A DNA stretch of 64,000 nt from NCBI GenBank assembly GCA_018814875.1, contig JAHIYH010000041.1, positions 13,958-77,957 on the forward strand, in the 5' to 3' direction. Below the pieces are notes generated by a model. It had not been told where the DNA came from. It made no database searches and saw nothing but the letters and a program-made list of their open reading frames with translations. This document shows, piece after piece, positions 1 to 64,000 of this stretch. This DNA is from Patescibacteria group bacterium (GTDB taxonomy: Bacteria; Patescibacteriota; Gracilibacteria; Peribacterales; Peribacteraceae). The first letter of the stretch is position 1, and each line of letters starts with the position of its first letter. The position numbers and the translations under genes were made by a program.

Positions 1-45
1 TTTTCTTGTAAACTCTGCACAACACTTCTTTTCACTCAGTGTAAA

Positions 46-156
46 ATGTCTCTTCCAAAAGCTTATGACCCCAAAGGCACAGAAGACCCGACTTCGCTCC
101 TCGCTTCTATCGGAGCTTCGCCGGGCAGGCCGCATCTACAAACTTTTCCAGACTAA
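46..156 (+). pseudogene. Diverged duplicate of the valS 5' end fused to a REP-like insert; a 36-codon upstream ORF whose TAA overlaps the valS ATG (TAATG)
   Basis: ATG at 46 encodes MSLPKAYDPKGTED, paralleling the valS N-terminus MLPKTYDPQATED at 156. Differences are mostly at third codon positions. A REP-like segment (89-133) follows, and the stop at 154-156 overlaps the ATG at 156-158. Confidence 0.4.
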
Positions 157-2843
157 TGCTTCCTAAAACTTATGATCCACAGGCTACAGAAGACCGTATA
201 TATTCTATGTGGGAGGAATCTGGTGCTTTTAAGGCAGATGCAAGCAGTGATAAAGAACCTTTTACGGTCAGCATGCCGCCACCTAATGCTACAGGGCAGC
301 TACACTTGGGACACGCGGTAATGCTTGCGCTGGAAGATATCTTCACTAGGTTTGCACGTGCACAGGGCAAGGAGGCTCTGTGGTTACCCGGAACTGACCA
401 TGCTGCGATTGCAACGGAGAGTGTGGTGATCAAGAAGATTCAAAAAGAGGAGGGGATTCCTGATCCGCGAGCTTCGCTTGGGCGTGAAGAACTCATAAAG
501 CGCATTGCACACTTTGTATCCGAAAGTCAGGACACTATCAGATCTCAGGTGCGGAAGATGGGATCAAGTTGCGATTGGTCACGTGAGAAGTACACATTAG
601 ATCCATCACTCAATCGATGTGTTAACGAAGTCTTCACCAAGATGTATAAGGATGGGCTCATCTATAGAGGACACAGGATTGTTAACTGGGATCCAAAGAT
701 GCAGACCACAGTTTCTGATGATGAGATTGAGTACGTTGAAGAGAAGGCATCTTTCTATACTTTCCAGTATGGTCCTTTCCAGATTGTAACTTCACGTCCA
801 GAGACTAAGTTTGGTGATAAGTACGTAGTGATGCATCCGGATGATCCGCGATATGAGAAATATGAGAATGGTGATCAGTTTGAGTGCGAGTGGATCAATG
901 GAAAAATCACGGCAACAATCATTAAAGACAAAGTGATCGATATGGAATTTGGGACCGGTTGTATGACCATTACTCCATGGCACGATCATGTAGACTTTGA
1001 TCTGGCAGAACGACACGAATTAGATAAAGAACAGATCATCGACTTTGAAGGGAAGCTACTCCCTATTGCAAATGAGTTCGCAGGAATGCCTATAGAAGAA
1101 GCGCGTACAAAGATTGTGGAGAAGCTTGATAAGAAGGGATTGCTTGTAAGTGTTGATGAGAATTACGTGCACAGAGTTGCAGTTAGTTACCGTGGAAAAG
1201 GGAAAGTGGAGCCGCAAATTAAGGAGCAGTGGTTCATAGATGTGAATAAGCCTGTGATCGAATGGAAAAAGAAGAACATGAGTTTGAAGGAGGTGATGCA
1301 GGATGTGATTCGCAGTGGCGATATCAAGATCATTCCTGATCGATTCGAGAAAGTTTACTTCCATTGGATCGATAACTTGCGTGATTGGTGCGTGTCACGT
1401 CAAATTTGGTGGGGGCATCGTATTCCTGTATGGCACAAAGAAGATAAAGACAGCAAAGAGATGCATGTAGGAGTTCAAGCACCAGAAGGTAAGGGGTGGG
1501 AACAAGATCCAGACACGTTAGATACATGGTTTAGCTCCGGTCTTTGGACGTGGAGTACATTAATCGACCCTGCTCTTGCTGATGATCACTCGTTATCGCT
1601 ACAAGATCTTTTAGATAAGAGCCACGACTTCCAGAAGTTCCATCCAACATCGGTTATGGAAACAGGTTACGACATCCTTTTCTTCTGGGTAGCGCGAATG
1701 ATTTTGATGACGACGTATGCAACAGGTAAAATCCCATTCGAAACAGTATATTTGCACGGTTTGATTCGTACACGTGATGGGGCCAAGATGAGCAAGTCAG
1801 ATCCGGAGACTATGATCGATCCGCTGGATATTATTGAGAAGTATGGGGCAGATGCGTTGCGACTTTCTATGATTGTTGGTCAAAGCCCCGGGAATGATTC
1901 ACGACTCTTTGAAGAAAAGATCGCTGGGTACAGAAACTTTGTAAATAAATTATGGAATGCCTCTCGTTTTGTACTTATGACTTGTGAGAAAGAGGGGATT
2001 AATCCTCATGAGGTCGAAGGTCGAAAAGTCGAAAAGTCGAAAAGTCTTTCGTTGGCTGATAAAGCGTTTCTATCCGAACTACAATTTTTAATACAAGATG
2101 TTACAACTGGCTTAGAACAGTATCGTCTAAGCGAGGTAGGGGAACTAATTTATAGTTTTGTTTGGGGCAATTTCTGCGATTGGTATTTGGAGCTGAGTAA
2201 AGGTCAAGCAAATTGTGATGTACTAGTGCATGTACTTAGAACGATTTTACAGTTATTACATCCTTATTGTCCGTTTATTACCGAGGAGTTGTGGGCAAGC
2301 GTTAAGCCAGATGACTGTAATATATTGATGAAGCAATTGTATCCAAAGGCGAATAAAAAATTAATGGATCATGATGCTTATGATAATTTCCAGAAAATCA
2401 TTGGGGTGATCACTGCAATTCGCAGTATTCGAGCAGATCACGGATTAGATCAGGGCAAGAAGCTTGAGGTGATTGTTCATACAAAAGAGCACAGTGATGT
2501 GTTGGAATCGCAACGCGATCAAATCATGCGCTTGGGGCGTTTGAGTGAGTTAACGATTGATGTGAAGCCACAAACTCATGAGCATGTAGCAAGTATGTTC
2601 CTTAGAGGTATAGAAGTTCATATACCTTTGGAGGGTGTGATCGATTTTGAAAAAGAAAAAGCAAAGCTCACAAAGGAAAAGGAGAATTTGGAGAAGTTTC
2701 TCAAAGGAATTCAGAGCAAGTTAGGTAACAAGAAGTTTGTGAGCAGCGCACCGGAGGAGGTGGTGACTCTGGAGCGTGAGAAACTGGAAAATGCGCAGGA
2801 AAAAATCAAGAAACTCGAAGAGAGATTAAAGGTGTTGGAATAA
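156..2843 (+). CDS. valS: Valyl-tRNA synthetase
   Basis: 895-aa ORF with the class I HIGH-type motif (QLHLGHA), KMSKS, the WCVSRQ editing/CP1 region and a C-terminal coiled coil typical of ValRS. Confidence 0.97.
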   Translation: MLPKTYDPQATEDRIYSMWEESGAFKADASSDKEPFTVSMPPPNATGQLHLGHAVMLALEDIFTRFARAQGKEALWLPGTDHAAIATESVVIKKIQKEEGIPDPRASLGREELIKRIAHFVSESQDTIRSQVRKMGSSCDWSREKYTLDPSLNRCVNEVFTKMYKDGLIYRGHRIVNWDPKMQTTVSDDEIEYVEEKASFYTFQYGPFQIVTSRPETKFGDKYVVMHPDDPRYEKYENGDQFECEWINGKITATIIKDKVIDMEFGTGCMTITPWHDHVDFDLAERHELDKEQIIDFEGKLLPIANEFAGMPIEEARTKIVEKLDKKGLLVSVDENYVHRVAVSYRGKGKVEPQIKEQWFIDVNKPVIEWKKKNMSLKEVMQDVIRSGDIKIIPDRFEKVYFHWIDNLRDWCVSRQIWWGHRIPVWHKEDKDSKEMHVGVQAPEGKGWEQDPDTLDTWFSSGLWTWSTLIDPALADDHSLSLQDLLDKSHDFQKFHPTSVMETGYDILFFWVARMILMTTYATGKIPFETVYLHGLIRTRDGAKMSKSDPETMIDPLDIIEKYGADALRLSMIVGQSPGNDSRLFEEKIAGYRNFVNKLWNASRFVLMTCEKEGINPHEVEGRKVEKSKSLSLADKAFLSELQFLIQDVTTGLEQYRLSEVGELIYSFVWGNFCDWYLELSKGQANCDVLVHVLRTILQLLHPYCPFITEELWASVKPDDCNILMKQLYPKANKKLMDHDAYDNFQKIIGVITAIRSIRADHGLDQGKKLEVIVHTKEHSDVLESQRDQIMRLGRLSELTIDVKPQTHEHVASMFLRGIEVHIPLEGVIDFEKEKAKLTKEKENLEKFLKGIQSKLGNKKFVSSAPEEVVTLEREKLENAQEKIKKLEERLKVLE

Positions 2844-3004
2844 CAGTTCGTGTGGAAATACATTTTGAATTATTCCTGTCATTTTCCCATTTTCGTGGAT
2901 TATTAATGATGTATTCGCGAATGTTATACAGGGATTTTTCGTTTTGGATAATATGGTCAATCATGTGTTCGTATTTAGTATTTCGTATTTAGTATTTAGG
3001 GAAA

Positions 3005-3397
3005 TCACTTGGCAGTTGTGGCAGTTTTTAGTAAACCGTTTAACATTTTTCCGATGCACACTGTTTGTTCGGCAATTTCGGTGAAATATTTTGGTTGCAA
3101 GTATCCAATATCACGTGCCACAAGTAATTGATTTTGAATCTCTGTTAAGGAACCAAGAGCTATCCTATAAAACTGACATTTTTCTTTACTAGATCGCCTG
3201 TTGAATCCTTCGGCGATATTGGAGGTTACAGATACTGCAGCGCGTCTTAGTTGGTTGGTTAATCCGTATGTTTCTTCCTTTGGAAAAGATGTGGTGATTT
3301 TATAGACAGATAGAACGAGCTGATGTCCTTCTTTCCAGGTTCTCAAATCCGTAAAAGATCTTATCTTAGAACTTGTTACAACATTTTTATTTTTCAT
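3005..3397 (-). CDS. Four-helix-bundle protein (23S rRNA intervening-sequence protein / Avd-like family)
   Basis: 130 aa. Contains the family signature F.DL.W...H.L...YK.T..FPKEE.YGLT.QLRRAA.S...NIAEG. Flanked by inverted word repeats at 2968-2999 and 3397-3417. Confidence 0.85.
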   Translation of the reverse strand: MKNKNVVTSSKIRSFTDLRTWKEGHQLVLSVYKITTSFPKEETYGLTNQLRRAAVSVTSNIAEGFNRRSSKEKCQFYRIALGSLTEIQNQLLVARDIGYLQPKYFTEIAEQTVCIGKMLNGLLKTATTAK

Positions 3398-3416
3398 ACG
3401 GAATACGAAATACGAA

Positions 3417-4031
3417 TTAATATTTCCTAATCACCCCTCTTACAACACCAGCAATCTGCAATTCTTCTACTGCGTACATATCAGGGTATTCAGGGTTCTC
3501 TGCTTGTAGATAGTATTTTCCTTTGTTCTTCTTTAGACGTTTTAATGTGAATTCTCCGTCCAATACACCAATGACAATATCATTTATTTTTGGTTCCTGA
3601 CCCTTCTCTGCTACCACCAGATCTCCTTCGTGAATTCCAGCTTCTATCATGCTGTCGCCTTTTACACGTAGAAGGAAAGTGGAATCTTTATCCCCGACGA
3701 TGTAGTTATCAAGTGTTAACATTTCCTCTGCTTGTTCCTCAGCTGTTGCAGCGACTCCTGCGGAGATTGGTCCAAACAATGGGAGCACCATAGGTTCTGG
3801 ACGGTCATCAGCTGGGATAAGATCGATAATCTTAATACGACCTTTTGGATCCTTTTCGATTTGCCCTTCGCGTGCGAGTGCATTCACTACTTTCGCAACG
3901 GCGTTTTTAGATCGGACGCCAAAGGCGAGTGCCAGATCGGATAAAGAAGGCGAGTAACCGCGCTTGGTTTGAAACTCACGGATATAATTAAGAACAGTGC
4001 GTTGATGTGGAGTTAGGGTTGAAGTTGGCAT
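3417..4031 (-). CDS. lexA: LexA repressor
   Basis: 204 aa with an N-terminal winged-helix domain and a C-terminal S24 peptidase domain (GDSM ... K). The Ala-Gly cleavage-type region SAGVAA is present. Confidence 0.93.
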   Translation of the reverse strand: MPTSTLTPHQRTVLNYIREFQTKRGYSPSLSDLALAFGVRSKNAVAKVVNALAREGQIEKDPKGRIKIIDLIPADDRPEPMVLPLFGPISAGVAATAEEQAEEMLTLDNYIVGDKDSTFLLRVKGDSMIEAGIHEGDLVVAEKGQEPKINDIVIGVLDGEFTLKRLKKNKGKYYLQAENPEYPDMYAVEELQIAGVVRGVIRKY

Positions 4032-4096
4032 GGCATGAATTGGGGAAGGACACGCCTACATCCTGTGTGTAAAATTTCGGTGGGCAGGCGTCCACC

Positions 4097-4125
4097 ATAA
4101 TAGGTGTACGATCGTGCACAGTCAA
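4097..4125 (-). promoter_or_regulatory. lexA promoter with a candidate LexA operator in the spacer
   Basis: Read on the minus strand: TTGACT (4125-4120), a 17-nt spacer, then TATTAT (4102-4097). The spacer holds the 16-bp imperfect palindrome GTGCACGATCGTACAC (4119-4104). Confidence 0.6.
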
Positions 4126-4192
4126 TAGAGGTTGGGGAAGACAATCACCTCCGTTCATTGCCACGTATACAAGTGGTTAGTGTAGAGAGGAA

Positions 4193-4375
4193 TGTAAGGA
4201 AGGTCAGAAGGTCGAAAAGTCGAAAGGTCAGAAGGTTGAAAAGTCGAAAGGTCAGAAGGTCGAAAGGTCGAAAGGTAAGAAGGTCGAAAGGTCGAAAGGT
4301 CAGAAGGTCGAAAAGTCGAAAGGTCAGAAGGTCGAAAGGTCGAAAGGTCAAATGTTAACTGTCAAATGTTAACTG
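4193..4375. repeat. Tandem 8-nt word repeat (GTCGAAAG/GTCAGAAG), followed by 2x GTCAAATGTTAACT
   Basis: The periodic sequence is directly visible. The two ORF-track entries here are translations of the repeat. Confidence 0.9.
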
Positions 4376-4405
4376 CCTGCCGGCCGTAGCCTTGGCGAAG
4401 GCTGG

Positions 4406-5338
4406 TTAGCTGTTGGCCGTCATCTCAATAACATCCAATTCCTTCAATTTACCAAGTTCCAGATAAGTTAGTGTCCACACTGTTTGTTTGAACACGGCAA
4501 GATAAGCGAAGAAGTAGCTGGCAACTCCAACAAGTGCGAGACCCAGAACAGTAGCGATGGAGTAGCCAACTATTGGTGGCATTACCAATGCTAATAGGAA
4601 TCCGATACCTATTACGATACCTGGAATAAGGAGAACCATCACAACATTCAGAACAACTCTGAGTACTATTACAAAGAAGAGTAGAAGTAGAAATACGATC
4701 TGACCCAAGTAACTGATTACCATTTTTAAACTCTGTTTAAGGGCTCGTCCGACACCGATTCGATTGTTGTCTTCATCTCTGCAGATGACTACCGCTTCTT
4801 CGGCAAAGATGCAGAAGAACTGGAAGATGTTGGATAATATATAGAAGATTACGAGGATGCCTATAGCAAATGGTGCTACTCCTCCTCCATATCGCAGTAG
4901 AATAGATGAGATGGTTATGATTACGGTTATTCTACCCAAGAAGAACATTTCATGAATCGCAAAGATTGGGAAGAAATTGTAAACAGCAAGAACCAGACCT
5001 CCTTTTACTTCTTCTCCCTTATATGATTTGGCGGCCAGACCAATGATCGCACCGCGAGAGAGGTTAGGCAAAAGCCATTCAATAATAAGCAGGATTATGA
5101 GTGTAATAATAAACGTCAAAAATAACCAGAATGGTACATGTTCCATTAATGTTGCTTCTACAGTAAAGAAACCAATGGGATCTCCCTTCCAATATGAAAT
5201 AGCAAACCACACCTGATAGATTAGAAGTTTGATATTAAGAAGCGTTTCGGCAATAGCAGCAGCATATCCCCATCGCCTAATCGGACGCTCCTTTTTTGTA
5301 ATGGCCCAAGCCTTGGCTATGATTTCGCGAGGTGTCAT
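4406..5338 (-). CDS. Polytopic membrane protein of unknown function
   Basis: 310-aa ORF with several long hydrophobic segments. I recognise no family motif. Confidence 0.7.
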   Translation of the reverse strand: MTPREIIAKAWAITKKERPIRRWGYAAAIAETLLNIKLLIYQVWFAISYWKGDPIGFFTVEATLMEHVPFWLFLTFIITLIILLIIEWLLPNLSRGAIIGLAAKSYKGEEVKGGLVLAVYNFFPIFAIHEMFFLGRITVIITISSILLRYGGGVAPFAIGILVIFYILSNIFQFFCIFAEEAVVICRDEDNNRIGVGRALKQSLKMVISYLGQIVFLLLLFFVIVLRVVLNVVMVLLIPGIVIGIGFLLALVMPPIVGYSIATVLGLALVGVASYFFAYLAVFKQTVWTLTYLELGKLKELDVIEMTANS

Positions 5339-6882
5339 TATTTTTCAGTGGAGATGAGAGATTGCAGCGGACTGTAAGAGTAATTCTTTCCAAGTACAAT
5401 TGTGACATCGCGTACTTCTTCTGGTGGGAGTTGTGATGGCATCGAAAGAGTTTTGCTCTTTAATAGAGATGAGAAGAATGGACCGAGATCATCTTCTCCT
5501 TCAGATTCCTTTGTAGGTGTTGCTACAAAAGATTCTTCCTGTTTTTCGAGTGAAGCATTAGCAATAACTTCAACGTTGAATCCATAGCGTGTTAGTTCGG
5601 TTGCCAGTTTGCGTGCGATGCCAGAAGCAGCACCTGCATTGAGTATAGAAATCGAAGGATTCTGGAGATGAATAGATCGATTGTTGAAGAGTAGCTGCTT
5701 GAGAGTAGTGATTTGCTTCCAAGTGACTGGAAATTCTGGAATCGAAACCGGAAGTAACACGGATGCACCTTCAAACAGATCACGCGGAGGTGTGTAAAGG
5801 AATCCTCCCGGTTCAATGAAACTATCATAGAGCGCATTGCGATCACTCAATTGCATTGTGATTACGTTTCCTTTATCTATATCTTTAAGAAGATTCAAAA
5901 GACCAATCATGTCACTGGTTGAAAGAGTTGATTCAACATTGTCATTGTATATCTTTAGGAAATTGAGAAGTGTGCCCGGTTTTTTGATGAGCCCTTCTTC
6001 TTTAGCTTTTTGTGCTAGTGCACGAATCAGCTGTTGCTGACGTGCTGAACGACCAAAGTCACTAGTTGTGTGTCGGCTGCGAGCGTATTTGAGGGCGGTT
6101 GCACCATCTAAGTGATTGAGACCTTTGTAAATTTCAAACGGATCGAATCCAAAGTTGCTGTCTGGGTATTCTGGATCATTGATGTCGTATGGCACTTCTA
6201 TATCTACACCACCAAGTGCATCAACAGCTTCCGTAAAGGCAACAAAGTCCACCTTAATCACGCCATGGATCTGCAGATCCATATGTCGTCCTATTTCATC
6301 ACCAAGTTCCTTGAGTGCTTCTTTTGCAGCAAAAGAGTCATCCATATCTTTCATGTACTTAAGGTATCCTTTGTAATCACGGTAAAAGGTATTCAGTTTT
6401 CCTTTCCCCATCTTTTCCGTGTGAAGCAGATACAAATCTCGTGGGAAGGATAGAAGAACTACGCTATTAGAATTTTTTGCATCGATGCTCGCCACCATGA
6501 GTGTATCCGTCAGATCTTTTCCGTCATGATCGCCGTCACCTTGTCCCATTAATAGTATGTTGGTGAATCCATTCTCGTCAGTAATAGGTGTGGATCCTGT
6601 AATAGATGCCAGTCTAGAGAAACTGATAATCTCTACAGAAAAGATTGCTTGTGCGAGTCCTGCGATTATCACAAATACGACAAATACAGAAACAAGTACG
6701 ATCAAGACGCGTTTGAGTATGCGGATACGCTCTTCTTGAAGTTTCTCCTGCTCTCGTCTTTTCTTCCAATCTTCATACCAATGCAGAAGAGGACGACTGA
6801 GCTCAGCTCCCCAGCCGATAATGGACTTAATAGGAAGAGATCGTTTTGGCTTGTCTTCCTCTATTTTGCGTACGGTAAACAT
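5338..6882 (-). CDS. LCP (LytR-CpsA-Psr) family protein with a C-terminal LytR_C-like domain
   Basis: N-terminal TM segment, an LCP core (LLMGQG.D...DLTDTLMVASID ... FPRDLY ... YARSRH..SDFGR..RQQ), and a C-terminal ISILNAGAASGIA-type domain. Confidence 0.88.
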   Translation of the reverse strand: MFTVRKIEEDKPKRSLPIKSIIGWGAELSRPLLHWYEDWKKRREQEKLQEERIRILKRVLIVLVSVFVVFVIIAGLAQAIFSVEIISFSRLASITGSTPITDENGFTNILLMGQGDGDHDGKDLTDTLMVASIDAKNSNSVVLLSFPRDLYLLHTEKMGKGKLNTFYRDYKGYLKYMKDMDDSFAAKEALKELGDEIGRHMDLQIHGVIKVDFVAFTEAVDALGGVDIEVPYDINDPEYPDSNFGFDPFEIYKGLNHLDGATALKYARSRHTTSDFGRSARQQQLIRALAQKAKEEGLIKKPGTLLNFLKIYNDNVESTLSTSDMIGLLNLLKDIDKGNVITMQLSDRNALYDSFIEPGGFLYTPPRDLFEGASVLLPVSIPEFPVTWKQITTLKQLLFNNRSIHLQNPSISILNAGAASGIARKLATELTRYGFNVEVIANASLEKQEESFVATPTKESEGEDDLGPFFSSLLKSKTLSMPSQLPPEEVRDVTIVLGKNYSYSPLQSLISTEK

Positions 6883-6918
6883 TGAAGACAGTCTACCAGA
6901 GAATTTTGATTTTAGAAC

Positions 6919-6982
6919 GATAATGGGGAGTTTACTTTTACGATAAATGTGGCTTGAGATTGTAAAAAAAGAGGTTTAGAGT
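6919..6982 (+). promoter_or_regulatory. Promoter/upstream module, copy 1 (TTGAGA-17-TAGAGT)
   Basis: A ~49-nt block, GATAATGGGGAGTTTACTTTTACGATAAATGTGGCTTGAGATTGTAAAA, is nearly identical to 7668-7716. -35 at 6954-6959 and -10 at 6977-6982. Confidence 0.55.
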
Positions 6983-7008
6983 TGGGGTGATTTCCCCCTC
7001 TTCTTATC

Positions 7009-7641
7009 ATGAGTACTATGATCGAAAGACTGGTAGCCTCAGGGCGTAACAATGAGTCACTTGCAGAAAATGTAGTAGATCTTATGTCAGAGTTGGTTCA
7101 TGGATCTGCAGTGCCTGTTATACAACAAAGTCGTGATGCAATTATTGAAGCGATAGAAGGTAAATGGGGAAGTCATCATCCTAATCGTCGAGGAGGGAAT
7201 ATCCCCTTAGAAGTTTTTCCTTACAACGAACGGTTTGGATTAGGTATGCAGATTGTTCGGTTGAAAGCATTTCATGCACATGCAGAGCATCCTTCAATTA
7301 ATATTGTAGCTCCTGGAATGGTATTTGCTCTGGAGGGGACGTGTGTTGCGGGTCTACAAACTCGTATAAGGAATCACGTTTCTGTTTTAAGTGAATCTGG
7401 TTTACATCTTGATAAGAGAGAGCAAGATGATCGATTTAATTCTCCTATTCCGCGTAATGCTGACAAAGGTGATGACTTTGATTTTATGATTGGTGATGAA
7501 GAAAGACATCTTGTTGAGACTGGAGTTGGGGTCAATTCTGATTTTATACAGAGCGATTTATTCACTGATATACCTCCGGATAGTGGTATATTTTTCAGAG
7601 AATATATTTTTAGTCGTGATGTTCGTGGGGGGGGGAGATAA
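7009..7641 (+). CDS. Hypothetical protein
   Basis: 210-aa ORF preceded by promoter module copy 1. No recognisable motif. Confidence 0.6.
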   Translation: MSTMIERLVASGRNNESLAENVVDLMSELVHGSAVPVIQQSRDAIIEAIEGKWGSHHPNRRGGNIPLEVFPYNERFGLGMQIVRLKAFHAHAEHPSINIVAPGMVFALEGTCVAGLQTRIRNHVSVLSESGLHLDKREQDDRFNSPIPRNADKGDDFDFMIGDEERHLVETGVGVNSDFIQSDLFTDIPPDSGIFFREYIFSRDVRGGGR

Positions 7642-7667
7642 TTAGAGCAGTGGAATCATTCCAAGAT

Positions 7668-7731
7668 GATAATGCGGAGTTTACTTTTGTGATAAATGTG
7701 GCTTGAGATTGTGAAAATACTGTATTACAGT
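7668..7731 (+). promoter_or_regulatory. Promoter/upstream module, copy 2 (TTGAGA-17-TACAGT)
   Basis: Near-identical copy of 6919-6967. -35 at 7703-7708 and -10 at 7726-7731. Confidence 0.55.
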
Positions 7732-7760
7732 ACGATACTTACTTTCCCCCCTAAATTATT

Positions 7761-7943
7761 ATGTGTCCAGAACAATTTGGTAACGTAATGGATCACACAC
7801 CGTCATCCGCAGATGAACGTAGAGAAGTGAATCAGCTAGGTGGTAACCCTGTTATTTCAACAATAGGTGCTGCTGTATGTGAAATACTAAGGCATCATGA
7901 GTTATTGGATGATGGTATTGAACCAGATCCCGAGCAGCAATAA
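7761..7943 (+). CDS. Small hypothetical protein (60 aa)
   Basis: The ORF starts about 30 nt after promoter module copy 2. Its 3' end overlaps the convergent gene 7902-8663 by 42 nt. Support comes only from the duplicated promoter. Confidence 0.35.
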   Translation: MCPEQFGNVMDHTPSSADERREVNQLGGNPVISTIGAAVCEILRHHELLDDGIEPDPEQQ

Positions 7944-8663
7944 TAATATCGGTTGATGCACAAGGTAGATCACAAGCGCGTGTTTCCCTGGGAAACTCAG
8001 AAATGTAAGTATGCGATTTGTTGGTTTGGGAATCCTTTTTGGTCGAATATAAAATAAGTCACCAAGCGCGAGGCCTGTCAGAACTATTCCGAACCAAGGA
8101 AGTAGGGGGTAGTAATCGAGAGTGGTGAAGTTGGGTGGAGGGATTCCAAACGGGAGGAAAAGTGAAGAGTGAAAAGTGAAAAGTGAAAAGTTACGAATGT
8201 TCATTCCAAGAATTATGATTAGGGCTGCTATTGCTATATTCCATTCTCTAAGTTTTCTGAAGAAGGGGAGTAGAATTACGCTTACGCCGATCATGTGAAG
8301 AATGCCGAAGCGGATGTATGTTTCTCTGTCCCAGAAATAGGTGACGATGGTTATGAGTAGACCGAATGCGAGGATTGTGAGGCCGCGTTTGAAGTATTTG
8401 TATCGGGTTCCCACCTTCGCTCTACGAGCTTCGGTGGGCAGGCGGGTTCGGGAATGGGTTCGGTCCCAAGAAATCACGAAGCTTATTCCAACGAGTAGTA
8501 GAAAAAGTGTTGCCGTACTAAGTGCAAGGAGCTTCCAGCCTCCTGCAAGTGGATCTAAATCGAAGTTATGGAAAAACGCGAGGTCGTATCCTATGTGATA
8601 AACAATCATCATGACTATGGCGAGAGTTCGCAGGAGGTCGATTTCGATGAAGCGGGATTTCAT
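7902..8663 (-). CDS. DUF1624 / heparan-alpha-glucosaminide N-acetyltransferase-like membrane protein
   Basis: The N-terminus R.IEIDLLR..AIV.MI.YH is typical of this acyltransferase-like family, and there are multiple TM segments. A GTGAAAA word repeat lies inside the CDS (8157-8192). Confidence 0.75.
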   Translation of the reverse strand: MKSRFIEIDLLRTLAIVMMIVYHIGYDLAFFHNFDLDPLAGGWKLLALSTATLFLLLVGISFVISWDRTHSRTRLPTEARRAKVGTRYKYFKRGLTILAFGLLITIVTYFWDRETYIRFGILHMIGVSVILLPFFRKLREWNIAIAALIIILGMNIRNFSLFTFHSSLFLPFGIPPPNFTTLDYYPLLPWFGIVLTGLALGDLFYIRPKRIPKPTNRILTFLSFPGKHALVIYLVHQPILLLLLGIWFNTIIQ

Positions 8664-8691
8664 ATCTGTTATGCTAGTGACATAAAGAGTT

Positions 8692-8814
8692 CAAGGAAAC
8701 CAAGGAAACAAAAGAAACCTAAGAATCCAAAGAAACCAAAGAAACCAAGGAAACCAAAGAAACCAAAGGGACGAGCCTCTTGGTTTCCTTGGATTCTTAG
8801 GTTTCTTTGGATTC
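8692..8814. repeat. Intergenic word palindrome (AAGGAAACC / GGTTTCCTT arms)
   Basis: The left arm of CAAGGAAAC/CAAAGAAAC repeats faces a right arm of the reverse-complement words. Confidence 0.85.
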
Positions 8815-9240
8815 CTATTTAAGAGTAACCGTCGCTCCTGCTGCTTCTAGCTTCTTCTTCATATCTTCGGCTTCTGCCTTTGGCACACCTTCTTTTATGA
8901 CCTTAGGAGCACCATCGACTGCTGCCTTGGATTCACCAAGTGCAAGACCGGTAATCTCGCGTACTGCCTTGATCACGGCAATCTTCTGACCACCTGCTGC
9001 CGTTAGCTCTACGTCGTAGTTGCTCTTTTCTGTTTCGCCACCCTCACCACCACCACCAGCAGCACCTGGTGCTGCGGCAACGGCTACGGGAGCTGATGCA
9101 GAAATGCCGTATTCCTGTTCCATAAATTTAACGACATTGTTTAGCTGGACAACATTGAGCTTTTCTAGAGCGTCGATTACAGCCTTCTCCTCTTTTACGA
9201 GGGAGACTTTTTCTTTTGTAGCGGTTGCTTCGTCGGACAT
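8815..9240 (-). CDS. rplL: 50S ribosomal protein L7/L12
   Basis: 141 aa with an Ala/Gly hinge and a conserved C-terminal domain (KI.VIK.VRE.TGL.L.E.K..V...P..IKEGV.K.EAE..KK.LE.AGA.V.LK). Confidence 0.96.
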
Positions 9241-9284
9241 ATTGGGTTGGGGAAAATAAAAAGTGAAAAGTTAAAAGTGAAAAG

Positions 9285-9989
9285 TTAGGATTCGGGCTGG
9301 GGATTGGGCTGGGGATTGGGCTGGGGCTCGGGTTCTGGTTCGGGCTGGGGTTCGAGCTGGGGTTCGGATGCTGAAGCTTGTGTCTCTTCAGAATTGTCTG
9401 GCTCATTTTCCTCCTTTAACTCCTTTTCCTCTTTTCCATCCTTTTCAGTCGTTTCTTCCTCAGACAGTCCTCCTTTCTCCGCGATTTCGCTAACAGCGCG
9501 TGCGAATCCAGTGAGCGGTGAGTTGCACATGCCCGCAAAAGTAACTAGCGGAGAGTTAATCATAGTTGCAAAGATGGCAAGAAGCTCTGTGCGACCGGGC
9601 ATCATGGCAAGTTCCATAGATTCGTTTTTTGTTAGTATCTTTCCATCGAAGATACCACCAAGAATCTTTACTTGGTTGTGAGCTTTTCCAAACTTAAATG
9701 CAATCTGTGCTCCAGAGAGTGGATCTATGGTGCTGAAGATGCAAGAAACAGGTCCGGTAATAATATTCGCATCGATCTCTGGCATGCCAGCTTCCTTAGC
9801 TGCAATTTTGATCAACGTCTTCTTTGCCACCTGCATTTCGGAATCCTGTTCTTTGAGTTGCGCTCTGAGTTCGCTTACTTCTGACACGGTTAATCCGATG
9901 TAATTAGTGAACATAACCGATTGCGCGGATTTAAATTTTTTCGTGAGATCTTTTACTTGGGCCTCTTTTTGTTGGCGCGTAAGTGCCAT
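9285..9989 (-). CDS. rplJ: 50S ribosomal protein L10 with an acidic Pro/Gln/Glu-rich C-terminal extension
   Basis: I start at MALTRQQKEAQV (ATG at 9989), since the ORF-track start at 10067 runs into leader structure. The C-terminal EPQLEPQPEPEPEPQPNPQPNPQPES is encoded by the GGGGCT word repeat (9292-9368). Confidence 0.9.
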   Translation of the reverse strand: MALTRQQKEAQVKDLTKKFKSAQSVMFTNYIGLTVSEVSELRAQLKEQDSEMQVAKKTLIKIAAKEAGMPEIDANIITGPVSCIFSTIDPLSGAQIAFKFGKAHNQVKILGGIFDGKILTKNESMELAMMPGRTELLAIFATMINSPLVTFAGMCNSPLTGFARAVSEIAEKGGLSEEETTEKDGKEEKELKEENEPDNSEETQASASEPQLEPQPEPEPEPQPNPQPNPQPES

Positions 9990-10150
9990 TTTAAGATGGA
10001 ATTTAAGAGATAAAAAAACTGGCCTCGGGACGACCGGGAGACCAGCGAGGCAGACGACACGAATCACGAAGCCGAAGCCAAATGGTCGATGCTGTATGCC
10101 TCGGAGGGGCTAACTTTCGGCCATCGGCCTAATGCCCTCGGTCTTCGGTC
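9990..10150 (-). promoter_or_regulatory. Structured rplJ leader with a terminator-like hairpin plus U-tract (candidate L10 leader/attenuator)
   Basis: A G+C-rich segment lies upstream of rplJ. On the minus strand the hairpin TGGTCTC...GAGGCCA (10043-10020) is followed, after one G, by seven U (10018-10012), about 20 nt before the start codon. Confidence 0.4.
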
Positions 10151-10250
10151 AGAATGGAAGTTTACTCAGAGTTTAGAGAGAGTCAAGAAATCTATGCTTC
10201 ATTTACAGTACTTATCTCAATATTGTCAATTTTGATTCTACTATTTACAA

Positions 10251-10378
10251 GGGGCTAGGGGCTAGGTTATAGGGACTAGATTAGGCAACTAGGCATTAGG
10301 GGTTAGTAATAATGAATTATATGTCTGTTTAATCTAGTTCCTAGACTAGCCCCTAGTGCATAGTCCCTATAACCTAGA
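10251..10378. repeat. Intergenic word palindrome (GGGGCTAGG / CCTAGCCCC arms)
   Basis: Inverted arms are visible either side of an AT-rich centre at about 10305-10325. Confidence 0.85.
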
Positions 10379-10381
10379 TTT

Positions 10382-10825
10382 ATGCGAGTTCTCCTTCAAA
10401 AAGTCACTCAGGCAAAGGTTTCGGTCGATAGCTCAGTTGTTGGTCAGATTGACGCAGGTTATATCCTATTTCTTGGGATTATGGAAGGAGATACACAGGA
10501 TCAAGCGGAAAAGTTAGCGGATAAGGTCGTCAATGTCCGACTGTTTTCTGGAGAAGACGGAAAGATTAATGATCGGTCGCTTCTGGATATTGGCGGAGAG
10601 GCACTTATTGTTTCTCAGTTCACACTTGCAGGGCGACTGGAGAAGGGGAATCGTCCGGATTACACTCTTGCTGCAGGTCCAAAGGAGGCTGAAAAATTGT
10701 ATGAGTTTTTCATAAAACAACTTACAGAACGTGGAGTAAAAAAAGTTGAAGGAGGAAAGTTTGGTGCGTACATGAAGGTGGATCTCACGAATGATGGACC
10801 AGTAACACTGTGGATAGAAAGGTAA
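10382..10825 (+). CDS. dtd: D-aminoacyl-tRNA deacylase
   Basis: 147 aa. MRVLLQKV..A.V ... GYILFLG ... SQFTL ... are typical Dtd motifs. Confidence 0.93.
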   Translation: MRVLLQKVTQAKVSVDSSVVGQIDAGYILFLGIMEGDTQDQAEKLADKVVNVRLFSGEDGKINDRSLLDIGGEALIVSQFTLAGRLEKGNRPDYTLAAGPKEAEKLYEFFIKQLTERGVKKVEGGKFGAYMKVDLTNDGPVTLWIER

Positions 10826-10993
10826 GTTGTAAATCCCAAATCACAAGCACCAAATCCCAAAAAATCTAGGGTGTAATCAAATTGGGTTTTGGGTTTTGGG
10901 ATTTTGCTCAGTCTTTTACATAGATAATTGCATAGTTTGCTCTTATAAATTCTTGCTTCAAATGTGCTAAAAGTAGTAGAATTTAGTTTCCTT

Positions 10994-12889
10994 ATGACTA
11001 AGAGTACTGCCGATATCTCTACGCTCCTAGAGCGCGTTGCAAATGCCAATTCTGACTTCGACATCGATCGTGTTGTAAGGGCATTTCGCTGTGCGCGTGA
11101 AGTGTATGGTGAAGAGTCACATCGTACTGGAGTAAATCTATATGAACATGCCACAGGAGTTTTGGAGCTCTTGCTCCCATTCGAACCTGATGAAGATACG
11201 ATTATTGCATCCATCCTTCACCATGTTGTTTCTAAAGATGGACTTTCGCTGACAGAACTGGAGGAGCGCTTTGGGCCAACAGTTCGTTCATTAGTGAGTG
11301 GAGTGCATTTACTCGCATCTATCACTATTGAAGGGAGCCGTAATTCAATTGATGATTTGCGTTTGATGCTGCTGAGTGTATCTGATGATATGCGTACGAT
11401 TCTCATTACACTTTCGGATCATTGCCATCTACTTGATCACGCGGAGGGAATTGGAAAAGATCGTGTAAAGCGTATTGCAAGTGATGTACTGCGTTTGTAT
11501 GCACCTGTCGCATCACGGCTTGGTATATACAACTTAAAGCAAGAATTGGAAAAGAGGGCTTTCCCCATTTGTTATCCGTCTGATGCAGAGCACATCACGG
11601 GTCAGATTGATAGATTACGTTCGCAACACGGGGACTTTATGGAAAATACGGCATCAGAATTAAAAACGTATCTATTGAATAATAACCTGCCCGTGAAGAT
11701 TGATTGGCGCGAGAAGCAGCCGTATAGCATCTTTCGCAAACTTAATACTAAGGGGCTCTCTTCTATAGAAGATGTGTACGATCTCTTTGCTATTCGTGTT
11801 ATTGTTGATCGAACGGATGAGTGTTATCAAACTCTGGGATTGATTCATAAATTGGGGCGTCCTATGGCGAATCGTTTTAAAGATTTTATCGCATTCCCCA
11901 AACCCAACGGATACCAGAGTTTGCACACTACACTTCTTCAATTGCCGCAGGTTCCAAGTGATATTTTTGTGGAAGTGCAGGTGCGTACAAAAAAGATGCA
12001 TCACGAAGCACAGTACGGAGTTGCAGCACATTGGAGTTACAAAGAGTACGGTGCTACACATCATGCGATGGAGCAGACGCAGCTCAGGAAGATGCTTTCC
12101 ATGCAGGAATCGGTACACGGAGAAGTCGAGTCCGAGTCCACACTGGCCGATCAAATCTATGTGCTTACTCCAAAAGGGGATATCGTGGAGCTTCCAGAAG
12201 GATCCACGCCGCTTGATTTCGCATTTCAGGTGCATACAGATTTAGGACTTTCGTTTCGCTCTGCGCGTGTGAACGGATCGATTGTGCCACTCAATCATGA
12301 GCTGGAAAATGGAGATGTGATTGATATTCTGAAGTACAGAACGCCAAGGCCATCGCCACAATGGATGCAGCTTCTTAAAATTTCATCGTCGCGATCAAAG
12401 CTGAAGAGACATCTTTATCTTCAGCGACGCTCGGAATTTATTACAAAGGGGCGTGAGAAAGTGAATACGGAACTAACCAAGCATTCACTCCCATCACTCG
12501 ATAGTGATCTAAGTATTATGCGTGTATACGATGGCGATGTGCTTCCTTTTGCACGTCGTGAGGATCTTTTGATGAAAGTAGGGCAAGGATCGCAGAATGC
12601 GGCCTCTATCTTCCCGCACTTGGAAGCATTGCGTAGTCATGATTTTTCGAAGTCAAAACCGCGCAATCGCACTATTCCAAAACAACAAAGGAAGAATAAT
12701 TTGGTTGAATTGGAAGGAGGTCTTCCTATGCCCACTCGTTTTGCGAAAGGATGCAAACCAGATGATGGGAAACGAGAAGAAATTGTTGGTGTGATCAATC
12801 GAAGTGGTGAGGTGGTCATTCATCGTAGTGGATGCAAGATGCTTAAGAGGGCGAATCCTGAAAGGAAGATCAAAGCGTTGTGGAAATAA
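10994..12889 (+). CDS. rel: RelA/SpoT-family (p)ppGpp synthetase with a degenerate hydrolase motif
   Basis: Contains an HD-like N-domain, a synthetase domain (DLFAIRVIV ... GYQSLHTT ... VEVQVRT..MH..A..G.AAHW.YK), a TGS domain and a C-terminal ACT-like domain. The start is either 10964 or 10994. The expected HD..ED motif reads HHVVSKD. Confidence 0.9.
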   Translation: MTKSTADISTLLERVANANSDFDIDRVVRAFRCAREVYGEESHRTGVNLYEHATGVLELLLPFEPDEDTIIASILHHVVSKDGLSLTELEERFGPTVRSLVSGVHLLASITIEGSRNSIDDLRLMLLSVSDDMRTILITLSDHCHLLDHAEGIGKDRVKRIASDVLRLYAPVASRLGIYNLKQELEKRAFPICYPSDAEHITGQIDRLRSQHGDFMENTASELKTYLLNNNLPVKIDWREKQPYSIFRKLNTKGLSSIEDVYDLFAIRVIVDRTDECYQTLGLIHKLGRPMANRFKDFIAFPKPNGYQSLHTTLLQLPQVPSDIFVEVQVRTKKMHHEAQYGVAAHWSYKEYGATHHAMEQTQLRKMLSMQESVHGEVESESTLADQIYVLTPKGDIVELPEGSTPLDFAFQVHTDLGLSFRSARVNGSIVPLNHELENGDVIDILKYRTPRPSPQWMQLLKISSSRSKLKRHLYLQRRSEFITKGREKVNTELTKHSLPSLDSDLSIMRVYDGDVLPFARREDLLMKVGQGSQNAASIFPHLEALRSHDFSKSKPRNRTIPKQQRKNNLVELEGGLPMPTRFAKGCKPDDGKREEIVGVINRSGEVVIHRSGCKMLKRANPERKIKALWK

Positions 12890-12910
12890 TTCTAGGTCTT
12901 GGCTGCATCT

Positions 12911-13003
12911 GATTAGTTACTAGTTTCTAGTTGATTAGTTTTTGGTTTCTAGTTTAATGACAAATAACTAGAAACCAGTAACTAGAAAACTAGAAACTAA
13001 TTA
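12911..13003. repeat. Intergenic word palindrome (CTAGTTTCTAG arms)
   Basis: Inverted arms lie between the convergent rel and tig genes. Confidence 0.85.
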
Positions 13004-13017
13004 GGATTAGTATGTGA

Positions 13018-14298
13018 TTACTCCAGCATCATCTTAATAAGTTTTTCCACACGCTTCTGCCACTTTAGCTGATGCCATCCTTGGTATCCCTTCTGGTACA
13101 TTGGCTCAATCTTTGCACGTTGTTCTGGTTTCATAGATGCAAGGGTCTCAGCAACTGCCTGTTCCATTTCCTTATCATCCAGATCAATCTCTTTCTCGTC
13201 TGCTAGGTGTTGAATTCCAAAACGTAGCGTCAGGCGATCAACTGCTTGTTTGTTCATATCGGATTTAATGTTTTCGGGTTTCTTGTCCATCTTCTTCATC
13301 CAATCGCTAAGTTCAATATTGCGCTCTTTTAGCTGACGTGCGAAGTTTTCGAATAGGTCACGTTCTTCTTCTTCCACTAGTTCTGGGGCAAGTTCTACTT
13401 TGGTTGCTTTACGAATCTGATCCAGTAATTCCTGCTCACGTTTTTGATCTGAGAGACGCTCTTCCTGTTGTTCCATTGATTCACGAACACTCTTTTTGAA
13501 GTTCTCAGCCGAGTCGGCATTGAGGTGTTGCTGTACAAACGCATCCGTAAGCTTTGGCTTGGTTACTTCTTCCACTTTGCTGATTGTGACATGGAATGTG
13601 ACAGGCTTATTTTGCAGGTGCTCAGCGTGGTACTTATCAGGAAAGGCGACAGTGAATGTTTTCTTGTCAGATTTCTTTAGCCCTTCCAGCTCTTCCTCAA
13701 ACCCCGGAATGAGTGACTTACTTCCAAGAACTACCTGATGTCCGGTTGTGCGGATACCGTCGATTTCTTTTCCGTCGGAATCTTCACCGTAAAAATCCAT
13801 TGTGATGCGATCATCTTTCTTTGCATTTCGATCAATCTCCTTAGTTGTAATGTGTTGTTCTAGGAAATAGTCCATTGTGCGTTCGATGTCCTTGTCATCA
13901 ACTTTTGGTGGCTTCTTATCCACTTTAATCTTGCCTGCACCTTTTACTGTTACTTCTGGATGTTCGATGAAAGTAATCGTCAATGTAAGTGGCTCGCTAG
14001 TCTGCGCTTCTACTTTTGGCGGTGCGATTGGCTTAATCTCATTTTCCTCTATAAGTTTCTTGATTGTATTTGGTAGTAATTCACGAATGGTTTCTTCCAT
14101 AAGCTGATCGGGGCTGACTTTTTCGCGGATCATATCTATGGGAACTTTACCTGTGCGAAAACCTTCGATCTTGGTTGTAGATCCGATTTTTTTCAGTGCT
14201 GCATTTTCTGCAGGTGTGATTTGTTCTTCTGTAAATGTGACCGTACAGACGGTTCGGCCGGCTTTGTCGCGTTTTGGAGCTGTAGATTTGGTGGTCAT
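13018..14298 (-). CDS. tig: Trigger factor
   Basis: Has a ribosome-binding N-domain (GFR.GKVP), an FKBP-like middle domain and a C-terminal arm. I start at MTTKST (14298); the ORF-track extension to 14364 translates a word repeat. Confidence 0.9.
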   Translation of the reverse strand: MTTKSTAPKRDKAGRTVCTVTFTEEQITPAENAALKKIGSTTKIEGFRTGKVPIDMIREKVSPDQLMEETIRELLPNTIKKLIEENEIKPIAPPKVEAQTSEPLTLTITFIEHPEVTVKGAGKIKVDKKPPKVDDKDIERTMDYFLEQHITTKEIDRNAKKDDRITMDFYGEDSDGKEIDGIRTTGHQVVLGSKSLIPGFEEELEGLKKSDKKTFTVAFPDKYHAEHLQNKPVTFHVTISKVEEVTKPKLTDAFVQQHLNADSAENFKKSVRESMEQQEERLSDQKREQELLDQIRKATKVELAPELVEEEERDLFENFARQLKERNIELSDWMKKMDKKPENIKSDMNKQAVDRLTLRFGIQHLADEKEIDLDDKEMEQAVAETLASMKPEQRAKIEPMYQKGYQGWHQLKWQKRVEKLIKMMLE

Positions 14299-14378
14299 TA
14301 TATAAGTGGTTAAAAGCTGGTAGCTTGTAGCTTGTAGTTTGTAGATAGTTAATGCAAGAAACAACCGAACTAATTGTT

Positions 14379-14585
14379 CTATTCAAGAATCATAAATAAT
14401 GCGCCATTGGATTCACGCTGCAACTTTGAAATGGTCGGCTTCCTTCCATGCATCATTTCAAATAGCTCTTCAAGTTTCCTGTTTTGTTCAGAAGTTGTGC
14501 TTGCATCTCCAAGGGATAAGTGAGCTATTGCCACTGGTTTTAACATCGCTGATGCCTTTGTTACGTCTTTGGGATTCATAGGCAC
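14379..14585 (-). CDS. Small hypothetical ORF (68 aa) enclosed by inverted word arms
   Basis: The only support is an open frame between arms at 14305-14345 and 14641-14667. An opposite-strand ORF of similar size also exists. Confidence 0.25.
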   Translation of the reverse strand: MPMNPKDVTKASAMLKPVAIAHLSLGDASTTSEQNRKLEELFEMMHGRKPTISKLQRESNGALFMILE

Positions 14586-14667
14586 GTCAATCTACTTTCC
14601 TTGAATCTTACATGCAAGAAACTATTCAGGAGTTCCTTCCTACCAGCTACCAGCTACAAGCTAATAA

Positions 14668-15579
14668 TTAGCTCTTCTTCTTCCAATACACCAAAAGCGG
14701 AGTCGCGAGGAACAAAGACGAATACGTTCCAATAATCGCTCCTATAATTAATGTAAGAACAAACCATCTAATGCTCTCGGATCCTAAAACGAATAATGCA
14801 AAAAGCATGATGAGTGTTGATACACTTGTATTGATCGATCGTGTTACGCTCTGATGCAAGCTCCGTTCTGCAACAATGTAAAATTCTTCTCCTCTGTGGC
14901 TGGTGAGCAAATTATCACGGATACGATCGAATATGACGATAGTGTCATTTACTGAATATCCTAAGATAGTTAACAGTGCTGTTATAAACAGCGTATCAAA
15001 TTCAAATGAAGTGATCTGACTTAAAATAACAAAGATGCCGACGGTAATAAGTACGTCATGTAACAATGTGACAACTGCAATGATTCCAAATCTCCAAGGA
15101 CTTAAGCGCTTTGGAACTTTGCGAAATGCAAATGCGATATATAGAACAATTGCGACGCTTGCGATGCCCAATGCCCAGAATGATCGCTTTTTAAGTGATG
15201 CACCGACTGTGGGTCCGATGGTTGTAAATTGCATCTCCTCTGTTTCCCCCAATGTTGTTGTTAGATGAGCGATAAGCGCCAGATGTTCTTCATTCGTCAA
15301 ATTACGCATTCGCATTAGCATTGTCTCGGATTTAGTCGCAGAGATAGATACATTGTCGAGCTGAGATTTATCCTCAAAAACAAGTGAGCTCATGGCATTG
15401 GCGAGGTCATCTTTTGTTGATGCACTTGGAATCTTCAGTTCTATTAGAGTTCCACCCGTAAAGTCGATGCTTAGAGTGGGTCCTGGGTAGAACAAAAGAA
15501 CGATGCTGACGCCTACGAGTGCTGCCGAAAGCATCAAGAAGTACTTTGCTGGTTTTATAAAGGAGAATTTCATTGGCAC
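14668..15579 (-). CDS. secF: Protein translocase subunit SecF
   Basis: 303 aa with the IDFTGGT motif, six TM segments and the FDRIRDN motif. Confidence 0.92.
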   Translation of the reverse strand: MPMKFSFIKPAKYFLMLSAALVGVSIVLLFYPGPTLSIDFTGGTLIELKIPSASTKDDLANAMSSLVFEDKSQLDNVSISATKSETMLMRMRNLTNEEHLALIAHLTTTLGETEEMQFTTIGPTVGASLKKRSFWALGIASVAIVLYIAFAFRKVPKRLSPWRFGIIAVVTLLHDVLITVGIFVILSQITSFEFDTLFITALLTILGYSVNDTIVIFDRIRDNLLTSHRGEEFYIVAERSLHQSVTRSINTSVSTLIMLFALFVLGSESIRWFVLTLIIGAIIGTYSSLFLATPLLVYWKKKS

Positions 15580-15621
15580 GAGAGTAGCGCGACTTAAGAG
15601 CGAATGCTAGATAATTGACTG

Positions 15622-16986
15622 TTATTCGATGATGAGGGTAGTTACAGCCCCCTGCTGTTCCACAGACCATAACAGCTTTCCCGATAGATGATTGAAGAAT
15701 GGAGGAAGTGATTCGGATTTGAGCGACGGAAATACTTCTTTGATAAGTGATGATGCATCTTCTAATGATACTGAACCGTCTGTGATTTTTTCCAATACGG
15801 TCAAAGATGGATTTGATGGCGGGATCACTTCTACATTCTTTTCCAGAATCTGCTCGAGTGCCGACAAAGAATTGGCCATAACAAATGTTGAACCGCGCAT
15901 AGCAGAGGCAAATTCTCGCCTATCGGAAGTGCGTGTGGTAATTATTTCCCAGTTTAAGTATTTGTCAGTTTCTTTCTGAGTAGAGCTTTTATCGATTCGT
16001 ATGTCTGTTGCAGAGAATCGATCATCGAATGTGCGTTTTGTAACTTGAGTGCTTGGACTCACAGATCTAAAGCCATCATGCAGTAATTCTATATGTTCAG
16101 AAAGAGTGCGAGAATTTTTATCAATACCTTCGACAGCCAATAATGTTACGCCCGAACTATTTTTTCCGAGATGAATTGTTGTTGGGCTGGTGAACATTGG
16201 AAGGATGTCGTAAGTGAAACTAACAGAAGAACCGAATGTTTCTTCTACGATTCGACTAACAGATCCTTCCAAAAAACTTCGCTCAGTATCGGCAAGCGCA
16301 TGTGTGAGTTTTGTCCAAGTGTGCGATGCATTGTAACTGCGTAATGTTAGTGCAGATCCTGAAAATGTACTTTCAATTGTAGGTGAAAGTCCACGTATGG
16401 GCAGGGGAGTGCTACCAACGAATGAAATCTGTGTTCTGCCATCTTCAAAAGACAGTGCTGCATGTGTGCTTCCTATGGGGATCAGTGCATTCAGGATTTT
16501 TTCAGGAAATGTTTTAGAAAATGGAAGGACAGAAAGATCAAGGAATACCCACGATTCTTCCTGCACTAACTGATTGTAAGACAGAGAAGAGCTGAGGCGT
16601 GGGGTAGAAGTTTTTAAAAGTGCTTCGGCAAGTGGATCTGATACAGATACACTAAAACGACCAAAGGTAGTTTCTTCCGTCGAGTCTTCATCTGATTCCA
16701 AAAATTCTGCTACGAAGAGTTCTTCTTCAATAGCAAGGAGTGCAATCGTCTTCTTTTGATTCGGTGTAATTGTTCCCAATACAGGGAAGAAGGCCTCAAA
16801 TTTTCTGATGGTCTCTTCATCTACTTTGGAGAAGAGTGCGACTGTGTGGTACTCAGGCAAAAAATCAGCTGGAACACTTTGGATCTCAGTGATGGTATTT
16901 GTTGCAGAAATGAGTACAGCAAGAATTGCGATAGAGATAGCTGCTGCCACCGTGATTATGCCGAATGCGCGTAGGATGGATTGCAT
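15622..16986 (-). CDS. Single-pass membrane-anchored hypothetical protein (not SecD-like)
   Basis: 454 aa with one N-terminal TM segment and a long soluble domain. It lacks the SecD GLDL.GG motif and the C-terminal TM bundle. Confidence 0.7.
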   Translation of the reverse strand: MQSILRAFGIITVAAAISIAILAVLISATNTITEIQSVPADFLPEYHTVALFSKVDEETIRKFEAFFPVLGTITPNQKKTIALLAIEEELFVAEFLESDEDSTEETTFGRFSVSVSDPLAEALLKTSTPRLSSSLSYNQLVQEESWVFLDLSVLPFSKTFPEKILNALIPIGSTHAALSFEDGRTQISFVGSTPLPIRGLSPTIESTFSGSALTLRSYNASHTWTKLTHALADTERSFLEGSVSRIVEETFGSSVSFTYDILPMFTSPTTIHLGKNSSGVTLLAVEGIDKNSRTLSEHIELLHDGFRSVSPSTQVTKRTFDDRFSATDIRIDKSSTQKETDKYLNWEIITTRTSDRREFASAMRGSTFVMANSLSALEQILEKNVEVIPPSNPSLTVLEKITDGSVSLEDASSLIKEVFPSLKSESLPPFFNHLSGKLLWSVEQQGAVTTLIIE

Positions 16987-17051
16987 GAAAGACTTCTTTT
17001 ACTTTAGAGAGTTTTTGTACTTAGAGGAAGATAAGAAAAAGCTGAAAATGG

Positions 17052-17079
17052 GGGCGCTGGTTTTGTGTAACCAGCGCCC
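17052..17079 (-). terminator. Intrinsic terminator of the 62-aa gene
   Basis: An 11-bp stem, GGGCGCTGGTT/AACCAGCGCCC, is followed on the minus strand by a T-rich tract. Confidence 0.6.
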
Positions 17080-17107
17080 TGGATGATTCGTTGACCCCCA
17101 ACTACTT

Positions 17108-17296
17108 TTAGGCCTCCTCCTTGCAGTGGTAGATGAATACGATTTCCCCTTTCTCATCTCTCACAACATTCCGTTGAACGATAAACACGGAATGCTTTGC
17201 AAGCCAGCTATTAACTCGCTTGATGAGTGAGTCAAGAGTTTCTTGGTTTGTCTCGTTACATCGAAAGACGTGGATTTGTTCCATCGTAAGCTCCAT
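17108..17296 (-). CDS. Small hypothetical protein (62 aa) in a self-contained transcription unit
   Basis: The ORF is bracketed by a near-consensus promoter (17413-17385) and a terminator (17079-17052). Confidence 0.55.
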   Translation of the reverse strand: MELTMEQIHVFRCNETNQETLDSLIKRVNSWLAKHSVFIVQRNVVRDEKGEIVFIYHCKEEA

Positions 17297-17384
17297 TCTT
17301 TATGGTGTTGTCAACGAACACCTGATTAGGGCCAGCCGACAACATCAAAGTAAAGTTACCGATTGCCACTTAACAGGATGTTCC

Positions 17385-17413
17385 ATATTAATATACATTA
17401 AATGTTCTGTCAA
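17385..17413 (-). promoter_or_regulatory. Sigma-70-type promoter, TTGACA-17-TAATAT
   Basis: Minus strand: TTGACA (17413-17408), a 17-nt spacer, then TAATAT (17390-17385). It lies about 90 nt upstream of the ATG at 17296. Confidence 0.6.
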
Positions 17414-17590
17414 GTGCGGTTGCTGTGTTTCTGCCTATTTCATTCTTCTCTTTAATTCATTCTTCTTTTGAAAGATCAGTTGTATTAAATCATTCTAAAT
17501 TTTTCATTTTTCATTTTCTTGCCGGCCGTAGCCTTGCTTGCCGGACATAGCCCTTGCGACGGCTGGGCGAAGGCTGGTCATTTTTAATTC

Positions 17591-18940
17591 TTAATTTTCT
17601 AATTCTTCCAACTTTTCTTCCACACTCTTCATATTCGGATTAATAATGAGTGCCTTTCCAAATGCTTCGCGGGCTTCATCTGTTCGATTCGTTTCCATGC
17701 ATGCCCATCCAAGCAATTCCCATGCTCTGGCATCTTGTGGCCATAGAGCTGTAGCCTCGGTCGCTTTGATGAATGCTTCTTCGTGATTGCCAAGTGCGAG
17801 GCTCGCTGTTATGTATCCATCGAACATTTCGAATGTAGCATCTTCCATTTGTGTTAGTGCTTCGTACTGTGCAAGTGCCACGGCGGCATTTCCATTTTCC
17901 AAAGCGGATTTTGCAATCAGTCGTCGGATTTCTGATTCCGGCTCAAATCCATTTGCAAGTGCGTACTCAAAGAAGGTAATCGCATTCTCGTGCTGAGCGA
18001 GGTCGGCATATGCTCTGGCCAAGAAGTACTGTACCTCCGGTTTCTGTGGATCTAAGTTGTAGGCTTGTTCAAGAGAAGCGAGTGCATCTTGCGAACGTTC
18101 GGTTATCAATTCGCAATAGCCCTGAACTATCCATGCATCTCTGTAGTCGTCATTGGATGTTGTTACTTGCACAAGGAGTGGCAGTGCCAGTTCACATTCC
18201 TGAGATTGTGCGAGTGCGCGAGCAAGTAGTGTGATCAAGTGTAGATTCGATCCCTCTGGGAATAACATGAATTCATCATATGCAGCCTGAAGTGTTCTGG
18301 AATATGAGCGTAAGACAGGCTCCCATCCGTTTATTACCTGTGCAAGTTCTGCTTGTGCGATGTCGTGATTCCCTTGGATGATTGCAAGGAGCGCGAGTCC
18401 GTAGTGTTTTTGTGGTGAATCTGTCCCGTTTTCCAAAATTTGTTGCGCTTTAATCAGCTCTCCTGCACGTAGACTTACAATACTTTCTAGAAGAAGAAGA
18501 TCCTCCGGTCGTGCGCCGGCTGATCGCATTTTATCGAGTGTGGAACGAACACCAGAAATATCTCTGCGTTGCAATTGTGCGCGTGCAAGTTTGCGCAGTG
18601 CCGGCAATCCGCCATTAGCTTTAACTGCATCTTTGTATTTCTCTTGTGCTTCTTTCCATTCTCCACGTAGTGCCAACAGATCTCCTTGACGAAGATATAC
18701 GAGTGCTTTGTCGCGTGGGTCTATTGGGGCATCTGTGATTGTGGTGGTAATGTTCGTATTAAGGTTAGGTTTTAGGAATGATAATGGATCACTTAAAAGT
18801 GCTGTAGATTGTGAAATCTGCCACCATAGAAATACAACCAAGACTCCCGCTAAGAAGGCGGCAAGTGCTATGGGAACGATGATTCTGGCGGGTATCTTCA
18901 TATGGCATTGAAGAGTAGCGGATGTGGGGGGAATGCTCAA
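17591..18940 (-). CDS. TPR-repeat protein with an N-terminal membrane anchor
   Basis: TM segment IIVPIALAAFLAGVLVVFLWW, followed by repeated Ala/Leu/Tyr-rich 34-residue-type units. An alternative start (MKIP) is at 18901. Confidence 0.8.
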   Translation of the reverse strand: MSIPPTSATLQCHMKIPARIIVPIALAAFLAGVLVVFLWWQISQSTALLSDPLSFLKPNLNTNITTTITDAPIDPRDKALVYLRQGDLLALRGEWKEAQEKYKDAVKANGGLPALRKLARAQLQRRDISGVRSTLDKMRSAGARPEDLLLLESIVSLRAGELIKAQQILENGTDSPQKHYGLALLAIIQGNHDIAQAELAQVINGWEPVLRSYSRTLQAAYDEFMLFPEGSNLHLITLLARALAQSQECELALPLLVQVTTSNDDYRDAWIVQGYCELITERSQDALASLEQAYNLDPQKPEVQYFLARAYADLAQHENAITFFEYALANGFEPESEIRRLIAKSALENGNAAVALAQYEALTQMEDATFEMFDGYITASLALGNHEEAFIKATEATALWPQDARAWELLGWACMETNRTDEAREAFGKALIINPNMKSVEEKLEELEN

Positions 18941-18945
18941 CTTAA

Positions 18946-19115
18946 GAAGGTAAGGAAGGTAAGGAATGTCAGGAATGTCAGGAAGGTAAGGAAGGTCAGG
19001 AATGTCAGGAAGGTAAGGAAGGTCAGGAATGTCAGGAAGGTAAAGAATGTAAGGAAAGTTTCAATACCTTCAATACCTTCAATACCTTCTTTACCTTCCT
19101 TACCTACCTTACCTT
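18946..19115. repeat. Intergenic word palindrome (GGAAGGTAAGG/GAATGTCAGG vs CCTTACCTTCC)
   Basis: Tandem words are followed by their reverse complements. The ORF-track entry 18902-19156 is a repeat translation. Confidence 0.85.
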
Positions 19116-19727
19116 CTACTCAACCGCCGGCATCATCTCCCCATCTTCCTCTGTAGAAGCAGCTTCCACAGTTTGTACTGCTTTTGCTTCTGCAATGTGT
19201 CTAGGAATAACAGCATCGATGGCGCCCCATTGTGCTTCGCCTTCATCTGGAAGAAGAATAGTGACTTGGTCACCAACTTCTGCGCGATAAAAAGTAACAG
19301 AAGCGAGGAGGACACGATAAGCCTTTGAGCTTGTAAGAACTTTGTATTGTCCATCTTCTTGGATTAAGACTCCTACAATTGTTTTGCGTTCGGTTGGTGC
19401 AATCTGTTTATACATAAACTTCCCTTCGTCCGTAATGGTCAATTTCATACCATCTCCTTCTACCAGTTTGCTTTTGGATGCATAGTTGGCAGGGATGGGA
19501 TACGTCTCACCATTCCCGTCCACCATGTTTTGTCCGTCAAATATACCTTCTACTACTTTGCCACTTACTACACCGCTAGAAGACATCGATTCTGCTCTCG
19601 TCATAATGCGTTCGCGATCTGTATCAGATATACCTGTCATATCACGCATAAGTGCGTATGCTGTTTTGAGAGAGGACATCGCGCTATCAATGAGCTCTTG
19701 GACATGTATGAGTTTATCGTCTGACAT
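19116..19727 (-). CDS. Hypothetical protein
   Basis: 203-aa ORF of ordinary composition with no family recognised. Confidence 0.65.
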   Translation of the reverse strand: MSDDKLIHVQELIDSAMSSLKTAYALMRDMTGISDTDRERIMTRAESMSSSGVVSGKVVEGIFDGQNMVDGNGETYPIPANYASKSKLVEGDGMKLTITDEGKFMYKQIAPTERKTIVGVLIQEDGQYKVLTSSKAYRVLLASVTFYRAEVGDQVTILLPDEGEAQWGAIDAVIPRHIAEAKAVQTVEAASTEEDGEMMPAVE

Positions 19728-19878
19728 AAGTATGTGTGAGAATGTAGAATTTAGAATTAAGAATGCAGAATTGGAGACGTAAATGTTTCGAGTGAAGAAT
19801 TCTTAATTCTTAATTTTGAATTCTTAATTTCGGTATGTTTAGGGGGTGCATACATGGCTTACCTTTTAGGGAAACGTA

Positions 19879-20874
19879 TTAGAGCGGGCGAACATTCACA
19901 GCGAGATTTGTTTGTGCTAGTTTTTCCTTTATCTCGGTGTCTGTGAGTAATCCTGCTTGGGCGCCAATGGCACCAACCACACTTGTTGCATTTATAGTAC
20001 CGGCCTTTACGGCAGTCAGCAAGTCTTCTCCGTTCAAAAGTGCCCAAGTGGCTCCTGTTCCAAATGCATCTCCTGCACCAGTAGTGTCTATGACGGTCGC
20101 ATCGATAATTGCCGGACAGTGATAGAGATTCTTCCCATCCGAGGCGATGGTTCCTTCCTTCCCTTGTGTAATGCACACGTTCTTTGCTCCGATTGAAAGC
20201 ATTGTTCGTATGGCATCATCTATAGAATCTGTTTTGGTGAATTGTAATGCTTCTTCATTGTTCAATAAGACTAAGTCCGTATGCGAGAGGAGATTCTTGT
20301 TGTTAGGTGCAGAGAGACCTTCATCAAGCTGACAACCTCCGGGATTCCAAGTGAACCGAGGCTCCTTTTCATTTGCTAGCATCTCTATGATGTCGTCTTG
20401 GATTACGCAGCTGTCTTCTTGAATGTGATTGAGATACACCCAATTCATTTTTCCTATCACATCCTTATTAAAGTTGGCGTCATGCAAGTGAACGTTAGTT
20501 CCAGGAGTGTAGAGGATCACACGCTCACCATTCTCTGTGGAAAGAATGATAGAAAAACTAGAGATCTCATTTTCTACAATGGTTGCACAATCGATGTTCA
20601 CTCCTTCCTTCTTCAAATTCTCGAGCAACTTTTCTCCCCATTGGTCAGAACTAATCACGCCACAGAATCCTGCGGAGCATCCCAAACGTGCTAGTCCAAC
20701 AGATGAGTTTGATGCACCTCCGCCACAAGTTTCAATCACTTCTTCTACACGTACTTTTGACCCCAAAGGAAGTGCGATTGATTTCTTAGTATCACACTCA
20801 TGAATTAAATCTTCCGTAGTTCGTACGAAGAGATCGTAAGTAGCGCCTCCGATTGACATGGTCTTCGATTTCAT
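19879..20874 (-). CDS. PfkB-family carbohydrate/ribokinase-like kinase
   Basis: Contains GGGASNS and the C-terminal DTTGAGDAF motif. The start is uncertain (20874, 20859 or 20922); the 20922 ATG lies inside a word repeat. Confidence 0.85.
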   Translation of the reverse strand: MKSKTMSIGGATYDLFVRTTEDLIHECDTKKSIALPLGSKVRVEEVIETCGGGASNSSVGLARLGCSAGFCGVISSDQWGEKLLENLKKEGVNIDCATIVENEISSFSIILSTENGERVILYTPGTNVHLHDANFNKDVIGKMNWVYLNHIQEDSCVIQDDIIEMLANEKEPRFTWNPGGCQLDEGLSAPNNKNLLSHTDLVLLNNEEALQFTKTDSIDDAIRTMLSIGAKNVCITQGKEGTIASDGKNLYHCPAIIDATVIDTTGAGDAFGTGATWALLNGEDLLTAVKAGTINATSVVGAIGAQAGLLTDTEIKEKLAQTNLAVNVRPL

Positions 20875-21031
20875 GAGTTGTCTTGAGTTGTAGGACGTTA
20901 TTATTTTAGCGGATTGTTCCATTGTTCCATTGTTCCATTGTTAAACGCTTGAAGCTCGCTTGCGAACAATGAGGCAATGGAGCAATGGAACAATTTTTCA
21001 GATCTTAGCCACAGTATAGAGCAAACTGATT

Positions 21032-23500
21032 TCATCCATGACGTTGGTATTGGGATTCCATCTGTTTCATAAAATCAAATGTCATTTTTAATGTCCGTCT
21101 GCGATGCCAATTTAGTAGCAAGAATACTCCGGCTATACTCATGGCAATCCATACAGGAAGTGGAAGACCTTCCGAAGAAAGTGCTGGTGCGCCTTCATGT
21201 AAATTTGTAGGCGGAGGTGTTGGTGTAGATGGTTCTGTAGGAAGTACATTATCAGGAACAGGATTTGCAGGTGTAGGAATAAAGCCTCCAACAGATGAGT
21301 TTGGTGTCCCCGATCCTTTTGCAGCTAAGTCATGCAATACATTTCCAGTTGTCGTCACAGGGGTTAAGCGCAAATAGTATGTAATATCATTGAGCAAGTT
21401 GCGCAGACTATAGGCTCGCAATTCTCCGCTGATGGTGCGCTGTTCCGTAAACGTGTCTGGATCCACTCCGTATTCAAATAGGTAAGAAGCGAGTGGAGTT
21501 TCTTGTGCAGGGTTGCCCCATTCTACAAAGAGAGTGCCGTCTTGTTCGGTAATACTGAGAGCAAAGCCAAGAGCCATTACTTCTATGACTTCACTTTTAT
21601 TGGCGCTTTCTCTATCACCTTGCAATGCAGTGACTGCAAAGTAGTACGTTTTGCCAGGGGTTAATCCTGCGACGGTTGCTGCTGCCGTTGCACGGTCGGT
21701 GTCTAGTGTGTACAGGAAGTCGTTTGGATTCTCTCCAACGTAAATTCGGTATGTATCGACACGCTCTTCGGTGACAGGGTCCCATGTTAGTGATACAGAA
21801 CCAGTTTTTGGTTCGGCTTGAACGTTGAGTACCTGCGTAAGGCTTTTGGGCTTCACTACAAAGTTACTGCGCACCTCCGTTTCATTACCGGCATGATCGA
21901 TTGATGTGATAATTGGTTGATTTGTTCCTTCTTCTTCTGCTGTGAAGGATAGTGTGAAGGCGCCGGATTGTGTGGTATCTGCAACAAGTTCGAATTCTTC
22001 CTTATCAAGTTTCATGATTACACTAATTACGTCTTTATCTGTTTCTACTTCTAACTTAACGATCTCATCCACTTCAGGATCAATTGGATTGAATGTGATT
22101 GTTTTGATTTCGGGTGGGATACTATCCAAGATTAGGTGCATATTTCCGGAATCTGATCGACCGCTCTCGTCACGAACACGAAGAGTGTGATCTGTCTGTT
22201 CAGGATTGAGAGAGATTTCGATGGCAAAGTTTCCGTCTTGGTCTGTTTCATCTTGTACGTCCTTGGTTCCACCAGTAACAATAAGGTTCACGAATGGAGG
22301 TCCTTTCCCTTCAATAGTGATTGTTTCGGAGCCGATGAAGCTATCATTTTTATGAGATGTAATGGTGATGTTTGGTTTTGTGGAGGTAGGGTCTCCCATT
22401 ACATTTATCATAACCTGTTCGTTCACATTTGGGTTGGTGCTGTCTTCTACATTAAGGATGTGTTCGCCAGGTGTACGGAATCTGAGACCTAACGTGAGTA
22501 CTTTTTCTCCTAGGTTCTGTGGCATAAATTGAACGCTTCCTTCCAAGGGTAGCATTGCAGTTGGATCTGTGGACGAAAGCAGAACCATTCCAGTGTAATC
22601 TTCTACACGCTGTCCGTTTCTATCAACTGCAGTGATGCGAATTGTAGCGTCTTCGTTCACGCGCAATTCTTGACGCACTTCCAGAATAAAACCATCAACC
22701 ACGTCAAAATCATTTAACTGACCGTAAAGTGTGCGGCCCATTACTGAGCCAACCATGCGGCTGCTGTAGGGTGTAGGGGGTTGGGCGTAGGGCGTAGGGG
22801 CGTAGACTGGGGCGTAGGAAGTTGGAGCGTAGGAAGGTGTTGGGTAATACTGTTGAGTAGGGTATCCACCCATGCTTGCACCAGCCTGCAATGTGAGAGT
22901 TGTTTCGAGCAGCTTTCCGCTAAGCAGATCCATTGTACGTAGCGAGATCGTTCCGGGCTCAAAGGTTGTTATATCAAACTGTTGTTCACCACTTGCATCT
23001 GTCTCGTTTGTAAGAGAGCTGACAGTGTCTGATGGACGACTTGAGATGAGTTCAATTGGTCTGCTAGCAAGTGTGTTACCAAACTGGTCGCGCAAAATAA
23101 CAATGACACGTGCACGGTCTTGTCCGTCTGGCTGAATAAATTGACTAGTTGATTGCATAGAACTATTCAGTACATCGATAGTATCCGGAAGCACTGTAAA
23201 AGTTGTTTGAGCGATTGTTTCATCTCTCGTTACAACTTCTACTTCATAAACTCCGGCAATCTCTGTTTCGGATCCTGCGAGTGTAATCACTTCAGAATCG
23301 TTGAGTGGCAGGATCAGTTCTGCTCCATAAGGAGGGTACACTATCAGTTCTGCCTCAGGTGTTGCACCCACACCATTTACATTTATTTCTGTGCCTAAGC
23401 CCGCGACTGTATCGCTTACAACAATCTCCGCTGCACTGAGTGCAGGAAGGGGAGCGAGTAAACTCACTATCATCGCGATCATTTGAATTTTTGTTTTCAT
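21032..23500 (-). CDS. Large cell-surface protein (signal peptide, Ig/FN3-like repeats, C-terminal TM anchor)
   Basis: I start at MKTKIQMIAMIVSLLAPLPALSA (23500). The body is beta-rich repeat domains, with a YAPTPY low-complexity linker encoded by the GCGTAGGG word repeat (22765-22843). The C-terminal TM segment VWIAMSIAGVFLLL is followed by RRR. Confidence 0.8.
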   Translation of the reverse strand: MKTKIQMIAMIVSLLAPLPALSAAEIVVSDTVAGLGTEINVNGVGATPEAELIVYPPYGAELILPLNDSEVITLAGSETEIAGVYEVEVVTRDETIAQTTFTVLPDTIDVLNSSMQSTSQFIQPDGQDRARVIVILRDQFGNTLASRPIELISSRPSDTVSSLTNETDASGEQQFDITTFEPGTISLRTMDLLSGKLLETTLTLQAGASMGGYPTQQYYPTPSYAPTSYAPVYAPTPYAQPPTPYSSRMVGSVMGRTLYGQLNDFDVVDGFILEVRQELRVNEDATIRITAVDRNGQRVEDYTGMVLLSSTDPTAMLPLEGSVQFMPQNLGEKVLTLGLRFRTPGEHILNVEDSTNPNVNEQVMINVMGDPTSTKPNITITSHKNDSFIGSETITIEGKGPPFVNLIVTGGTKDVQDETDQDGNFAIEISLNPEQTDHTLRVRDESGRSDSGNMHLILDSIPPEIKTITFNPIDPEVDEIVKLEVETDKDVISVIMKLDKEEFELVADTTQSGAFTLSFTAEEEGTNQPIITSIDHAGNETEVRSNFVVKPKSLTQVLNVQAEPKTGSVSLTWDPVTEERVDTYRIYVGENPNDFLYTLDTDRATAAATVAGLTPGKTYYFAVTALQGDRESANKSEVIEVMALGFALSITEQDGTLFVEWGNPAQETPLASYLFEYGVDPDTFTEQRTISGELRAYSLRNLLNDITYYLRLTPVTTTGNVLHDLAAKGSGTPNSSVGGFIPTPANPVPDNVLPTEPSTPTPPPTNLHEGAPALSSEGLPLPVWIAMSIAGVFLLLNWHRRRTLKMTFDFMKQMESQYQRHG

Positions 23501-23527
23501 AGTTCGAGTAGTTCTAAGGGGGGTGGA

Positions 23528-23725
23528 CTCACTACAAGTAGTTCGATTAGTTTTAGGTGGGTATCTCACTACAAGTAGTTCGATTAGTTTTAGGTGGGTA
23601 TCTCACTACAAGTAGTTCGATTAGTTTTAGGTGGGTATCTCACTACAAGTAGTTCGAGAGGATTTGTTACTAGTAGTTCGAGAGACTCTCACTACAAGTA
23701 GATTTGATATGATTCACTACAAGTG
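23528..23725. repeat. 37-bp tandem repeat array (3 exact copies plus degenerate copies) carrying six CTCACTACAAGTAG boxes
   Basis: The unit CTCACTACAAGTAGTTCGATTAGTTTTAGGTGGGTAT starts at 23528, 23565 and 23602. Degenerate boxes follow at 23639, 23688 and 23714. Confidence 0.9.
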
Positions 23726-23915
23726 AATTCCCCTTATATTAGCAGAAAACGTGATTTTGCTCAATCCTATAGAGGTATTTATGCAACAAGAATGGGCAAG
23801 TGTCTACTTCATGTCCCATGAGCGTCTCGCTCATGGCTGTTCTTTTTTCCATTGCTATTGCCAGTTTCTGAAAAATTATTTCGCTCTAACGATTTTCACT
23901 GTAGGATACCCACCA

Positions 23916-24479
23916 ATGTACAAGTTTCTACTTCCGTTTTTTACTTTGGCATTCCTTCTCACAGCTTGTGGTGGAGGTGGTTCTTCCAAAGTTGAATGTG
24001 ATAAAGAATATTGGGATGGCACGGTAGGTACTTGTTTGCCTGTGGGATGGATTGTGATAGATCGCGAGACGCTTCGGCAGCGTGGCGTTCCGGACGAGAC
24101 ACTTACAGCTTTTCGATCAGAAGAATCAGTCTCCGGACAGTTTCCGTCAATTTCTATTACACAGGAACGTTTGACATCCAAGATTGATGCAAAAAGTTAC
24201 AGTGAAGCGAGTATACGATCCGTTAGCACATTGCCCGGTTATACATTGGTCGATTCACCTTCTGTAAAAATTGATGGGGAAGAAGTTGCTATGCATATCT
24301 TCTCGGCACAGCCTGTAGAAAATGAGCCAGCTAGAAGGTTCTATCAAGTGAGTACTATTAGTGGAGATATGGGATATACCGTCACCGCTTCAGCTCCGTT
24401 TTTTGTAGAGAAAGATTTGGAGGATGCAATAAAGTTTATTTTGGAGAGTGCGACGTTTGAGGCACCGGCTGAGGGCTAG
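23916..24479 (+). CDS. Lipoprotein of unknown function
   Basis: I start at MYKFLLPFFTLAFLLTAC (a lipobox LTAC, with G at +2). The ORF-track start at 23751 adds an implausible leader. Confidence 0.7.
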   Translation: MYKFLLPFFTLAFLLTACGGGGSSKVECDKEYWDGTVGTCLPVGWIVIDRETLRQRGVPDETLTAFRSEESVSGQFPSISITQERLTSKIDAKSYSEASIRSVSTLPGYTLVDSPSVKIDGEEVAMHIFSAQPVENEPARRFYQVSTISGDMGYTVTASAPFFVEKDLEDAIKFILESATFEAPAEG

Positions 24480-24663
24480 GGCTGGGGCTGGGGCTGGGGC
24501 TGGGGTTGGGGTTAGGGTTAGGGGCTAGGGCTAGGGAATGCTTTTCTTTAAGGGAAATCTTTTCTATGCTGGTAGATGTAACTTAAGGTGCCGTAGCCAA
24601 GTAGTCCTTCGACAGGCTCAGGACTATCGCAGATTGTTCATTCTTCAGATTATTATCTTCATT

Positions 24664-24738
24664 GGTGCCGTAGCCAAGTAGTAAGGCAGAGGTCTGCAAA
24701 ACCTCCATTCGCGGGTGCAATTCCCGCCGGCACCTCCA
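24664..24738 (+). tRNA. tRNA-Cys (GCA)
   Basis: Cloverleaf readable by eye: acceptor GGTGCCG/CGGCACC, anticodon stem GAGGT/ACCTC with loop CTGCAAA, T stem GCGGG/CCCGC, and an encoded CCA. The T-loop reads TGCAATT, so position 55 is G, which is unusual. Confidence 0.8.
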
Positions 24739-24877
24739 GAATTCTTAAGCATGCACAAACAGACTTGAATTCAATAGCCTGCAGATAGGCCATGAGTTTA
24801 GTCGAATGGCCGGCACCTCCATTGACATCAGTAATATATTATGATTATATGAGACCATACTTTTTCGATATTTCAAT

Positions 24878-25174
24878 ATGTCTGAAAATCCTTACCAAGA
24901 CGAGCTTAGTGCGAATATCCAGCAACTTATTGGTGCCATTAAGGAAACAGAAGGGAAAGGGTCAATTGGAGGATCTTTGAATAGGGGACTCACTGTTGGT
25001 ATGATTACGGAATCGGATGAAGTTGATACAAGACAGGCACAGCTCATAGACCAATTTTATGCATTATTTAATTCCAAAGTCCAAGATCCAGAAGCTCAGA
25101 TGGCAATAATTGATGCTGTCAGAAATAGTACGTTGTCAGAGCAATTACAGTTTATGCTTGCAGGGCCATTTTAG
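24878..25174 (+). CDS. Hypothetical protein (98 aa)
   Basis: ORF only; ordinary composition. Confidence 0.5.
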   Translation: MSENPYQDELSANIQQLIGAIKETEGKGSIGGSLNRGLTVGMITESDEVDTRQAQLIDQFYALFNSKVQDPEAQMAIIDAVRNSTLSEQLQFMLAGPF

Positions 25175-25245
25175 TAATAATTTGTGGTATTTGATAAATA
25201 CCTAGTTTTATACTATAATATACACATAAATACACATCCTTCATT

Positions 25246-25839
25246 ATGACAAACAATCAAACAGGAATCGGAATTTGTGGAGTGGTCGTAGGCATGATAA
25301 TTGGTGCCGGAGCAATTGTGTACACACAGCATTACTCTGTGGTTGCACACCTAGCAGGTTCCATTATAGGAGAAGAGTTTCTTGTGGCATTTAGAGGAAT
25401 AGATCCTCCGCTCGGAAGTGAATACAAGCGTCGGTCTATCAGCGTGTCTAACCGTACAACTAATGTATCTAAAATTGTAACTGAACCGCGCTATCCACTT
25501 TCTCCAACAAAGGTACAACCTACTGTGGTTGTGGACAGTAAATGTGCAGAAAAGATGCGTGTGGTTTCCCAGATGCGTGAGGTTGCAAAACGAATTATTC
25601 CTACAACTTATCAGTACATTCAGCTCTCCAATCAGATTGCAGCGGCATTAGATAGTGCTTCGCAGGATTGTAAACCGGTTGTGATACAAGAGCAGGCTAT
25701 GACAAGTTCTGCTGTTACTCCTGTAAAACCTAAGCCACGTGTAAATAATCACTGTGAGCAATATGACAAGCAGTCGCAACGCTATACTCGCTGTTTGGTG
25801 AATGAACGTGAGGGACAGAGGTATGTGGGGAAACAATAA
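25246..25839 (+). CDS. Hypothetical membrane-anchored protein (197 aa)
   Basis: N-terminal TM segment GIGICGVVVGMIIGAGAIVY. A palindromic hairpin follows at 25845-25900. Confidence 0.55.
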   Translation: MTNNQTGIGICGVVVGMIIGAGAIVYTQHYSVVAHLAGSIIGEEFLVAFRGIDPPLGSEYKRRSISVSNRTTNVSKIVTEPRYPLSPTKVQPTVVVDSKCAEKMRVVSQMREVAKRIIPTTYQYIQLSNQIAAALDSASQDCKPVVIQEQAMTSSAVTPVKPKPRVNNHCEQYDKQSQRYTRCLVNEREGQRYVGKQ

Positions 25840-26000
25840 AAAGGGGAAAAGTGGAAAGTGAAAGGGGAAAAGGGAAAGCTTTCCCCTTGCCCTTTAAACT
25901 TTTCAGTTTTTTCGTAAAAGCCACATCAAGTGTTTTCTTCGCATTTTTCTTGCGTATTGATCTATGGAGCGGTTTTATAGAGTACTTTTCACTAATTCTT

Positions 26001-26390
26001 ATGTCAGAAAAGCTTCCTCAGCGCGAGCGTAAACTTTTGGTCCTTGATGATAAAGCACGAGTAAAAGTTGAAGAATCCTATGGTGATCCACTTTATTCAT
26101 ATGAGCAGCGTCATAGTGTTATGGCCAATTTCATTGGTCCCCTGATGCGGCTTGGTCCTAGTATTATGATAAGTGATATCAAAACACACACACTTACTGC
26201 TGTGATTAGCGGGACTAGAAAAGATCTAGATAATGTACTTAAGCATTTTCAAGAATGCCCAGACGAAGGATGGATGGAAAATCTATTAAATTACGATGAT
26301 GAATTAGGAGCTACCCAAACGTCAGAGCCTTACGCCTCTATCTCGCAAAGCGAGACTACGGTGGACAAGCCGGAACTATCCGAAGGTTAA
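26001..26390 (+). CDS. Hypothetical protein (129 aa)
   Basis: I start at MSEKLPQRERK. The ORF-track start at 25851 translates a palindromic repeat. Confidence 0.5.
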   Translation: MSEKLPQRERKLLVLDDKARVKVEESYGDPLYSYEQRHSVMANFIGPLMRLGPSIMISDIKTHTLTAVISGTRKDLDNVLKHFQECPDEGWMENLLNYDDELGATQTSEPYASISQSETTVDKPELSEG

Positions 26391-27629
26391 TGCTTCGGGG
26401 GCGAATATAAGCAAGATTCCAAGTGCATACATAAGGAACCCGCCGAAGACGAGAGTGAAGCGGGCGTACTTTGAGGTGAGTCCGGTTGCATGAAGTGTGT
26501 ATACAGCAATCGCGAAAATCATGAAGTCGTCAATCATGTAGAGCAGGATGTAGAGTGCCATGTAGCTATAACGTGCAATGATGCTCACATCATTGAATGC
26601 CAGAATCTGTGTGAAGACTGCCGGAAGACCTGCGGTGCATACCAGCTCGATCAGATTTACAGAGAAGGCGAGTATCGCGACTCCAATTATCATCGCGGGC
26701 CATGCGGAGATCTTCATAACCTCCTTCATCTTTGCGATAGTCTTCTGGCGTTGTGACATGTTTGTAACTTGGCATTCATTTGGATTCTTTCCGAATGCTT
26801 CGTAGAAGTAGAAGCCTCCTCCTCCTATAGCTACGATTCCAATAATCTTCTGAACCCATAGGTTGTATCCAATAAGCAGGAATGCATTAAGCCATGCAGC
26901 AATGAAGAAGTAATACACCGCACCACTTACAAATAGGAACGTTCCACCGATCACCCAAACCTTCTTCATATCCTTTGTGCTGATAAGAAGTGTGAGTAGC
27001 GTGATTAAAACCCACATCGCACACGGATTAAATCCGTCTAGGAATCCGAGCAAAACCGAGAGAGCGGGGAGTGACATAAGTGTCAGATCAACCTTTCCCA
27101 AGATTGGAAGGTCAAAGACGTATTTATCCAGATCCACTTCGCATCCGTCTTCGCAAATTCCTTCCGATGATTGCACTTCAACATGGATATCGCTTTCCAG
27201 AAATTCGTTGAATGGTTGGCATCCTTCATTTGAATCTTGGCACCTTTTTAGTAGGAAGTTCATCAATTGTCCGGTTGTCTCGTGACTTTTGTATCCTTGA
27301 ATTACATTCTGATTAATGATTGTTGTTGGTACTCCTTGGTTTAAACCTAGTGCACGTTCTTGTAATTTTGCAAATAGCTTCTGAGTTTCAACTTCTGTAA
27401 TTTCGTGATATTCAATTTCCCATTCCTGAAGTTTGGCATACTCCTTTAGGTCTTTGCAGTGTGGGCAGTCTTTACTCACAAATACGACAATGTCTGCTCC
27501 TGTGTTCGAGATATATATACTATCGTCTGTGTCCTTTACTCCATCAAAAGCTCTATCAGGAAAGATGATCCCGAGTGCGACAACTGGGACAAGTGCAAGG
27601 CCGATAAAGAAGAGGAGACGTTTGTTCAT
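26376..27629 (-). CDS. Fusion of a glutaredoxin/thioredoxin-like domain to a CcdA/DsbD-type membrane thiol-disulfide transporter
   Basis: Signal/TM segment, a CPHC redox motif in a Grx-like fold, a Cys-rich linker, then a multi-TM domain with LDGFNPCAMWVL. Confidence 0.8.
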   Translation of the reverse strand: MNKRLLFFIGLALVPVVALGIIFPDRAFDGVKDTDDSIYISNTGADIVVFVSKDCPHCKDLKEYAKLQEWEIEYHEITEVETQKLFAKLQERALGLNQGVPTTIINQNVIQGYKSHETTGQLMNFLLKRCQDSNEGCQPFNEFLESDIHVEVQSSEGICEDGCEVDLDKYVFDLPILGKVDLTLMSLPALSVLLGFLDGFNPCAMWVLITLLTLLISTKDMKKVWVIGGTFLFVSGAVYYFFIAAWLNAFLLIGYNLWVQKIIGIVAIGGGGFYFYEAFGKNPNECQVTNMSQRQKTIAKMKEVMKISAWPAMIIGVAILAFSVNLIELVCTAGLPAVFTQILAFNDVSIIARYSYMALYILLYMIDDFMIFAIAVYTLHATGLTSKYARFTLVFGGFLMYALGILLIFAPEALTFG

Positions 27630-28074
27630 AATCTGTGTGAGTTCGCCTATTCTATCAGTAAATAATTCGGTGGAGAAAATAGATTATACGTTTTTTGTTT
27701 GATATGAATGTTATTCTTTTTTGAAAGATCAAAAAAGAACCATCCTTCGACAGTTCGATGATACTCACTGCAGGCAAGCTCAGGACAAGAAAAAAATCGT
27801 TGGCAAACGCAGACTCGCTCGTCGCATAACGCTTCTCTTACAGTGTAGCTCGGCAGAGACGAGTTATATTATGGTCTCGCCATATCTGCTCGCGTTTACA
27901 TTTGCATATAGCGTAAGCTCCTCGCTTTAGCCTTCGTTATGCTCATGCGGTACTACGGCCGACAGGCAAACAAATGCATTTGCCATTTCGTTTCTCTCGT
28001 ATTTATGCCCGTTTAAGCTAGCCCCTAGCTGCCTAGTGCCTAGCCCCTATGGTCGCCTAGTCCCTAATTCTTCC

Positions 28075-28102
28075 TTGCCATGAGCAGCTTTTTTGGTACA
28101 AT
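28075..28102 (+). promoter_or_regulatory. Promoter TTGCCA-16-TACAAT upstream of the first purP-like gene
   Basis: -35 at 28075-28080 and -10 at 28097-28102. The ATG lies only 12 nt after the -10, so the leader is very short or absent. Confidence 0.55.
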
Positions 28103-28114
28103 GCCCGAAATATC

Positions 28115-29194
28115 ATGACAACCCATTCAGCACACTCAGGGCAAGATGAATCACCAATACTTCCGGCATCTAAAAACCCCCAAGATTTTGTGATTGCGAC
28201 ACTTGGAAGCCACTCAGCATTGCAAATACTCAAGGGTGCTAAGGATGAAGGTATTAAGACGCTTGCTATCTGCAAGAAAGGATCAGAGAGACCTTATAAG
28301 GCTTATCCAGTGGCAGATGAGATAATTACTTTGGATAGCTTTGACGCATGGGACGATCAGTTAGAAGAGGAGTTAATCAAGCGTAATGCGATCGTCATTC
28401 CACACGGATCATTCATTGCTTACATGGGGCACGATCGGGTTAAGAAGATGAAGACAATGTATTATGGGACTAAAGAGATTCTGGAATGGGAATCTGATCG
28501 CAAAAAAGAGCGGATTTGGCTAGAGAAAGCTGGACTTAAGCTTCCTAAGGTTTACGAAAAACCAGAGGACATAGATAAGCCGGTGATTGTGAAATTCCAT
28601 GGAGCGGGTGGGGGATTTGGATACTTCATTGCGAGGACACCAGAGCAATTCTACGAAGTTAAGAATCGCAAGTATCCAGATCAGAATGACTTTGTGCTTC
28701 AGGAATATGTAGTGGGAGTTCCGCTTTATATTCATTACTTTTACTCACCCATTACCAAAGAGTTGGAGATTCTTAGTTTTGATAAACGCTACGAATCCAA
28801 TGCAGACTCCATCGGGCGAATTAAAGCAGAGGACCAATTGGCAGCCAATATTCACACTAGTTACACGATTGTCGGAAACATTCCGGTAGTTGTGCGTGAG
28901 TCATTACTTCCACAAATGTTTGAGATGGGAGATAGAGTTGTAGAAACCAGTAAAGAAATCTGTGGCGGGAAAGGTCTCTTCGGGCCGTTCTGTCTGGAGA
29001 CAATCGTCACACGCAAACTGGAAGTTTTGGTATTCGAAATAAGTGCGAGAATTGTGGCAGGAACGAATCCGTTCATTGAAGGATCGCCTTACACCGCACT
29101 TAAATATGATGAACCAATGAGCACAGGGCGAAGATTGGTGAGGGATATTAAACAAGCGATTGAGGCTGGTCGGCTGGAAGATGTTCTGGGATGA
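28115..29194 (+). CDS. purP: PurP-family ATP-grasp enzyme (archaeal-type FAICAR synthetase-like), paralog 1
   Basis: 359 aa. The N-terminus IATLGSHSALQILKGAKDEG.KT..ICKKG is characteristic of PurP, followed by an ATP-grasp C-domain. Confidence 0.8.
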   Translation: MTTHSAHSGQDESPILPASKNPQDFVIATLGSHSALQILKGAKDEGIKTLAICKKGSERPYKAYPVADEIITLDSFDAWDDQLEEELIKRNAIVIPHGSFIAYMGHDRVKKMKTMYYGTKEILEWESDRKKERIWLEKAGLKLPKVYEKPEDIDKPVIVKFHGAGGGFGYFIARTPEQFYEVKNRKYPDQNDFVLQEYVVGVPLYIHYFYSPITKELEILSFDKRYESNADSIGRIKAEDQLAANIHTSYTIVGNIPVVVRESLLPQMFEMGDRVVETSKEICGGKGLFGPFCLETIVTRKLEVLVFEISARIVAGTNPFIEGSPYTALKYDEPMSTGRRLVRDIKQAIEAGRLEDVLG

Positions 29195-29273
29195 TCATTA
29201 CTTCGTTTATTCGTTATTTCGTTACTTCGTTACTTCGTTAACTCATACCTCATTTTCCTTTACAATATCATCA

Positions 29274-30425
29274 ATGAATACTTCCGATCTACTCAAAGGC
29301 TACGATACCAAAAATATAACTGTAGGTGTCCTTGGTGGACACAGTGCACTGGATGTTTGTCATGGTGCGAAGCAGGTAGGACTCAAGACTGTCTGTGTTG
29401 CACGGAAGGGGAGAGAGAAGACGTATGCCGAGTTCTATCGAACTCGGAATGAAAAATTAAAAATGAGTAATGCAAAATTAGGTTGTGTTGATGAAACAAT
29501 CGTAGTGGATTCTTTTGAGAATGTGCTTAATAAAAAAATTCAGGAGAAGCTCAGAGAGCTAAATACAATCTTTATCCATAATAGGTATTTCTGGGTGTAC
29601 TTTGATGATTATTCAAAGGTAGAGAATGATTTTAAAGTACCGATCTTCGGCAATAGAAGTTATGTGAAAATTGAAGAGCGTGATCAGCCGTATAATCAGT
29701 ATCATTTATTGCAGGATGCTGGGATTCGGATACCGAAAATTTTCAAGAAGCCCGAAGATATAGATCGTCCGGTTTTGGTGAAGGCGAATGAAGCTATAAG
29801 GGGATACGAACGTGCTTTCTTTGTTGTTAACAGCAAAGATGAATGGGAGCAAAAAGGCAAATATCTTGAAAAACAGGGGGCAATTAAATCCAATTGGCGC
29901 GAAGCAACAATTGAGGAATTTATTATTGGAGCCCATGTTAATTTTAATTTCTTCTATTCGCCTTTAACCGGAGAATTGGAATTACTAGGGACAGATACTC
30001 GACGTCAAACCAATCTGGATGGATGGCTGCGTATGCCTGCATATCAGCAAGAAGCAATTATTGGGGATTATGATTTCAAACAACAGATTAAAATGATTGA
30101 AACTGGTCACATTGCGTGCACAGTGAAAGAGTCTCTTCTGGAAAAAGCTTTCGATCTCGGTGAGAAGTTCGTGGCGGCTACTAAAAAAATGGATGATAAA
30201 GGAATCATCGGACCGTTTGCTTTGCAAGGCGCAGTGGTTGCCGAAGAGGGGAAGGAAGATATTGTGATCTTTGATGTCTCATTGAGGATTCCCGGATCAC
30301 CTGGAACACGCTCTACTCCTTATTCAGGATACTTGTATGGAGAGCCAATGAGTGTTGGTGAACGCATCGGAATCGAAATAAAAGCAGCAATTGAGGAGAA
30401 TCGACTTGAAGAGGTGGTTACGTAA
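29274..30425 (+). CDS. PurP-family ATP-grasp enzyme, divergent paralog 2
   Basis: I start at MNTSDLLKGYD (29274). VGVLGGHSALDVCHGAKQVGLKTVCVARKGREK parallels paralog 1, with insertions relative to it. Confidence 0.75.
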   Translation: MNTSDLLKGYDTKNITVGVLGGHSALDVCHGAKQVGLKTVCVARKGREKTYAEFYRTRNEKLKMSNAKLGCVDETIVVDSFENVLNKKIQEKLRELNTIFIHNRYFWVYFDDYSKVENDFKVPIFGNRSYVKIEERDQPYNQYHLLQDAGIRIPKIFKKPEDIDRPVLVKANEAIRGYERAFFVVNSKDEWEQKGKYLEKQGAIKSNWREATIEEFIIGAHVNFNFFYSPLTGELELLGTDTRRQTNLDGWLRMPAYQQEAIIGDYDFKQQIKMIETGHIACTVKESLLEKAFDLGEKFVAATKKMDDKGIIGPFALQGAVVAEEGKEDIVIFDVSLRIPGSPGTRSTPYSGYLYGEPMSVGERIGIEIKAAIEENRLEEVVT

Positions 30426-30545
30426 AAATTCAGAATTAAGAATTAAGAATGTAGAATTCAGAATTAAGTATCAGATATTTATCTGGTTGTTTTTACTATT
30501 TAGCATGAATAATATAAGACGTAAGTGCTACCAGCTTCACTGGTA

Positions 30546-31130
30546 TCAAGTAAAGAGTAGACCATGATCCGGCGAGTCTAACTCTCCAAAAAGCGTTCGA
30601 ATGCGCGAGCGCTGTTCATGCAACTCCAGTATCGGATGTTTCGCGGTTTCTGCATCCAAGTAATCCATCATCGAACCAAATGTATGTACATCTGCAGAAC
30701 CTGGAACTAGAAAACGATCATGTTTCTCTGATAATCGGTTCGCTTTAGAATACTGGCGCACGACTTCTATGCCGCCAAATGGCAAGTTAATGATGTCGGT
30801 ATTCTCATCTATCGCTTCCTGAACACAAGCCGCAATTGGTTTGTCGGGTATCACACTAATGACGATTCGGTTCCTTCCCCGCAAACATGCTTTTTTCAGT
30901 TCTGGCGACCCAGAAAAGAAAGCAAACCACTCGTCGAATTCTTCGAGTTGGTCGGTCAGTTCTGACTCATCGTCCAACAACAACATTCGCAGTCGGATCG
31001 GATGGATTGTATCTTCCTGAATCTTCCCAAGGCGAGTTTCGACTCCTGCATTGACAGCCACGATGTGACGAATCTCATCATCGTTAGGCATCTCGGATGA
31101 TCCCTTTGAAGAATTCATTTGCTCGTGCAT
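30546..31130 (-). CDS. Hypothetical protein (194 aa)
   Basis: ORF only; no motif recognised. Confidence 0.55.
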   Translation of the reverse strand: MHEQMNSSKGSSEMPNDDEIRHIVAVNAGVETRLGKIQEDTIHPIRLRMLLLDDESELTDQLEEFDEWFAFFSGSPELKKACLRGRNRIVISVIPDKPIAACVQEAIDENTDIINLPFGGIEVVRQYSKANRLSEKHDRFLVPGSADVHTFGSMMDYLDAETAKHPILELHEQRSRIRTLFGELDSPDHGLLFT

Positions 31131-31248
31131 GACCCCATTACCCTACTAGAGTGGTAGAGCGATTGGTAGCTTATCGGCAAGAATTTTAGCGAATTATCGC
31201 AGTTGAGAGACAATTTTGAGAGTACTGAAAAATATTAGTGAAAAGTTG

Positions 31249-31325
31249 TGGTGGAGCTGAAGGGATTCGAACCCTTGACCCCCGCGTTGCAAACGCGGTG
31301 CTCTAACCAACTGAGCTACAGCCCC
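31249..31325 (-). tRNA. tRNA-Ala (TGC)
   Basis: The reverse complement reads GGGGCTGTAGCTCAGTTGGTTAGAGCACCGCGTTTGCAACGCGGGGGTCAAGGGTTCGAATCCCTTCAGCTCCACCA. It has the G3:U70 pair, a TGC anticodon and an encoded CCA. Confidence 0.95.
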
Positions 31326-31384
31326 ACAAGAACGAAAGAATTGTACAGAGTTAAATTTGAAAATCTACACAGGTTTAAAAGAAT

Positions 31385-31627
31385 TTATCCAATCCCAAAT
31401 GCTCCGAATGGTTTAAGTATTGGCTTTAGGAATACGTTCTCTAGATCAAAAATCATAAGCAAGCTCCAAAAGAAGATGGCGATTGCTGCGAAAATAGTAA
31501 TGGTGAAGACACCGCCCAAGCGTTGCATCCAGAGGGCATCGCCAACCGTGTCACCGATCATTCTTCTAAATTTAATCATGAATAATGAAAGTGCGATACC
31601 TATGAATCCAAGAATAATGTCTCCCAT
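31385..31627 (-). CDS. Small membrane protein (80 aa)
   Basis: I start at MGDIILGFIGIALSLFMI. There are two or three hydrophobic segments. The ORF-track extension to 31738 translates a word repeat. Confidence 0.5.
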   Translation of the reverse strand: MGDIILGFIGIALSLFMIKFRRMIGDTVGDALWMQRLGGVFTITIFAAIAIFFWSLLMIFDLENVFLKPILKPFGAFGIG

Positions 31628-31812
31628 GGGTTGAAGTGTAAAACAAAGCGGAGATAGGTTCAATCTTTTGATACTACTTACAAAGTAATCCAAGGAAACC
31701 AAAGAAACCAAAGAAATCGAGGGGCTTTGGTAATACATTTATCAAAGGTAATTGCTGGAATTCTGTCACCACTTTGGATTCCTTGGATTCTTTGGTTTCC
31801 TTGGATTCCTGT

Positions 31813-32130
31813 TTATAGGACTGCATCCAATTCCTTCTTCATATCTTCCTTAGACTTTGCACCTACAAAAGTTGCAACAGGTTCACCGTCTTTAAATATA
31901 ATGAAAGTAGGAATACTCATCACACTGTACTTGCCGGGAGTTTCTGTATTTTCATCCACGTTCACCTTCGTTACTTTCACCTTTCCTTCGTATTCAGTGG
32001 AAAGTTCATCAACAATAGGGGACATAGATTTGCATGGTCCACACCACGGAGCCCAGAAGTCTACTAGAACGGGGATATCTGATTTAAGCACTTCTGCTTC
32101 GAAGTCTGCGTCGGTTAGTTCTTTAGCCAT
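31813..32130 (-). CDS. trxA: Thioredoxin
   Basis: 105 aa with the WAPWCGPCK active site. Confidence 0.96.
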   Translation of the reverse strand: MAKELTDADFEAEVLKSDIPVLVDFWAPWCGPCKSMSPIVDELSTEYEGKVKVTKVNVDENTETPGKYSVMSIPTFIIFKDGEPVATFVGAKSKEDMKKELDAVL

Positions 32131-32280
32131 AAATTCTTAAGGGAAAATTACAAATACGTTTTGATTATAGTCTTGTCACTAAAGTCATGCCAGCTACGTT
32201 ACTTCGTTATTTCGTTATTTCGTTACTTTGATCACAATTAACCTTAGGATTGGCTACACACGAAATAACGAGATAACGAA

Positions 32281-33570
32281 TTAACGCTTCTCTGGTTCTT
32301 TATCAGATAGAATACCCTTCGTTATCTTCTTACCAACCTCCACCGCTGGTTGCCCATATGGATCGATTCTATAGAGTTTGCCTAGCAGAATGACTTCGGT
32401 CAGGAACAAGAAGAAGAGTTGCCCAAGTGTTTCTTCGGATAATTTTGGAAGTGTAATAGTGATGTGTGGGCGTTTGGCATTGGTTAGAGCTTGGCTTGTA
32501 CCTTTATGACACGCATCAAAGAGTTCGCCGAACTTCTTTCCTGCAATGTAAGAGAACGAGTCATCAACTTCCATTGGAACATTCACTGAGCCTTGATCTG
32601 CTTCTTTGATAAAGATGTGCCAGCACTTGCGTGGACCATCCTGCCACTGTTGCAATAATGAGTGCTGATCTTGTGTTCCGATTGCGGCGAGCGGAATGGG
32701 ATTATGTGTTTCCGTCTTGCCCAAGCTTTCGGCGATCAATTGCTGATCCCAGCGTGCGATTGATTCTAGTCTTTGGGAGTAGGGCATTATCACGCGGATC
32801 GGATAGTCGCGTTTAGTGTCTAACAAAAATTGCACACTTGCGAGAAGTGCAGCTGGATTCTCGTCTATGTCAGTATTCTGGCAAGCTGTATCCATCTTCT
32901 TGGCGCCTTCGGCGAATGCATCTATGTTTCCTCCAAGCAGTGCCAATGGCAAAAGTCCAACAGGAGTAAAAATCGAGTAACGTCCTCCGACTTCCGAAGG
33001 AATGGGGAGCATGGGGATATTATTCTCTTTGGCAAAGTTGTGGAGGATTCCTTTCTGTGGATCGGTGACTGCAATTACTCGTTCGGCTGCACGCTCCTTC
33101 ATTGCCTTCTTCATGTTCTCCCAACATAGAAAGAAGAGGCTCATTGGTTCCAGTGTTCCGCCCGACTTACTTGCGATCACCAGCATCGCGCGTCTCCAGT
33201 CGATCAACTTCATATTCATTTCGATCATCGCAGGATCTATAGAATCCAATAAAATGAACTCGATTGTATCCGGACTTTCGAATGCTTCCTGAATTACTTT
33301 TGGACCGAGCCCCGATCCTCCAATGCCAATCCATACCACCTGACGAATCTTCTCCGTTTTGGCATACTGTGCTGTATTTTTAACTGCGTTGATCGTTTGC
33401 TTGTTATATGGATCCATAGACCACAAGTGCTCGCCTTTCTTGCGTTCATGCAAAAAGTTCTCAGTATTACGTTTCATAGTTGTACGTAGTGCTGAGAGCT
33501 CTTGATCGGGTATTCCGAGTGATGGGGTAATTGTTTTGGCTAGGGCGCCGGTGATATCAAGGGTGATCAT
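32281..33570 (-). CDS. pgi: Glucose-6-phosphate isomerase
   Basis: 429 aa. Contains the IGIGGS.LGP motif and the SKSG.T.E motif of the SIS/PGI family. Confidence 0.9.
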   Translation of the reverse strand: MITLDITGALAKTITPSLGIPDQELSALRTTMKRNTENFLHERKKGEHLWSMDPYNKQTINAVKNTAQYAKTEKIRQVVWIGIGGSGLGPKVIQEAFESPDTIEFILLDSIDPAMIEMNMKLIDWRRAMLVIASKSGGTLEPMSLFFLCWENMKKAMKERAAERVIAVTDPQKGILHNFAKENNIPMLPIPSEVGGRYSIFTPVGLLPLALLGGNIDAFAEGAKKMDTACQNTDIDENPAALLASVQFLLDTKRDYPIRVIMPYSQRLESIARWDQQLIAESLGKTETHNPIPLAAIGTQDQHSLLQQWQDGPRKCWHIFIKEADQGSVNVPMEVDDSFSYIAGKKFGELFDACHKGTSQALTNAKRPHITITLPKLSEETLGQLFFLFLTEVILLGKLYRIDPYGQPAVEVGKKITKGILSDKEPEKR

Positions 33571-33612
33571 GGGGCTTAGGGCGTAGGGTGTTGGGCGTTG
33601 GGAAGCTACATA

Positions 33613-34197
33613 TTATAAGGCTCTGAGGGCTGCAGCAACGCGTTCTTCGGAAGTTTTTGCCGTTTCTGGTGTGCCTTTGAGTGCGTGCAGTGCAGTTGCC
33701 GTGTCGTATCCAAGAGACTTAAGTGCATCAATTGCATCTTGGTCGAAGTGTGCGGTTGTGCCTGACATTTCTGTGCGTTCCTTTGCGAAAATCTGTGGAT
33801 GCTTTTCTGTGAGTGACTTCAGATCTACCAAGAGCTTTTCCGCTGTTTTCTTTCCTACACCTTTTATAGAGTTAAGCATCTTGGAGTCTTGTTGTTCGAT
33901 GGCAGTCAGCAATAAGCTGCGGGGAACCGAGCAAATCTCCAGTGCAGTTTTTGGTCCAATACCAGGGAGATTAATTGCTTCTTCAAAGAGGAGCTTGCTT
34001 GTCTTGTCTAAAAATCCAAAAAGATCGAAACGATCTTCTCTAACAAAAGTTTTGATATGCAGTTCTTGATCCTCGCCTTCCTTTACGTTGTCCCATACAT
34101 CGATTGGTACAGAAACATCGTAACCCACTCCGTTAACATCGATTGTGAGCTCTTGTATTTCGCCTTTGTGGATGGTTCCGCGGAGGAGGGAGATCAT
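33613..34197 (-). CDS. ruvA: Holliday junction DNA helicase subunit RuvA
   Basis: 194 aa. MI..L.G ... V.V.GVGY.V, the HhH motifs (L..I.GIGPK.A; IKGVGKKTAE.L) and a C-terminal domain III. Confidence 0.93.
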   Translation of the reverse strand: MISLLRGTIHKGEIQELTIDVNGVGYDVSVPIDVWDNVKEGEDQELHIKTFVREDRFDLFGFLDKTSKLLFEEAINLPGIGPKTALEICSVPRSLLLTAIEQQDSKMLNSIKGVGKKTAEKLLVDLKSLTEKHPQIFAKERTEMSGTTAHFDQDAIDALKSLGYDTATALHALKGTPETAKTSEERVAAALRAL

Positions 34198-34220
34198 AGG
34201 TGGGTATGATAGCAGATTAA

Positions 34221-34347
34221 GAAGGTAAGGTATGTAAGGTAGGTAAGGTAGGTAAGGTAGGTAAGGTAGGTAAAGTGTGACCTACAGTACTTACAATACT
34301 TACAATACTTACAATACTTACAATACTTACAATACTTACCTTACTTA
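34221..34347. repeat. Intergenic word palindrome (GGTAAGGTA vs TACTTACAA)
   Basis: A (GGTAAGGTAG)n arm is followed by a (CTTACAATA)n arm, between the divergent ruvA and M23 peptidase genes. Confidence 0.85.
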
Positions 34348-34401
34348 GCGAGACAGCAAAAACAGTGCACAAATTTGCGAATTCCGCTATAATAGACAGA
34401 A

Positions 34402-35604
34402 ATGCATATCCTTCAACGATTCATCGTTACTGCCGTGCTCCTTGTGGCACTTGTACCGCTCATGACGCTTGCGTTGACCGATCTGGGTGAAAGGAACAAG
34501 GCAGTAGAGAATCTAGATCAGGCGATTGAACGTGCGGTGGGTGAATACAATGCACAGCGTTACGTTAAGGGGGTCAACGAAGGCGATGCAGAAAAAGCAC
34601 GTGTGCGTCTTGGAGAAGTTGCACGGCTAAAAGGAAACACAGACATTCAACTTGCAGCTTATCGGAAAGTTTCCGATCAATTAAAAGAAAGGTTTGGTCT
34701 TGATGGTGAGAGAAAAGGTGGGTTGGAGAAAGTGCCATTCAAACTGTTCTCTTTGTATGAGAGTTATCCTATGCACGATGCAGCACCTACGAATCTCAAA
34801 TCACTCATGCTTTCTTTCGTCCCAGTTATTTCTGGTAAACAACTTCGCGAGCATGTTCTCAATTCAAAACTCTCTAATCTCAAAATACTTCTTACAGAGG
34901 TAGGGGAGAATGAAGACACAGTCGCATCTTTGGAGCAGAGTCAGAGTTCTCTTCAAAAAGAATATGATCAAGTTGCATACACTATTGATCGTGCAGAGAA
35001 GTACGGTGAAATTGGTGGTGGACGTACCGATGAGATCAAGCGTGTTATGGAAGAGGTGCATGCACAAGTCCTTCGTATGCAGTCGGATCTCGCACGTATA
35101 GATGCACGATTGCGTGAAAAAACTCAGCGCAAGCTAATCGAAAAGGGATTGATGGATCCAAAGACAGGAGATAACAAACAAGGAATCGTTCCATTCACAC
35201 CAAAATTTACATGGCCTGCATATGGTCCAATTTCGGCAACGTTCATGCAGCCTAGTTACCAGCAGTATTTTGGTATTCCGCATCGTGGGATGGATATTGT
35301 AATCGGGCAGGGGAGTCCGATTGTCAGTGCGGCCGATGGAGTTGTTTTCCTTACAAAAAATGGAGGAGTGAGCGGATACTCATATATACTCATCGGACAT
35401 CGTGGTGGATATGCAACGCTCTATGGTCACTTGTCACATATCTCAGTACATGCAGGGCAGGACGTTACAGCGGGAGAAATTATTGGAGCAAGCGGAGGTA
35501 CACCTAGGACGCGCGGTGCGGGGCCAACTACAACAGGAGCCCATCTACACTTTGAAGTGATCAAAGGTGGAGTGAATGTGAATCCGAGGGGGATGTTGCC
35601 TTAG
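34402..35604 (+). CDS. M23-family metallopeptidase with an N-terminal coiled coil
   Basis: Signal/TM segment, a long coiled coil, then a C-terminal HRGMDI ... GHLS ... GAHLHFEV LytM-type domain. Confidence 0.9.
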   Translation: MHILQRFIVTAVLLVALVPLMTLALTDLGERNKAVENLDQAIERAVGEYNAQRYVKGVNEGDAEKARVRLGEVARLKGNTDIQLAAYRKVSDQLKERFGLDGERKGGLEKVPFKLFSLYESYPMHDAAPTNLKSLMLSFVPVISGKQLREHVLNSKLSNLKILLTEVGENEDTVASLEQSQSSLQKEYDQVAYTIDRAEKYGEIGGGRTDEIKRVMEEVHAQVLRMQSDLARIDARLREKTQRKLIEKGLMDPKTGDNKQGIVPFTPKFTWPAYGPISATFMQPSYQQYFGIPHRGMDIVIGQGSPIVSAADGVVFLTKNGGVSGYSYILIGHRGGYATLYGHLSHISVHAGQDVTAGEIIGASGGTPRTRGAGPTTTGAHLHFEVIKGGVNVNPRGMLP

Positions 35605-35800
35605 CTTAGGGGCTAGGGGTTGGGGGGCTAGGGATTATAATTCTTTTTCGTATCATGTAATTTTTCTAGCCCCTAGGGAACCTCTGATTAATACATAAAA
35701 CGTAGCGCGGATTCGGCTATCCGCGCAGATCGTGCAGGTAACCGAACCTGCACTACGTGTTTTTCAGAGGTTCCCTAAATCCTAGCCCCTAAAACATGTA
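35605..35800. repeat. Nested intergenic palindrome with a two-hairpin GC-rich core
   Basis: The outer arms are CTAGCCCCTAGGGAACCTCTGA / TCAGAGGTTCCCTAAATCCTAGCCCCTA. The core is ACGTAG-[CGCGGAT..ATCCGCG]-CAGATC-[GTGCAGGT..ACCTGCAC]-TACGT. Confidence 0.85.
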
Positions 35801-35814
35801 TCATACATCTCACA

Positions 35815-36765
35815 ATGATCTTCACTTCGCCATCCGTCAGACAGTTCGCCCTAGCGCAGATGCTTTTGGCGGTCATTCTGGCAAATCTGAATCCCATTTT
35901 TTCAAAAATTCTCTATGCGCGCGGATGGACTCCAGCCAGCCTTTACTTTGTTACACTAATTATTGTTGGCACTATCCTGCTGATACATGAATATATCGAT
36001 TTCGATCGGCATATGCGGTGGCAGATGCGAAAACGAGATTTTATAGGTGTGCTGGTGACAACACTAACCGGTGGTGTGCTTGCTCCACTTTTTTTCTTTA
36101 CAGGTTTGCAGCAAGTAACCGCTTCCGAATCGATTATCATTTCTAGCATGCTGCCATTCTTTGTGGTGTTCTTTGGAATATTTCTTTTGGGGGAGCGCTT
36201 TAAGCGTCAAATGTTTTTTGGAGGATTCTTTATTGTGTGTGGAGTTCTGGTAATCCTGTGGCCAGACATTCAGTCGTTTCATCTTAGTAGAGGGGTACCA
36301 TTAATCCTTGGCTCAACATTTTTTGGCGCAATGACTACCATCGTCCACAAGAAATATATTAAGCACCGCCACTTAGATTCAGTAGTCCTAATACGCACCT
36401 TGCTTGCTATTATTCTGGTGGGACTGTGGATGATTATCTTTGAGCCACAAGGATTCCAGATTATCTCTACACCAGAAAATATTTGGCTGATTCTAGCGGT
36501 ACCCATCTTTTCTTTCATCCTACCGTACTTCCTATTCTTCAATGCACTTAAGACTCTTAAGGCGATAGATGCTGGGGTTATAGAAGCTGCTGGGCGCGTG
36601 TTTGCAGTGGTGACTGCGAGTGTGATCCTTGGTGAGAACCTTACTTCTTACCATCTTCTTAGTATGTTGCTTATTGTGTTTGGTGTTCTCTTTATTAATG
36701 TGCCACTTACTAAGTTGAGGATTGTTCCTTCAAGATTGATGGAGATGGGGCCGTTGAGGAAGTAA
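35815..36765 (+). CDS. EamA/DMT-family transporter
   Basis: 316 aa with ten hydrophobic segments in two EamA-like halves. Confidence 0.85.
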   Translation: MIFTSPSVRQFALAQMLLAVILANLNPIFSKILYARGWTPASLYFVTLIIVGTILLIHEYIDFDRHMRWQMRKRDFIGVLVTTLTGGVLAPLFFFTGLQQVTASESIIISSMLPFFVVFFGIFLLGERFKRQMFFGGFFIVCGVLVILWPDIQSFHLSRGVPLILGSTFFGAMTTIVHKKYIKHRHLDSVVLIRTLLAIILVGLWMIIFEPQGFQIISTPENIWLILAVPIFSFILPYFLFFNALKTLKAIDAGVIEAAGRVFAVVTASVILGENLTSYHLLSMLLIVFGVLFINVPLTKLRIVPSRLMEMGPLRK

Positions 36766-36850
36766 ATTGTAACTATTATTCAAAAGGAGTAGGATTTCCC
36801 TCCAGCCTTTGTAAACAACGGTTCTCAGTTCCTCACAATGGGAGATAAGC

Positions 36851-37195
36851 ATGTCTAATTTAGAGCTGACAGAAAACATTCAGGCAGTCTTGTTCATTTT
36901 AGCCGGCATGGTGTCGGGAGCGATCCCAATGTTATGCTACGTGGTTGCCAGTAAAAGACTAGAGCAACCTGAAAATCGATTTATTATTCTTCTTGTGAAG
37001 CTTGTGTTTGGTTTGAATGCCATTGCCGGCGTCGCAATCGGAATTGGAATAGCGGTTTACGCATACAATGCCAGACCTGGGTTTAACTCCGAAAGTGCAG
37101 TAGGGCTTTGGTTTACGGGATGCGTGCTTATAGCAGTTTTGTATTTTACCGTTCTTCGGAAAATTAAAAAAAAGGAGATACAAATCGTCCAATGA
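36851..37195 (+). CDS. Small membrane protein A (114 aa, about 3 TM)
   Basis: GGGAGA Shine-Dalgarno sequence 5 nt upstream, three hydrophobic segments and a basic C-terminus. Confidence 0.55.
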   Translation: MSNLELTENIQAVLFILAGMVSGAIPMLCYVVASKRLEQPENRFIILLVKLVFGLNAIAGVAIGIGIAVYAYNARPGFNSESAVGLWFTGCVLIAVLYFTVLRKIKKKEIQIVQ

Positions 37196-37341
37196 GAACC
37201 GTCATAACGGTCGAAAAGGGGGTGGCTTATCGCAGTCGCTCCCTATTTTTAATGTAAAGGATTATTGACATACAACACCAAATAGCGTCTAATATCTTGG
37301 TCGGTCGTTTTTTCACACTTCTCAGGGAAGAGGAGACAGTT

Positions 37342-37629
37342 ATGTTTGTTCTGGTTATTCTGTCTGGAGTTTCCGGATGGGCACTCTTCGAATACAGAAG
37401 AGGTTCATCAAATGACTCCTTCCTAGTCGCGTTCGTTGTTGCCAATGCAGGTTCGTTGTTTCAATGCATCGAACTCTCAATGGCACACAACTACTTCCTT
37501 GTTGTAGGAACGTGGTTGGGGAGTATCTTTTTATTCCCCGTTGGATACTCCGTGTGCATGATCTACGTTCGGATCGAGAATTGGTTCAAGAGAACCTACT
37601 TTTGTATCCGAAACTGGATGTGCCGATGA
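37342..37629 (+). CDS. Small membrane protein B (95 aa, about 3 TM)
   Basis: I start at the ATG at 37342, preceded by GAGGAG with a 6-nt spacer. The ORF track starts at a TTG at 37297. The terminator at 37647-37675 follows. Confidence 0.5.
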   Translation: MFVLVILSGVSGWALFEYRRGSSNDSFLVAFVVANAGSLFQCIELSMAHNYFLVVGTWLGSIFLFPVGYSVCMIYVRIENWFKRTYFCIRNWMCR

Positions 37630-37646
37630 TGGCTGACAATGTGTGG

Positions 37647-37675
37647 CGGGGTCCTTGTGGATCCCGTCGTTTTTT
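37647..37675 (+). terminator. Intrinsic terminator
   Basis: An 8-bp stem, CGGGGTCC/GGATCCCG, is followed by TCGTTTTTT. Confidence 0.6.
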
Positions 37676-37790
37676 AAATTGTGTGGAACTAGGATTCACA
37701 AGATTAAAAGGATTCACAGGATTAATCCTGTCCATCTTTTTAATCCTTTAAATCTTAGTTCAGACTTTTCTTTGTCATAGCTTCATCCTT

Positions 37791-37939
37791 GTCTGAATCA
37801 CCCTCCTTCGCCTCCCCACTTCGCCTCTTGGCTACGAGGGGCAGGCTGGGCTACGGCCGGTAAGCACGGATTACACTGATGACGATGCGCCCGTCTAATC
37901 CGTGACATCAGTGTAATCCCTTTAATCCGTGGTTCAGAC
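37791..37939. mobile_element. REP/MITE-like composite element E1 (termini GTCTGAATCAC ... GTGGTTCAGAC; core in reverse orientation)
   Basis: The core CCTTCGCCTCCCCACTTCGCCTCTTGGCTACGAGGGGCAGGCTGGGCTACGGCCGG is followed by GGATTACAC-type word arms, all bounded by terminal inverted repeats. Confidence 0.6.
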
Positions 37940-38060
37940 TTTTTCTGCAGTTAAAAGAACTAATACAGGCTAACAAGTATGTCATAATAGTTTGACATCA
38001 TTAGTATTGAGTCTATCTTGTCTGACCGACCGTTGTTCTCTTACAATCAGAGGTAAAAAA

Positions 38061-38348
38061 ATGGAAACCTTGGTTTTGGGCATTACGATGTTTATCGTCG
38101 CAGTGTTCAACGTCGTGGTTGGTCTTATAATGCTATGCAAAGATTACAGTGAGACTGGTTTTGATATGGACGATAGTATAGTCATGCGTCTTGTTGGACT
38201 GTGCTTCTATATCATGACAGGTCTTATAGTAATTTTATGTTTGCCACTTGTACATTATTCATGGGTTCAGATACTTGTACATTTTTTAAATGGCATGTAC
38301 GGAATCTTCTTGATATATGTAGTGGGTAGCAGAAGGATCAGCTTGTAG
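38061..38348 (+). CDS. Small membrane protein C (95 aa, about 3 TM)
   Basis: I start at the ATG at 38061, preceded by AGAGGT. There are three hydrophobic segments. The gene lies between elements E1 and E2. Confidence 0.5.
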   Translation: METLVLGITMFIVAVFNVVVGLIMLCKDYSETGFDMDDSIVMRLVGLCFYIMTGLIVILCLPLVHYSWVQILVHFLNGMYGIFLIYVVGSRRISL

Positions 38349-38356
38349 TCGGATCC

Positions 38357-38385
38357 GGGCGGTGCTTAGCGCCGCCCTTCTCTTT
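38357..38385 (+). terminator. Intrinsic terminator
   Basis: The GC stem GGGCGG..CCGCCC has an inner extension and is followed by TTCTCTTT. Confidence 0.5.
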
Positions 38386-38406
38386 AATGATGCGTTGATG
38401 AGAATT

Positions 38407-38592
38407 GTCTGAATCACGGATTATGCATTCTGGAACCATGATTAAAAGGATTAAAGGATTAGCATGATTCACTAAAACAATCCTGTAATCCTTCTTGTCG
38501 GCCGTAGCCCAGCCTGCCCCTCGTAGCCAAGAGGCGAAGTGGGGAGGCGAAGGCTGGTAATCCGTTAAATCTGCGTAATCTGTGATTCAGAC
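38407..38592. mobile_element. REP/MITE-like composite element E2 (termini GTCTGAATCAC ... GTGATTCAGAC; core in forward orientation)
   Basis: The core is CGGCCGTAGCCCAGCCTGCCCCTCGTAGCCAAGAGGCGAAGTGGGGAGGCGAAGGCTGG, flanked by GGATTA-type word arms. Confidence 0.6.
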
Positions 38593-38615
38593 AGTGAAGG
38601 TTCAAACACCCCGCT

Positions 38616-39287
38616 TCAAACAGCCTCAATCACCACCACAAACTCACCCTTATTCGTAATTTCTTTCGCTACAGTTGGAAGTCCTTCTACAGTCGTTTCG
38701 ATTACTTCTTCGTGAAGTTTGGTTAGTTCTCTTGCGATTACTATTTTGCGATCAGGTTGTTCGCTCAAGGCTTCAGAGAGTTCGATTAATGTTTTTTCGA
38801 TTCGATGAACAGATTCGTAGAAGACAATGGTATGTTTTTCTTCTGCAAAGGATTTGATAAGGCGCTTCCTTCCTTTTTTTACAGGGAGAAATCCCAGATA
38901 AAGGAATTGATTTGCCGGTAGTCCGCTTATGCTTAAAGCTGCGAGAAAGGCAGATGGACCAGGGATTACCTCGATTTCGATACCACGTTCACGGGCTCTA
39001 CTTATGAGTTTGAATCCGGGGTCAGAGATACCAGGGGTTCCAGCGTCTGAAGTAACTGCCATGTTTTCTCCTTTCTTAAGGCGCCTTAAAACTATCTCAA
39101 TTTTTTGATCAGATGTGTAGCTGTGCATAGAGATGAATTCTTTCTTTGGAATTTCCAATTGTGTGCAGAGTTTCCCAGCTACGCGAGTGTCTTCGCAGAT
39201 GATTGCGTCTACTTTAGATAGTGTTTCGATAGCACGTTTGGTGATGTCACCGAGGTTGCCGATAGGGGTGGAGACGATTGAGAGCAT
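38616..39287 (-). CDS. rsmI: 16S rRNA (cytidine1402-2'-O)-methyltransferase
   Basis: 223 aa of the tetrapyrrole-methylase-fold family. PIGNLGDIT.RA...L ... EDTR ... SDAGTPGISDPG. Confidence 0.9.
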   Translation of the reverse strand: MLSIVSTPIGNLGDITKRAIETLSKVDAIICEDTRVAGKLCTQLEIPKKEFISMHSYTSDQKIEIVLRRLKKGENMAVTSDAGTPGISDPGFKLISRARERGIEIEVIPGPSAFLAALSISGLPANQFLYLGFLPVKKGRKRLIKSFAEEKHTIVFYESVHRIEKTLIELSEALSEQPDRKIVIARELTKLHEEVIETTVEGLPTVAKEITNKGEFVVVIEAV

Positions 39288-39289
39288 AT

Positions 39290-39398
39290 TAGGGCGTAGG
39301 GTGTAGGGCGTAGGGTGTAGGGAGTAGGGTGTAGGGCGTAGGGCGTAGGGGTTATCAATCGCACCAATATTATCCTACCCCCAACGCCCAACGCCCCA
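39290..39398. repeat. Intergenic word palindrome (GGGCGTAGGGTGTA vs CCCAACGCCC)
   Basis: Inverted arms lie between the divergent rsmI and gyrA genes. Confidence 0.85.
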
Positions 39399-39464
39399 TA
39401 ACAAAAAACTGCCCTATCAAAACTCTTTCATTTTTATAGAATTTCGGTATCCTCTCCAAGACAT

Positions 39465-42422
39465 ATGTCCGACGACAAAACTATCCCGCCGGCCGATTCT
39501 GAAGAACAGGATTCTTCGCAAGATGAAGCCGATCCTGAGGCTTCTAATGAGCCCAAGATCTATGGCCCACTGCATGGTGGAGAAACTCTGGGTAACATTG
39601 GAAGTGTTTCACCACGGCCGATTGTAACTGAGATGGAGGAGAGTTATTTGGACTATGCAATGAGTGTAATTGTGCAACGTGCTCTTCCGGATGCGCGTGA
39701 TGGTCTTAAGCCAGTTCACCGTCGCATCCTCTTTTCTATGAATGAATTGGGACTGCGAAGCAGCGCAAAATTCCGAAAGTCTGCACTTATAGTTGGAGAC
39801 GTACTTGGTAAATATCATCCGCATGGTGATAGTGCTATATATGAATCACTAGTACGTATGGCGCAGAGCTTTTCTCTGCGTTATCCACTTGTTAGGGGAC
39901 AAGGTAACTTCGGATCGATTGATGGAGATAGCGCCGCAGCCATGCGTTACACGGAATCGAAAATGGAGAGGATGGCCGAGGAACTGTTGCAAGACATCGA
40001 TAAAGATACGGTAGATTTTCGTCCCAACTACGATTCAACACGCAAAGAACCTACAGTTCTTCCTGCAAAAGTACCTAATCTTCTCCTTAATGGAACGGTT
40101 GGTATTGCTGTTGGAATGGCAACCAACATTCCGCCACATAATTTGATTGAGGTGATTGATGCAACTGAGCACTTGATCGATAATCCTGAAGCAACAGTGG
40201 AAGATCTTTTGGAGTTCATAAAAGGACCAGACTTTCCAACAGGTGGAATCGTATACAATCAGGATACGCTGACACAGGCGTATCTTACGGGACGTGGTTC
40301 TGTTGTAGTGCGCGGGAAAGCGGAGATAGAAGAGTCCAAAAATGGTCGTTATCAGATTCGTGTTTCCGAGATTCCGTATCAAGTGAATAAATCTAACATG
40401 ATCGAAAAAATGGCACACTTGGTGCAGGATAAAGTGATTCAGGGTATCTCTGATATTCGCGATGAATCTGATCGTAAAGAGAATGTTCGTATTATCATTG
40501 AACTCAAGAAGGATTCATATCCTCAGAAGATCTTAAATCAACTCTTCAAACATACCGATTTGCAATCAAGTTTCGGCTACAACACGATTGCACTTTCTGA
40601 TGGTCTTCAGCCTCGTCTTCTTAATCTGCAGGAGTTCCTTCAGATCTTCATTGATCACCGCAGAGTTGTTACACGCAGACGCGTGACATTCGAACGAGAT
40701 CGCGCAAAGGAACGTGCTCACATTCTGGAAGGATTGTGTATAGCACTAAATGACATTGATAAGGTGGTGGAAACGATCAAGAAGAGTGCAACAAAGGAGA
40801 TTGCTAAGGAAAATTTGATCAAGAACTTCAAGCTAACAGAAATTCAGGCTGATGCTATCTTGCAAATGCGTTTGCAAACGTTAGCTGGTTTGGAGCGACA
40901 GAAGATTGAGGATGAACTTGCGGAAAAGAAGAAGTTTATTGCAGAGTGCGAGGCAATTCTCAAGGATTCCAAAAAGATTGATGAAATCATTAAAGGAGAA
41001 GTGAAGGAAATTAAGGAGAAGTACGGCGACAAACGCCGAACCACAATCGTCAAACATGCAGTTGGAGACTTTAGTGCAAAGGATACGATTCCGAATGCAC
41101 CTATGATGGTTACATTAACGCGCACTGGATATGTTAAACGTCTAAGTCCAATGCAGTTCCGTGCACAAGCGCGTGGCGGGAAGGGAGTTAAGGGAATGGA
41201 TGTGAAAGATGAGGATGAAACAACAACGATTTTGCATGTAATGAATCATGATGACCTTTTGTTCTTTACGAACACAGGGCGTGTATTCAAGCTTCCAACC
41301 TTCGAACTTCCACAAGGATCTAGAATTGCCAAGGGGCAGGCGATTGTGAATCTTTTACAATTACAACCAGATGAATTAGTTACTGCTATCTTGAAATCGG
41401 ATCTAGAAGATAAAGAGAGCCTATTTATGGTTACCAGAAATGGGATAGTTAAGCGTACGGAGCTTAATCAATTCGAAAATATACGTCGTTCGGGATTGAT
41501 TGCACAGAAAATACCTTCCGGAGATGAGCTTTGTTGGGTTCTGGCAACTACCGGTAAGAATGAAATTCTTATGGTAACGCAGAAAGGAAAGGCTATTCGA
41601 TTTAAAGAGGAGGATGTACGAGAGATGGGTCGTGCTGCAGCTGGTGTACGTGGTATCAAACTTGGACAAGGAGACAAAGTGGTGGAAGCAGCTACGATTG
41701 ATGATCCTTCCAAAAGTAAGTTGTTGGTGGTAATGGAAAATGGATTGGGGAAAATGACATCGGTAAATGAGTATCGATTCCAAGGAAGGGGAGGATCGGG
41801 TGTAAAAGCGGCACAGCTTACGGCAAAGACGGGCGACATAGTCGGTGGATGTATTCTTAAAGATGGTGACGAAGGAGATCTTCTTTGTTTGAGCAAGCAG
41901 GGTCAGGCAATTCGCATGAAGCTTGGTGACATTCCGTCACGCGGGCGTGCTACACAGGGGGTTATTGTCATGCGTCTTAAGGCGCGCGATAAAGTATCCA
42001 CGGTGAGTGTGGTGATGGAGGATAAAGAGGAAGAAGAAGCTGTGATTCAGGCGGCAGCGGAGACTCGTACAGAAGAAGTTGAGCTGATTAAGAAAGAGGA
42101 GAGGCGTGTTAATCGTGCGGCTAAGAAGATAAAAGTAGCTGTTGGGGCTGGGGCTGGGGATGAGGATAGGGCTGTGGATAAGAAGACGGAAGCCCCTAAG
42201 TCAGAACCAGTTTCTAAAGTGAAATTGAAGCTTGTTCCAAAGCCAAAAGCTAAGCCTGTTCCTAAGCTAAAGCCAAAAGCGAAACCAAAGCCAAAGAAGT
42301 TTGCGAAGAAGGCTCCTGCTAAGAAAAAACCAATCAAGAAAGCTCCGGTTAAGAAAAAGCCGGTTAAAAAAGCCGTTAAGAAGGTTCCCGCAAAGAAGCC
42401 TGCCAAGAAGAAAAGGAAGTAG
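39465..42422 (+). CDS. gyrA: DNA gyrase subunit A with a Lys/Ala/Pro-rich C-terminal tail
   Basis: DGLKPVHRR, the active-site region AAMRYTE, and C-terminal beta-pinwheel repeats. The last ~110 residues form an AKKPxKK-type basic tail. Confidence 0.96.
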
Positions 42423-42464
42423 ATTTCTTGCAGCTCTACTCAATCTCTGTACAATCTTACCGAT

Positions 42465-42683
42465 ATGAAAGCCGGAATCCACCCAGAACTCTTCGCTGAT
42501 GCTAAAACCACATGTTCCACATGTGGGGCGATTTTCACGATTCCAAGCACATTAAAGAAGATAGAAGTAGAAACCTGCTCTCAGTGTCATCCGGTTTATA
42601 CAGGAAAACAGCGCAAGGAGATGAAGGGAGGCCGTGTAGAGAGGTTTAGGAAGAGGATGGCGGCGGGACGTGATAAGAAATAA
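42465..42683 (+). CDS. rpmE: 50S ribosomal protein L31 (Zn-ribbon type)
   Basis: 72 aa. MK.GIHPE ... C.TCG ... CS.CHP.YTGKQ. Confidence 0.93.
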
Positions 42684-42797
42684 ATAGCGGATTGTTGGAT
42701 AGTTTCTAGTTTGCCGGTTTTTCGTTATTTCGTTATCTCGTTACATCGAAATAACCAAATAACGAAGTAACGAAATAACGAATAAACCCGATTTTCG

Positions 42798-42824
42798 CTA
42801 GCACTCACGCTATTCGAGTGCTAT
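42798..42824 (+). promoter_or_regulatory. CIRCE operator (HrcA binding site)
   Basis: CTAGCACTC-N9-GAGTGCTAT matches the consensus TTAGCACTC-N9-GAGTGCTAA and ends 10 nt before the hrcA ATG. Confidence 0.85.
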
Positions 42825-42833
42825 CATGCAGTC

Positions 42834-43550
42834 ATGAATGAGCGCCAAAGTAAGCTTCTGGTGGCGATAATCGACCAATTCATAGAGACAGCTCTGCCGG
42901 TAGGTTCCAAGAGACTTTTGGAGTCTGGGGACTTCTTTTGTTCCTCGGCCACAATTCGTAATGAGATGGGTCTTTTAGAAGATGAGGGATTTCTGGAGCA
43001 GACGCATATTTCATCTGGTCGTATCCCAACAGCGCATGGATACAGGATGTATGTGCAGGATTTTATGAAGACGAGTGTTAGAGAGAAGGCAGTACGCAAG
43101 AAGTTTGAGTCACTAAAAGAGCAATACTTTCAGCGCAAAGATCAAGAAAGGGTGTACGAGGCCGTCGCGCTTCTTTCGCATATGACTCCCAATGTTGCGT
43201 TTGCGTCTGTACCGCATAAGGATCGTGTTTATTTTATGGGGCTTAGTAATGTGCTCAAGCAGCCTGAGTTTCAGAACAATCCTTTACTTGCCAGTGGAGT
43301 TGCGGAACTTCTTGAAGACAAGTTGAATGCGCTTCTCGAAAAAGTTGAGGTGGATGATAAGGTTCGTTATTACATTGGCGATGAACATATCCTTAGCTCT
43401 ATTCAAAGCTGTGCAATGATGGTTACAGAATATCGTGTGCGCGATTTACGAGGTGTGCTTGGAATTCTGGGTCCCATGCGAATGGATTACGCGTATAATA
43501 CGGTGGCGATCGACTTGGTTGCTGATTTGTTACGTTCTTATCAGGGTTAG
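42834..43550 (+). CDS. hrcA: Heat-inducible transcription repressor HrcA (short form)
   Basis: The N-terminal winged helix L..II..F......PVGS..L ... SSATIRNEM..LE..GFL...H.SSGRIPT..GYR.Y is present. At 238 aa it is shorter than the usual ~340 aa. Confidence 0.85.
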   Translation: MNERQSKLLVAIIDQFIETALPVGSKRLLESGDFFCSSATIRNEMGLLEDEGFLEQTHISSGRIPTAHGYRMYVQDFMKTSVREKAVRKKFESLKEQYFQRKDQERVYEAVALLSHMTPNVAFASVPHKDRVYFMGLSNVLKQPEFQNNPLLASGVAELLEDKLNALLEKVEVDDKVRYYIGDEHILSSIQSCAMMVTEYRVRDLRGVLGILGPMRMDYAYNTVAIDLVADLLRSYQG

Positions 43551-43585
43551 GGCTAGGGCTTGGGCTAGGCTTTTTTTTAAAAATT

Positions 43586-43960
43586 ATGAAAGACTTTACA
43601 GACCTCGAGGCATGGCAGAAAGGAATGAATCTTCTCAAAGAGGTCTATAAGATTACTGGTTCATTTCCAAAAGAAGAAAAATATAATCTTACTTCTCAGA
43701 TGCGCCGAGCATCAACTAGTGTATTAACGAATACTGCAGAGGGGTTTGGTAGATCTACTAGTCCAGACAAGGCATACAGGTATACGATTGCTCGTGGTGA
43801 ATGTACCGAAGTACATGCTTTATTAATTATCAGTGTTGAACTTGGAATAATAACTATGGAAGATGCTAAATCTGCAATAGAATTAACTTCTGATACGGGT
43901 AAACTTCTCTCAGGTTTAATTAGAAAATACTCCTCTTCCAAGCCCCAGCCCCAGCCCTAG
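43586..43960 (+). CDS. Four-helix-bundle protein (23S rRNA intervening-sequence protein / Avd-like family), second copy
   Basis: 124 aa. FTDLEAWQKG..L...YKITGSFPKEEKYNLTSQMRRASTSVLTNTAEGF. Flanked by GGGCTAGGG-type arms at 43546-43572 and 43938-43970. Confidence 0.85.
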   Translation: MKDFTDLEAWQKGMNLLKEVYKITGSFPKEEKYNLTSQMRRASTSVLTNTAEGFGRSTSPDKAYRYTIARGECTEVHALLIISVELGIITMEDAKSAIELTSDTGKLLSGLIRKYSSSKPQPQP

Positions 43961-43970
43961 CCCCAGCCCT

Positions 43971-46667
43971 ATGTCCATCAGATTACTAAAAGTACGACCT
44001 GCCAAAGAAGATGAACGCGAAAAGCAGACACATCGAGGTCCGCTCTATATGGAGCCGGCGTTGGCTGCATTACATTCACTTAAAGGAACAGATAGAGAAG
44101 TCAGCTTAGAGATTGGAATGGGACGCGATGGGAAGATTGGTTTTTTTGTAAGGGGAAGTGGTCGCGGTACACGTTTGGCGGAAAGCCAGATCTATGCTCA
44201 GTATCCTGATGTTGATATAGAAACAATTACAGAGGATCCTTTTGTACCAAATGCAGATGAAGAAGTAGTAACGGTAGATTTGTGTCTCACAGATCCGGAG
44301 ATTTTCCCTATAAAGAGACATCCACAATTTGATGATCTTCTCACTCGTACAAATGTTGATCCTATTGCAGGTATCACATCGACGCTCTCTCGTTCATTGG
44401 TTCCCGGTATGCGCGGGCATGTTCAAGTGGCTATAAAACCGCTCACGGGAAGTTATCGCAGACGCGCTCTCAGATTCATTCCTCTGTTACAAAAGGGATT
44501 AGCATCAATTTCGGTTCGTTATGCTGCTTTATTTACACGTATGCAGTTAGCGCGTGGATGGAGACGTGTGGTACTTTTGCCAGTAGCTTTCTTTTTGGGA
44601 GGATTTAGAGCGTGGCCTGGATTCAGCAAATTCTTCACAACACCAGTGAACATAACTACGGGTGAAATATTTACATCTGATCCGGAAGAGGAGGATATGC
44701 AGCGTGCAAGTGCGCGTTCGCATGATCGTGAGAATTCGGTTGCTGCCGCGCTCGATAAAGTGAATCGTTTACTTTTCCTGTGCAATGTACGTATAAGCGT
44801 GATTGCTCCTAAGGGGCACACTGACGAGGCACGTGCTCAGATTGATGAGATTGTTGGAGGCTTTAGGCAATTTGCTCTTCCTAATTGCAATGCATTGAAA
44901 GCTAAATCTGTTAAGCAGAGTTCGAATGTTCCATATGGAATTAAGGAACATCCTTTCATTCTTTCGGTAGAAGAAGTGGTTACCCTGTGGCACATTCCAA
45001 CTGTTCTGGTTAGAACTCCAAATATTGATTGGGTGCTAAGCAAGAAACTTGAGCCGCCTATCAATTTACCTATATCGACTGATAAAGATGTGACGACCCT
45101 TGGTGAGGCAGTCTTTCGTGGAGAGCGTTCTCAATTCGGTATTTTACCGGATGATCGTCGTCGACATATCTATTGCATCGGAAAAACTGGAATGGGTAAG
45201 TCAACGCTTTTGGAAAATATGATCTTTAGTGATATTCACGAAGGGAAGGGGGTAGGTGTTATTGATCCGCATGGAGATTTGATTGACGCCATTCTGCAGT
45301 TTATTCCAAAAGAACGATCGAATGATATTATCCTGATTGACCCCGCAGATCGTGACTTCCCAATTTCTTTTAATATGCTGGAGGCAACAGGTCCCGATCA
45401 GCGACCTATAGTCGCATCAGGTCTGATGGGTGTTTTTACAAAGCTTTGGCCAGATGTTTGGAGTGAACGAATGAAGCATATTCTAAGGAATACCCTTCTT
45501 GCACTTTTGGAATACCAAGGTTCCTCTATGCTTGGAATCATGCGTATGTTTGCGGATGATGCGTATCGCACTAAAGTTGTTGATAAGATTACAGATCCAC
45601 TCGTCAAAAGTTTCTGGAAAGATGAGTATGAACAATGGTCCGAGAAATATCGAACGGAGGCCATCTCAGCCATTCAAAACAAAGTGGGTCAGCTTCTTTC
45701 TACTCCCATAATGCGTAACATTGTCGGGCAGGTAAAAAGTAGTGTGGATATTAGGCATGCAATGGACACAGGGAAGATTGTTCTTGTTAATTTGAGTAAA
45801 GGTAAGTTGGGTGAAGATGTTTCCGCATTTTTAGGATCCATGCTCGTCACAAAGTTCCAAATTGATGCTATGAGTCGGGCAGATATTCCAGAAAAAGATA
45901 GACGTGATTTCTACCTATATGTTGATGAGTTTCAGAACTTTGCAACTGAGTCGTTTGCCACGATCCTCTCTGAGGCTCGCAAATATCGCCTCTCTTTGAC
46001 TATGGCGAATCAGTATGTGGCGCAACTTTTGATTGATGATAAAAACACCGCTCTTCGCGATGCAGTATTTGGAAACGTTGGTTCCATTATCAGCTTCCAG
46101 GTGGGGAGTGATGATGCAGAGGAGATGAGTTTGCAGTTTGAAGAAATGGTGACTGCTAAGGACATTTTGAGTTTGCCTAAGTATCACGCGTATGCACGTG
46201 TGATGATTGAAGGTGTTCCATCTAAGCCTTTCTCGGTTACCACACTTCCTCCTCCTCAGTTTAAGCAGGATCCAGGTCGAGTAGATACATTCAGGAGCCT
46301 CTCGCGTGAGAGATATAGCAAATCTCGAGTAGAGGTTGAGGGTAAGATTATGAAGTGGGCGCAGTCTGCTGCAGAAGGTAGAAAGGATGCTAAGAAGGCT
46401 GGTAAAGCAAAAGAGAAGGAAGAAGAAGAACTTAAGAAAGCTCGCAAAAAGGGTATGAAGTTAGATGAATACCGCAAATGGCGGGATAGAGAGATGTGGC
46501 TGAATGATTTTAATATGATTCGTAAAAAGAACTTAATGGGAGAGAAGCTTAACGAAGATGAAAAGAAGGAGATGGCAGAACTAGAGAAGAAGCTCAAGGA
46601 TAGTGGGGGAGTGCCGGAGCTGAGTAAGACGTTGCTTCAGATGAAAGAGAAAAAGGAGAGAAAGTGA
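43971..46667 (+). CDS. P-loop ATPase of the TraD/VirD4 (type IV coupling protein)-like / FtsK-HerA superfamily with an uncharacterised ~390-aa N-terminal region
   Basis: Walker A GKTGMGKST, Walker B FYLYVDEFQNF, and a C-terminal Lys/Glu coiled coil. No other T4SS genes lie nearby. Confidence 0.75.
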   Translation: MSIRLLKVRPAKEDEREKQTHRGPLYMEPALAALHSLKGTDREVSLEIGMGRDGKIGFFVRGSGRGTRLAESQIYAQYPDVDIETITEDPFVPNADEEVVTVDLCLTDPEIFPIKRHPQFDDLLTRTNVDPIAGITSTLSRSLVPGMRGHVQVAIKPLTGSYRRRALRFIPLLQKGLASISVRYAALFTRMQLARGWRRVVLLPVAFFLGGFRAWPGFSKFFTTPVNITTGEIFTSDPEEEDMQRASARSHDRENSVAAALDKVNRLLFLCNVRISVIAPKGHTDEARAQIDEIVGGFRQFALPNCNALKAKSVKQSSNVPYGIKEHPFILSVEEVVTLWHIPTVLVRTPNIDWVLSKKLEPPINLPISTDKDVTTLGEAVFRGERSQFGILPDDRRRHIYCIGKTGMGKSTLLENMIFSDIHEGKGVGVIDPHGDLIDAILQFIPKERSNDIILIDPADRDFPISFNMLEATGPDQRPIVASGLMGVFTKLWPDVWSERMKHILRNTLLALLEYQGSSMLGIMRMFADDAYRTKVVDKITDPLVKSFWKDEYEQWSEKYRTEAISAIQNKVGQLLSTPIMRNIVGQVKSSVDIRHAMDTGKIVLVNLSKGKLGEDVSAFLGSMLVTKFQIDAMSRADIPEKDRRDFYLYVDEFQNFATESFATILSEARKYRLSLTMANQYVAQLLIDDKNTALRDAVFGNVGSIISFQVGSDDAEEMSLQFEEMVTAKDILSLPKYHAYARVMIEGVPSKPFSVTTLPPPQFKQDPGRVDTFRSLSRERYSKSRVEVEGKIMKWAQSAAEGRKDAKKAGKAKEKEEEELKKARKKGMKLDEYRKWRDREMWLNDFNMIRKKNLMGEKLNEDEKKEMAELEKKLKDSGGVPELSKTLLQMKEKKERK

Positions 46668-46699
46668 AAAGTTAAAAGTGAAAAGTGAAAAGTTAAAAG

Positions 46700-46808
46700 T
46701 TAATCCGTGTAATCCGCTTAATCCATTTAATCCGCCTGCCCTTCCGTAGCCCAGCCTGCCCCTCGTAGCCAAGAGGCGAAGTGGGGAGGCGAAGGAGGGT
46801 GATTCAGA
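46700..46808. mobile_element. REP/MITE-like element E3 (forward core; right terminus GTGATTCAGAC)
   Basis: TAATCCG word arm, then the core CCGTAGCCCAGCCTGCCCCTCGTAGCCAAGAGGCGAAGTGGGGAGGCGAAGGAGGG, then the terminus. Confidence 0.55.
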
Positions 46809-46836
46809 CATTTTGGCTACAATTAGACAAATAATT

Positions 46837-46866
46837 TAGTTAAGTAATTGCGCAATTACTTAACTA
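46837..46866. promoter_or_regulatory. Perfect 30-bp palindrome TAGTTAAGTAATTGC|GCAATTACTTAACTA
   Basis: I verified that the two 15-nt halves are exact reverse complements. Its function (operator or hairpin) is unknown. Confidence 0.4.
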
Positions 46867-47166
46867 GTTATGACCTTTCGCACGAAAGGTATCAAAGGTA
46901 TCAACAGTAAAAAGTTTGCTAGGATGATTAATCAAATCAAATTTCCATTTTCTCAATCAGATAGTTTTGTTTGTTGTACGTTTTTTTCCATCCATCCACA
47001 GACCCTCCTCCGGAAGAGGGGTGGAGCTATGTTAAAAGTAGAAACAGGTTTTTTATTTGTATAGCAGAGCTCCATTTCCTTTATATGTGAAGGAAGGGGT
47101 CGCTTGTCCACCGTAGCCCAAAGGCGTAGGCGGAGGTGATGGAGGTTTTCACAGACAATCAAAAAA

Positions 47167-47193
47167 GACCAGAAGAAACCTCTGGCCTTTTTT
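47167..47193 (+). terminator. Terminator-like hairpin with flanking A and T runs
   Basis: The stem CCAGA/TCTGG has a 7-nt loop. It is preceded by AAAAAA and followed, after CC, by TTTTTT. Confidence 0.45.
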
Positions 47194-47238
47194 GTGTTTG
47201 TGTCTTGCTCCCTTGGCTATCAGAAGTATTAATACCGC

Positions 47239-47768
47239 TGAGCCTATATTATTTGAGGAAGCTGACTGAGAGGAGGAGCTCTCTAGCCTCTGCCTTGCTT
47301 AGGTTTCTTGTTTCTCCTCGCAACCGAACGAAGTCCCCGGACCAGGTACTCAAGGCAATGCACAAGGCAAAGGAGACCATGGGGAGTAAGGGATGCATAC
47401 CGCTAAGCGACCTCTCATCAACGGTACGTCATCACAGAGCAGAGAGGATGGGAGCCGTCCTGACCCGTGAGTTAAAGCATTTCCAGTTCCTCAGATAGAA
47501 CCTAAGTAATAAAGGTGGGTGACTGAGCGGAGATGCAACTTACAGGACCCGTTTGCGTCCGGTGCGTCCTCTCGAGAGGGTCGCACTAGGCGTCAATGGG
47601 TGTTAACCACCTTCGCCGAGGCTATGGTGGGCAAGGGGGGATTGGCTCCCCTCCTATCTACTCTTGGCCTGTCCCGCACAGATGAGAGTGGTGCGGGGTG
47701 GCAGCGGTGGTGTGAAGGATCTAAAGTGTTTGTTTGGTGGGGGGCGCCCCCCGTGTTTGTTTTTGTCT
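47239..47768 (+). ncRNA. Unassigned large structured RNA candidate (RNase P RNA-like boxes; identity unproven)
   Basis: This is a gene-free, visibly G+C-enriched segment.
- Possible promoter: TTGCTC-16-TATTAA (47205-47232).
- Strong + strand terminator: a GC-rich stem within GGGGGGCGCCCCCC (47739-47752) followed by a T-rich tract to about 47768.
- Boxes in RNase P order: GAAGCTGAC (47258), CGAAGTCCCCGG (47329), AGTAAGGG (47385), AGATAGAA (47493) and ACAGGACCCG (47542).
- I could not build a convincing P4 helix. Confidence 0.35.
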
Positions 47769-48030
47769 TTCTCTCTGTGTCTGATTTGTCCTGTTGTTTT
47801 TGTTATGAACAAATCCGCACATATTACGCATTCATCCAAAGGTGTGCAACTTTTACCCATAGCCAAGGGCTCAAATGCGTTTTGTGAATACATTTTGTGT
47901 ACGGTAATTAACCTAATGAATTTGTTGCTCTAGGATCTATTGAATGGAAATAAAAGAAATAAAGGCAATAAAAGAAACAGAAGAGTTCTCCTATATTGCT
48001 TTTATTTAATTTATTGCTTTTATTACATTT

Positions 48031-48165
48031 CTAATACAATCTAATCCATTCCATCGATCCTCCTCTTTGCTTGTATTCATACTGTGCAGCCTCCATATCT
48101 AAACGTGCTTCATCCAAGTTTTGTTGTGCTTCAATCATGTCTGACCATGCATCGTAGTACTTCAT
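48031..48165 (-). CDS. Small hypothetical ORF (44 aa), below the ORF-track cutoff
   Basis: ATG at 48165 and TAG at 48033-48031, encoding MKYYDAWSDMIEAQQNLDEARLDMEAAQYEYKQRGGSMEWIRLY. It is bracketed by word palindromes, as real genes in this window are. Confidence 0.3.
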   Translation of the reverse strand: MKYYDAWSDMIEAQQNLDEARLDMEAAQYEYKQRGGSMEWIRLY

Positions 48166-48167
48166 AC

Positions 48168-48320
48168 AGCTATCAACATTCAACAATCAACCTTCAACAT
48201 TCAACCTTCAACATTCAACAATCAACATTCAACATTCAACCTTCAACAATGTTGTTGATAGTTGAAAGCATAGCGTGTTGATAGTTGATTGTTGCTATGA
48301 TAGTTGATTGTTGCTAGTTG
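48168..48320. repeat. Intergenic word palindrome (CAACATTCAAC vs GTTGATAGTTG)
   Basis: Tandem words are followed by reverse-complement words. Confidence 0.85.
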
Positions 48321-48791
48321 TTAGTTGCATTCTCCCCAAAGCCCCAGATTACTTTCTTGCGCCCTATGTTCTAGTTCCTTATATATCTCGCTACGGGGGT
48401 GGGGGAACAGTGGATAGTTTCTGGCAAAGCCTGAGTAGATCATTTGTCCTCCAATATCGATTTCATCTACAGAGAGATATCTGAGTAAACGGTCATATTT
48501 ATCACGATTCTCATCGATCTTGCTTTCGAGTATTGCTCGTTTTCCTTCAGCAAGCTCCCGCATTTTCTCCGTTGCCTGATCGCCAAAGCATTCATCCTTT
48601 TCCGGTGCATCTATTCCTACAATGCGGATATATTCCATCTTCCCCTTCAAGAGTACAGTGACAGTGTCTCCATCAACTATGCGTAAAATAATTGCTTCCT
48701 CTTTGGGAGGAGTAGTGGGGAGTGATGGTTGCGTGTTTGGTTGGCACGAGACTAACAAGATTGTGGCTGAGATAAGAACTATTTTTTTCAT
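48321..48791 (-). CDS. Thermonuclease (staphylococcal nuclease-like) lipoprotein
   Basis: I start at MKKIVLISATILLVSC (lipobox). The SNase core is V.DGDT ... IR..GIDAPE ... R.LRY. Confidence 0.85.
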   Translation of the reverse strand: MKKIVLISATILLVSCQPNTQPSLPTTPPKEEAIILRIVDGDTVTVLLKGKMEYIRIVGIDAPEKDECFGDQATEKMRELAEGKRAILESKIDENRDKYDRLLRYLSVDEIDIGGQMIYSGFARNYPLFPHPRSEIYKELEHRAQESNLGLWGECN

Positions 48792-48808
48792 GTTGATAGT
48801 GTACATGC

Positions 48809-50026
48809 CTAGAGCCCTAGTACCATCCAAACCTTAAACCCTACAAAGCAAACAATCGTCACAAATCCAAACAGCGAGAAGGCAAATGGGAAGATTGTAA
48901 CCCCCTTGGGATGTGGATCGCGGATCTTAACACGCATACATGCCAGATTCACAATTGCGAAGATTATAAGAATGATAAAGCTGGTGAACTGCGCCAAGGC
49001 AGTCAGATTGAATCCCAAAGCAAGAACCAAAATAAGGACGGTGACTAGAATCGTCGCGTTAATGGGAGTGTTTGTGTGTGGGTTTACTTTGGAAAGACAA
49101 TCAGGAAGCCAGTCTTTTCGGCTCAAACTAAATAGGATGCGTGATCCCATGATGATCTGCACCAGAAGTCCGTTAACAATTGCAAAGAGTCCGATGAAAG
49201 TAATAACGATCGGCGAGGATCCGGTGTTTTGAGTGTAGATAAGTGCGAGTGGCGCATCGGTTGCCTGAAGTTGAGCTGCCGGCAGGCTCAGTACAGCAAT
49301 AACTGCCACGATACAATAAAGGAATGTAGAACTTGCGATTGCTATTAGAATTCCTAAAGGAAGATTCCTGTGTGGATTTTCTACTTCTTCTGCCACATTG
49401 GCCATATCTTCAAATCCAATGAATGCATAGAACGCAATAAATGCGCCGGACATGATTCCTCCCCAGAGTGCTGTGTCCGATGTAGGAATAAACTCAGACG
49501 CGCGAGAGGGGAATGACATCAGTCCTTCTCTGCCAACCCAGATAATCAGAAGCAATCCAGAAATCTCAATCATAGTAAGAACAGTTGCGGCCATCGCTGA
49601 CTCCTTGATTCCCCATGCAGCGATTAGTGCTGCAATAAGTACGGTTATAGAAATTGCTATGTTAGCGGGGATTGCGACGAATACTTGAAGGTACCCTACA
49701 AATGCATTTGTAAGTGCAGCAGAGGAAACTATTGCCGAAAGTACTACCAAAAGTCCTATGACAGTAGAGAGCGCAGGGATTCCAAAGGCGTGTGCTGTGT
49801 AAATCGCTTCACCACCACTTTTTGGATAGCGAGCAGATAGTTCTGCATACGCAAATCCTGTGAGTCCTGCGAGGATTGCTGCAACGATAAAGGCAACCGG
49901 AGTAAAAAAACCAGCTTCACCTGCAACTTTTCCAACTAAAGCATAAATACCAGCTCCTAGGATTGAACCAAGTCCGTAGAATGTGAATAACGGGAGATTA
50001 AGGCGGCGCTTGAGTTGAGCGGACAT
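48809..50026 (-). CDS. APC-superfamily amino acid permease
   Basis: 405 aa with about 11-12 TM segments. The N-terminus LF.FYGLGSILGAGIY.L.G is typical of the family. Confidence 0.85.
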   Translation of the reverse strand: MSAQLKRRLNLPLFTFYGLGSILGAGIYALVGKVAGEAGFFTPVAFIVAAILAGLTGFAYAELSARYPKSGGEAIYTAHAFGIPALSTVIGLLVVLSAIVSSAALTNAFVGYLQVFVAIPANIAISITVLIAALIAAWGIKESAMAATVLTMIEISGLLLIIWVGREGLMSFPSRASEFIPTSDTALWGGIMSGAFIAFYAFIGFEDMANVAEEVENPHRNLPLGILIAIASSTFLYCIVAVIAVLSLPAAQLQATDAPLALIYTQNTGSSPIVITFIGLFAIVNGLLVQIIMGSRILFSLSRKDWLPDCLSKVNPHTNTPINATILVTVLILVLALGFNLTALAQFTSFIILIIFAIVNLACMRVKIRDPHPKGVTIFPFAFSLFGFVTIVCFVGFKVWMVLGL

Positions 50027-50120
50027 AATAATAAGTGAAAAGTTAATAGCTATTAGCTATTAGCTAATAGTGAAAAGGGTACATGGTTTCGGGGTACATC
50101 ACAAAATCGTAGCTGCATTG

Positions 50121-50270
50121 TCTGGAACTAGGATTAGAAGGATTTATGGATTACTAGGATTAATAATCCTGTTAATCCTTACTTGTCGGCCGTAGCCAAG
50201 CCTGCCCCTCGTAGCCAAGAGGCGAAGTGGGGAGGCGAAGGCTGATAATCATGTAAATCCTAGTTCCGGA
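50121..50270. mobile_element. REP/MITE-like element E4 (termini CTGGAACTAGG ... CCTAGTTCCGG; forward core)
   Basis: GGATTA-type word arms surround the core CGGCCGTAGCCAAGCCTGCCCCTCGTAGCCAAGAGGCGAAGTGGGGAGGCGAAGGCTG. Confidence 0.55.
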
Positions 50271-50272
50271 CC

Positions 50273-51583
50273 CTACCACTTACTAGGATCTATCCCAGGG
50301 CATTGGAAGTTCTGACATAGCTCCTTCACTTCACCTTCGATGCGCTGGAGAATGGAATCGTTATCAGCATTTGCGAGGGCTTCGTTCATCCAGTCACCCA
50401 GCTTCTCCATTTCAGCTTCCTTCATTCCACGCGAAGTCATAGATGGTGTACCAATTCGAATTCCAGATGGATTGAATGGGGACTTCTTATCAAACGGAAC
50501 CAAATTGCAGTTGCAGACGATACCGGCTTTATCCAGAGCACGGGAAGCATCGCGGCCTAGAATTCCCTTGGATTCAAAGACTTCCATAAGAATCAGGTGA
50601 TTATCCGTTCCGCCAGAGACGAGCCGGAAGCCGTGCTTCAGTAATCTCTCTGCCAGTGCTTTGGCATTCTTTACTACTTGTTCGGCATACACTTTGAACT
50701 CGGGTGTTTGAGATTCTTTTAGAGCTACAGCAATACCAGAGATGGTATGGAGGTGTGGTCCTCCCTGAATACCTGGGATAATTGCCTTATTCACTGCCTC
50801 TGCATTTTCTTCTTTGCAGAGGATCATCGCACCGCGTGGACCGCGAAGTGTTTTGTGTGTTGTAGTGATTCCTGTATCTGCGATAGGGAATGGATTTGGA
50901 TGCTGACCTCCAACGATAAGACCTGTGATATGTGATGTATCTGCGTGGAACTTTGCACCGACCTCATCGCAAATCTCGCGGAATTTGGTCCAATCAATAA
51001 TACGTGGGTAGGCGGTGTAACCGGCAATAATGAGCTGTGGTTTTACTTCCAGTGCCAGTTCCCGAATTTTGTCGTAGTTGAGCATTTCTGTCTTAGGGTC
51101 TAGTTCGTATGGTACGGAATTGTAAAGTGAGCCGGAAAAGTTAGATTTCCATCCGTGTGTAAGGTGTCCTCCATGTGGTAGCGAAAGCCCCATGATAGTG
51201 TCGCCTGGTTTTAGAATTGCCCGATAAGATGCCATGTTTGCTGGGCTTCCAGAGTGAGGTTGTACGTTGACATGATCCACTCCAAAAATCTTCTTTGCAC
51301 GATCACATGCCAGTGCCTCTAATAGGTCTGTGACCTGTTGCCCTTCGTAATAGCGCTTTTTTGGGTAACCTTCGGAGTACTTGTTAGTAAAGATACTTCC
51401 GGTTGCTTCTCTAACAGCGTGTGATGCGTAGTTCTCGGAAGGAATCAGACGTAGTTTATTAAACTCGCGTTTCTCTTCCTGAATAATCAGATCTCGAATC
51501 TCGGGATCGGTCTTTTCTAGAGCAGGTAGGTACGTCATAGTTGAGGTTTTGGTAGGGGGTGGAGGAGTGGTGACAGGATTCAT
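50273..51583 (-). CDS. glyA: Serine hydroxymethyltransferase
   Basis: SENY.S..V ... YSEGYP..RYY.G ... NVQPHSGS.AN ... TTTHKTLRGPRG. An alternative start (MTYLPALEK) is at 51538. Confidence 0.95.
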   Translation of the reverse strand: MNPVTTPPPPTKTSTMTYLPALEKTDPEIRDLIIQEEKREFNKLRLIPSENYASHAVREATGSIFTNKYSEGYPKKRYYEGQQVTDLLEALACDRAKKIFGVDHVNVQPHSGSPANMASYRAILKPGDTIMGLSLPHGGHLTHGWKSNFSGSLYNSVPYELDPKTEMLNYDKIRELALEVKPQLIIAGYTAYPRIIDWTKFREICDEVGAKFHADTSHITGLIVGGQHPNPFPIADTGITTTHKTLRGPRGAMILCKEENAEAVNKAIIPGIQGGPHLHTISGIAVALKESQTPEFKVYAEQVVKNAKALAERLLKHGFRLVSGGTDNHLILMEVFESKGILGRDASRALDKAGIVCNCNLVPFDKKSPFNPSGIRIGTPSMTSRGMKEAEMEKLGDWMNEALANADNDSILQRIEGEVKELCQNFQCPGIDPSKW

Positions 51584-51730
51584 AGTACTGTAAGACTATC
51601 GAACATTACCCCTCTGCTACAAGAGTTATGAATACAAATAGTAGCCGAGAAATGCGTTAATTCGTTACTTCGTTATCTCATTACCACGTTACACGTTTAC
51701 GAAGTAACGAAGTAACGAGATAACGAATCG

Positions 51731-52345
51731 TCAGTGTGCAGTGATAACATCATCCATCCTCTGATCATGTTCCTCCGTAGGAACCTCATCTACCATCTGG
51801 CAATCAAAAGCGATTCCCAACATCTTTGTTTTAGGATTTATTTTTCGTTGTCCTTCGATCCACTTATCATATCCTCCTTTTCCTCTGCCCAGACGATTCC
51901 CTTGTGTGTCAAAAGCACGACCGGGTACTAGTACAACATCAATAGCTGAAGGATTAGCTACTTTGAAGCTTGCAGGTGGTTCGAGGACGGAAAAAGCACC
52001 CTCTTCAAGTTCATCTAAGTTCTGAATATTATGGAACGTAATCGAATCATTTGAATAACGTGGTAGAAAAACCTGATCACCGCGAGTTATAAGTTCTTTG
52101 ATCAGTTCTGTGAGGCTTACTTCTGTTGGAAGTGCTGCGTATGCACAGACAACTGATCCTTTGGGGATGAGATTGAGTAGTTTTTTACAAATAGTATGAC
52201 TTTCGGTTATTCGATCTTCTTCAGATATGTTTTTTATTCTTTCCTCGATGGATTTTCTTATTAGTTCCTTTTCTTCGAATGTAGTCATGTGACGTCTACA
52301 TTGTTCTATTGCTTCATTGTTCGCAAGCGATTCTCTTGGATTCAT
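51731..52345 (-). CDS. 5-formyltetrahydrofolate cyclo-ligase
   Basis: 204 aa. ...LP.E......I ... VLVPG.AFD..G.RLGRGKGGYD motif. Confidence 0.85.
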   Translation of the reverse strand: MNPRESLANNEAIEQCRRHMTTFEEKELIRKSIEERIKNISEEDRITESHTICKKLLNLIPKGSVVCAYAALPTEVSLTELIKELITRGDQVFLPRYSNDSITFHNIQNLDELEEGAFSVLEPPASFKVANPSAIDVVLVPGRAFDTQGNRLGRGKGGYDKWIEGQRKINPKTKMLGIAFDCQMVDEVPTEEHDQRMDDVITAH

Positions 52346-52413
52346 TTAACAATGAAACAATGGAGCAATAGAACAGTTGTCTCTTTCTTGAATTGACATA
52401 GCCATGCAGGTTT

Positions 52414-53925
52414 TTAGAAGATCTCAGCTGCCGCTTCTGCCAAATCCACATCCGGCTGTGGCTGTTCGTTTACAGGTACACCATCGCCTATCACGCATAC
52501 GAGCTTGAGTGAATGTCTTAGAATCTTGTTCATTACCTCTTCGATCTTTCTGCTAGCCTCGGTATTAGCCACTTTGTCTTTATGAAAAGAAGATGTGAAT
52601 CCAACTGTTAAGGTTTTATCGTTAACCGAGATCAGCTCTGCGTTCTTCAGGGACATTTTCACGGGTGCGGGGGATGTTTCATTCACAATCTGAGGCCAGA
52701 GTTCCTTTAGATTCTCTAGGTTTAGCTCCACTGCTTCAACGCTCGCTTCTTTTAATTCTTTGCCAACTTCTTGTGCCGGCTCGTTTTGTACTTCTTCATT
52801 TTCTACTTCTTTAGATATCTCTTCTTTCCCCTTTTTATGTTTCTGTGGTTCCTCCTCCTTTGGTCGTGAGAGCCTTTCCTTATCTTTTTTGCCAGTCTTG
52901 AGTTCTGCCGAAGGGGCTTCTTCCAATGGTGAGCATAGTGATAGCAGTGCAGACTCTAAAATAAGGCCGGGCACAGGTGCAATGCGTACATCTCGGATGG
53001 CTTTTAGGAACTTGTCCAAAATATGCTGAAGGAATTGAGTGGACTGATTTTTTTCTATAGCTTCGTGCAACATTTCACGTGTGGTATTAAGGAGCATTCG
53101 CAGAAAAACGTCCAAAGCGATTCCTGCCTCTTCGATCTTGCGTACAATTTCGATAATTTCCTTTGAATCGTGATTGTCTATGGCCACAAAGAGTGGCTCT
53201 AAATATTCGCTACCGGTCTTTCCCATATTCTGTTCTACATCTTCCGCTGTAATCTTAGGAAGTGTGCGTATCTGATCTATCATGGAAATAGCATCTCTCA
53301 TCCCTCCCTGTGCGTGATGTGCAATGGATCTCAACGCTTCTCTTTCTATTGTTATATGTTCTTGGTCAGCAATGAACTGCAGACGCCGGATTATGTCTTC
53401 TTCTGGGATCCTGCGGAATGGGAAGCACTGACATCGTGATTGAATAGTTGCAGGAATCTTATTGAGTTCTGTTGTAGCCAAAATAAAGAAGGCATAAGAA
53501 GGAGGTTCTTCTAAAGTTTTTAGGAGTGCATTAAAAGCTTCCTTTGTGAGCATATGTACCTCGTCAATGATGTATACCTTTGTACTTGCAACAACAGGAG
53601 AGAATTGAATTTTTTCGATCAAATCACGAACATCATCAATTCCACGATTGCTTGCAGCATCTATTTCCAAGAGGTCAACGATATTGCCTTCTTCCACTCC
53701 TTTGATGATTTGCTTTCTGATTATTTCGTCTTGGATACCATTGGTCATTAATACCTTTGCCAAGATACGTGCGACTGAAGTTTTACCGGTTCCACGGCTT
53801 CCGGCAAATAGAAAAGCATGTGCCAGCTTATCCTGCTCCGCAGCCTGTTCCAGTGTTGTCACTACTGCGTCTTGACCAACTACTTCGGCAAATGTTTGAG
53901 GCCGGTACTTGCGGTATAAGGACAT
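52414..53925 (-). CDS. dnaX: DNA polymerase III subunit gamma/tau
   Basis: YRP..F.EVVGQ, Walker A GSRGTGKTS, IIDEVHMLT and the SRCQ sensor motif. The acidic/basic C-terminal region is divergent. Confidence 0.93.
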   Translation of the reverse strand: MSLYRKYRPQTFAEVVGQDAVVTTLEQAAEQDKLAHAFLFAGSRGTGKTSVARILAKVLMTNGIQDEIIRKQIIKGVEEGNIVDLLEIDAASNRGIDDVRDLIEKIQFSPVVASTKVYIIDEVHMLTKEAFNALLKTLEEPPSYAFFILATTELNKIPATIQSRCQCFPFRRIPEEDIIRRLQFIADQEHITIEREALRSIAHHAQGGMRDAISMIDQIRTLPKITAEDVEQNMGKTGSEYLEPLFVAIDNHDSKEIIEIVRKIEEAGIALDVFLRMLLNTTREMLHEAIEKNQSTQFLQHILDKFLKAIRDVRIAPVPGLILESALLSLCSPLEEAPSAELKTGKKDKERLSRPKEEEPQKHKKGKEEISKEVENEEVQNEPAQEVGKELKEASVEAVELNLENLKELWPQIVNETSPAPVKMSLKNAELISVNDKTLTVGFTSSFHKDKVANTEASRKIEEVMNKILRHSLKLVCVIGDGVPVNEQPQPDVDLAEAAAEIF

Positions 53926-54093
53926 TGGGAGGATGAGTGTACCTCATTAAATGGGAATGAAGAATGAAAAATGCAGGGGAAATGAAAAATGAAGAATTAA
54001 GAATGAAGAATGCCGTTTATATGAGAAAAAGGTACAATACTCTTGCTTAAGAGCTTGATTTTTCATTTTTCATTTTTCATTATTCACTTCTCT

Positions 54094-54678
54094 ATGCGAA
54101 AAAAATTAACGTCACTGACTCTCGTATTTCTATTAATGGGCTGCAATGGTGGTATCTCAAAAGAATCTAGTAAAATTCCTATGGGAAATCCAAACGGAGT
54201 GGTCACGATTTTGGAATATTCTGATTTGGAATGTCCTGCATGCAGGGTCGCACATGCTGGTGCAATTGTTCCTCTCATGAAAAAGTATGGAAATGTAGTG
54301 CGTTTAGAATTCAAACAATTCCCACTTAGAACTATTCATCGTTTTGCGATGGATGCGGCTGAATCTAGTGAGTGTGCAGCAGATCAGGGAAAATTCTGGG
54401 AGTTTATTGATATTGCATACGAACATCAGGTTGATTTGGGATACGATGCACTTTTGGATTGGGCGTCTCAACTACAGTTGGATGTTCCTGTCTTCGAAAA
54501 ATGCTGGAAGTCGCATGCAAAGAGGGGAGTTGTTCTTGCAGATTATGAAGAAGGGCGTGATTTGGGAGTTGGCGGCACGCCATCCTTTTTTGTGAATGGA
54601 GAAAAAGTAGTACCGGGGTTTGATACGCTAAGTGCTGCGGTCGAGAAGGTGTTGAAACAGTATGAGCAAAGACTGTAA
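54094..54678 (+). CDS. DsbA-family thiol:disulfide oxidoreductase lipoprotein
   Basis: I start at MRKKLTSLTLVFLLMGC (lipobox). The CPAC active site sits in a thioredoxin-like fold. Confidence 0.85.
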   Translation: MRKKLTSLTLVFLLMGCNGGISKESSKIPMGNPNGVVTILEYSDLECPACRVAHAGAIVPLMKKYGNVVRLEFKQFPLRTIHRFAMDAAESSECAADQGKFWEFIDIAYEHQVDLGYDALLDWASQLQLDVPVFEKCWKSHAKRGVVLADYEEGRDLGVGGTPSFFVNGEKVVPGFDTLSAAVEKVLKQYEQRL

Positions 54679-54680
54679 TG

Positions 54681-54827
54681 ACAGTTAACAATTAACACGC
54701 TTCGCTTTTAACAGTTAACAATTAACACGCTCATCCCGCTAACTTGTGGTGAGATTAGTCGAACCACGCGGGATTCGCTTTTAACGACTCCGTTAAATGT
54801 TAACTGTTAATTGTTAAATGTTAACTG
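54681..54827. repeat. Intergenic word palindrome (ACAGTTAACAATTAACAC arms) with a GC hairpin core
   Basis: Two direct arm copies precede the core ATCCCGC..GCGGGAT, followed by reverse-complement arms. Confidence 0.85.
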
Positions 54828-55412
54828 TTACTCGTAGAGTTGCCCAAACCCATACAGCCTATCCAATTCAGTATCCCAGAATACGATTGATCTAAAAGTG
54901 GATGTATCAATCGTTGGATCAATTGTGTAACGCTGATGCCCGAGTGGAGATTGTAGCGGTCCTATATTGATACTTGATGCATCTGGGAAATCTTTGTCAC
55001 GTGGATCGACTATTTTCGAAAGGAAAATCGAAAGTCCTGGGCCAGGATCTGATTCGAAAGATGGTCCTATGTAGAGAGTATTATTTAGGATGAGTATTTC
55101 TCCCATTAAGTATTCTTTTACTCCAATTAATTCTGCATGTGTTCCTTCACGTTGAAGATTTCGTGCTTCTCGGTCTGCTTCCATCCAATTGGCTTTTGCC
55201 TTTTCTATCATTTTACGTTTTTCTTCATTTTCCAGAATTGGGTCCTTATCAATTTCAAGTTCGGTAAGCCGTCCAACTAGCATTTTGGCATAATATTCGG
55301 CAAAGAGAGGGTTCTGGAGACGCTCTGCCAATGCCATGCTTCCATCACCATTTTTTTGTGAGCATGCTGTAAATAGAAGTGAAAGTGTGGCGAGTGCGAG
55401 TAGACGTTTCAT
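54828..55412 (-). CDS. DM13-domain-like lipoprotein
   Basis: I start at MKRLLALATLSLLFTAC (lipobox). The C-terminal ...SFESDPGPGLSIFLS ... IGPLQSPLGHQRYTI ... IVFWD..L...YGFG.L resembles the DM13 pattern. Confidence 0.6.
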   Translation of the reverse strand: MKRLLALATLSLLFTACSQKNGDGSMALAERLQNPLFAEYYAKMLVGRLTELEIDKDPILENEEKRKMIEKAKANWMEADREARNLQREGTHAELIGVKEYLMGEILILNNTLYIGPSFESDPGPGLSIFLSKIVDPRDKDFPDASSINIGPLQSPLGHQRYTIDPTIDTSTFRSIVFWDTELDRLYGFGQLYE

Positions 55413-55491
55413 AGATGAATATGGGGAGAGTGCAGTATCATTGTTCCATAGTTCCATTGTTCGCAAGCGATTATCATATTTTTCTGCATAG

Positions 55492-57267
55492 TTAAGATAC
55501 TTGAGAGTATTTTGGAATGGTGGAACTCTTGGACGACGACTTCTTCCGAATGGTCGGAGCAGATGATGATTCGATGTTTCTTAGACATTTTTTTATCTGA
55601 GGATTCAATTTTTTAACGACGTAAGAATGCGTTCCATAATCCACTCCTTCCGGAATCAATGTGGTCCAATAACGGAAGCGTTCATTATCATCTGTCATCA
55701 TCTTTGCAACCAGTGCATCTTGTCCACCGCTTCCTAAATGAAGAATCTGCGGGGCATTGATACCTGTATTGGCATATCCTCGTATAGATGGTTCGCGGTA
55801 CGCAGATACAGCAGCATTACGAAGTCTTCCATCATCTCCGTTTTCCAGAACTCGTTTTGTATCCTCTTCTGATGACTCGTTAAGTACTACTTCTTTGTGG
55901 CCGGTAAGCACTTGTCCCTTTTCACGGCACCAGACTCGGTTGTACATAATTGCAGACAGGCAGTAGAACTTACCCGCATTAATTGCTTTTTTGTATAGTG
56001 GTTGTAATACAGTGGGTAGCGCGGAAATGAGATGGTCTAGTTCCTCTTTATAGTCTTCTTTTGTTTGTGGGTCATCTGTTTTTTCTACTGGATTTTCTGA
56101 TTGGTATTCACGTAAATACCACTTCATGGAAGAGAGCTTAATTTTATCCTTTTCAGATAGCGGTTCCGATTCAGCTTGTTTGATTATTATTGCAGCCGAT
56201 TCCCAATCTTGGCTGTCTAATTCACGTCGGATTGCTAAGAGTATTGGATTTTCAGTTGCCACATTTACAAATCGTTTCTCGGCTTCTCCTACGTAGGCAA
56301 GGCGTTTAGTGTAGTGCCAATCTAGGAATTTATCGGTGGTAACAAAGTGAAAACCACGGGGCTCATCTCCTTTCTTGCGCTCATTTTCAATCTTATCGAA
56401 GCGATTTTGTACGCTGCTCCAGCGATTAATCATTCCGGATAGAGAAGAGGCGCCACTTCCGCTAACGAATTTTTCAATTTTGTCATTCGACGCGTTGCTC
56501 TTGAAGATGCGGTGCAGCCACATTCCTACTTTCTTGGACGAGAGCACTTTGCTACTCGCTGCACTTTCCAGAATGGTCTTGGCCTTCCGGAAAAGATTTT
56601 GCTGAAGTCGTTTCTCGGCTTCTATTGCACCCAATGCTTCACTTACCGCATTGCGCCAGTCTTTATATTTTTTCAGTGACGTCTTTTCTCCTATTACATT
56701 TTTGACTGCTGGGATATCTGCAAACATGCGGTTTTGTTTCACAGAATTTTTGACTTTCTCTATATCGCGCGTGAGCGTTTCCCAGTTTGCTACCATATGG
56801 GGAAATTTTTCGTAGATGAATTTCTCCTTCTCCCACCATGGGATTTTTTTTGATTTGATCTTATCGTGCCAGTACATCGCCGTTTCATGCGTAATGGTAT
56901 CTCGAGAATGAGCAGTGGCGAGCATGCCATAAAAAACATCTTCTGCTCGTGATATATTTTCCATTGTACGTGGAATAAATTCCGATATATTTTCCTCTAA
57001 TGCCTCTTTTTTTTGTGCGTAAGTTACTTTTCCTGCGAGTGTGAGTTTTGAGTCTGTGAGGATATCCTCGTATGCCTTAAGATCTCTTTCGGTAAACAGT
57101 TCCGAACTTGTAACAAATCGTTGAAGTTTTTGTGTACAGAGCCTGCGTAAATTTTCACATTCGGATTGAGTCTTATAATCTTCCATCGTATCGGCTCCAT
57201 CTTCTCCTTTTGCATTGATTATTGGAGAGTGTGTGGAGTTGCCCTCTTTATGGGTTACAGTGGACAT
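55492..57267 (-). CDS. Hypothetical protein (591 aa)
   Basis: A long ORF, Lys/Glu-rich, with no motif I can assign. Confidence 0.65.
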   Translation of the reverse strand: MSTVTHKEGNSTHSPIINAKGEDGADTMEDYKTQSECENLRRLCTQKLQRFVTSSELFTERDLKAYEDILTDSKLTLAGKVTYAQKKEALEENISEFIPRTMENISRAEDVFYGMLATAHSRDTITHETAMYWHDKIKSKKIPWWEKEKFIYEKFPHMVANWETLTRDIEKVKNSVKQNRMFADIPAVKNVIGEKTSLKKYKDWRNAVSEALGAIEAEKRLQQNLFRKAKTILESAASSKVLSSKKVGMWLHRIFKSNASNDKIEKFVSGSGASSLSGMINRWSSVQNRFDKIENERKKGDEPRGFHFVTTDKFLDWHYTKRLAYVGEAEKRFVNVATENPILLAIRRELDSQDWESAAIIIKQAESEPLSEKDKIKLSSMKWYLREYQSENPVEKTDDPQTKEDYKEELDHLISALPTVLQPLYKKAINAGKFYCLSAIMYNRVWCREKGQVLTGHKEVVLNESSEEDTKRVLENGDDGRLRNAAVSAYREPSIRGYANTGINAPQILHLGSGGQDALVAKMMTDDNERFRYWTTLIPEGVDYGTHSYVVKKLNPQIKKCLRNIESSSAPTIRKKSSSKSSTIPKYSQVS

Positions 57268-57431
57268 AGCCAGAGCATTTTACGGGAATATTGAGGGCAT
57301 TCAATGGTGGTAGGGGAGATTTTATCATCAAAGTTCCAAGTTCCAAGTACCAAGTTCCAACACTATTTGGCACTTGGAACTTTTTACTTGGAACTTCTCC
57401 CATGAGTCGAGAAAAGTGATACTCTTTAACC

Positions 57432-58025
57432 ATGATACTTTCAGATAGAGACATTAAATCTGCCATTGAAGAGGGGCGTGTAAAAATTGAGGGTACAAAG
57501 CCTTACCATATTCACGCTAGCTCGATGGATTTGCATTTAGGAGAAACTTTTAAGTTATATGATCACAGTAAGTTCTCGCTTCTAGATCCAAAAGATCCAA
57601 AAACGTTTACTGGAAATATGAGGATGATACATGTGTCAGAAGGCGAGTCGTTTGTTGTTCAGCCAGGCGAATTTGTTTTGGGTGTAACTCAAGAGAAAAT
57701 AACAGTTCCAGATGATCTGGTAGTTCGGGTTGAGGGGCGAAGTTCACTCGGACGTCTTGGAATTATTGTCCATTCAACCGCTGGCTTTGTAGATCCGGGA
57801 TTTAGCGGAACTATCACATTAGAAATCAGCAATCTAAATCGACTGCCAGTGGCACTCTATCCGGGAATGCGTGTGTGTCAGATTGCATTTGAACAGATGA
57901 CAAGTCCGGCAGAAACTCCTTATAACAAAAAGGCTCATAGTAAGTATCAAGGTCAGGTACTTCCAGAAGAGAGTAGGTTGGATGCAGATCCTGAATTTCA
58001 ACTGAGTAAACCCCAAGTCATATAA
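57432..58025 (+). CDS. dcd: dCTP deaminase
   Basis: MILSDRDI ... G.SSLGRLG ... GF.DPGF.G..TLE motifs. Confidence 0.93.
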   Translation: MILSDRDIKSAIEEGRVKIEGTKPYHIHASSMDLHLGETFKLYDHSKFSLLDPKDPKTFTGNMRMIHVSEGESFVVQPGEFVLGVTQEKITVPDDLVVRVEGRSSLGRLGIIVHSTAGFVDPGFSGTITLEISNLNRLPVALYPGMRVCQIAFEQMTSPAETPYNKKAHSKYQGQVLPEESRLDADPEFQLSKPQVI

Positions 58026-58164
58026 ATCCCAAAAAACAAAAAACAAAACCCAAAAATCTCCGATTGGGCGTTTGGGATTTGGTTTTTGTGATTTTGGATT
58101 TTTTCAAATACAGTCTAGTTATTGATCTATAATCTAGAAAGGTTTAAAAGTGCCCCCTAGACCC

Positions 58165-58193
58165 TTGACTTTTCCGCTTTAATTTGCTAAAAA
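58165..58193 (+). promoter_or_regulatory. Candidate nhaA promoter, TTGACT-17-TAAAAA
   Basis: -35 at 58165-58170 and -10 at 58188-58193. This would give a ~90-nt leader containing hairpins. Confidence 0.4.
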
Positions 58194-58292
58194 GTGTGAA
58201 CTTTCTGCTTTGGCAGGGGTATGTTCTTTGACATATAGGAAGCATGTGTATGCTCCCATTTCGGTTTCTTCACTCGAACGGAGGTGTGACCA

Positions 58293-59429
58293 GTGGTACA
58301 AAAAGGAATACGCATTTTGTTTGAGTTCTCGGGGTTCCTTATTGGTGGGACCTTGATTGCTCTGGTGTGGGCCAATGTTGCCCATCACTCCTACGAGTAC
58401 ATTGCTCATGAGATGCATTTCTTCGTGAATGACATTCTCATGGCTTTCTTCTTCGCTTTGGCGGGGAAGGAGGTTTGGGAAGCGATGCTTCCCGGCGGTG
58501 TTCTCTCTTCGCCACGCAAGGCGGCGATGCCGCTACTTGCAACGGTTGGTGGTATGACAGGACCAATATTGATATATGTTGGTGGATGCCTACTACTGCA
58601 GAGAATGGATTTAGTTCGTGGATGGGCCATTCCTTGTGCAACCGATATTGCGTTCAGCTATTTGGTGGCACGTATCGTATTTGGCGCGAAGCATCCGGCA
58701 ATTCCATTCCTACTGTTACTGGCAATCGCCGATGATGCAGGAGGGCTAATCATCCTAGCAACGTGCTATCCAACTGGAGATGTAAACGCCTTGGCGTTCT
58801 TCGGATTGGTGTCTTTGGCAATTGTGTCGGGATTAATGATGAAGAAAGCTGGGATCAAGTCTTTCTGGCCGTATCTAATCATTGCCGGTCCGATTAGTTG
58901 GTGTGGATTTCACTTCGGTGGTATTCACCCGGCACTCAGCTTGGTTCCAATCATTCCGACTTTGCCACACGCGAAGCGAGATCTCGGACTCTTTGCAGAG
59001 GAAGGTCAACCAGTGCACCAGCACGATGCACTAAATGAGTTCGAGCACTGGTGGAAGAATCCAGTGGAGCTAATTCTCGGTCTGTTTGGTTTTGTGAATG
59101 CTGGAGTTGCGTTTGGCAGCATCGGCTTACCGACCGGACTCGTTTTTGCAGGTTTGCTGATTGGTAAACCATTGGGAATTACACTCTTCGCTCTTCTTGG
59201 TCGCCTCTTTGGGTTGACTCTTCCGGATGGAATGAATATGCGGGACCTTGTCACTCTGGGGATGGCAGCTGCAGTTGGGTTCACAGTGGCACTCTTTGTG
59301 TCTACTGTCGCTTTCCCTGCAGGAGAGAACCTTGAAGCTTCTAAGATGGGGGCTTTGGGCTCCTTTGCAGCTTTCTTACTAACGATCATCGTTGGTCGTG
59401 TGTTGCGGGTACAACGGGTAGAAAGGTAA
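58293..59429 (+). CDS. nhaA: Na+/H+ antiporter NhaA
   Basis: 378 aa. Contains the family motifs FF..AG.E and LLLLAIADD.GG.IILA (the conserved DD pair). Confidence 0.9.
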   Translation: MVQKGIRILFEFSGFLIGGTLIALVWANVAHHSYEYIAHEMHFFVNDILMAFFFALAGKEVWEAMLPGGVLSSPRKAAMPLLATVGGMTGPILIYVGGCLLLQRMDLVRGWAIPCATDIAFSYLVARIVFGAKHPAIPFLLLLAIADDAGGLIILATCYPTGDVNALAFFGLVSLAIVSGLMMKKAGIKSFWPYLIIAGPISWCGFHFGGIHPALSLVPIIPTLPHAKRDLGLFAEEGQPVHQHDALNEFEHWWKNPVELILGLFGFVNAGVAFGSIGLPTGLVFAGLLIGKPLGITLFALLGRLFGLTLPDGMNMRDLVTLGMAAAVGFTVALFVSTVAFPAGENLEASKMGALGSFAAFLLTIIVGRVLRVQRVER

Positions 59430-59518
59430 CGCTTCCGCGTCAGAGAACCTAAGCCGTGATCCCTCGGGATTGCGGCTTTTTTAGTATTCAAAAATGGCTC
59501 GTCATGAGAAGTAACGAA

Positions 59519-59595
59519 TGGTGGACGATACTGGATTCGAACCAGTGACCTTACGGATGTGAACCGTACGCTCTAACCAGCTGAGCTAATCGTCC
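59519..59595 (-). tRNA. tRNA-Val (CAC)
   Basis: The reverse complement reads GGACGATTAGCTCAGCTGGTTAGAGCGTACGGTTCACATCCGTAAGGTCACTGGTTCGAATCCAGTATCGTCCACCA. The cloverleaf is canonical, with anticodon CAC and an encoded CCA. Confidence 0.95.
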
Positions 59596-59742
59596 ATAGA
59601 GATAGGCTATAACCATCGGCTTAGGTCGATAATCGTACAAGCTGGCGAAGAATACCAGTTAGAGATAGTTGTTTCCACGAAAAGTCCGTCTTCATTACAA
59701 AAGCAGCCTATTTCGAGGCCACTTATATACTAAGAATATTCT

Positions 59743-59823
59743 TTAGAAGAGTGAAACACCGATAAGAATAGCAACGATGATTCCTCCTATGATGGCGAGA
59801 ATGCCGAAGAGTTTGCTGTTCAT
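59743..59823 (-). CDS. Very small hydrophobic ORF (26 aa), speculative
   Basis: Encodes MNSKLFGILAIIGGIIVAILIGVSLF, a single TM-like peptide. No clear SD or promoter is visible. Confidence 0.2.
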   Translation of the reverse strand: MNSKLFGILAIIGGIIVAILIGVSLF

Positions 59824-60142
59824 AATGTAGATGGGGTATTAACAGAACTATGGTACATTATTTTGTTGTATGAGCACCAGAGTAAGTTTCAAGGTCCGAG
59901 TAATAAGTTCCAAGGTACAAGTTCCAAGTGCCAAGATTCGAATTTGGAACTTGATATTTGGAACTTTTTTGTTTGGTCTTGCTTCAGCCATGGAATCCAT
60001 TACCTACCTTACCTACCTTACCTACCTTACCTACCTTACCTATCTTACCTACCTTACCTACCTTACCTACCTTACCTATCTTACCTACCTTACCTTCTTT
60101 ATCTTTCCAAAGGATTTTGCCATGTTATGGTAGTATCTTCTT

Positions 60143-60772
60143 ATGATTTCTCCCGACCGCATCCTCTACGAAGATGATCACCTCCTTGCTGTGAACAAAC
60201 GCAGTGGGGAATTAGTGGTAAAAGGAAAGGGGAAAGTGGAAAAGTTACCGCTATTTGATTTTCTTAAGAAGGATTATCCGGGGCTGCGAGTGATGCACCG
60301 TTTAGATTTTGAGACGTCTGGGGTTGTTGTATTTGCGAAAGATAGGGCTGGGGCTGGGGCTAGGGCTGGGATGCAGAAGAAGTTGTATAGGGCTTTGGTT
60401 GTTGGAAGAGTTGCTCAAAGAAGTGGAGTGATAGATAAGAAGCTTGCAGCAAGAGGGCAGGGGAATGTAGAAGCTTCTACAAAATATAAGGTTCTTAAAT
60501 GTTGGAAAGATTTGAGCTACATAGAAGCCGAGATTGAGACTGGTCGGCATCATCAAATAAGAAAGCACTTTGCGAATATTGGGCATCCTTTAGTTTTGGA
60601 TAGTGTTTATGGTGACGAAAAGTTCAATAGGAAGTTTGGACGGGAGTTTAAAATGAGTAAGTTTTTCCTGCACGCATTTTCGGTTGAGCTGAAACATCCG
60701 ATTACGGGAAAGAATTTGAGAATCGAAGCTCCTATGCCGATGGCGTTTGAGTCTGTTCTTGCAAAGTTATAA
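60143..60772 (+). CDS. RluA-family pseudouridine synthase
   Basis: HRLD.ETSG catalytic motif and GR.HQIR.H. A GGGCTGGGG word repeat inside the CDS (60343-60370) encodes RAGAGARAG. Confidence 0.9.
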   Translation: MISPDRILYEDDHLLAVNKRSGELVVKGKGKVEKLPLFDFLKKDYPGLRVMHRLDFETSGVVVFAKDRAGAGARAGMQKKLYRALVVGRVAQRSGVIDKKLAARGQGNVEASTKYKVLKCWKDLSYIEAEIETGRHHQIRKHFANIGHPLVLDSVYGDEKFNRKFGREFKMSKFFLHAFSVELKHPITGKNLRIEAPMPMAFESVLAKL

Positions 60773-60945
60773 AAAAAGCCCCCGATGCGGGGCTACACTG
60801 CTTCGTCTTGTTTGGGCTGACGAAGCTGCCCACCCATTAGGGCTCTTCCCCGCAAACATTGGGGGTTGATATGAAGGACACTCTTCTTGCGCGAGAGCGC
60901 AGTCCGCATCGGGGTTCCCATTGCTAATCAAGTAGCAACAGGAGT
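60772..60945 (-). ncRNA. Candidate sRNA unit 1 (promoter TTGACT-16-TACAAT; GC hairpin plus U7 terminator)
   Basis: Minus strand: -35 at 60978-60973, -10 at 60956-60951, a 5' CGCTCACTCC, the hairpin TTGCTA/TAGCAA, the box GGGAACCCCGA, and a terminator at 60793-60771. An 11-bp long-range helix pairs 60914-60904 with 60790-60780. Confidence 0.5.
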
Positions 60946-61015
60946 GAGCGATTGTAGGTCGTTAAGAGCTACAGTCAAGAACTTTTCAAATTAATCTAGA
61001 AGCTAGCAGCTAATT

Positions 61016-61174
61016 AAAAAAGCCCCGAGGTGAAGGGCTTTATCATGCTTACATTAGCACCGTCGTTCCAAGCCTGAAAGGCTACCACAGGAGAGACGTC
61101 CAATTTGATTGGAAATAAAATCCTTTCACGATCACCTCGGGGTCCCCGATCGTACATAAAGAGACGATCAGAGT
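61016..61174 (-). ncRNA. Candidate sRNA unit 2 (promoter TTGACT-16-TAGAAT; hairpin plus U6 terminator)
   Basis: Minus strand: -35 at 61207-61202, -10 at 61185-61180, a 5' TGCTCACTC, the hairpin GATCGT/ACGATC, the box GGGGACCCCGA, and a terminator at 61038-61016. An 11-bp long-range helix pairs 61142-61132 with 61033-61023. Confidence 0.5.
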
Positions 61175-61262
61175 GAGCAATTCTAAGCTTCGCTTTAAAG
61201 GAGTCAATAACTTTTCAAACTAAGCTAGAAGCTAGCAGCTAAAAGCTATAAGCTAGTCCCGC

Positions 61263-62222
61263 ATGAGAGTCCTCTCTGGAATCCAACCCTCCGGCCAACT
61301 ACATCTAGGCAACTACTTTGGGTCTATCAAACCAAATCTTGATCATGTTGCAAAAGCAGATCAGAGCTTCTTCTTTATTGCAGATTTGCATGCTCTTACA
61401 ACTGTGCAGGATGCCGTGGCCCTCAAGCAAGCGCGGGAGGATATTATTTTGGATTACCTTGCATGCGGGTTTGATCCCGAGAAGGCGATCATCTTTGAGC
61501 AATCACAAATTCCTGAACATACGGAGTTGATGTGGATTCTTTCTACGGTTACTCCAATGGGGCTTTTGGAGCGGGCGGTGAGTTATAAGGATAAAGTACA
61601 AAATGGCATTCCGGCTTCTGCGGGGCTTCTCATTTATCCTGTTTTGATGGCTGCGGATATTCTCCTTTATGATGCGACACACGTTCCTGTTGGGAAAGAT
61701 CAGAAGCAGCATGTGGAGATGGCGCGGGATATTGCGCAGAAATTTAATACTATCTACAAGAAGGATGTACTCACAATTCCTGAGCCTGTAATTCGTGAAG
61801 ATGTGGCTGTTGTTCCCGGAACGGATGGACGCAAGATGAGCAAGAGCTACGGTAATACCATTCCGCTATTTGGAGACGAAAAAGTGATCAAGAAAGCAGT
61901 TATGGGAATGGTTACGGATTCTAAAGGTCCTAACGATCCAAAGGATCCTGAAAAGTCGACTATCTTCCATATCAATAAGCTACTTCTTTCTGACGAGAGC
62001 GCGGCGAAATTGGCAGAGGAATACAAAGCAGGAATTGCTTATGGAGATGCCAAGAAACGTTTATTGGAGGACTTGATGACATTCCTCAAACCATTACACG
62101 AGAGGCGAGCGAAGCTTACTGCTAAGGATGCACATAAGGTTCTTGAGGCAGGCAAGAAGCGTGCCGAATCGGTTGCACGTGGAACAATGGCACAGGTGCG
62201 GGTGGTGGTGGGGTTGGGGTAG
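61263..62222 (+). CDS. trpS: Tryptophanyl-tRNA synthetase
   Basis: 319 aa. SGIQPSG.LHLGNY, the KMSKS motif, and a length typical of TrpRS. Confidence 0.95.
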   Translation: MRVLSGIQPSGQLHLGNYFGSIKPNLDHVAKADQSFFFIADLHALTTVQDAVALKQAREDIILDYLACGFDPEKAIIFEQSQIPEHTELMWILSTVTPMGLLERAVSYKDKVQNGIPASAGLLIYPVLMAADILLYDATHVPVGKDQKQHVEMARDIAQKFNTIYKKDVLTIPEPVIREDVAVVPGTDGRKMSKSYGNTIPLFGDEKVIKKAVMGMVTDSKGPNDPKDPEKSTIFHINKLLLSDESAAKLAEEYKAGIAYGDAKKRLLEDLMTFLKPLHERRAKLTAKDAHKVLEAGKKRAESVARGTMAQVRVVVGLG

Positions 62223-62239
62223 GTTGAATTACGAAAAAA

Positions 62240-62347
62240 GTCTGAACCACGGATTAAAGGGATTACACTGATTACACGGATTATTTACTTAGATTCGGAT
62301 GCTTCATCTGTGAAATCCGTGCAATCTGCGTAATCTGTGGTTCAGAC
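62240..62347. mobile_element. REP/MITE-like palindromic element E5 (termini GTCTGAACCAC ... GTGGTTCAGAC; no GC core)
   Basis: GGATTAAAGGGATTACAC-type arms lie in inverted orientation between trpS and the convergent STAS gene. Confidence 0.55.
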
Positions 62348-62352
62348 AATTT

Positions 62353-62396
62353 AAAAAAACCGACCTCGCTCACTCCCGAAGGAGCAATGAGGCCGG
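62353..62396 (-). terminator. Intrinsic terminator of the STAS gene
   Basis: On the minus strand the long stem CCGGCCTC...GAGGTCGG, which has a G-U pair only on this strand, is followed by seven U. Confidence 0.7.
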
Positions 62397-62425
62397 TGTA
62401 CGTATGATGCTGATCATGATGCGAG

Positions 62426-62791
62426 TCAGAAAGATGCGAGGGCATCGGCTTCGGTTTTCCTGATGTCGAACATTTTGTCGAGACTGGCGAGCTCGAATAG
62501 CTCAGTAATCGGTTGATTCATGTCAGACAGTCGCAGATATCCACCTTTTCTGCTCATTCTTTTGCGCAGGGTGATGAGCTTGCCTAACACCCTAGAAGCC
62601 AAGAACATTACTGGTTCAAAGCTGACAACCAAGCTTATGGTATCCGGCTTAGCTGCCAGATCGAATAGCTCTTCTCCAATCTTATCAATGAGCATGTCAT
62701 TGAGGATTTTCTTGTCCACTAACGTGGCGACAGTTACGTGTCCGACAACCCTTACTTTGATTGTTCGGTATTCAGCTTCCGAACTCACCAT
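62426..62791 (-). CDS. STAS-domain protein (anti-sigma-factor antagonist-like)
   Basis: 121 aa with a SpoIIAA-like layout. There is a GGAGG SD 7 nt upstream. No partner kinase or phosphatase is in the window. Confidence 0.8.
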   Translation of the reverse strand: MVSSEAEYRTIKVRVVGHVTVATLVDKKILNDMLIDKIGEELFDLAAKPDTISLVVSFEPVMFLASRVLGKLITLRKRMSRKGGYLRLSDMNQPITELFELASLDKMFDIRKTEADALASF

Positions 62792-62849
62792 GGCATTTCC
62801 TCCTTGTAAATGATCAGCACCTGAACCGGACCACCCGATTATAAATGAT

Positions 62850-62877
62850 AATGTACGCTGATAAGGGATTGTGTCAA
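62850..62877 (-). promoter_or_regulatory. Promoter TTGACA-16-TACATT for the STAS gene
   Basis: Minus strand: -35 at 62877-62872 and -10 at 62855-62850. Confidence 0.55.
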
Positions 62878-63035
62878 TGGTGCAAAAGAAAATAGGAGAA
62901 ATAAAGGCAATGAAGAAATCCTCTTTTTCTTCTATTACTTATATTCCCTTTATTCCCCCAAATAAGGTGCAAATCCAGCACTTAACTAAATGCTCAATAT
63001 ATGCTATAATAATAACTGAAATACCCACAAAAACT

Positions 63036-63773
63036 ATGCCACATGCACAATCCAAACTTATAGTAACCATGCTCATGGGAATCCTAACGGCCCCATTGGC
63101 AGCGAATATTTTTCTTACTGACAGGGAAGAAGCAGGAAATCTCTCCAGTTCGATTGTTGATGTAAAGGACGCAGTGTCAATGAGAAGGGACACCGCGCGT
63201 GCCATTCAGGATAGAACACGGGATCGTTTGCAACAGCGACAATACTGGAGTGCTATGAAGGTATATCAGAATATGCTCAGAGATGGAGTAGAGGGTATGA
63301 CACCACCCGATGTAAACGATTATCAGTCGATCTTACTATATTTAGAAGGTGATAAGAATGTGGCCGCAGCAAGTGAACTTGTACATTCGGCTGCGGAGGA
63401 TGAAGATGTAATTGAAGAAGTGGTTGAGGAAGAAGTGGAGGATATTCCTACAAGTAGCCTGATGGTGGAAGACTTGGGAATGGAGCAGCGTCATTTGCTC
63501 AGGCGTTATGAACGTGCGAATAATTGTCCGGAAAGCCTCAAGAATTATTGGTTGGAGGGATTTTATGAACTGTGTCTTTCTGTTACAAAAGCTCCAACGA
63601 CCGAGCCTCGAAGAGGACTTATGAATGTGATGGAGTGGTTGCGAGGACGCAATGCAGCTCCAGCTCCTACAATGAAGCTTAGAATGCAGATGCTCGAGCA
63701 AGCCCTTGATCGCTCCAATAGAAGGGAATCGGAGGAACCGGGGAGACCTGCTCCTTATATAAAACAGGACTAG
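63036..63773 (+). CDS. Hypothetical secreted/membrane-anchored protein
   Basis: I start at MPHAQSKLIVTMLMGILTAPLAANIF (signal-like), followed by an acidic central stretch. The ORF-track start at 62871 translates a word repeat. Confidence 0.55.
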   Translation: MPHAQSKLIVTMLMGILTAPLAANIFLTDREEAGNLSSSIVDVKDAVSMRRDTARAIQDRTRDRLQQRQYWSAMKVYQNMLRDGVEGMTPPDVNDYQSILLYLEGDKNVAAASELVHSAAEDEDVIEEVVEEEVEDIPTSSLMVEDLGMEQRHLLRRYERANNCPESLKNYWLEGFYELCLSVTKAPTTEPRRGLMNVMEWLRGRNAAPAPTMKLRMQMLEQALDRSNRRESEEPGRPAPYIKQD

Positions 63774-63882
63774 GGGCGCTCGCTAGTCCGCTAGTTCGCT
63801 TGTTAGCAGCGACGCGGCAGAGCTACTTCGTTTTGTCGAAAATATTAAATCTAAAAAACCTTTTGTTGTACAATTATATCGC

Positions 63883-64000
63883 ATGCAAAAGCTCATACTC
63901 GCCTCAGCCAGCCCCCAACGAAGCAAACTTCTAGAAAGCCTTGGTCTTCCTTTTGATGCTATACCAAGTGAGGTAGATGAAGCGTTGTGTCAGGAAGAAG
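63883..64000 (+). CDS. maf: Maf-like nucleoside triphosphate pyrophosphatase (5' partial; runs off the window)
   Basis: MQKLILASASPQRSKLLESLGLPFDAIPSEVDE is the typical Maf N-terminus. Confidence 0.85.
   Translation, partial: MQKLILASASPQRSKLLESLGLPFDAIPSEVDEALCQEE

Follow-up and report, generated by a model that had tools for sequence, protein, structure and literature searches.

The locus and its coding content

The window, i.e. the whole stretch of DNA analysed here, comprises 64,000 nucleotides from a Patescibacteria group bacterium of the family Peribacteraceae (assembly GCA_018814875.1, contig JAHIYH010000041.1, positions 13,958 to 77,957). A preliminary description had reported a gene-free region between positions 46667 and 48031, beyond an ATPase gene, and this was borne out: only short ORFs were present in 46668-48030, the longest of 120-122 aa, and none of the four ORFs tested from this interval matched a Pfam family. 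The G+C-enriched segment reported for the same region was likewise found, G+C content being 0.50-0.585 across approximately 47200-47800 versus 0.31-0.37 in the flanks. The region folded far better than shuffled controls and was conserved in relatives.

Transcription signals and strand

The analysis began on the plus strand, following the preliminary description, and the evidence then turned to the minus strand, where these features were located:

47161..47815, minus strand: RNA gene of approximately 655 nt, with ends inferred from promoter and terminator
47821..47849, minus strand: predicted sigma-70-type promoter with -35 box TTGCAC (47849-47844), 17-nt spacer and -10 box TAATAT (47826-47821)
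47897..47913, minus strand: conserved palindrome reading GTACACAAAATGTATTC, with two GTAYAC half-sites, approximately 50 nt upstream of the -35 box
47160..47194, minus strand: predicted intrinsic terminator of 16 pairs (A-tract, stem, U6), bidirectional in form

The pattern TTGCnn-N16-18-TAnnAT was present at the equivalent place on the minus strand in 34/45 units, while upstream on the plus strand it was found in none of the 45. The motif GAUUUG, which starts the 5′ hairpin of the RNA, comes after the minus-strand promoter. A plus-strand promoter proposed earlier, TTGCTC-16-TATTAA (47206-47233), had to be abandoned, this sequence lying within helices P1-P3 of the RNA (see below). In most of 34 homologous units the spacing between the palindrome and the -35 box was constant; the palindrome may bind a regulator, and a genome search for a corresponding regulon yielded nothing convincing. 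On the minus strand, a run of at least five T followed the terminator hairpin in 44/45 units. It was also considered whether the hairpin at 47160-47194 is a generic terminator type of the genome; this was rejected, the hairpin sequence being unique in the genome and the form of a hairpin followed by GUGUUUGU being rare. Remote homologues also carried promoter and terminator in the same orientation.

Several properties of the fold differed between the strands. Predicted tetraloops were of the GNRA or UNCG type in 28/113 cases on the minus strand and in 4/118 on the plus strand. RNAalifold consensus energies, minus versus plus, were -34.8 versus -24.5 and -32.0 versus -25.9 kcal/mol, and the corresponding fold z-scores were -7.8 and -3.9. 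Alternation of G-U with Watson-Crick pairs was observed on the minus strand only, at columns 24-63 of alignment A4 (GU 29, GC 12, AU 2), at columns 136-152 (UG 23, CG 20) and at columns 236-264 and 213-277. The promoter, the tail of at least five T, the tetraloops, the RNAalifold energy, the z-score and the G-U alternation together argue that the RNA is, in all likelihood, transcribed from the minus strand, and the earlier plus-strand assignment is most likely wrong.

For a transcript of the plus strand, the start would lie beyond the hairpin 47160-47194, with the G+C-rich hairpin and T tract of 47737-47768 marking its end. In its favour, a terminator-like site is present at 47737-47754, the conserved G-U pairs 47295-47437 and 47339-47380 are found on the plus strand only, single-sequence folding energy of this G+U-rich strand was lower in 37/45 units and the Ha hairpin was more stable in 40/44. 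However, the conserved promoter is absent from this strand, the hairpin immediately upstream would terminate the transcript, and roughly half of the copies would have a C-A mismatch in the H-type pseudoknot (columns 136-152). The minus strand is also favoured by the tetraloops, the consensus energy, the z-score and the G-U alternation described above for variable pairs. As to the plus-strand terminator described earlier, its hairpin GGGGGGCGCCCCCC and the T-rich tract at 47737-47768 do exist, but a U-rich tail occurs in this genus only; other genera have a GU-rich tract and no U tract after the hairpin matching 47737-47754. Transcription from the plus strand is thus considered unlikely.

Conserved core and 3′ junction domain

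Approximately 46 homologues shared a common core of approximately 250 nt with covarying helices, a kissing-loop pseudoknot and an H-type pseudoknot. In the alignments, near-invariant blocks were separated by hairpins varying in length and sequence. The following elements were assigned to this part of the RNA:

47260..47447, minus strand: conserved core (model R1) with helices Hb, P7, P6, P5 and Ha
47273-47276 with 47411-47414, minus strand: kissing loop between the Ha loop and the P7 loop
47316-47320 with 47329-47333, minus strand: H-type pseudoknot involving P5
47308-47319, minus strand: nearly invariant purine loop GAGGAGAAACAA in the core
47207..47262, minus strand: 3′ junction domain with P1 (47207-47214/47255-47262), P2 (47215-47218/47241-47244) and the P3 hairpin (47221-47240)

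Helices P1-P3 were read from the alignment; P1 was poorly aligned by MAFFT, with 53% of its cells paired. In the model-fitted alignment of 51 copies, 90.4% of the cells were paired compared to 41-50% in slid controls, 36/42 pairs changed on both sides, and 318 compensatory cells were counted, as against 39-86 in the slid controls. The unfitted minus-strand MAFFT alignment of 44 copies showed 85.4% of the cells paired, again versus 41-50% after sliding, and 38/53 pairs changed on both sides, the 53 pairs taking in P1-P3 and both pseudoknots.

Complementarity between the Ha and P7 loops was kept in the form of GAGG/CCUC, GAGGU/ACCUC, AAUGAG/CUCAUU, AAGGAG/CUCCUU, AAGGUG/CACCUU and GAUGG/CCAUC, and the loops of a remote homologue, UGACCA/UGGUUA, were still complementary. 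The H-type pseudoknot with P5 consisted of CYUCG together with CGAGG at the start of GAGGAGAAACAA, and one double change (UCCG with GGGG) was observed. Two conserved helices share CCUCUCUGC: one CUCUGC is the partner of GYAGAG, at the end of P8, and also of GCAGAG, in the outer part of Hb, and each pairing has comparative support. The overlap represents either alternative states or a frayed junction, and makes the core model provisional at this point.

Two long-range pairings had been proposed previously, and neither agreed with this structure. The partner assigned to 47243-47253, at 47505-47515, belongs to a stretch (47489-47515) that falls in the variable insert. With regard to the pairing of 47252-47258 with 47489-47495, positions 47255-47262 instead pair with 47207-47214 to form the covarying helix P1.

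5′ part and variable insert

The remainder of the RNA, toward its 5′ end, contained the following elements:

47783..47815, minus strand: 5′-terminal hairpin GAUUUGUUC / GGACAAAUC, which forms in the minimum-energy fold
47737..47754, minus strand: hairpin rich in G+C, close to the 5′ end, identical to the previously described terminator hairpin, with a G+C-rich hairpin at the same place in other genera
47706..47721, minus strand: conserved block GAUCCUUCACACCACC, apparently single-stranded
47673..47698, minus strand: genus-specific hairpin CCCGCAC/GUGCGGG
47436..47664, minus strand: long closing helix P8 (47644-47664 with 47436-47456), enclosing a variable insert domain (47458-47642)
47604..47635, no strand assigned: REP-like mobile insertion inside the variable domain

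The 5′ stem GAUUUGY/RCAAAUC was kept across units, with changes in both arms. Block GAUCCUUCACACCACC was recognised with at most four mismatches in 38/46 units; a partner for it was sought by column-pair counting, a test that was too permissive. The helix CCCGCAC/GTGCGGG, already noticed in the preliminary description, appeared in the minimum-energy fold. The arms of P8 varied from unit to unit yet stayed complementary (35 units), and the mean energy of the P8 duplex was -24.4 kcal/mol compared to -15.3 kcal/mol in shuffled controls.

Insert length varied widely between genomes. The previously reported REP-like copy is real and spans approximately 47604-47635: the insertion was absent from the closest relative, and matches of 29-33 nt to it were found on another contig of the same genome and in five relatives. 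The insert domain of this genome tolerates even such a REP-like insertion.

Distribution and paralogues

When positions 47200-47800 were used in blastn searches, the RNA was detected in 20/24 genomes of the same family, several of them with two copies, and nothing was found in 16 other families of the class. Covariance model R1, built from 28 copies of the 190-nt core, gave matches in 15/15 and 2/2 sampled genomes of the family, mostly two per genome, and it also matched two divergent copies in G013; no R1 match was obtained in genomes G008 (98% complete), G012 and G003. Overall, the RNA was present in 32/35 other Peribacteraceae genomes examined, in addition to that of the window. Since the 98%-complete G008 lacks a match, the family does not strictly depend on this RNA.

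Weak matches that keep the motif order occurred sporadically in four other families of the class. One genome of another family, G125, contained two copies, and a blastn search of 40 other genomes sampled from its family returned no full-length match, only a match of 31 nt in G325. R1 had no match in approximately 143 genomes from the rest of the phylum (CPR). An exact 25-nt core pattern was found in 110 stretches among 185,579 species genomes; the taxon could be fixed because nearly all of the 80 matches listed were labelled Candidatus Peribacteria, Peribacteraceae or Peregrinibacteria.

Clustering of neighbouring genes revealed two fixed contexts, designated types A and B. Type A copies come after gyrA, hrcA and an FtsK/TraD-like ATPase gene and are convergent with the latter; this type was present in the window and its whole genus, and the genome of the window has type A only. 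Type B copies are located between a TPR protein gene and an operon in which SecF and trigger factor accompany a 450-aa gene that belongs to no known family. The paralogues were spaced approximately 28-30 kb apart in G018 and G017. The family is nearly universal in Peribacteraceae, usually with two paralogues in fixed neighbourhoods. We infer that the RNA is probably an independent gene and not a leader, because the contexts of the paralogues have no common co-directional downstream gene and the genome contains no target to which the invariant blocks are complementary.

The distribution also bears on whether the region is an RNA gene at all; it might instead be a mobile element, the remains of a coding sequence or a site acting at the DNA level. 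The region carries an inserted REP-like element and, outside the family, occurrence is sporadic, as illustrated by G125 with its two copies and the 40 other genomes of its family with no full-length match. Against this stand the lack of Pfam matches, the position of indels of arbitrary length at hairpin tips, compensatory changes in 36-38 helix pairs, stable gene neighbourhoods and the absence of a transposase or repeat termini, and we regard such an origin as extremely improbable. The region is probably a real gene, read from the minus strand, whose product is a large structured non-coding RNA of a new family.

The contexts were further considered with respect to cis-regulation, in which the RNA would control a neighbouring gene, either as an antisense RNA or as a very large leader or riboswitch, the candidate being the SecD-position gene beside type B. 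Type B copies adjoin the operon described above, the stretch that separates the RNA promoter from the SecD-position gene contains the conserved palindrome, and the two alternative core helices could serve as a switch. The minus-strand RNA, however, runs away from the SecD-position gene, it has its own promoter and terminator, and type A copies, including that of the window, lack a neighbour of this kind and instead converge on the ATPase gene. A cis-regulatory element is consequently regarded as very unlikely. There was no phyletic link with the neighbouring ATPase either, as this ATPase was present in 151/151 genomes sampled from the class.

Comparison with known RNA families

A cmscan search of the whole window at gathering scores returned three tRNAs only. 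When positions 46600-48300 were searched on both strands with all 4227 Rfam families at E<=10, as the preliminary description had recommended for Rfam models, no family matched the region; microRNA and snoRNA matches at chance level were the sole output, none of them in the core. Remote homologues compared with Rfam at E<=0.1 gave nothing. The genome contains a tmRNA on contig C60 and a weak 6S candidate on C68.

Short boxes such as GAAGUCC and GUAAGGG had been said to resemble conserved regions of RNase P RNA, and the possibility of an RNase P RNA that has diverged, or of a paralogue of RNase P RNA, was therefore examined. A check for rnpB elsewhere in the genome was positive: RF00010 matched full-length (model positions 1-367) with 121 bits at G000:C29:48879-49331, whereas neither RF00010 nor RF00011 had a match in 46600-48300 at E<=10. 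A confident rnpB elsewhere and the lack of an Rfam hit had both been named in the preliminary description among the observations that would count against RNase P. The resemblance of the boxes was not reflected in the structure. The long-range helix P4 of RNase P RNA, which would involve the GAAAGUCC box and a 3′ ACNGNNCCGGCUUA-type box, was not formed; GAAGUCC is part of the local helix P6, in which the GAAGUCCCC box pairs with GGGGA approximately 45 nt away, and the 3′ box is situated in the non-conserved insert, as is ACAGGACCCG. Moreover, the RNA is most likely transcribed from the strand opposite to these boxes, and its occurrence in two copies in most relatives is at odds with single rnpB status. 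The probability of a divergent RNase P RNA is considered practically negligible.

No Rfam model for SRP RNA, tmRNA or 6S RNA matched the region. SRP RNA had come into consideration through its absence from the genome, in which no SRP RNA, SRP54-type GTPase domain or Ffh M domain was found and SecY was. Among 40 relatives there was likewise no SRP RNA and no convincing SRP54-type GTPase, one partial domain match being barely over the cut-off. Since neither Ffh nor FtsY was found in the genome or, this one borderline match aside, in the 40 relatives, SRP RNA was rejected. Loss of SRP subunits has been reported for many CPR bacteria (PMC8080830).

Models of OLE, ROOL, GOLLD, HEARO, raiA and the other large RNAs of Rfam gave no match at E<=10. 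The RNA does fit the class of large, highly structured orphan bacterial non-coding RNAs, being approximately 655 nt long and non-coding, with 36-38 covarying pairs, two pseudoknots and a conserved promoter and terminator. A literature search for such an RNA in Peribacteria, Peregrinibacteria or CPR found none, and non-coding RNAs were not mentioned in the Peribacteria genome paper. The family is new to Rfam and to the literature as searched, and the preliminary verdict of a large non-coding RNA of uncertain identity was strongly upheld by conservation, covariation and the absence of an Rfam family.

Possible mode of action and significance

When the genome was searched for targets with which the invariant loop or block GAUCCUUCACACCACC could pair in trans, none was found beyond chance. 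We suggest, only tentatively, that the RNA may have an architectural role in trans, as the scaffold of a ribonucleoprotein or as an assembly made of RNA alone. Such a role was preferred over a leader or a base-pairing sRNA because of the own promoter and terminator in two unrelated contexts, the compact pseudoknotted core and the tolerant insert. Such an RNA would act via its tertiary fold and its invariant unpaired blocks, and not by pairing with mRNA or by control of a neighbouring gene. The gene itself, most likely on the minus strand, has a sigma-70-type promoter of its own with a palindromic site upstream of it, and ends in an intrinsic terminator. From 5′ to 3′, the predicted transcript opens with a terminal hairpin, which a CA-rich linker joins to the G+C-rich hairpin; the single-stranded conserved block, P8 with its insert and the 3′ core of approximately 250 nt follow. 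The core is built from the long-range helix Hb, four hairpin arms (P7, P6, P5 and Ha) and the three-helix junction P1-P3, and is locked by the kissing-loop pseudoknot of the Ha and P7 loops and by the H-type pseudoknot with GAGGAGAAACAA.

A more speculative proposal, which we think rather doubtful in its entirety, is that the family represents the first large "ornate" RNA class of CPR, a near-universal housekeeping RNA of Peribacteraceae acting by its tertiary fold and equipped with a built-in switch. The RNA might then be a ribozyme, an RNA-only homo-oligomer held together via the Ha and P7 loops, or a lineage-specific ribonucleoprotein scaffold. The conformational switch would be provided by the two conserved GYAGAG boxes competing for one CUCUGC box.

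Large, intricately folded bacterial RNAs beyond ribosomal RNA, RNase P RNA, tmRNA and introns are rare, and each of the classes OLE, ROOL, GOLLD and HEARO brought unexpected biology. No such class has been described for CPR/Patescibacteria in the literature or the Rfam release searched. Peribacteraceae are tiny, uncultured CPR bacteria, ultra-small and with very reduced genomes. Strong selection is implied by the fact that these reduced genomes keep one or two RNA genes of 450-700 nt. The family is now defined by approximately 46 aligned copies, a covariation-supported core, two pseudoknots, transcription signals and a clear phylogenetic range, and the correction of the strand matters for any probe, model or synthesis.

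Comparison with known large RNAs

RNase P RNA and the present RNA belong to a similar size class, both have a core of several helices that include long-range ones, and a few of their short boxes resemble each other. They differ in that the present RNA fails the RNase P models, is without P4 and often occurs in two copies, in genomes of which that of the window has a separate rnpB.

OLE (PMC3413148, PMC9723947), ROOL and GOLLD offer a further basis for comparison with respect to both differences and similarities. The present RNA does not match their Rfam models at E<=10 and is hosted by CPR Peribacteraceae, as opposed to Bacillota, Lactobacillales or phages. It is represented by two paralogues per genome in fixed chromosomal neighbourhoods, without association with tRNAs or prophages, and it is not adjoined by a gene for a partner protein such as oapA. 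In common with these RNAs, it falls within the range of 400-700 nt, possesses many covarying helices together with tertiary contacts including kissing loops and pseudoknots, and is a stand-alone gene occurring in one lineage only. OLE, ROOL and GOLLD have been shown by cryo-EM to form homo-oligomers (PMC12286853), and the Ha and P7 loops of the present RNA could, in principle, also pair between molecules.

Sequence elements in and around the RNA

The following sequence elements lie within the structured RNA or close to it in the window:
47897-47913, palindrome GTAYACAAAATGTATWC, ~50 nt upstream of the promoter of the RNA
47436-47448, 47287-47293 and 47656-47664, purine boxes GYAGAGAGG and GGCAGAG, and the CCUCUCUGC box
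47604-47635, REP-like element (about 30 nt) within the RNA's variable domain
48181-48294 and 46660-46700, word-repeat palindromes of CAACATTCAACCTTCAAC-type and AAAAGTGAAAAGTTAAAAGT-type units, on either side of the RNA region

The palindrome GTAYACAAAATGTATWC was kept at equivalent sites in relatives, in type A and type B lineages alike, and is probably a regulator-binding site. Within the RNA, the two conserved purine boxes share one potential pairing partner, the CCUCUCUGC box, and their competition for it may constitute a conformational switch in the core. The REP-like insertion in the variable domain was confined to the window's own genome, and copies of the element itself (29-33 nt) were observed elsewhere in this genome (C36:37241-37269, on another contig) and in five relatives. 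The flanking palindromes of CAACATTCAACCTTCAAC-type and AAAAGTGAAAAGTTAAAAGT-type units were the source of spurious microRNA-model matches.

Diverged copies outside the family

Two diverged copies of the RNA were found in G125, a genome of another family of the class:
G125:C1:265324-265784, diverged RNA copy
G125:C1:438839-438983, diverged RNA copy

In contrast, blastn yielded no full-length match in a sample of 40 further genomes of that family, one of which (G325) showed a single 31-nt match. This distribution points to transfer or rapid divergence.

Neighbouring protein genes

The type A and type B copies of the RNA adjoin different conserved genes:
43971-46667 (+), TraD/FtsK/HerA-like ATPase, adjoining the RNA in the window
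L041:6192-7547 (-), conserved 450-aa protein, with homologues beside type B copies

Homologues of the ATPase were present in 151/151 genomes of the class, mostly with two to five matches each. The best match showed about 40-58% identity in most other families. The ATPase is a conserved protein of housekeeping type rather than a remnant of conjugation. The 450-aa protein of L041, a locus with a type B copy, had no Pfam match. Its gene lies immediately upstream of SecF, i.e. at the position expected for SecD, and the protein is possibly a highly divergent form of SecD.

6S RNA and SRP components

The sole 6S RNA candidate in the window's genome (C68:5021-5170, minus strand) failed to reach the gathering score (32.4 versus 46.4 bits). 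Neither SRP RNA, the Ffh M domain nor an SRP54-type GTPase (Ffh, FtsY) was found in the whole genome; SecY was present. Searches of 40 relatives of the class likewise gave no SRP RNA, and a single match to the SRP54 domain passed the cut-off, a partial one in G024 (23.3 bits). The missing SRP is striking, yet already known, since loss of SRP subunits is described for many CPR bacteria (PMC8080830).

Follow-up and report, generated by a model that had tools for sequence, protein, structure and literature searches.

Two tandem units in the rluA-trpS spacer of a Peribacteria genome as candidate genes for sibling small RNAs

Introduction

What is encoded in the 490-nt spacer between rluA and trpS of a Peribacteria genome? 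The host is an uncultivated member of the CPR, whose organisms have tiny genomes and few regulators, and the window referred to below is the whole 64-kb stretch of its DNA that was analysed. In this window rluA (PF00849) ends at position 60772 and trpS (PF00579) starts at 61263. A preliminary description had read the spacer as two minus-strand units, each with a promoter, boxes and a terminator-like 3' end, and all of these elements were located where it had placed them. The units extend over 61242-61014 (unit 2) and 61013-60770 (unit 1), and the promoter-like and terminator-like sites of the spacer are found on the minus strand only. We propose, with a probability of about 0.6, that the two units are independent genes arranged in tandem, each for a structured non-coding RNA, and that these "sibling" small RNAs belong to a family specific to the Peribacteria. 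The family is previously uncatalogued, and its kind, tandem sibling sRNA genes, is already known.

Results and Discussion

The locus and its promoters

Over this region the window is 100% identical to an independent SRA assembly from a second sample (L107), and this excludes an assembly artefact. Exact-protein look-ups returned short Logan contigs only; L107 is one of these, and it added no variation. Genome-wide, the host genes are mostly leaderless and poor in Shine-Dalgarno (SD) sequences. Tandem Repeats Finder (TRF) reports 127 tandem-repeat rows in the window, many of them inverted pairs forming long hairpins, and REP-like long hairpins are present at other places in it. Hairpin-forming intergenic repeats are generally abundant in the host genome, an observation that counts against reading the units as sRNA genes. 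The elements upstream of the predicted RNAs are as follows.

61222..61256, strand not assigned: heptad array AAGCTAG x5 between trpS and unit 2 (TRF)
61202..61242, minus strand: unit 2 upstream block, with two heptads (AGCTGCTAGCTTCTAG), the A-rich TTTGAAAAGTT and the -35 box TTGACT
61180..61207, minus strand: unit 2 promoter, TTGACT-16-TAGAAT (10/12 sigma-70 matches)
60973..61013, minus strand: unit 1 upstream block, with duplicate heptads, A-rich element and -35 box
60951..60978, minus strand: unit 1 promoter, TTGACT-16-TACAAT (10/12 sigma-70 matches)

In a consensus scan of 60500-61500, the sites at 61207-61180 and 60978-60951 were the only promoter-like ones on the minus strand. Conservation between the units reaches further upstream than the preliminary description had it, to 61242 in unit 2 and 61013 in unit 1, where the upstream block is a 41-nt direct repeat that is 93% identical. 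Five direct repeats (D1-D5) link the two units at a spacing of 228-245 nt. The 35-nt upstream pattern and the boxed pattern are each confined to the two units in the 64 kb, with 0 expected. Downstream of each -10 element is a GCTCACTC box (61178-61171 in unit 2, 60949-60942 in unit 1); this box may partly be promoter-proximal DNA rather than RNA. Overall, the upstream block, the -10 element with GCTCACTC, the GGGRACCCCGA box and the 3' end are kept between the units, while changes have accumulated to saturation in the promoter spacer and the interior. Such block-wise conservation indicates selection and not a recent duplication.

On the plus strand, the TATAAG at 61247-61252, inside the heptad array and 10 nt before the ATG, is likely the -10 box of trpS, an assignment made because leaderless genes prevail genome-wide. 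This position leaves no room for a leader. A plus-strand T-box leader of trpS was considered as a candidate and rejected, with no T-box match even at E<=10. The heptad array upstream of trpS is kept in three other loci (L002, L108 and L019).

Predicted RNAs and their helices

Folding of the two units gives the following features, in which P1 is the 5' hairpin and P2 the long-range helix.

61014..61178, minus strand: unit 2 RNA, ~165 nt, 5' end approximate (predicted fold)
61144..61173, minus strand: unit 2 P1 (CUCUGAUCGU / ACGAUCGGGG), from the fold, with three compensatory pairs relative to unit 1
61147-61137, minus strand: unit 2 box GGGGACCCCGA, GGGRACCCCGA type
61132..61142, minus strand: unit 2 P2 5' arm CCCCGAGGUGA, within box GGGGACCCCGA, pairing probability 0.83-1.0
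61023..61033, minus strand: unit 2 P2 3' arm UCACCUCGGGG, from inverted repeat and pairing probability
61016..61041, minus strand: unit 2 alternative local terminator hairpin (61041-61019) with U-run (61021-61016)
60770..60949, minus strand: unit 1 RNA, ~180 nt, 5' end approximate (predicted fold)
60916..60943, minus strand: unit 1 P1 (UCCUGUUGCUA / UAGCAAUGGGA), from the fold
60919-60909, minus strand: unit 1 box GGGAACCCCGA, GGGRACCCCGA type
60904..60914, minus strand: unit 1 P2 5' arm CCCCGAUGCGG, within box GGGAACCCCGA, pairing probability 0.93-1.0
60780..60790, minus strand: unit 1 P2 3' arm CCGCAUCGGGG, from inverted repeat and pairing probability
60771..60794, minus strand: unit 1 alternative local terminator hairpin (60794-60777) with U-run (60777-60771), -12.4 kcal/mol

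The long-range helix is 100% complementary in both units, CCCCGAGGTGA/TCACCTCGGGG in unit 2 (61142-61132 / 61033-61023) and CCCCGATGCGG/CCGCATCGGGG in unit 1 (60914-60904 / 60790-60780). The two versions differ at 3 of 11 positions, and each of the three differences is compensated on the partner strand, exactly as had been claimed. P1 also carries three compensatory pairs between the units; described before as a 6-bp hairpin, it has in fact 9-11 pairs. The minimum free energy (MFE) is -79.0 kcal/mol for unit 1 (z -5.2) and -60.4 kcal/mol for unit 2 (z -4.8), values that none of 200 shuffles equalled in either case. Both MFE folds include the long-range helix, with a P2 probability of ~1.0 at equilibrium. 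The interiors (98 and 113 nt) are unrelated and do not align. RNAalifold on a MAFFT alignment of the two units recovered P1 and missed P2, because MAFFT had shifted the arms by 1 nt, and the covariation of P2 was counted on a hand alignment.

A common design emerges from these features and from the related loci described below. A near-consensus sigma-70 promoter with an A-rich upstream element is followed by a CU-rich 5' segment folded as P1. The P2 5' arm starts 1-4 nt after P1, and P2 is a perfect helix of 10-14 bp across units. It encloses a multi-hairpin interior of 66-126 nt that is unrelated between copies, and the U-run comes directly after its 3' arm. The U-run of unit 1 shares 2 nt with the stop codon of rluA.

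Units in related Peribacteria

The rluA-trpS synteny was retrieved at 43 loci, four of which have units. In the two closest relatives the spacer is 75-81 nt long and has none. The preliminary description had made its reading depend on homologous units in related genomes, and seven were found, all in the syntenic position, in three other, distant Peribacteria: one in L005, two in L032 and four in L034. They share strand, site and architecture, and their P2 helices covary. The TrpS proteins of these three loci are 56-69% identical. Promoter-like sites precede five of the seven units, and in the unit L034a the sequence GCTCTCACTCCTG, directly 3' of a -10-like box, matches GCTCACTCCTG of the window. 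Helices of at least 11 bp followed by a U-run number 6 in the rluA-trpS gaps, where the rate in 2 Mb of flanking DNA predicts 0.066 (P ~1e-10); a match in L016 was rejected as an ordinary gene terminator. In the hand alignment of the five units sharing CCGAGG, pairing is kept in 54 of 55 P2 cells and compensatory changes are seen in 5 of 11 columns. These counts carry an ascertainment bias, as the foreign units were found partly via the helix search.

Similarity of sequence across species is weak. An nhmmer search of the 2 Mb with unit 2 gave one match, the L005 unit, at E 0.41 and covering the 3' 100 nt of unit 2; with unit 1 it gave none. Retrieval by TrpS synteny yielded the unit-bearing loci from genome contigs, and 13 further Peribacteria loci from metagenome contigs had no units. 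A strict TCGGGGTYCCC-N(14-32)-GAGTGAGCNATT scan of metagenome contigs had 0 matches, as did a looser version in viral contigs. The UP-element plus -35 pattern matched viral contigs 25 times, at sites that we took for generic AT-rich promoters. Sampling of the lineage is sparse, the next-best RluA homologues being 83%, 72% and then <=66% identical.

Comparison with known RNAs

Rfam 15 (4227 models), applied to the whole window at the gathering score, found three tRNAs only. Over 60700-61300 at E<=10 there were nine chance-level matches, the best scoring 21 bits where the gathering threshold is 80, and the homologous loci L005, L032 and L034 gave only a tRNA at E<=1. None of the T-box, 6S, SRP, tmRNA, OmrA-B, PrrF and Y RNA models reached its gathering score, in agreement with the earlier view that neither RNA is a 6S, SRP, tmRNA or T-box. 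A full-text search of a paper collection on non-coding and small RNAs in Peregrinibacteria and CPR returned nothing relevant.

The assignment to tandem sibling sRNAs is based on at least two related, adjacent, same-strand copies per genome (two in the window, two and four in relatives), each copy with its own predicted promoter and Rho-independent terminator and with no conserved ORF. The adjacent, same-strand OmrA and OmrB genes of E. coli each have a promoter and an intrinsic terminator; the RNAs have near-identical 5' and 3' ends and a divergent centre, and their copy number and arrangement vary among related species (PMC4211561). This logic of conserved versus variable parts is transferable to the window units, although the two systems have no sequence or Rfam relationship. 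At 165-180 nt the window units are also twice as long as OmrA/OmrB (82-88 nt), their conserved ends are paired (P1/P2 bases) whereas OmrA/OmrB have a single-stranded 5' seed, and their host, unlike that of OmrA/OmrB, belongs to the CPR and has mRNAs that are mostly leaderless. In Pseudomonas aeruginosa, PrrF1 and PrrF2 are tandem siblings with a short spacer, and read-through of the first terminator produces a longer third RNA, PrrH (PMC4211561). Unit 2 is similarly followed by unit 1 after ~60 nt; however, there is no homology, no Fur-box-like operator was identified at the window units, and read-through in the window is purely hypothetical, both 3' folds being terminator-like.

Three other ideas were tried. 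TIGR-Tas guide arrays, known from CPR and phages, were rejected, as the locus has no more than two units, these are individually equipped with promoter and terminator, and housekeeping genes surround them. A CsrB/RsmZ-like sponge was rejected on finding only 3-4 GGA motifs per unit, none placed in a hairpin loop. The idea of an anti-SD seed is weakened by the rarity of SD sequences in the host genome.

Competing 3' folds and alternative explanations

The end bases of the P2 3' arm can pair instead with a segment Y just upstream, giving a canonical local terminator hairpin. Such a hairpin competes with P2 in all nine units and is better than chance (shuffled controls) in six of them; in unit 2 it has -11.2 kcal/mol, and 0.6% of shuffled-Y controls are equally stable. 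P2 is more stable by 10-14 kcal/mol, and the MFE switches to the local terminator when the 5' arm is blocked. Of the preliminary claim, the two exclusive folds are present and conserved; the riboswitch or attenuator logic attached to them is not supported, since either 3' fold puts a GC helix directly before the U-run. An orphan switch or attenuator, in which a ligand, protein or RNA at the 5' arm or interior sets the choice between local hairpin and P2, would decide whether transcription continues past unit 2 into unit 1, yielding a long RNA like PrrH, and past unit 1 into the antisense of rluA. The exclusive folds and their response to a blocked 5' arm speak for it, as does the PrrH precedent of terminator read-through across PrrF1-PrrF2 (PMC4211561), and as in riboswitches and attenuators the terminator 3' strand can alternatively pair with a distant upstream segment. 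We nevertheless regard a switch as very unlikely. The alternative helix uses the U-run-proximal strand and ends directly at the U-run, so that it is not an antiterminator, and P2 dominates in energy and probability. The interior of ~100 nt, where an aptamer would be placed, is unrelated between copies and lacks a conserved ligand-binding core, no riboswitch family matches, and, as described before, no minus-strand gene lies downstream, the next feature being the antisense of rluA. A helix before the U-run in both folds, together with unrelated interiors, leaves the riboswitch reading unsupported.

The convergent units could also serve mainly to stop or oppose transcription that runs on from rluA into trpS, acting by transcriptional interference or by pairing as perfect antisense to the rluA 3' UTR, with trpS using a near-leaderless promoter and with no targets in trans. 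Most Peribacteria do have one long terminator- or insulator-like hairpin in this gap, in many species trpS apparently carries a -10 box of its own, 6-10 nt ahead of the ATG, and no convincing plus-strand terminator follows rluA in the window, where the unit 1 U-run runs into the rluA stop. Such a cis-acting insulator is still unlikely in our view: a simple hairpin suffices in 39 of the 43 relatives, so one to four promoter-bearing units stay unexplained, a second unit would be redundant, and the conserved P1/P2 architecture, the covariation and the promoter-upstream blocks are unaccounted for. We judge it quite unlikely that the units are non-functional or selfish, as duplication remnants, a MITE-like element bounded by terminal inverted repeats or spacer-filling repeats with fortuitous promoters and terminators. 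The repeat and REP-like hairpin content of the window would fit, and so would the patchy distribution with an "empty site" in the closest relatives. The units, however, are complex and non-repetitive in sequence, and their inverted repeats change in compensation, whereas transposon ends would change independently. Neither the 64-kb window nor the 2 Mb of related loci has dispersed copies. The arms lack a flanking duplication, no sign of a target-site duplication was seen, and promoter elements conserved block-wise beside a saturated spacer argue for selection. One short peptide per unit is hardly credible. ORFs of 42-54 codons occur in both window units, but across the nine units there is no ORF whose position, frame or sequence is shared and none linked to an SD, and L034c lacks any of at least 12 codons. 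The frame in which the shared box would be read differs between the two window units, and the predicted transcription start has neither a start codon nor an SD.

A possible mechanism

Under the preferred reading of sibling sRNA genes, transcription would end at the local hairpin, or at P2 itself, together with the U-run. At equilibrium P2 would take over the 3' strand, giving a compact scaffold with protected ends. The P1/P2 bases, the GGGRA-CCCCGA junction and the 3' U-tail could serve as the platform on which all siblings bind a protein partner or targets that they have in common, and the divergent interior hairpins would provide sibling-specific specificity, a division of tasks like that proposed for OmrA/OmrB. 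The identical upstream block suggests that the two promoters are co-regulated, and the divergent trpS promoter, 16 nt distant, may share this control.

We consider regulation in trans the most likely role of the candidate RNAs. The SD region is the commonest target of bacterial sRNAs. In an SD-poor, leaderless genome this target site is largely missing, which counts against a trans-acting sRNA. The bases kept between the window units are all predicted to be paired, so an obvious single-stranded seed is absent, and the only long match in a search for trans complementarity within the window was a 15-mer, same-sense to a gene and not antisense.

More tentatively, and at well below even odds, the units may be the first genes for regulatory RNAs that can be recognised in the Peribacteria (CPR), belonging to a lineage family of 130-220 nt with 0-4 copies amplified in tandem beside the trpS promoter, co-regulated with this promoter and built on a "terminator hand-over". 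In this design the local hairpin would stop transcription and the distant 5' arm would then capture its 3' strand, and the resulting scaffold would display a freely evolving multi-hairpin module.

Significance

The find is modest, the family being small and patchy and its transcripts putative. Across the units a local terminator is coupled with a long-range helix that is stronger, and this conserved combination offers a testable case of co-transcriptional folding followed by refolding. If the reading is true, a promoter-bearing family with covarying helices and a variable tandem copy number would be an entry to riboregulation in the CPR.

Two tandem units in the rluA-trpS spacer

The 490-nt gap between rluA and trpS contains, when read on the minus strand, two tandem units, unit 2 (61242-61014) and unit 1 (61013-60770). 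A consensus scan of 60500-61500 detected two promoter-like sites and no more, each of them on the minus strand.

Features of the rluA-trpS region (window positions)
60143-60772, plus: RluA-family pseudouridine synthase gene, rluA (PF00849)
61263-62222, plus: trpS (PF00579)
61247-61252, plus: TATAAG, likely trpS -10 box
61222-61256: AAGCTAG x5 tandem-repeat array adjoining unit 2
61242-61202 and 61013-60973, minus: 41-nt direct repeat (-35 box and upstream DNA), 93% identical (repeat finder)
61207-61180, minus: unit 2 promoter-like site, TTGACT-16-TAGAAT (consensus scan)
60978-60951, minus: unit 1 promoter-like site, TTGACT-16-TACAAT (consensus scan)
61023-61033/61132-61142, minus: perfect 11-bp long-range inverted repeat, unit 2 (repeat finder)
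60780-60790/60904-60914, minus: perfect 11-bp long-range inverted repeat, unit 1 (repeat finder)
61041-61019, minus: unit 2 terminator-like hairpin and U-run (consensus scan of 60500-61500)
60794-60777, minus: unit 1 terminator-like hairpin and U-run (consensus scan of 60500-61500)

The repeat finder also showed that the units share the -10 box with GCTCACTC (87% identical), the box GGGRACCCCGA (91% identical) and a further block at their 3' ends. The interiors (113 nt in unit 1, 98 nt in unit 2) and the promoter spacers cannot be aligned between the units, whereas the shared blocks have been retained, which implies ancient copies and selection on the blocks. The upstream pattern and the boxes are confined to these units within the 64-kb window, with 0 expected. 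Both units are predicted to fold on one plan, in which a short 5' tail is followed by the 5' hairpin P1, a 1-nt linker, the long-range helix P2 around a multi-hairpin interior, and a U-tail. The fold energies, -79.0 kcal/mol for unit 1 (z -5.2) and -60.4 kcal/mol for unit 2 (z -4.8), are far below those of shuffled sequences. All elements of the preliminary description (promoter-like sites, boxes, perfect 11-bp helices, terminator-like hairpins) were found, and a Logan assembly of a different SRA run, made independently, has the identical 480 nt, which confirms that observation.

The array adjoining unit 2 is one of many, the intergenic DNA being rich in tandem repeats with periods of 6-9 nt (TRF gave 127 rows for the 64 kb; e.g. 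57331-57396, 48173-48327, 19739-19829, 32197-32286, 42720-42782, 60000-60095 and 61222-61256). Many arrays are inverted pairs predicted to form long hairpins, such as AAGTTCC x4 facing TTGGAAC x4, and rluA-trpS spacers of other Peribacteria (loci L014, L116 and L112) show the same tendency. In a REP-like element, GTCTGAAYCAC/GTGGTTCAGAC closes a long imperfect hairpin of GGATTA/TAATCC repeats, and a T-run comes next; there are two copies, at 62240-62347 (minus) and 37791-37939 (plus), with the last ~50 nt nearly identical; one lies just 3' of trpS, after an opposite-strand STAS-domain gene.

Homologous units in distant Peribacteria

The order rluA-then-trpS is kept in 43 loci, with spacers mostly of 17-140 nt. 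The family was seen in four of the 43, a narrow distribution: the window and three loci from species with large spacers, L005 (one unit), L032 (two) and L034 (four). These units have the same design and lie in the same spacer on the strand opposite the genes, as in the window. A small hairpin lies in the CU-rich 5' part of each, a perfect helix of 10-14 bp (-18 to -27 kcal/mol) closes off 66-126 nt, and there is a U-run; five of the seven are preceded by promoter-like sites. Directly after the -10-like box, L034a (an individual L034 unit) carries GCTCTCACTCCTG, where the window has GCTCACTCCTG at the equivalent position; the 5' arms of L034a-c (ACCGAGGCGG, AACCGAGGCGG, GACCGAGGTGG) match the window arms CCCCGAGGTGA and CCCCGATGCGG. 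An nhmmer search of 2 Mb of loci and the rest of the window, with unit 2 as query, gave a single match, the L005 unit, with an E-value (0.41) that is weak alone and a location that is exactly right.

The 8.3 kb of gap DNA contains six helices of at least 11 bp with a following U-run, where the background rate in ~2 Mb predicts 0.066 (P ~1e-10). In a hand alignment of the five CCGAGG-type units, P2 is paired in 54/55 cells and shows compensatory double changes in 5/11 columns, counts that are biased upward since looking for the helix was part of how the foreign units were identified; the enrichment test, shared motifs and nhmmer match are less affected. Comparison of the two window units shows three compensatory pairs in P1.

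In a TrpS search the best match was 92% identical (L002), and the following matches, at most 73%, were all Peribacter or Peribacteria, which places the window in a CPR bacterium of the Peribacteria/Peregrinibacteria. L002 (JAIPIN010000021.1) is labelled a Kiritimatiellales MAG and is probably mis-binned; its RluA is 83% identical to that of the window, it has the Peribacteria-type rluA-trpS arrangement and the same heptad array, and the contig appears Peribacteria-like in other respects. The spacers of the two closest relatives, 81 nt in L002 and 75 nt in L108, contain, like the window, the AGCTnnn heptad array upstream of trpS and also have a hairpin, but no units. The 14-mer TTTTTTAATTAGCT, common to L002 and the unit 2/unit 1 junction, is compatible with unit loss in L002 and also with insertion beside a pre-existing T-run.

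Competing 3' folds

The end of the P2 3' arm in each of the nine units can pair instead with the adjacent upstream segment Y, forming a canonical local terminator hairpin (-6.6 to -12.4 kcal/mol) that is significantly better than with shuffled Y in 6/9. The mutually exclusive folds proposed earlier are therefore real and conserved. The riboswitch- or attenuator-like logic attached to them is not supported. P2 has a pairing probability of ~1 at equilibrium, and blocking its 5' arm costs 10-14 kcal/mol. A GC helix stands directly before the U-run in both folds, so that neither is an antiterminator; the interiors are unrelated, and the gene map confirms that no minus-strand gene lies downstream. 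The P2 5' arm is predicted to be largely free in the nascent transcript, and the evidence as a whole favours termination by the local hairpin (or P2), after which the 3' strand would be passed to P2.

Alternative readings and proposed function

The units are best explained, from their sequence, as two co-regulated sibling small-RNA genes; what the sequences show is gene-like anatomy, conserved structure and membership of a family that occupies a syntenic site. Protein-coding units were rejected, there being no conserved ORF and no SD-linked start, with one unit lacking any ORF of at least 12 codons. The absence of dispersed copies, the compensatory arm changes and the housekeeping neighbours argue against a mobile element. 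A plus-strand trpS leader at the window locus was likewise rejected, since there is no T-box and trpS apparently has its own -10 box 10 nt before the ATG. Possibly the units act as cis-antisense RNAs or insulators against rluA read-through; in favour of this, one long hairpin occupies the position in most relatives, and the end of unit 1 falls on the rluA stop codon.

Read by eye, two Peribacteraceae loci (L004 2642-3001, L020 2757-3001) have an enlarged rluA-trpS spacer of another type, in which a plus-strand TTGACT promoter-like site precedes a conserved GC-rich structured stretch running into trpS, perhaps a leader of trpS on the plus strand.

Under the sibling small-RNA reading, the RNAs would be transcribed, would end at the U-runs and would be held locked by P2. 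The siblings would have a common platform in the conserved U-tail and P1/P2 junction, and the variable interiors would give each RNA its own specificity, as has been proposed for OmrA/OmrB, whose tandem genes have a divergent centre and nearly identical ends, namely the first 21 and the last 35 nt (PMC4211561). Tandem copies and conserved ends with a divergent centre are common to both systems. Read-through of tandem sRNA genes yields the longer RNA PrrH (PMC4211561); a similar product could arise if transcription ran past unit 2 into unit 1, but this analysis gave no sign of it.

Among about 52 long ORFs of the window, most have a -10-like box (TATAAT, TAGACT, TAGTAT, TATCAT) 6-10 nt upstream of the start codon, e.g. 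5338-6882, 34402-35604, 60143-60772 and 61263-62222, and only about 5/52 have a GGAG/GAGG (SD) motif. The mRNAs thus appear to be mainly leaderless or near-leaderless, and in such an SD-poor genome ribosome-binding sites are unlikely targets. A 15-nt exact match, ATGTTTGCGGGGAAG, links the unit 1 interior (60845-60859) to 30874-30888 (chance expectation about 0.02); it falls on the sense strand of gene 30546-31130 (minus), and being same-sense, this match is no antisense target site.

At gathering thresholds, Rfam 15 detected only three tRNAs in the whole window. At E<=10 the unit region gave chance-level matches only, with no T-box, 6S, SRP, tmRNA, riboswitch or known sRNA, in agreement with the initial reading, which recognised neither RNA as 6S, SRP, tmRNA or T-box. 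The 485-nt intergenic region 27630-28114, upstream of gene 26376-27629, has CTAGG-type short repeats and, on the minus strand, a T-run that comes after a long-range helix of 11 bp (27985/27801); it had no Rfam match at gathering score, and could be another structured RNA or leader.

No description of these RNAs was found in Rfam or by full-text searches of a paper library for non-coding and small RNAs of Peregrinibacteria and CPR, and the same searches gave no riboregulators in the host phylum. The candidate RNAs would form a new family, of a kind already known as tandem sibling sRNAs, with a 3' architecture that is unusual, yet not unprecedented.
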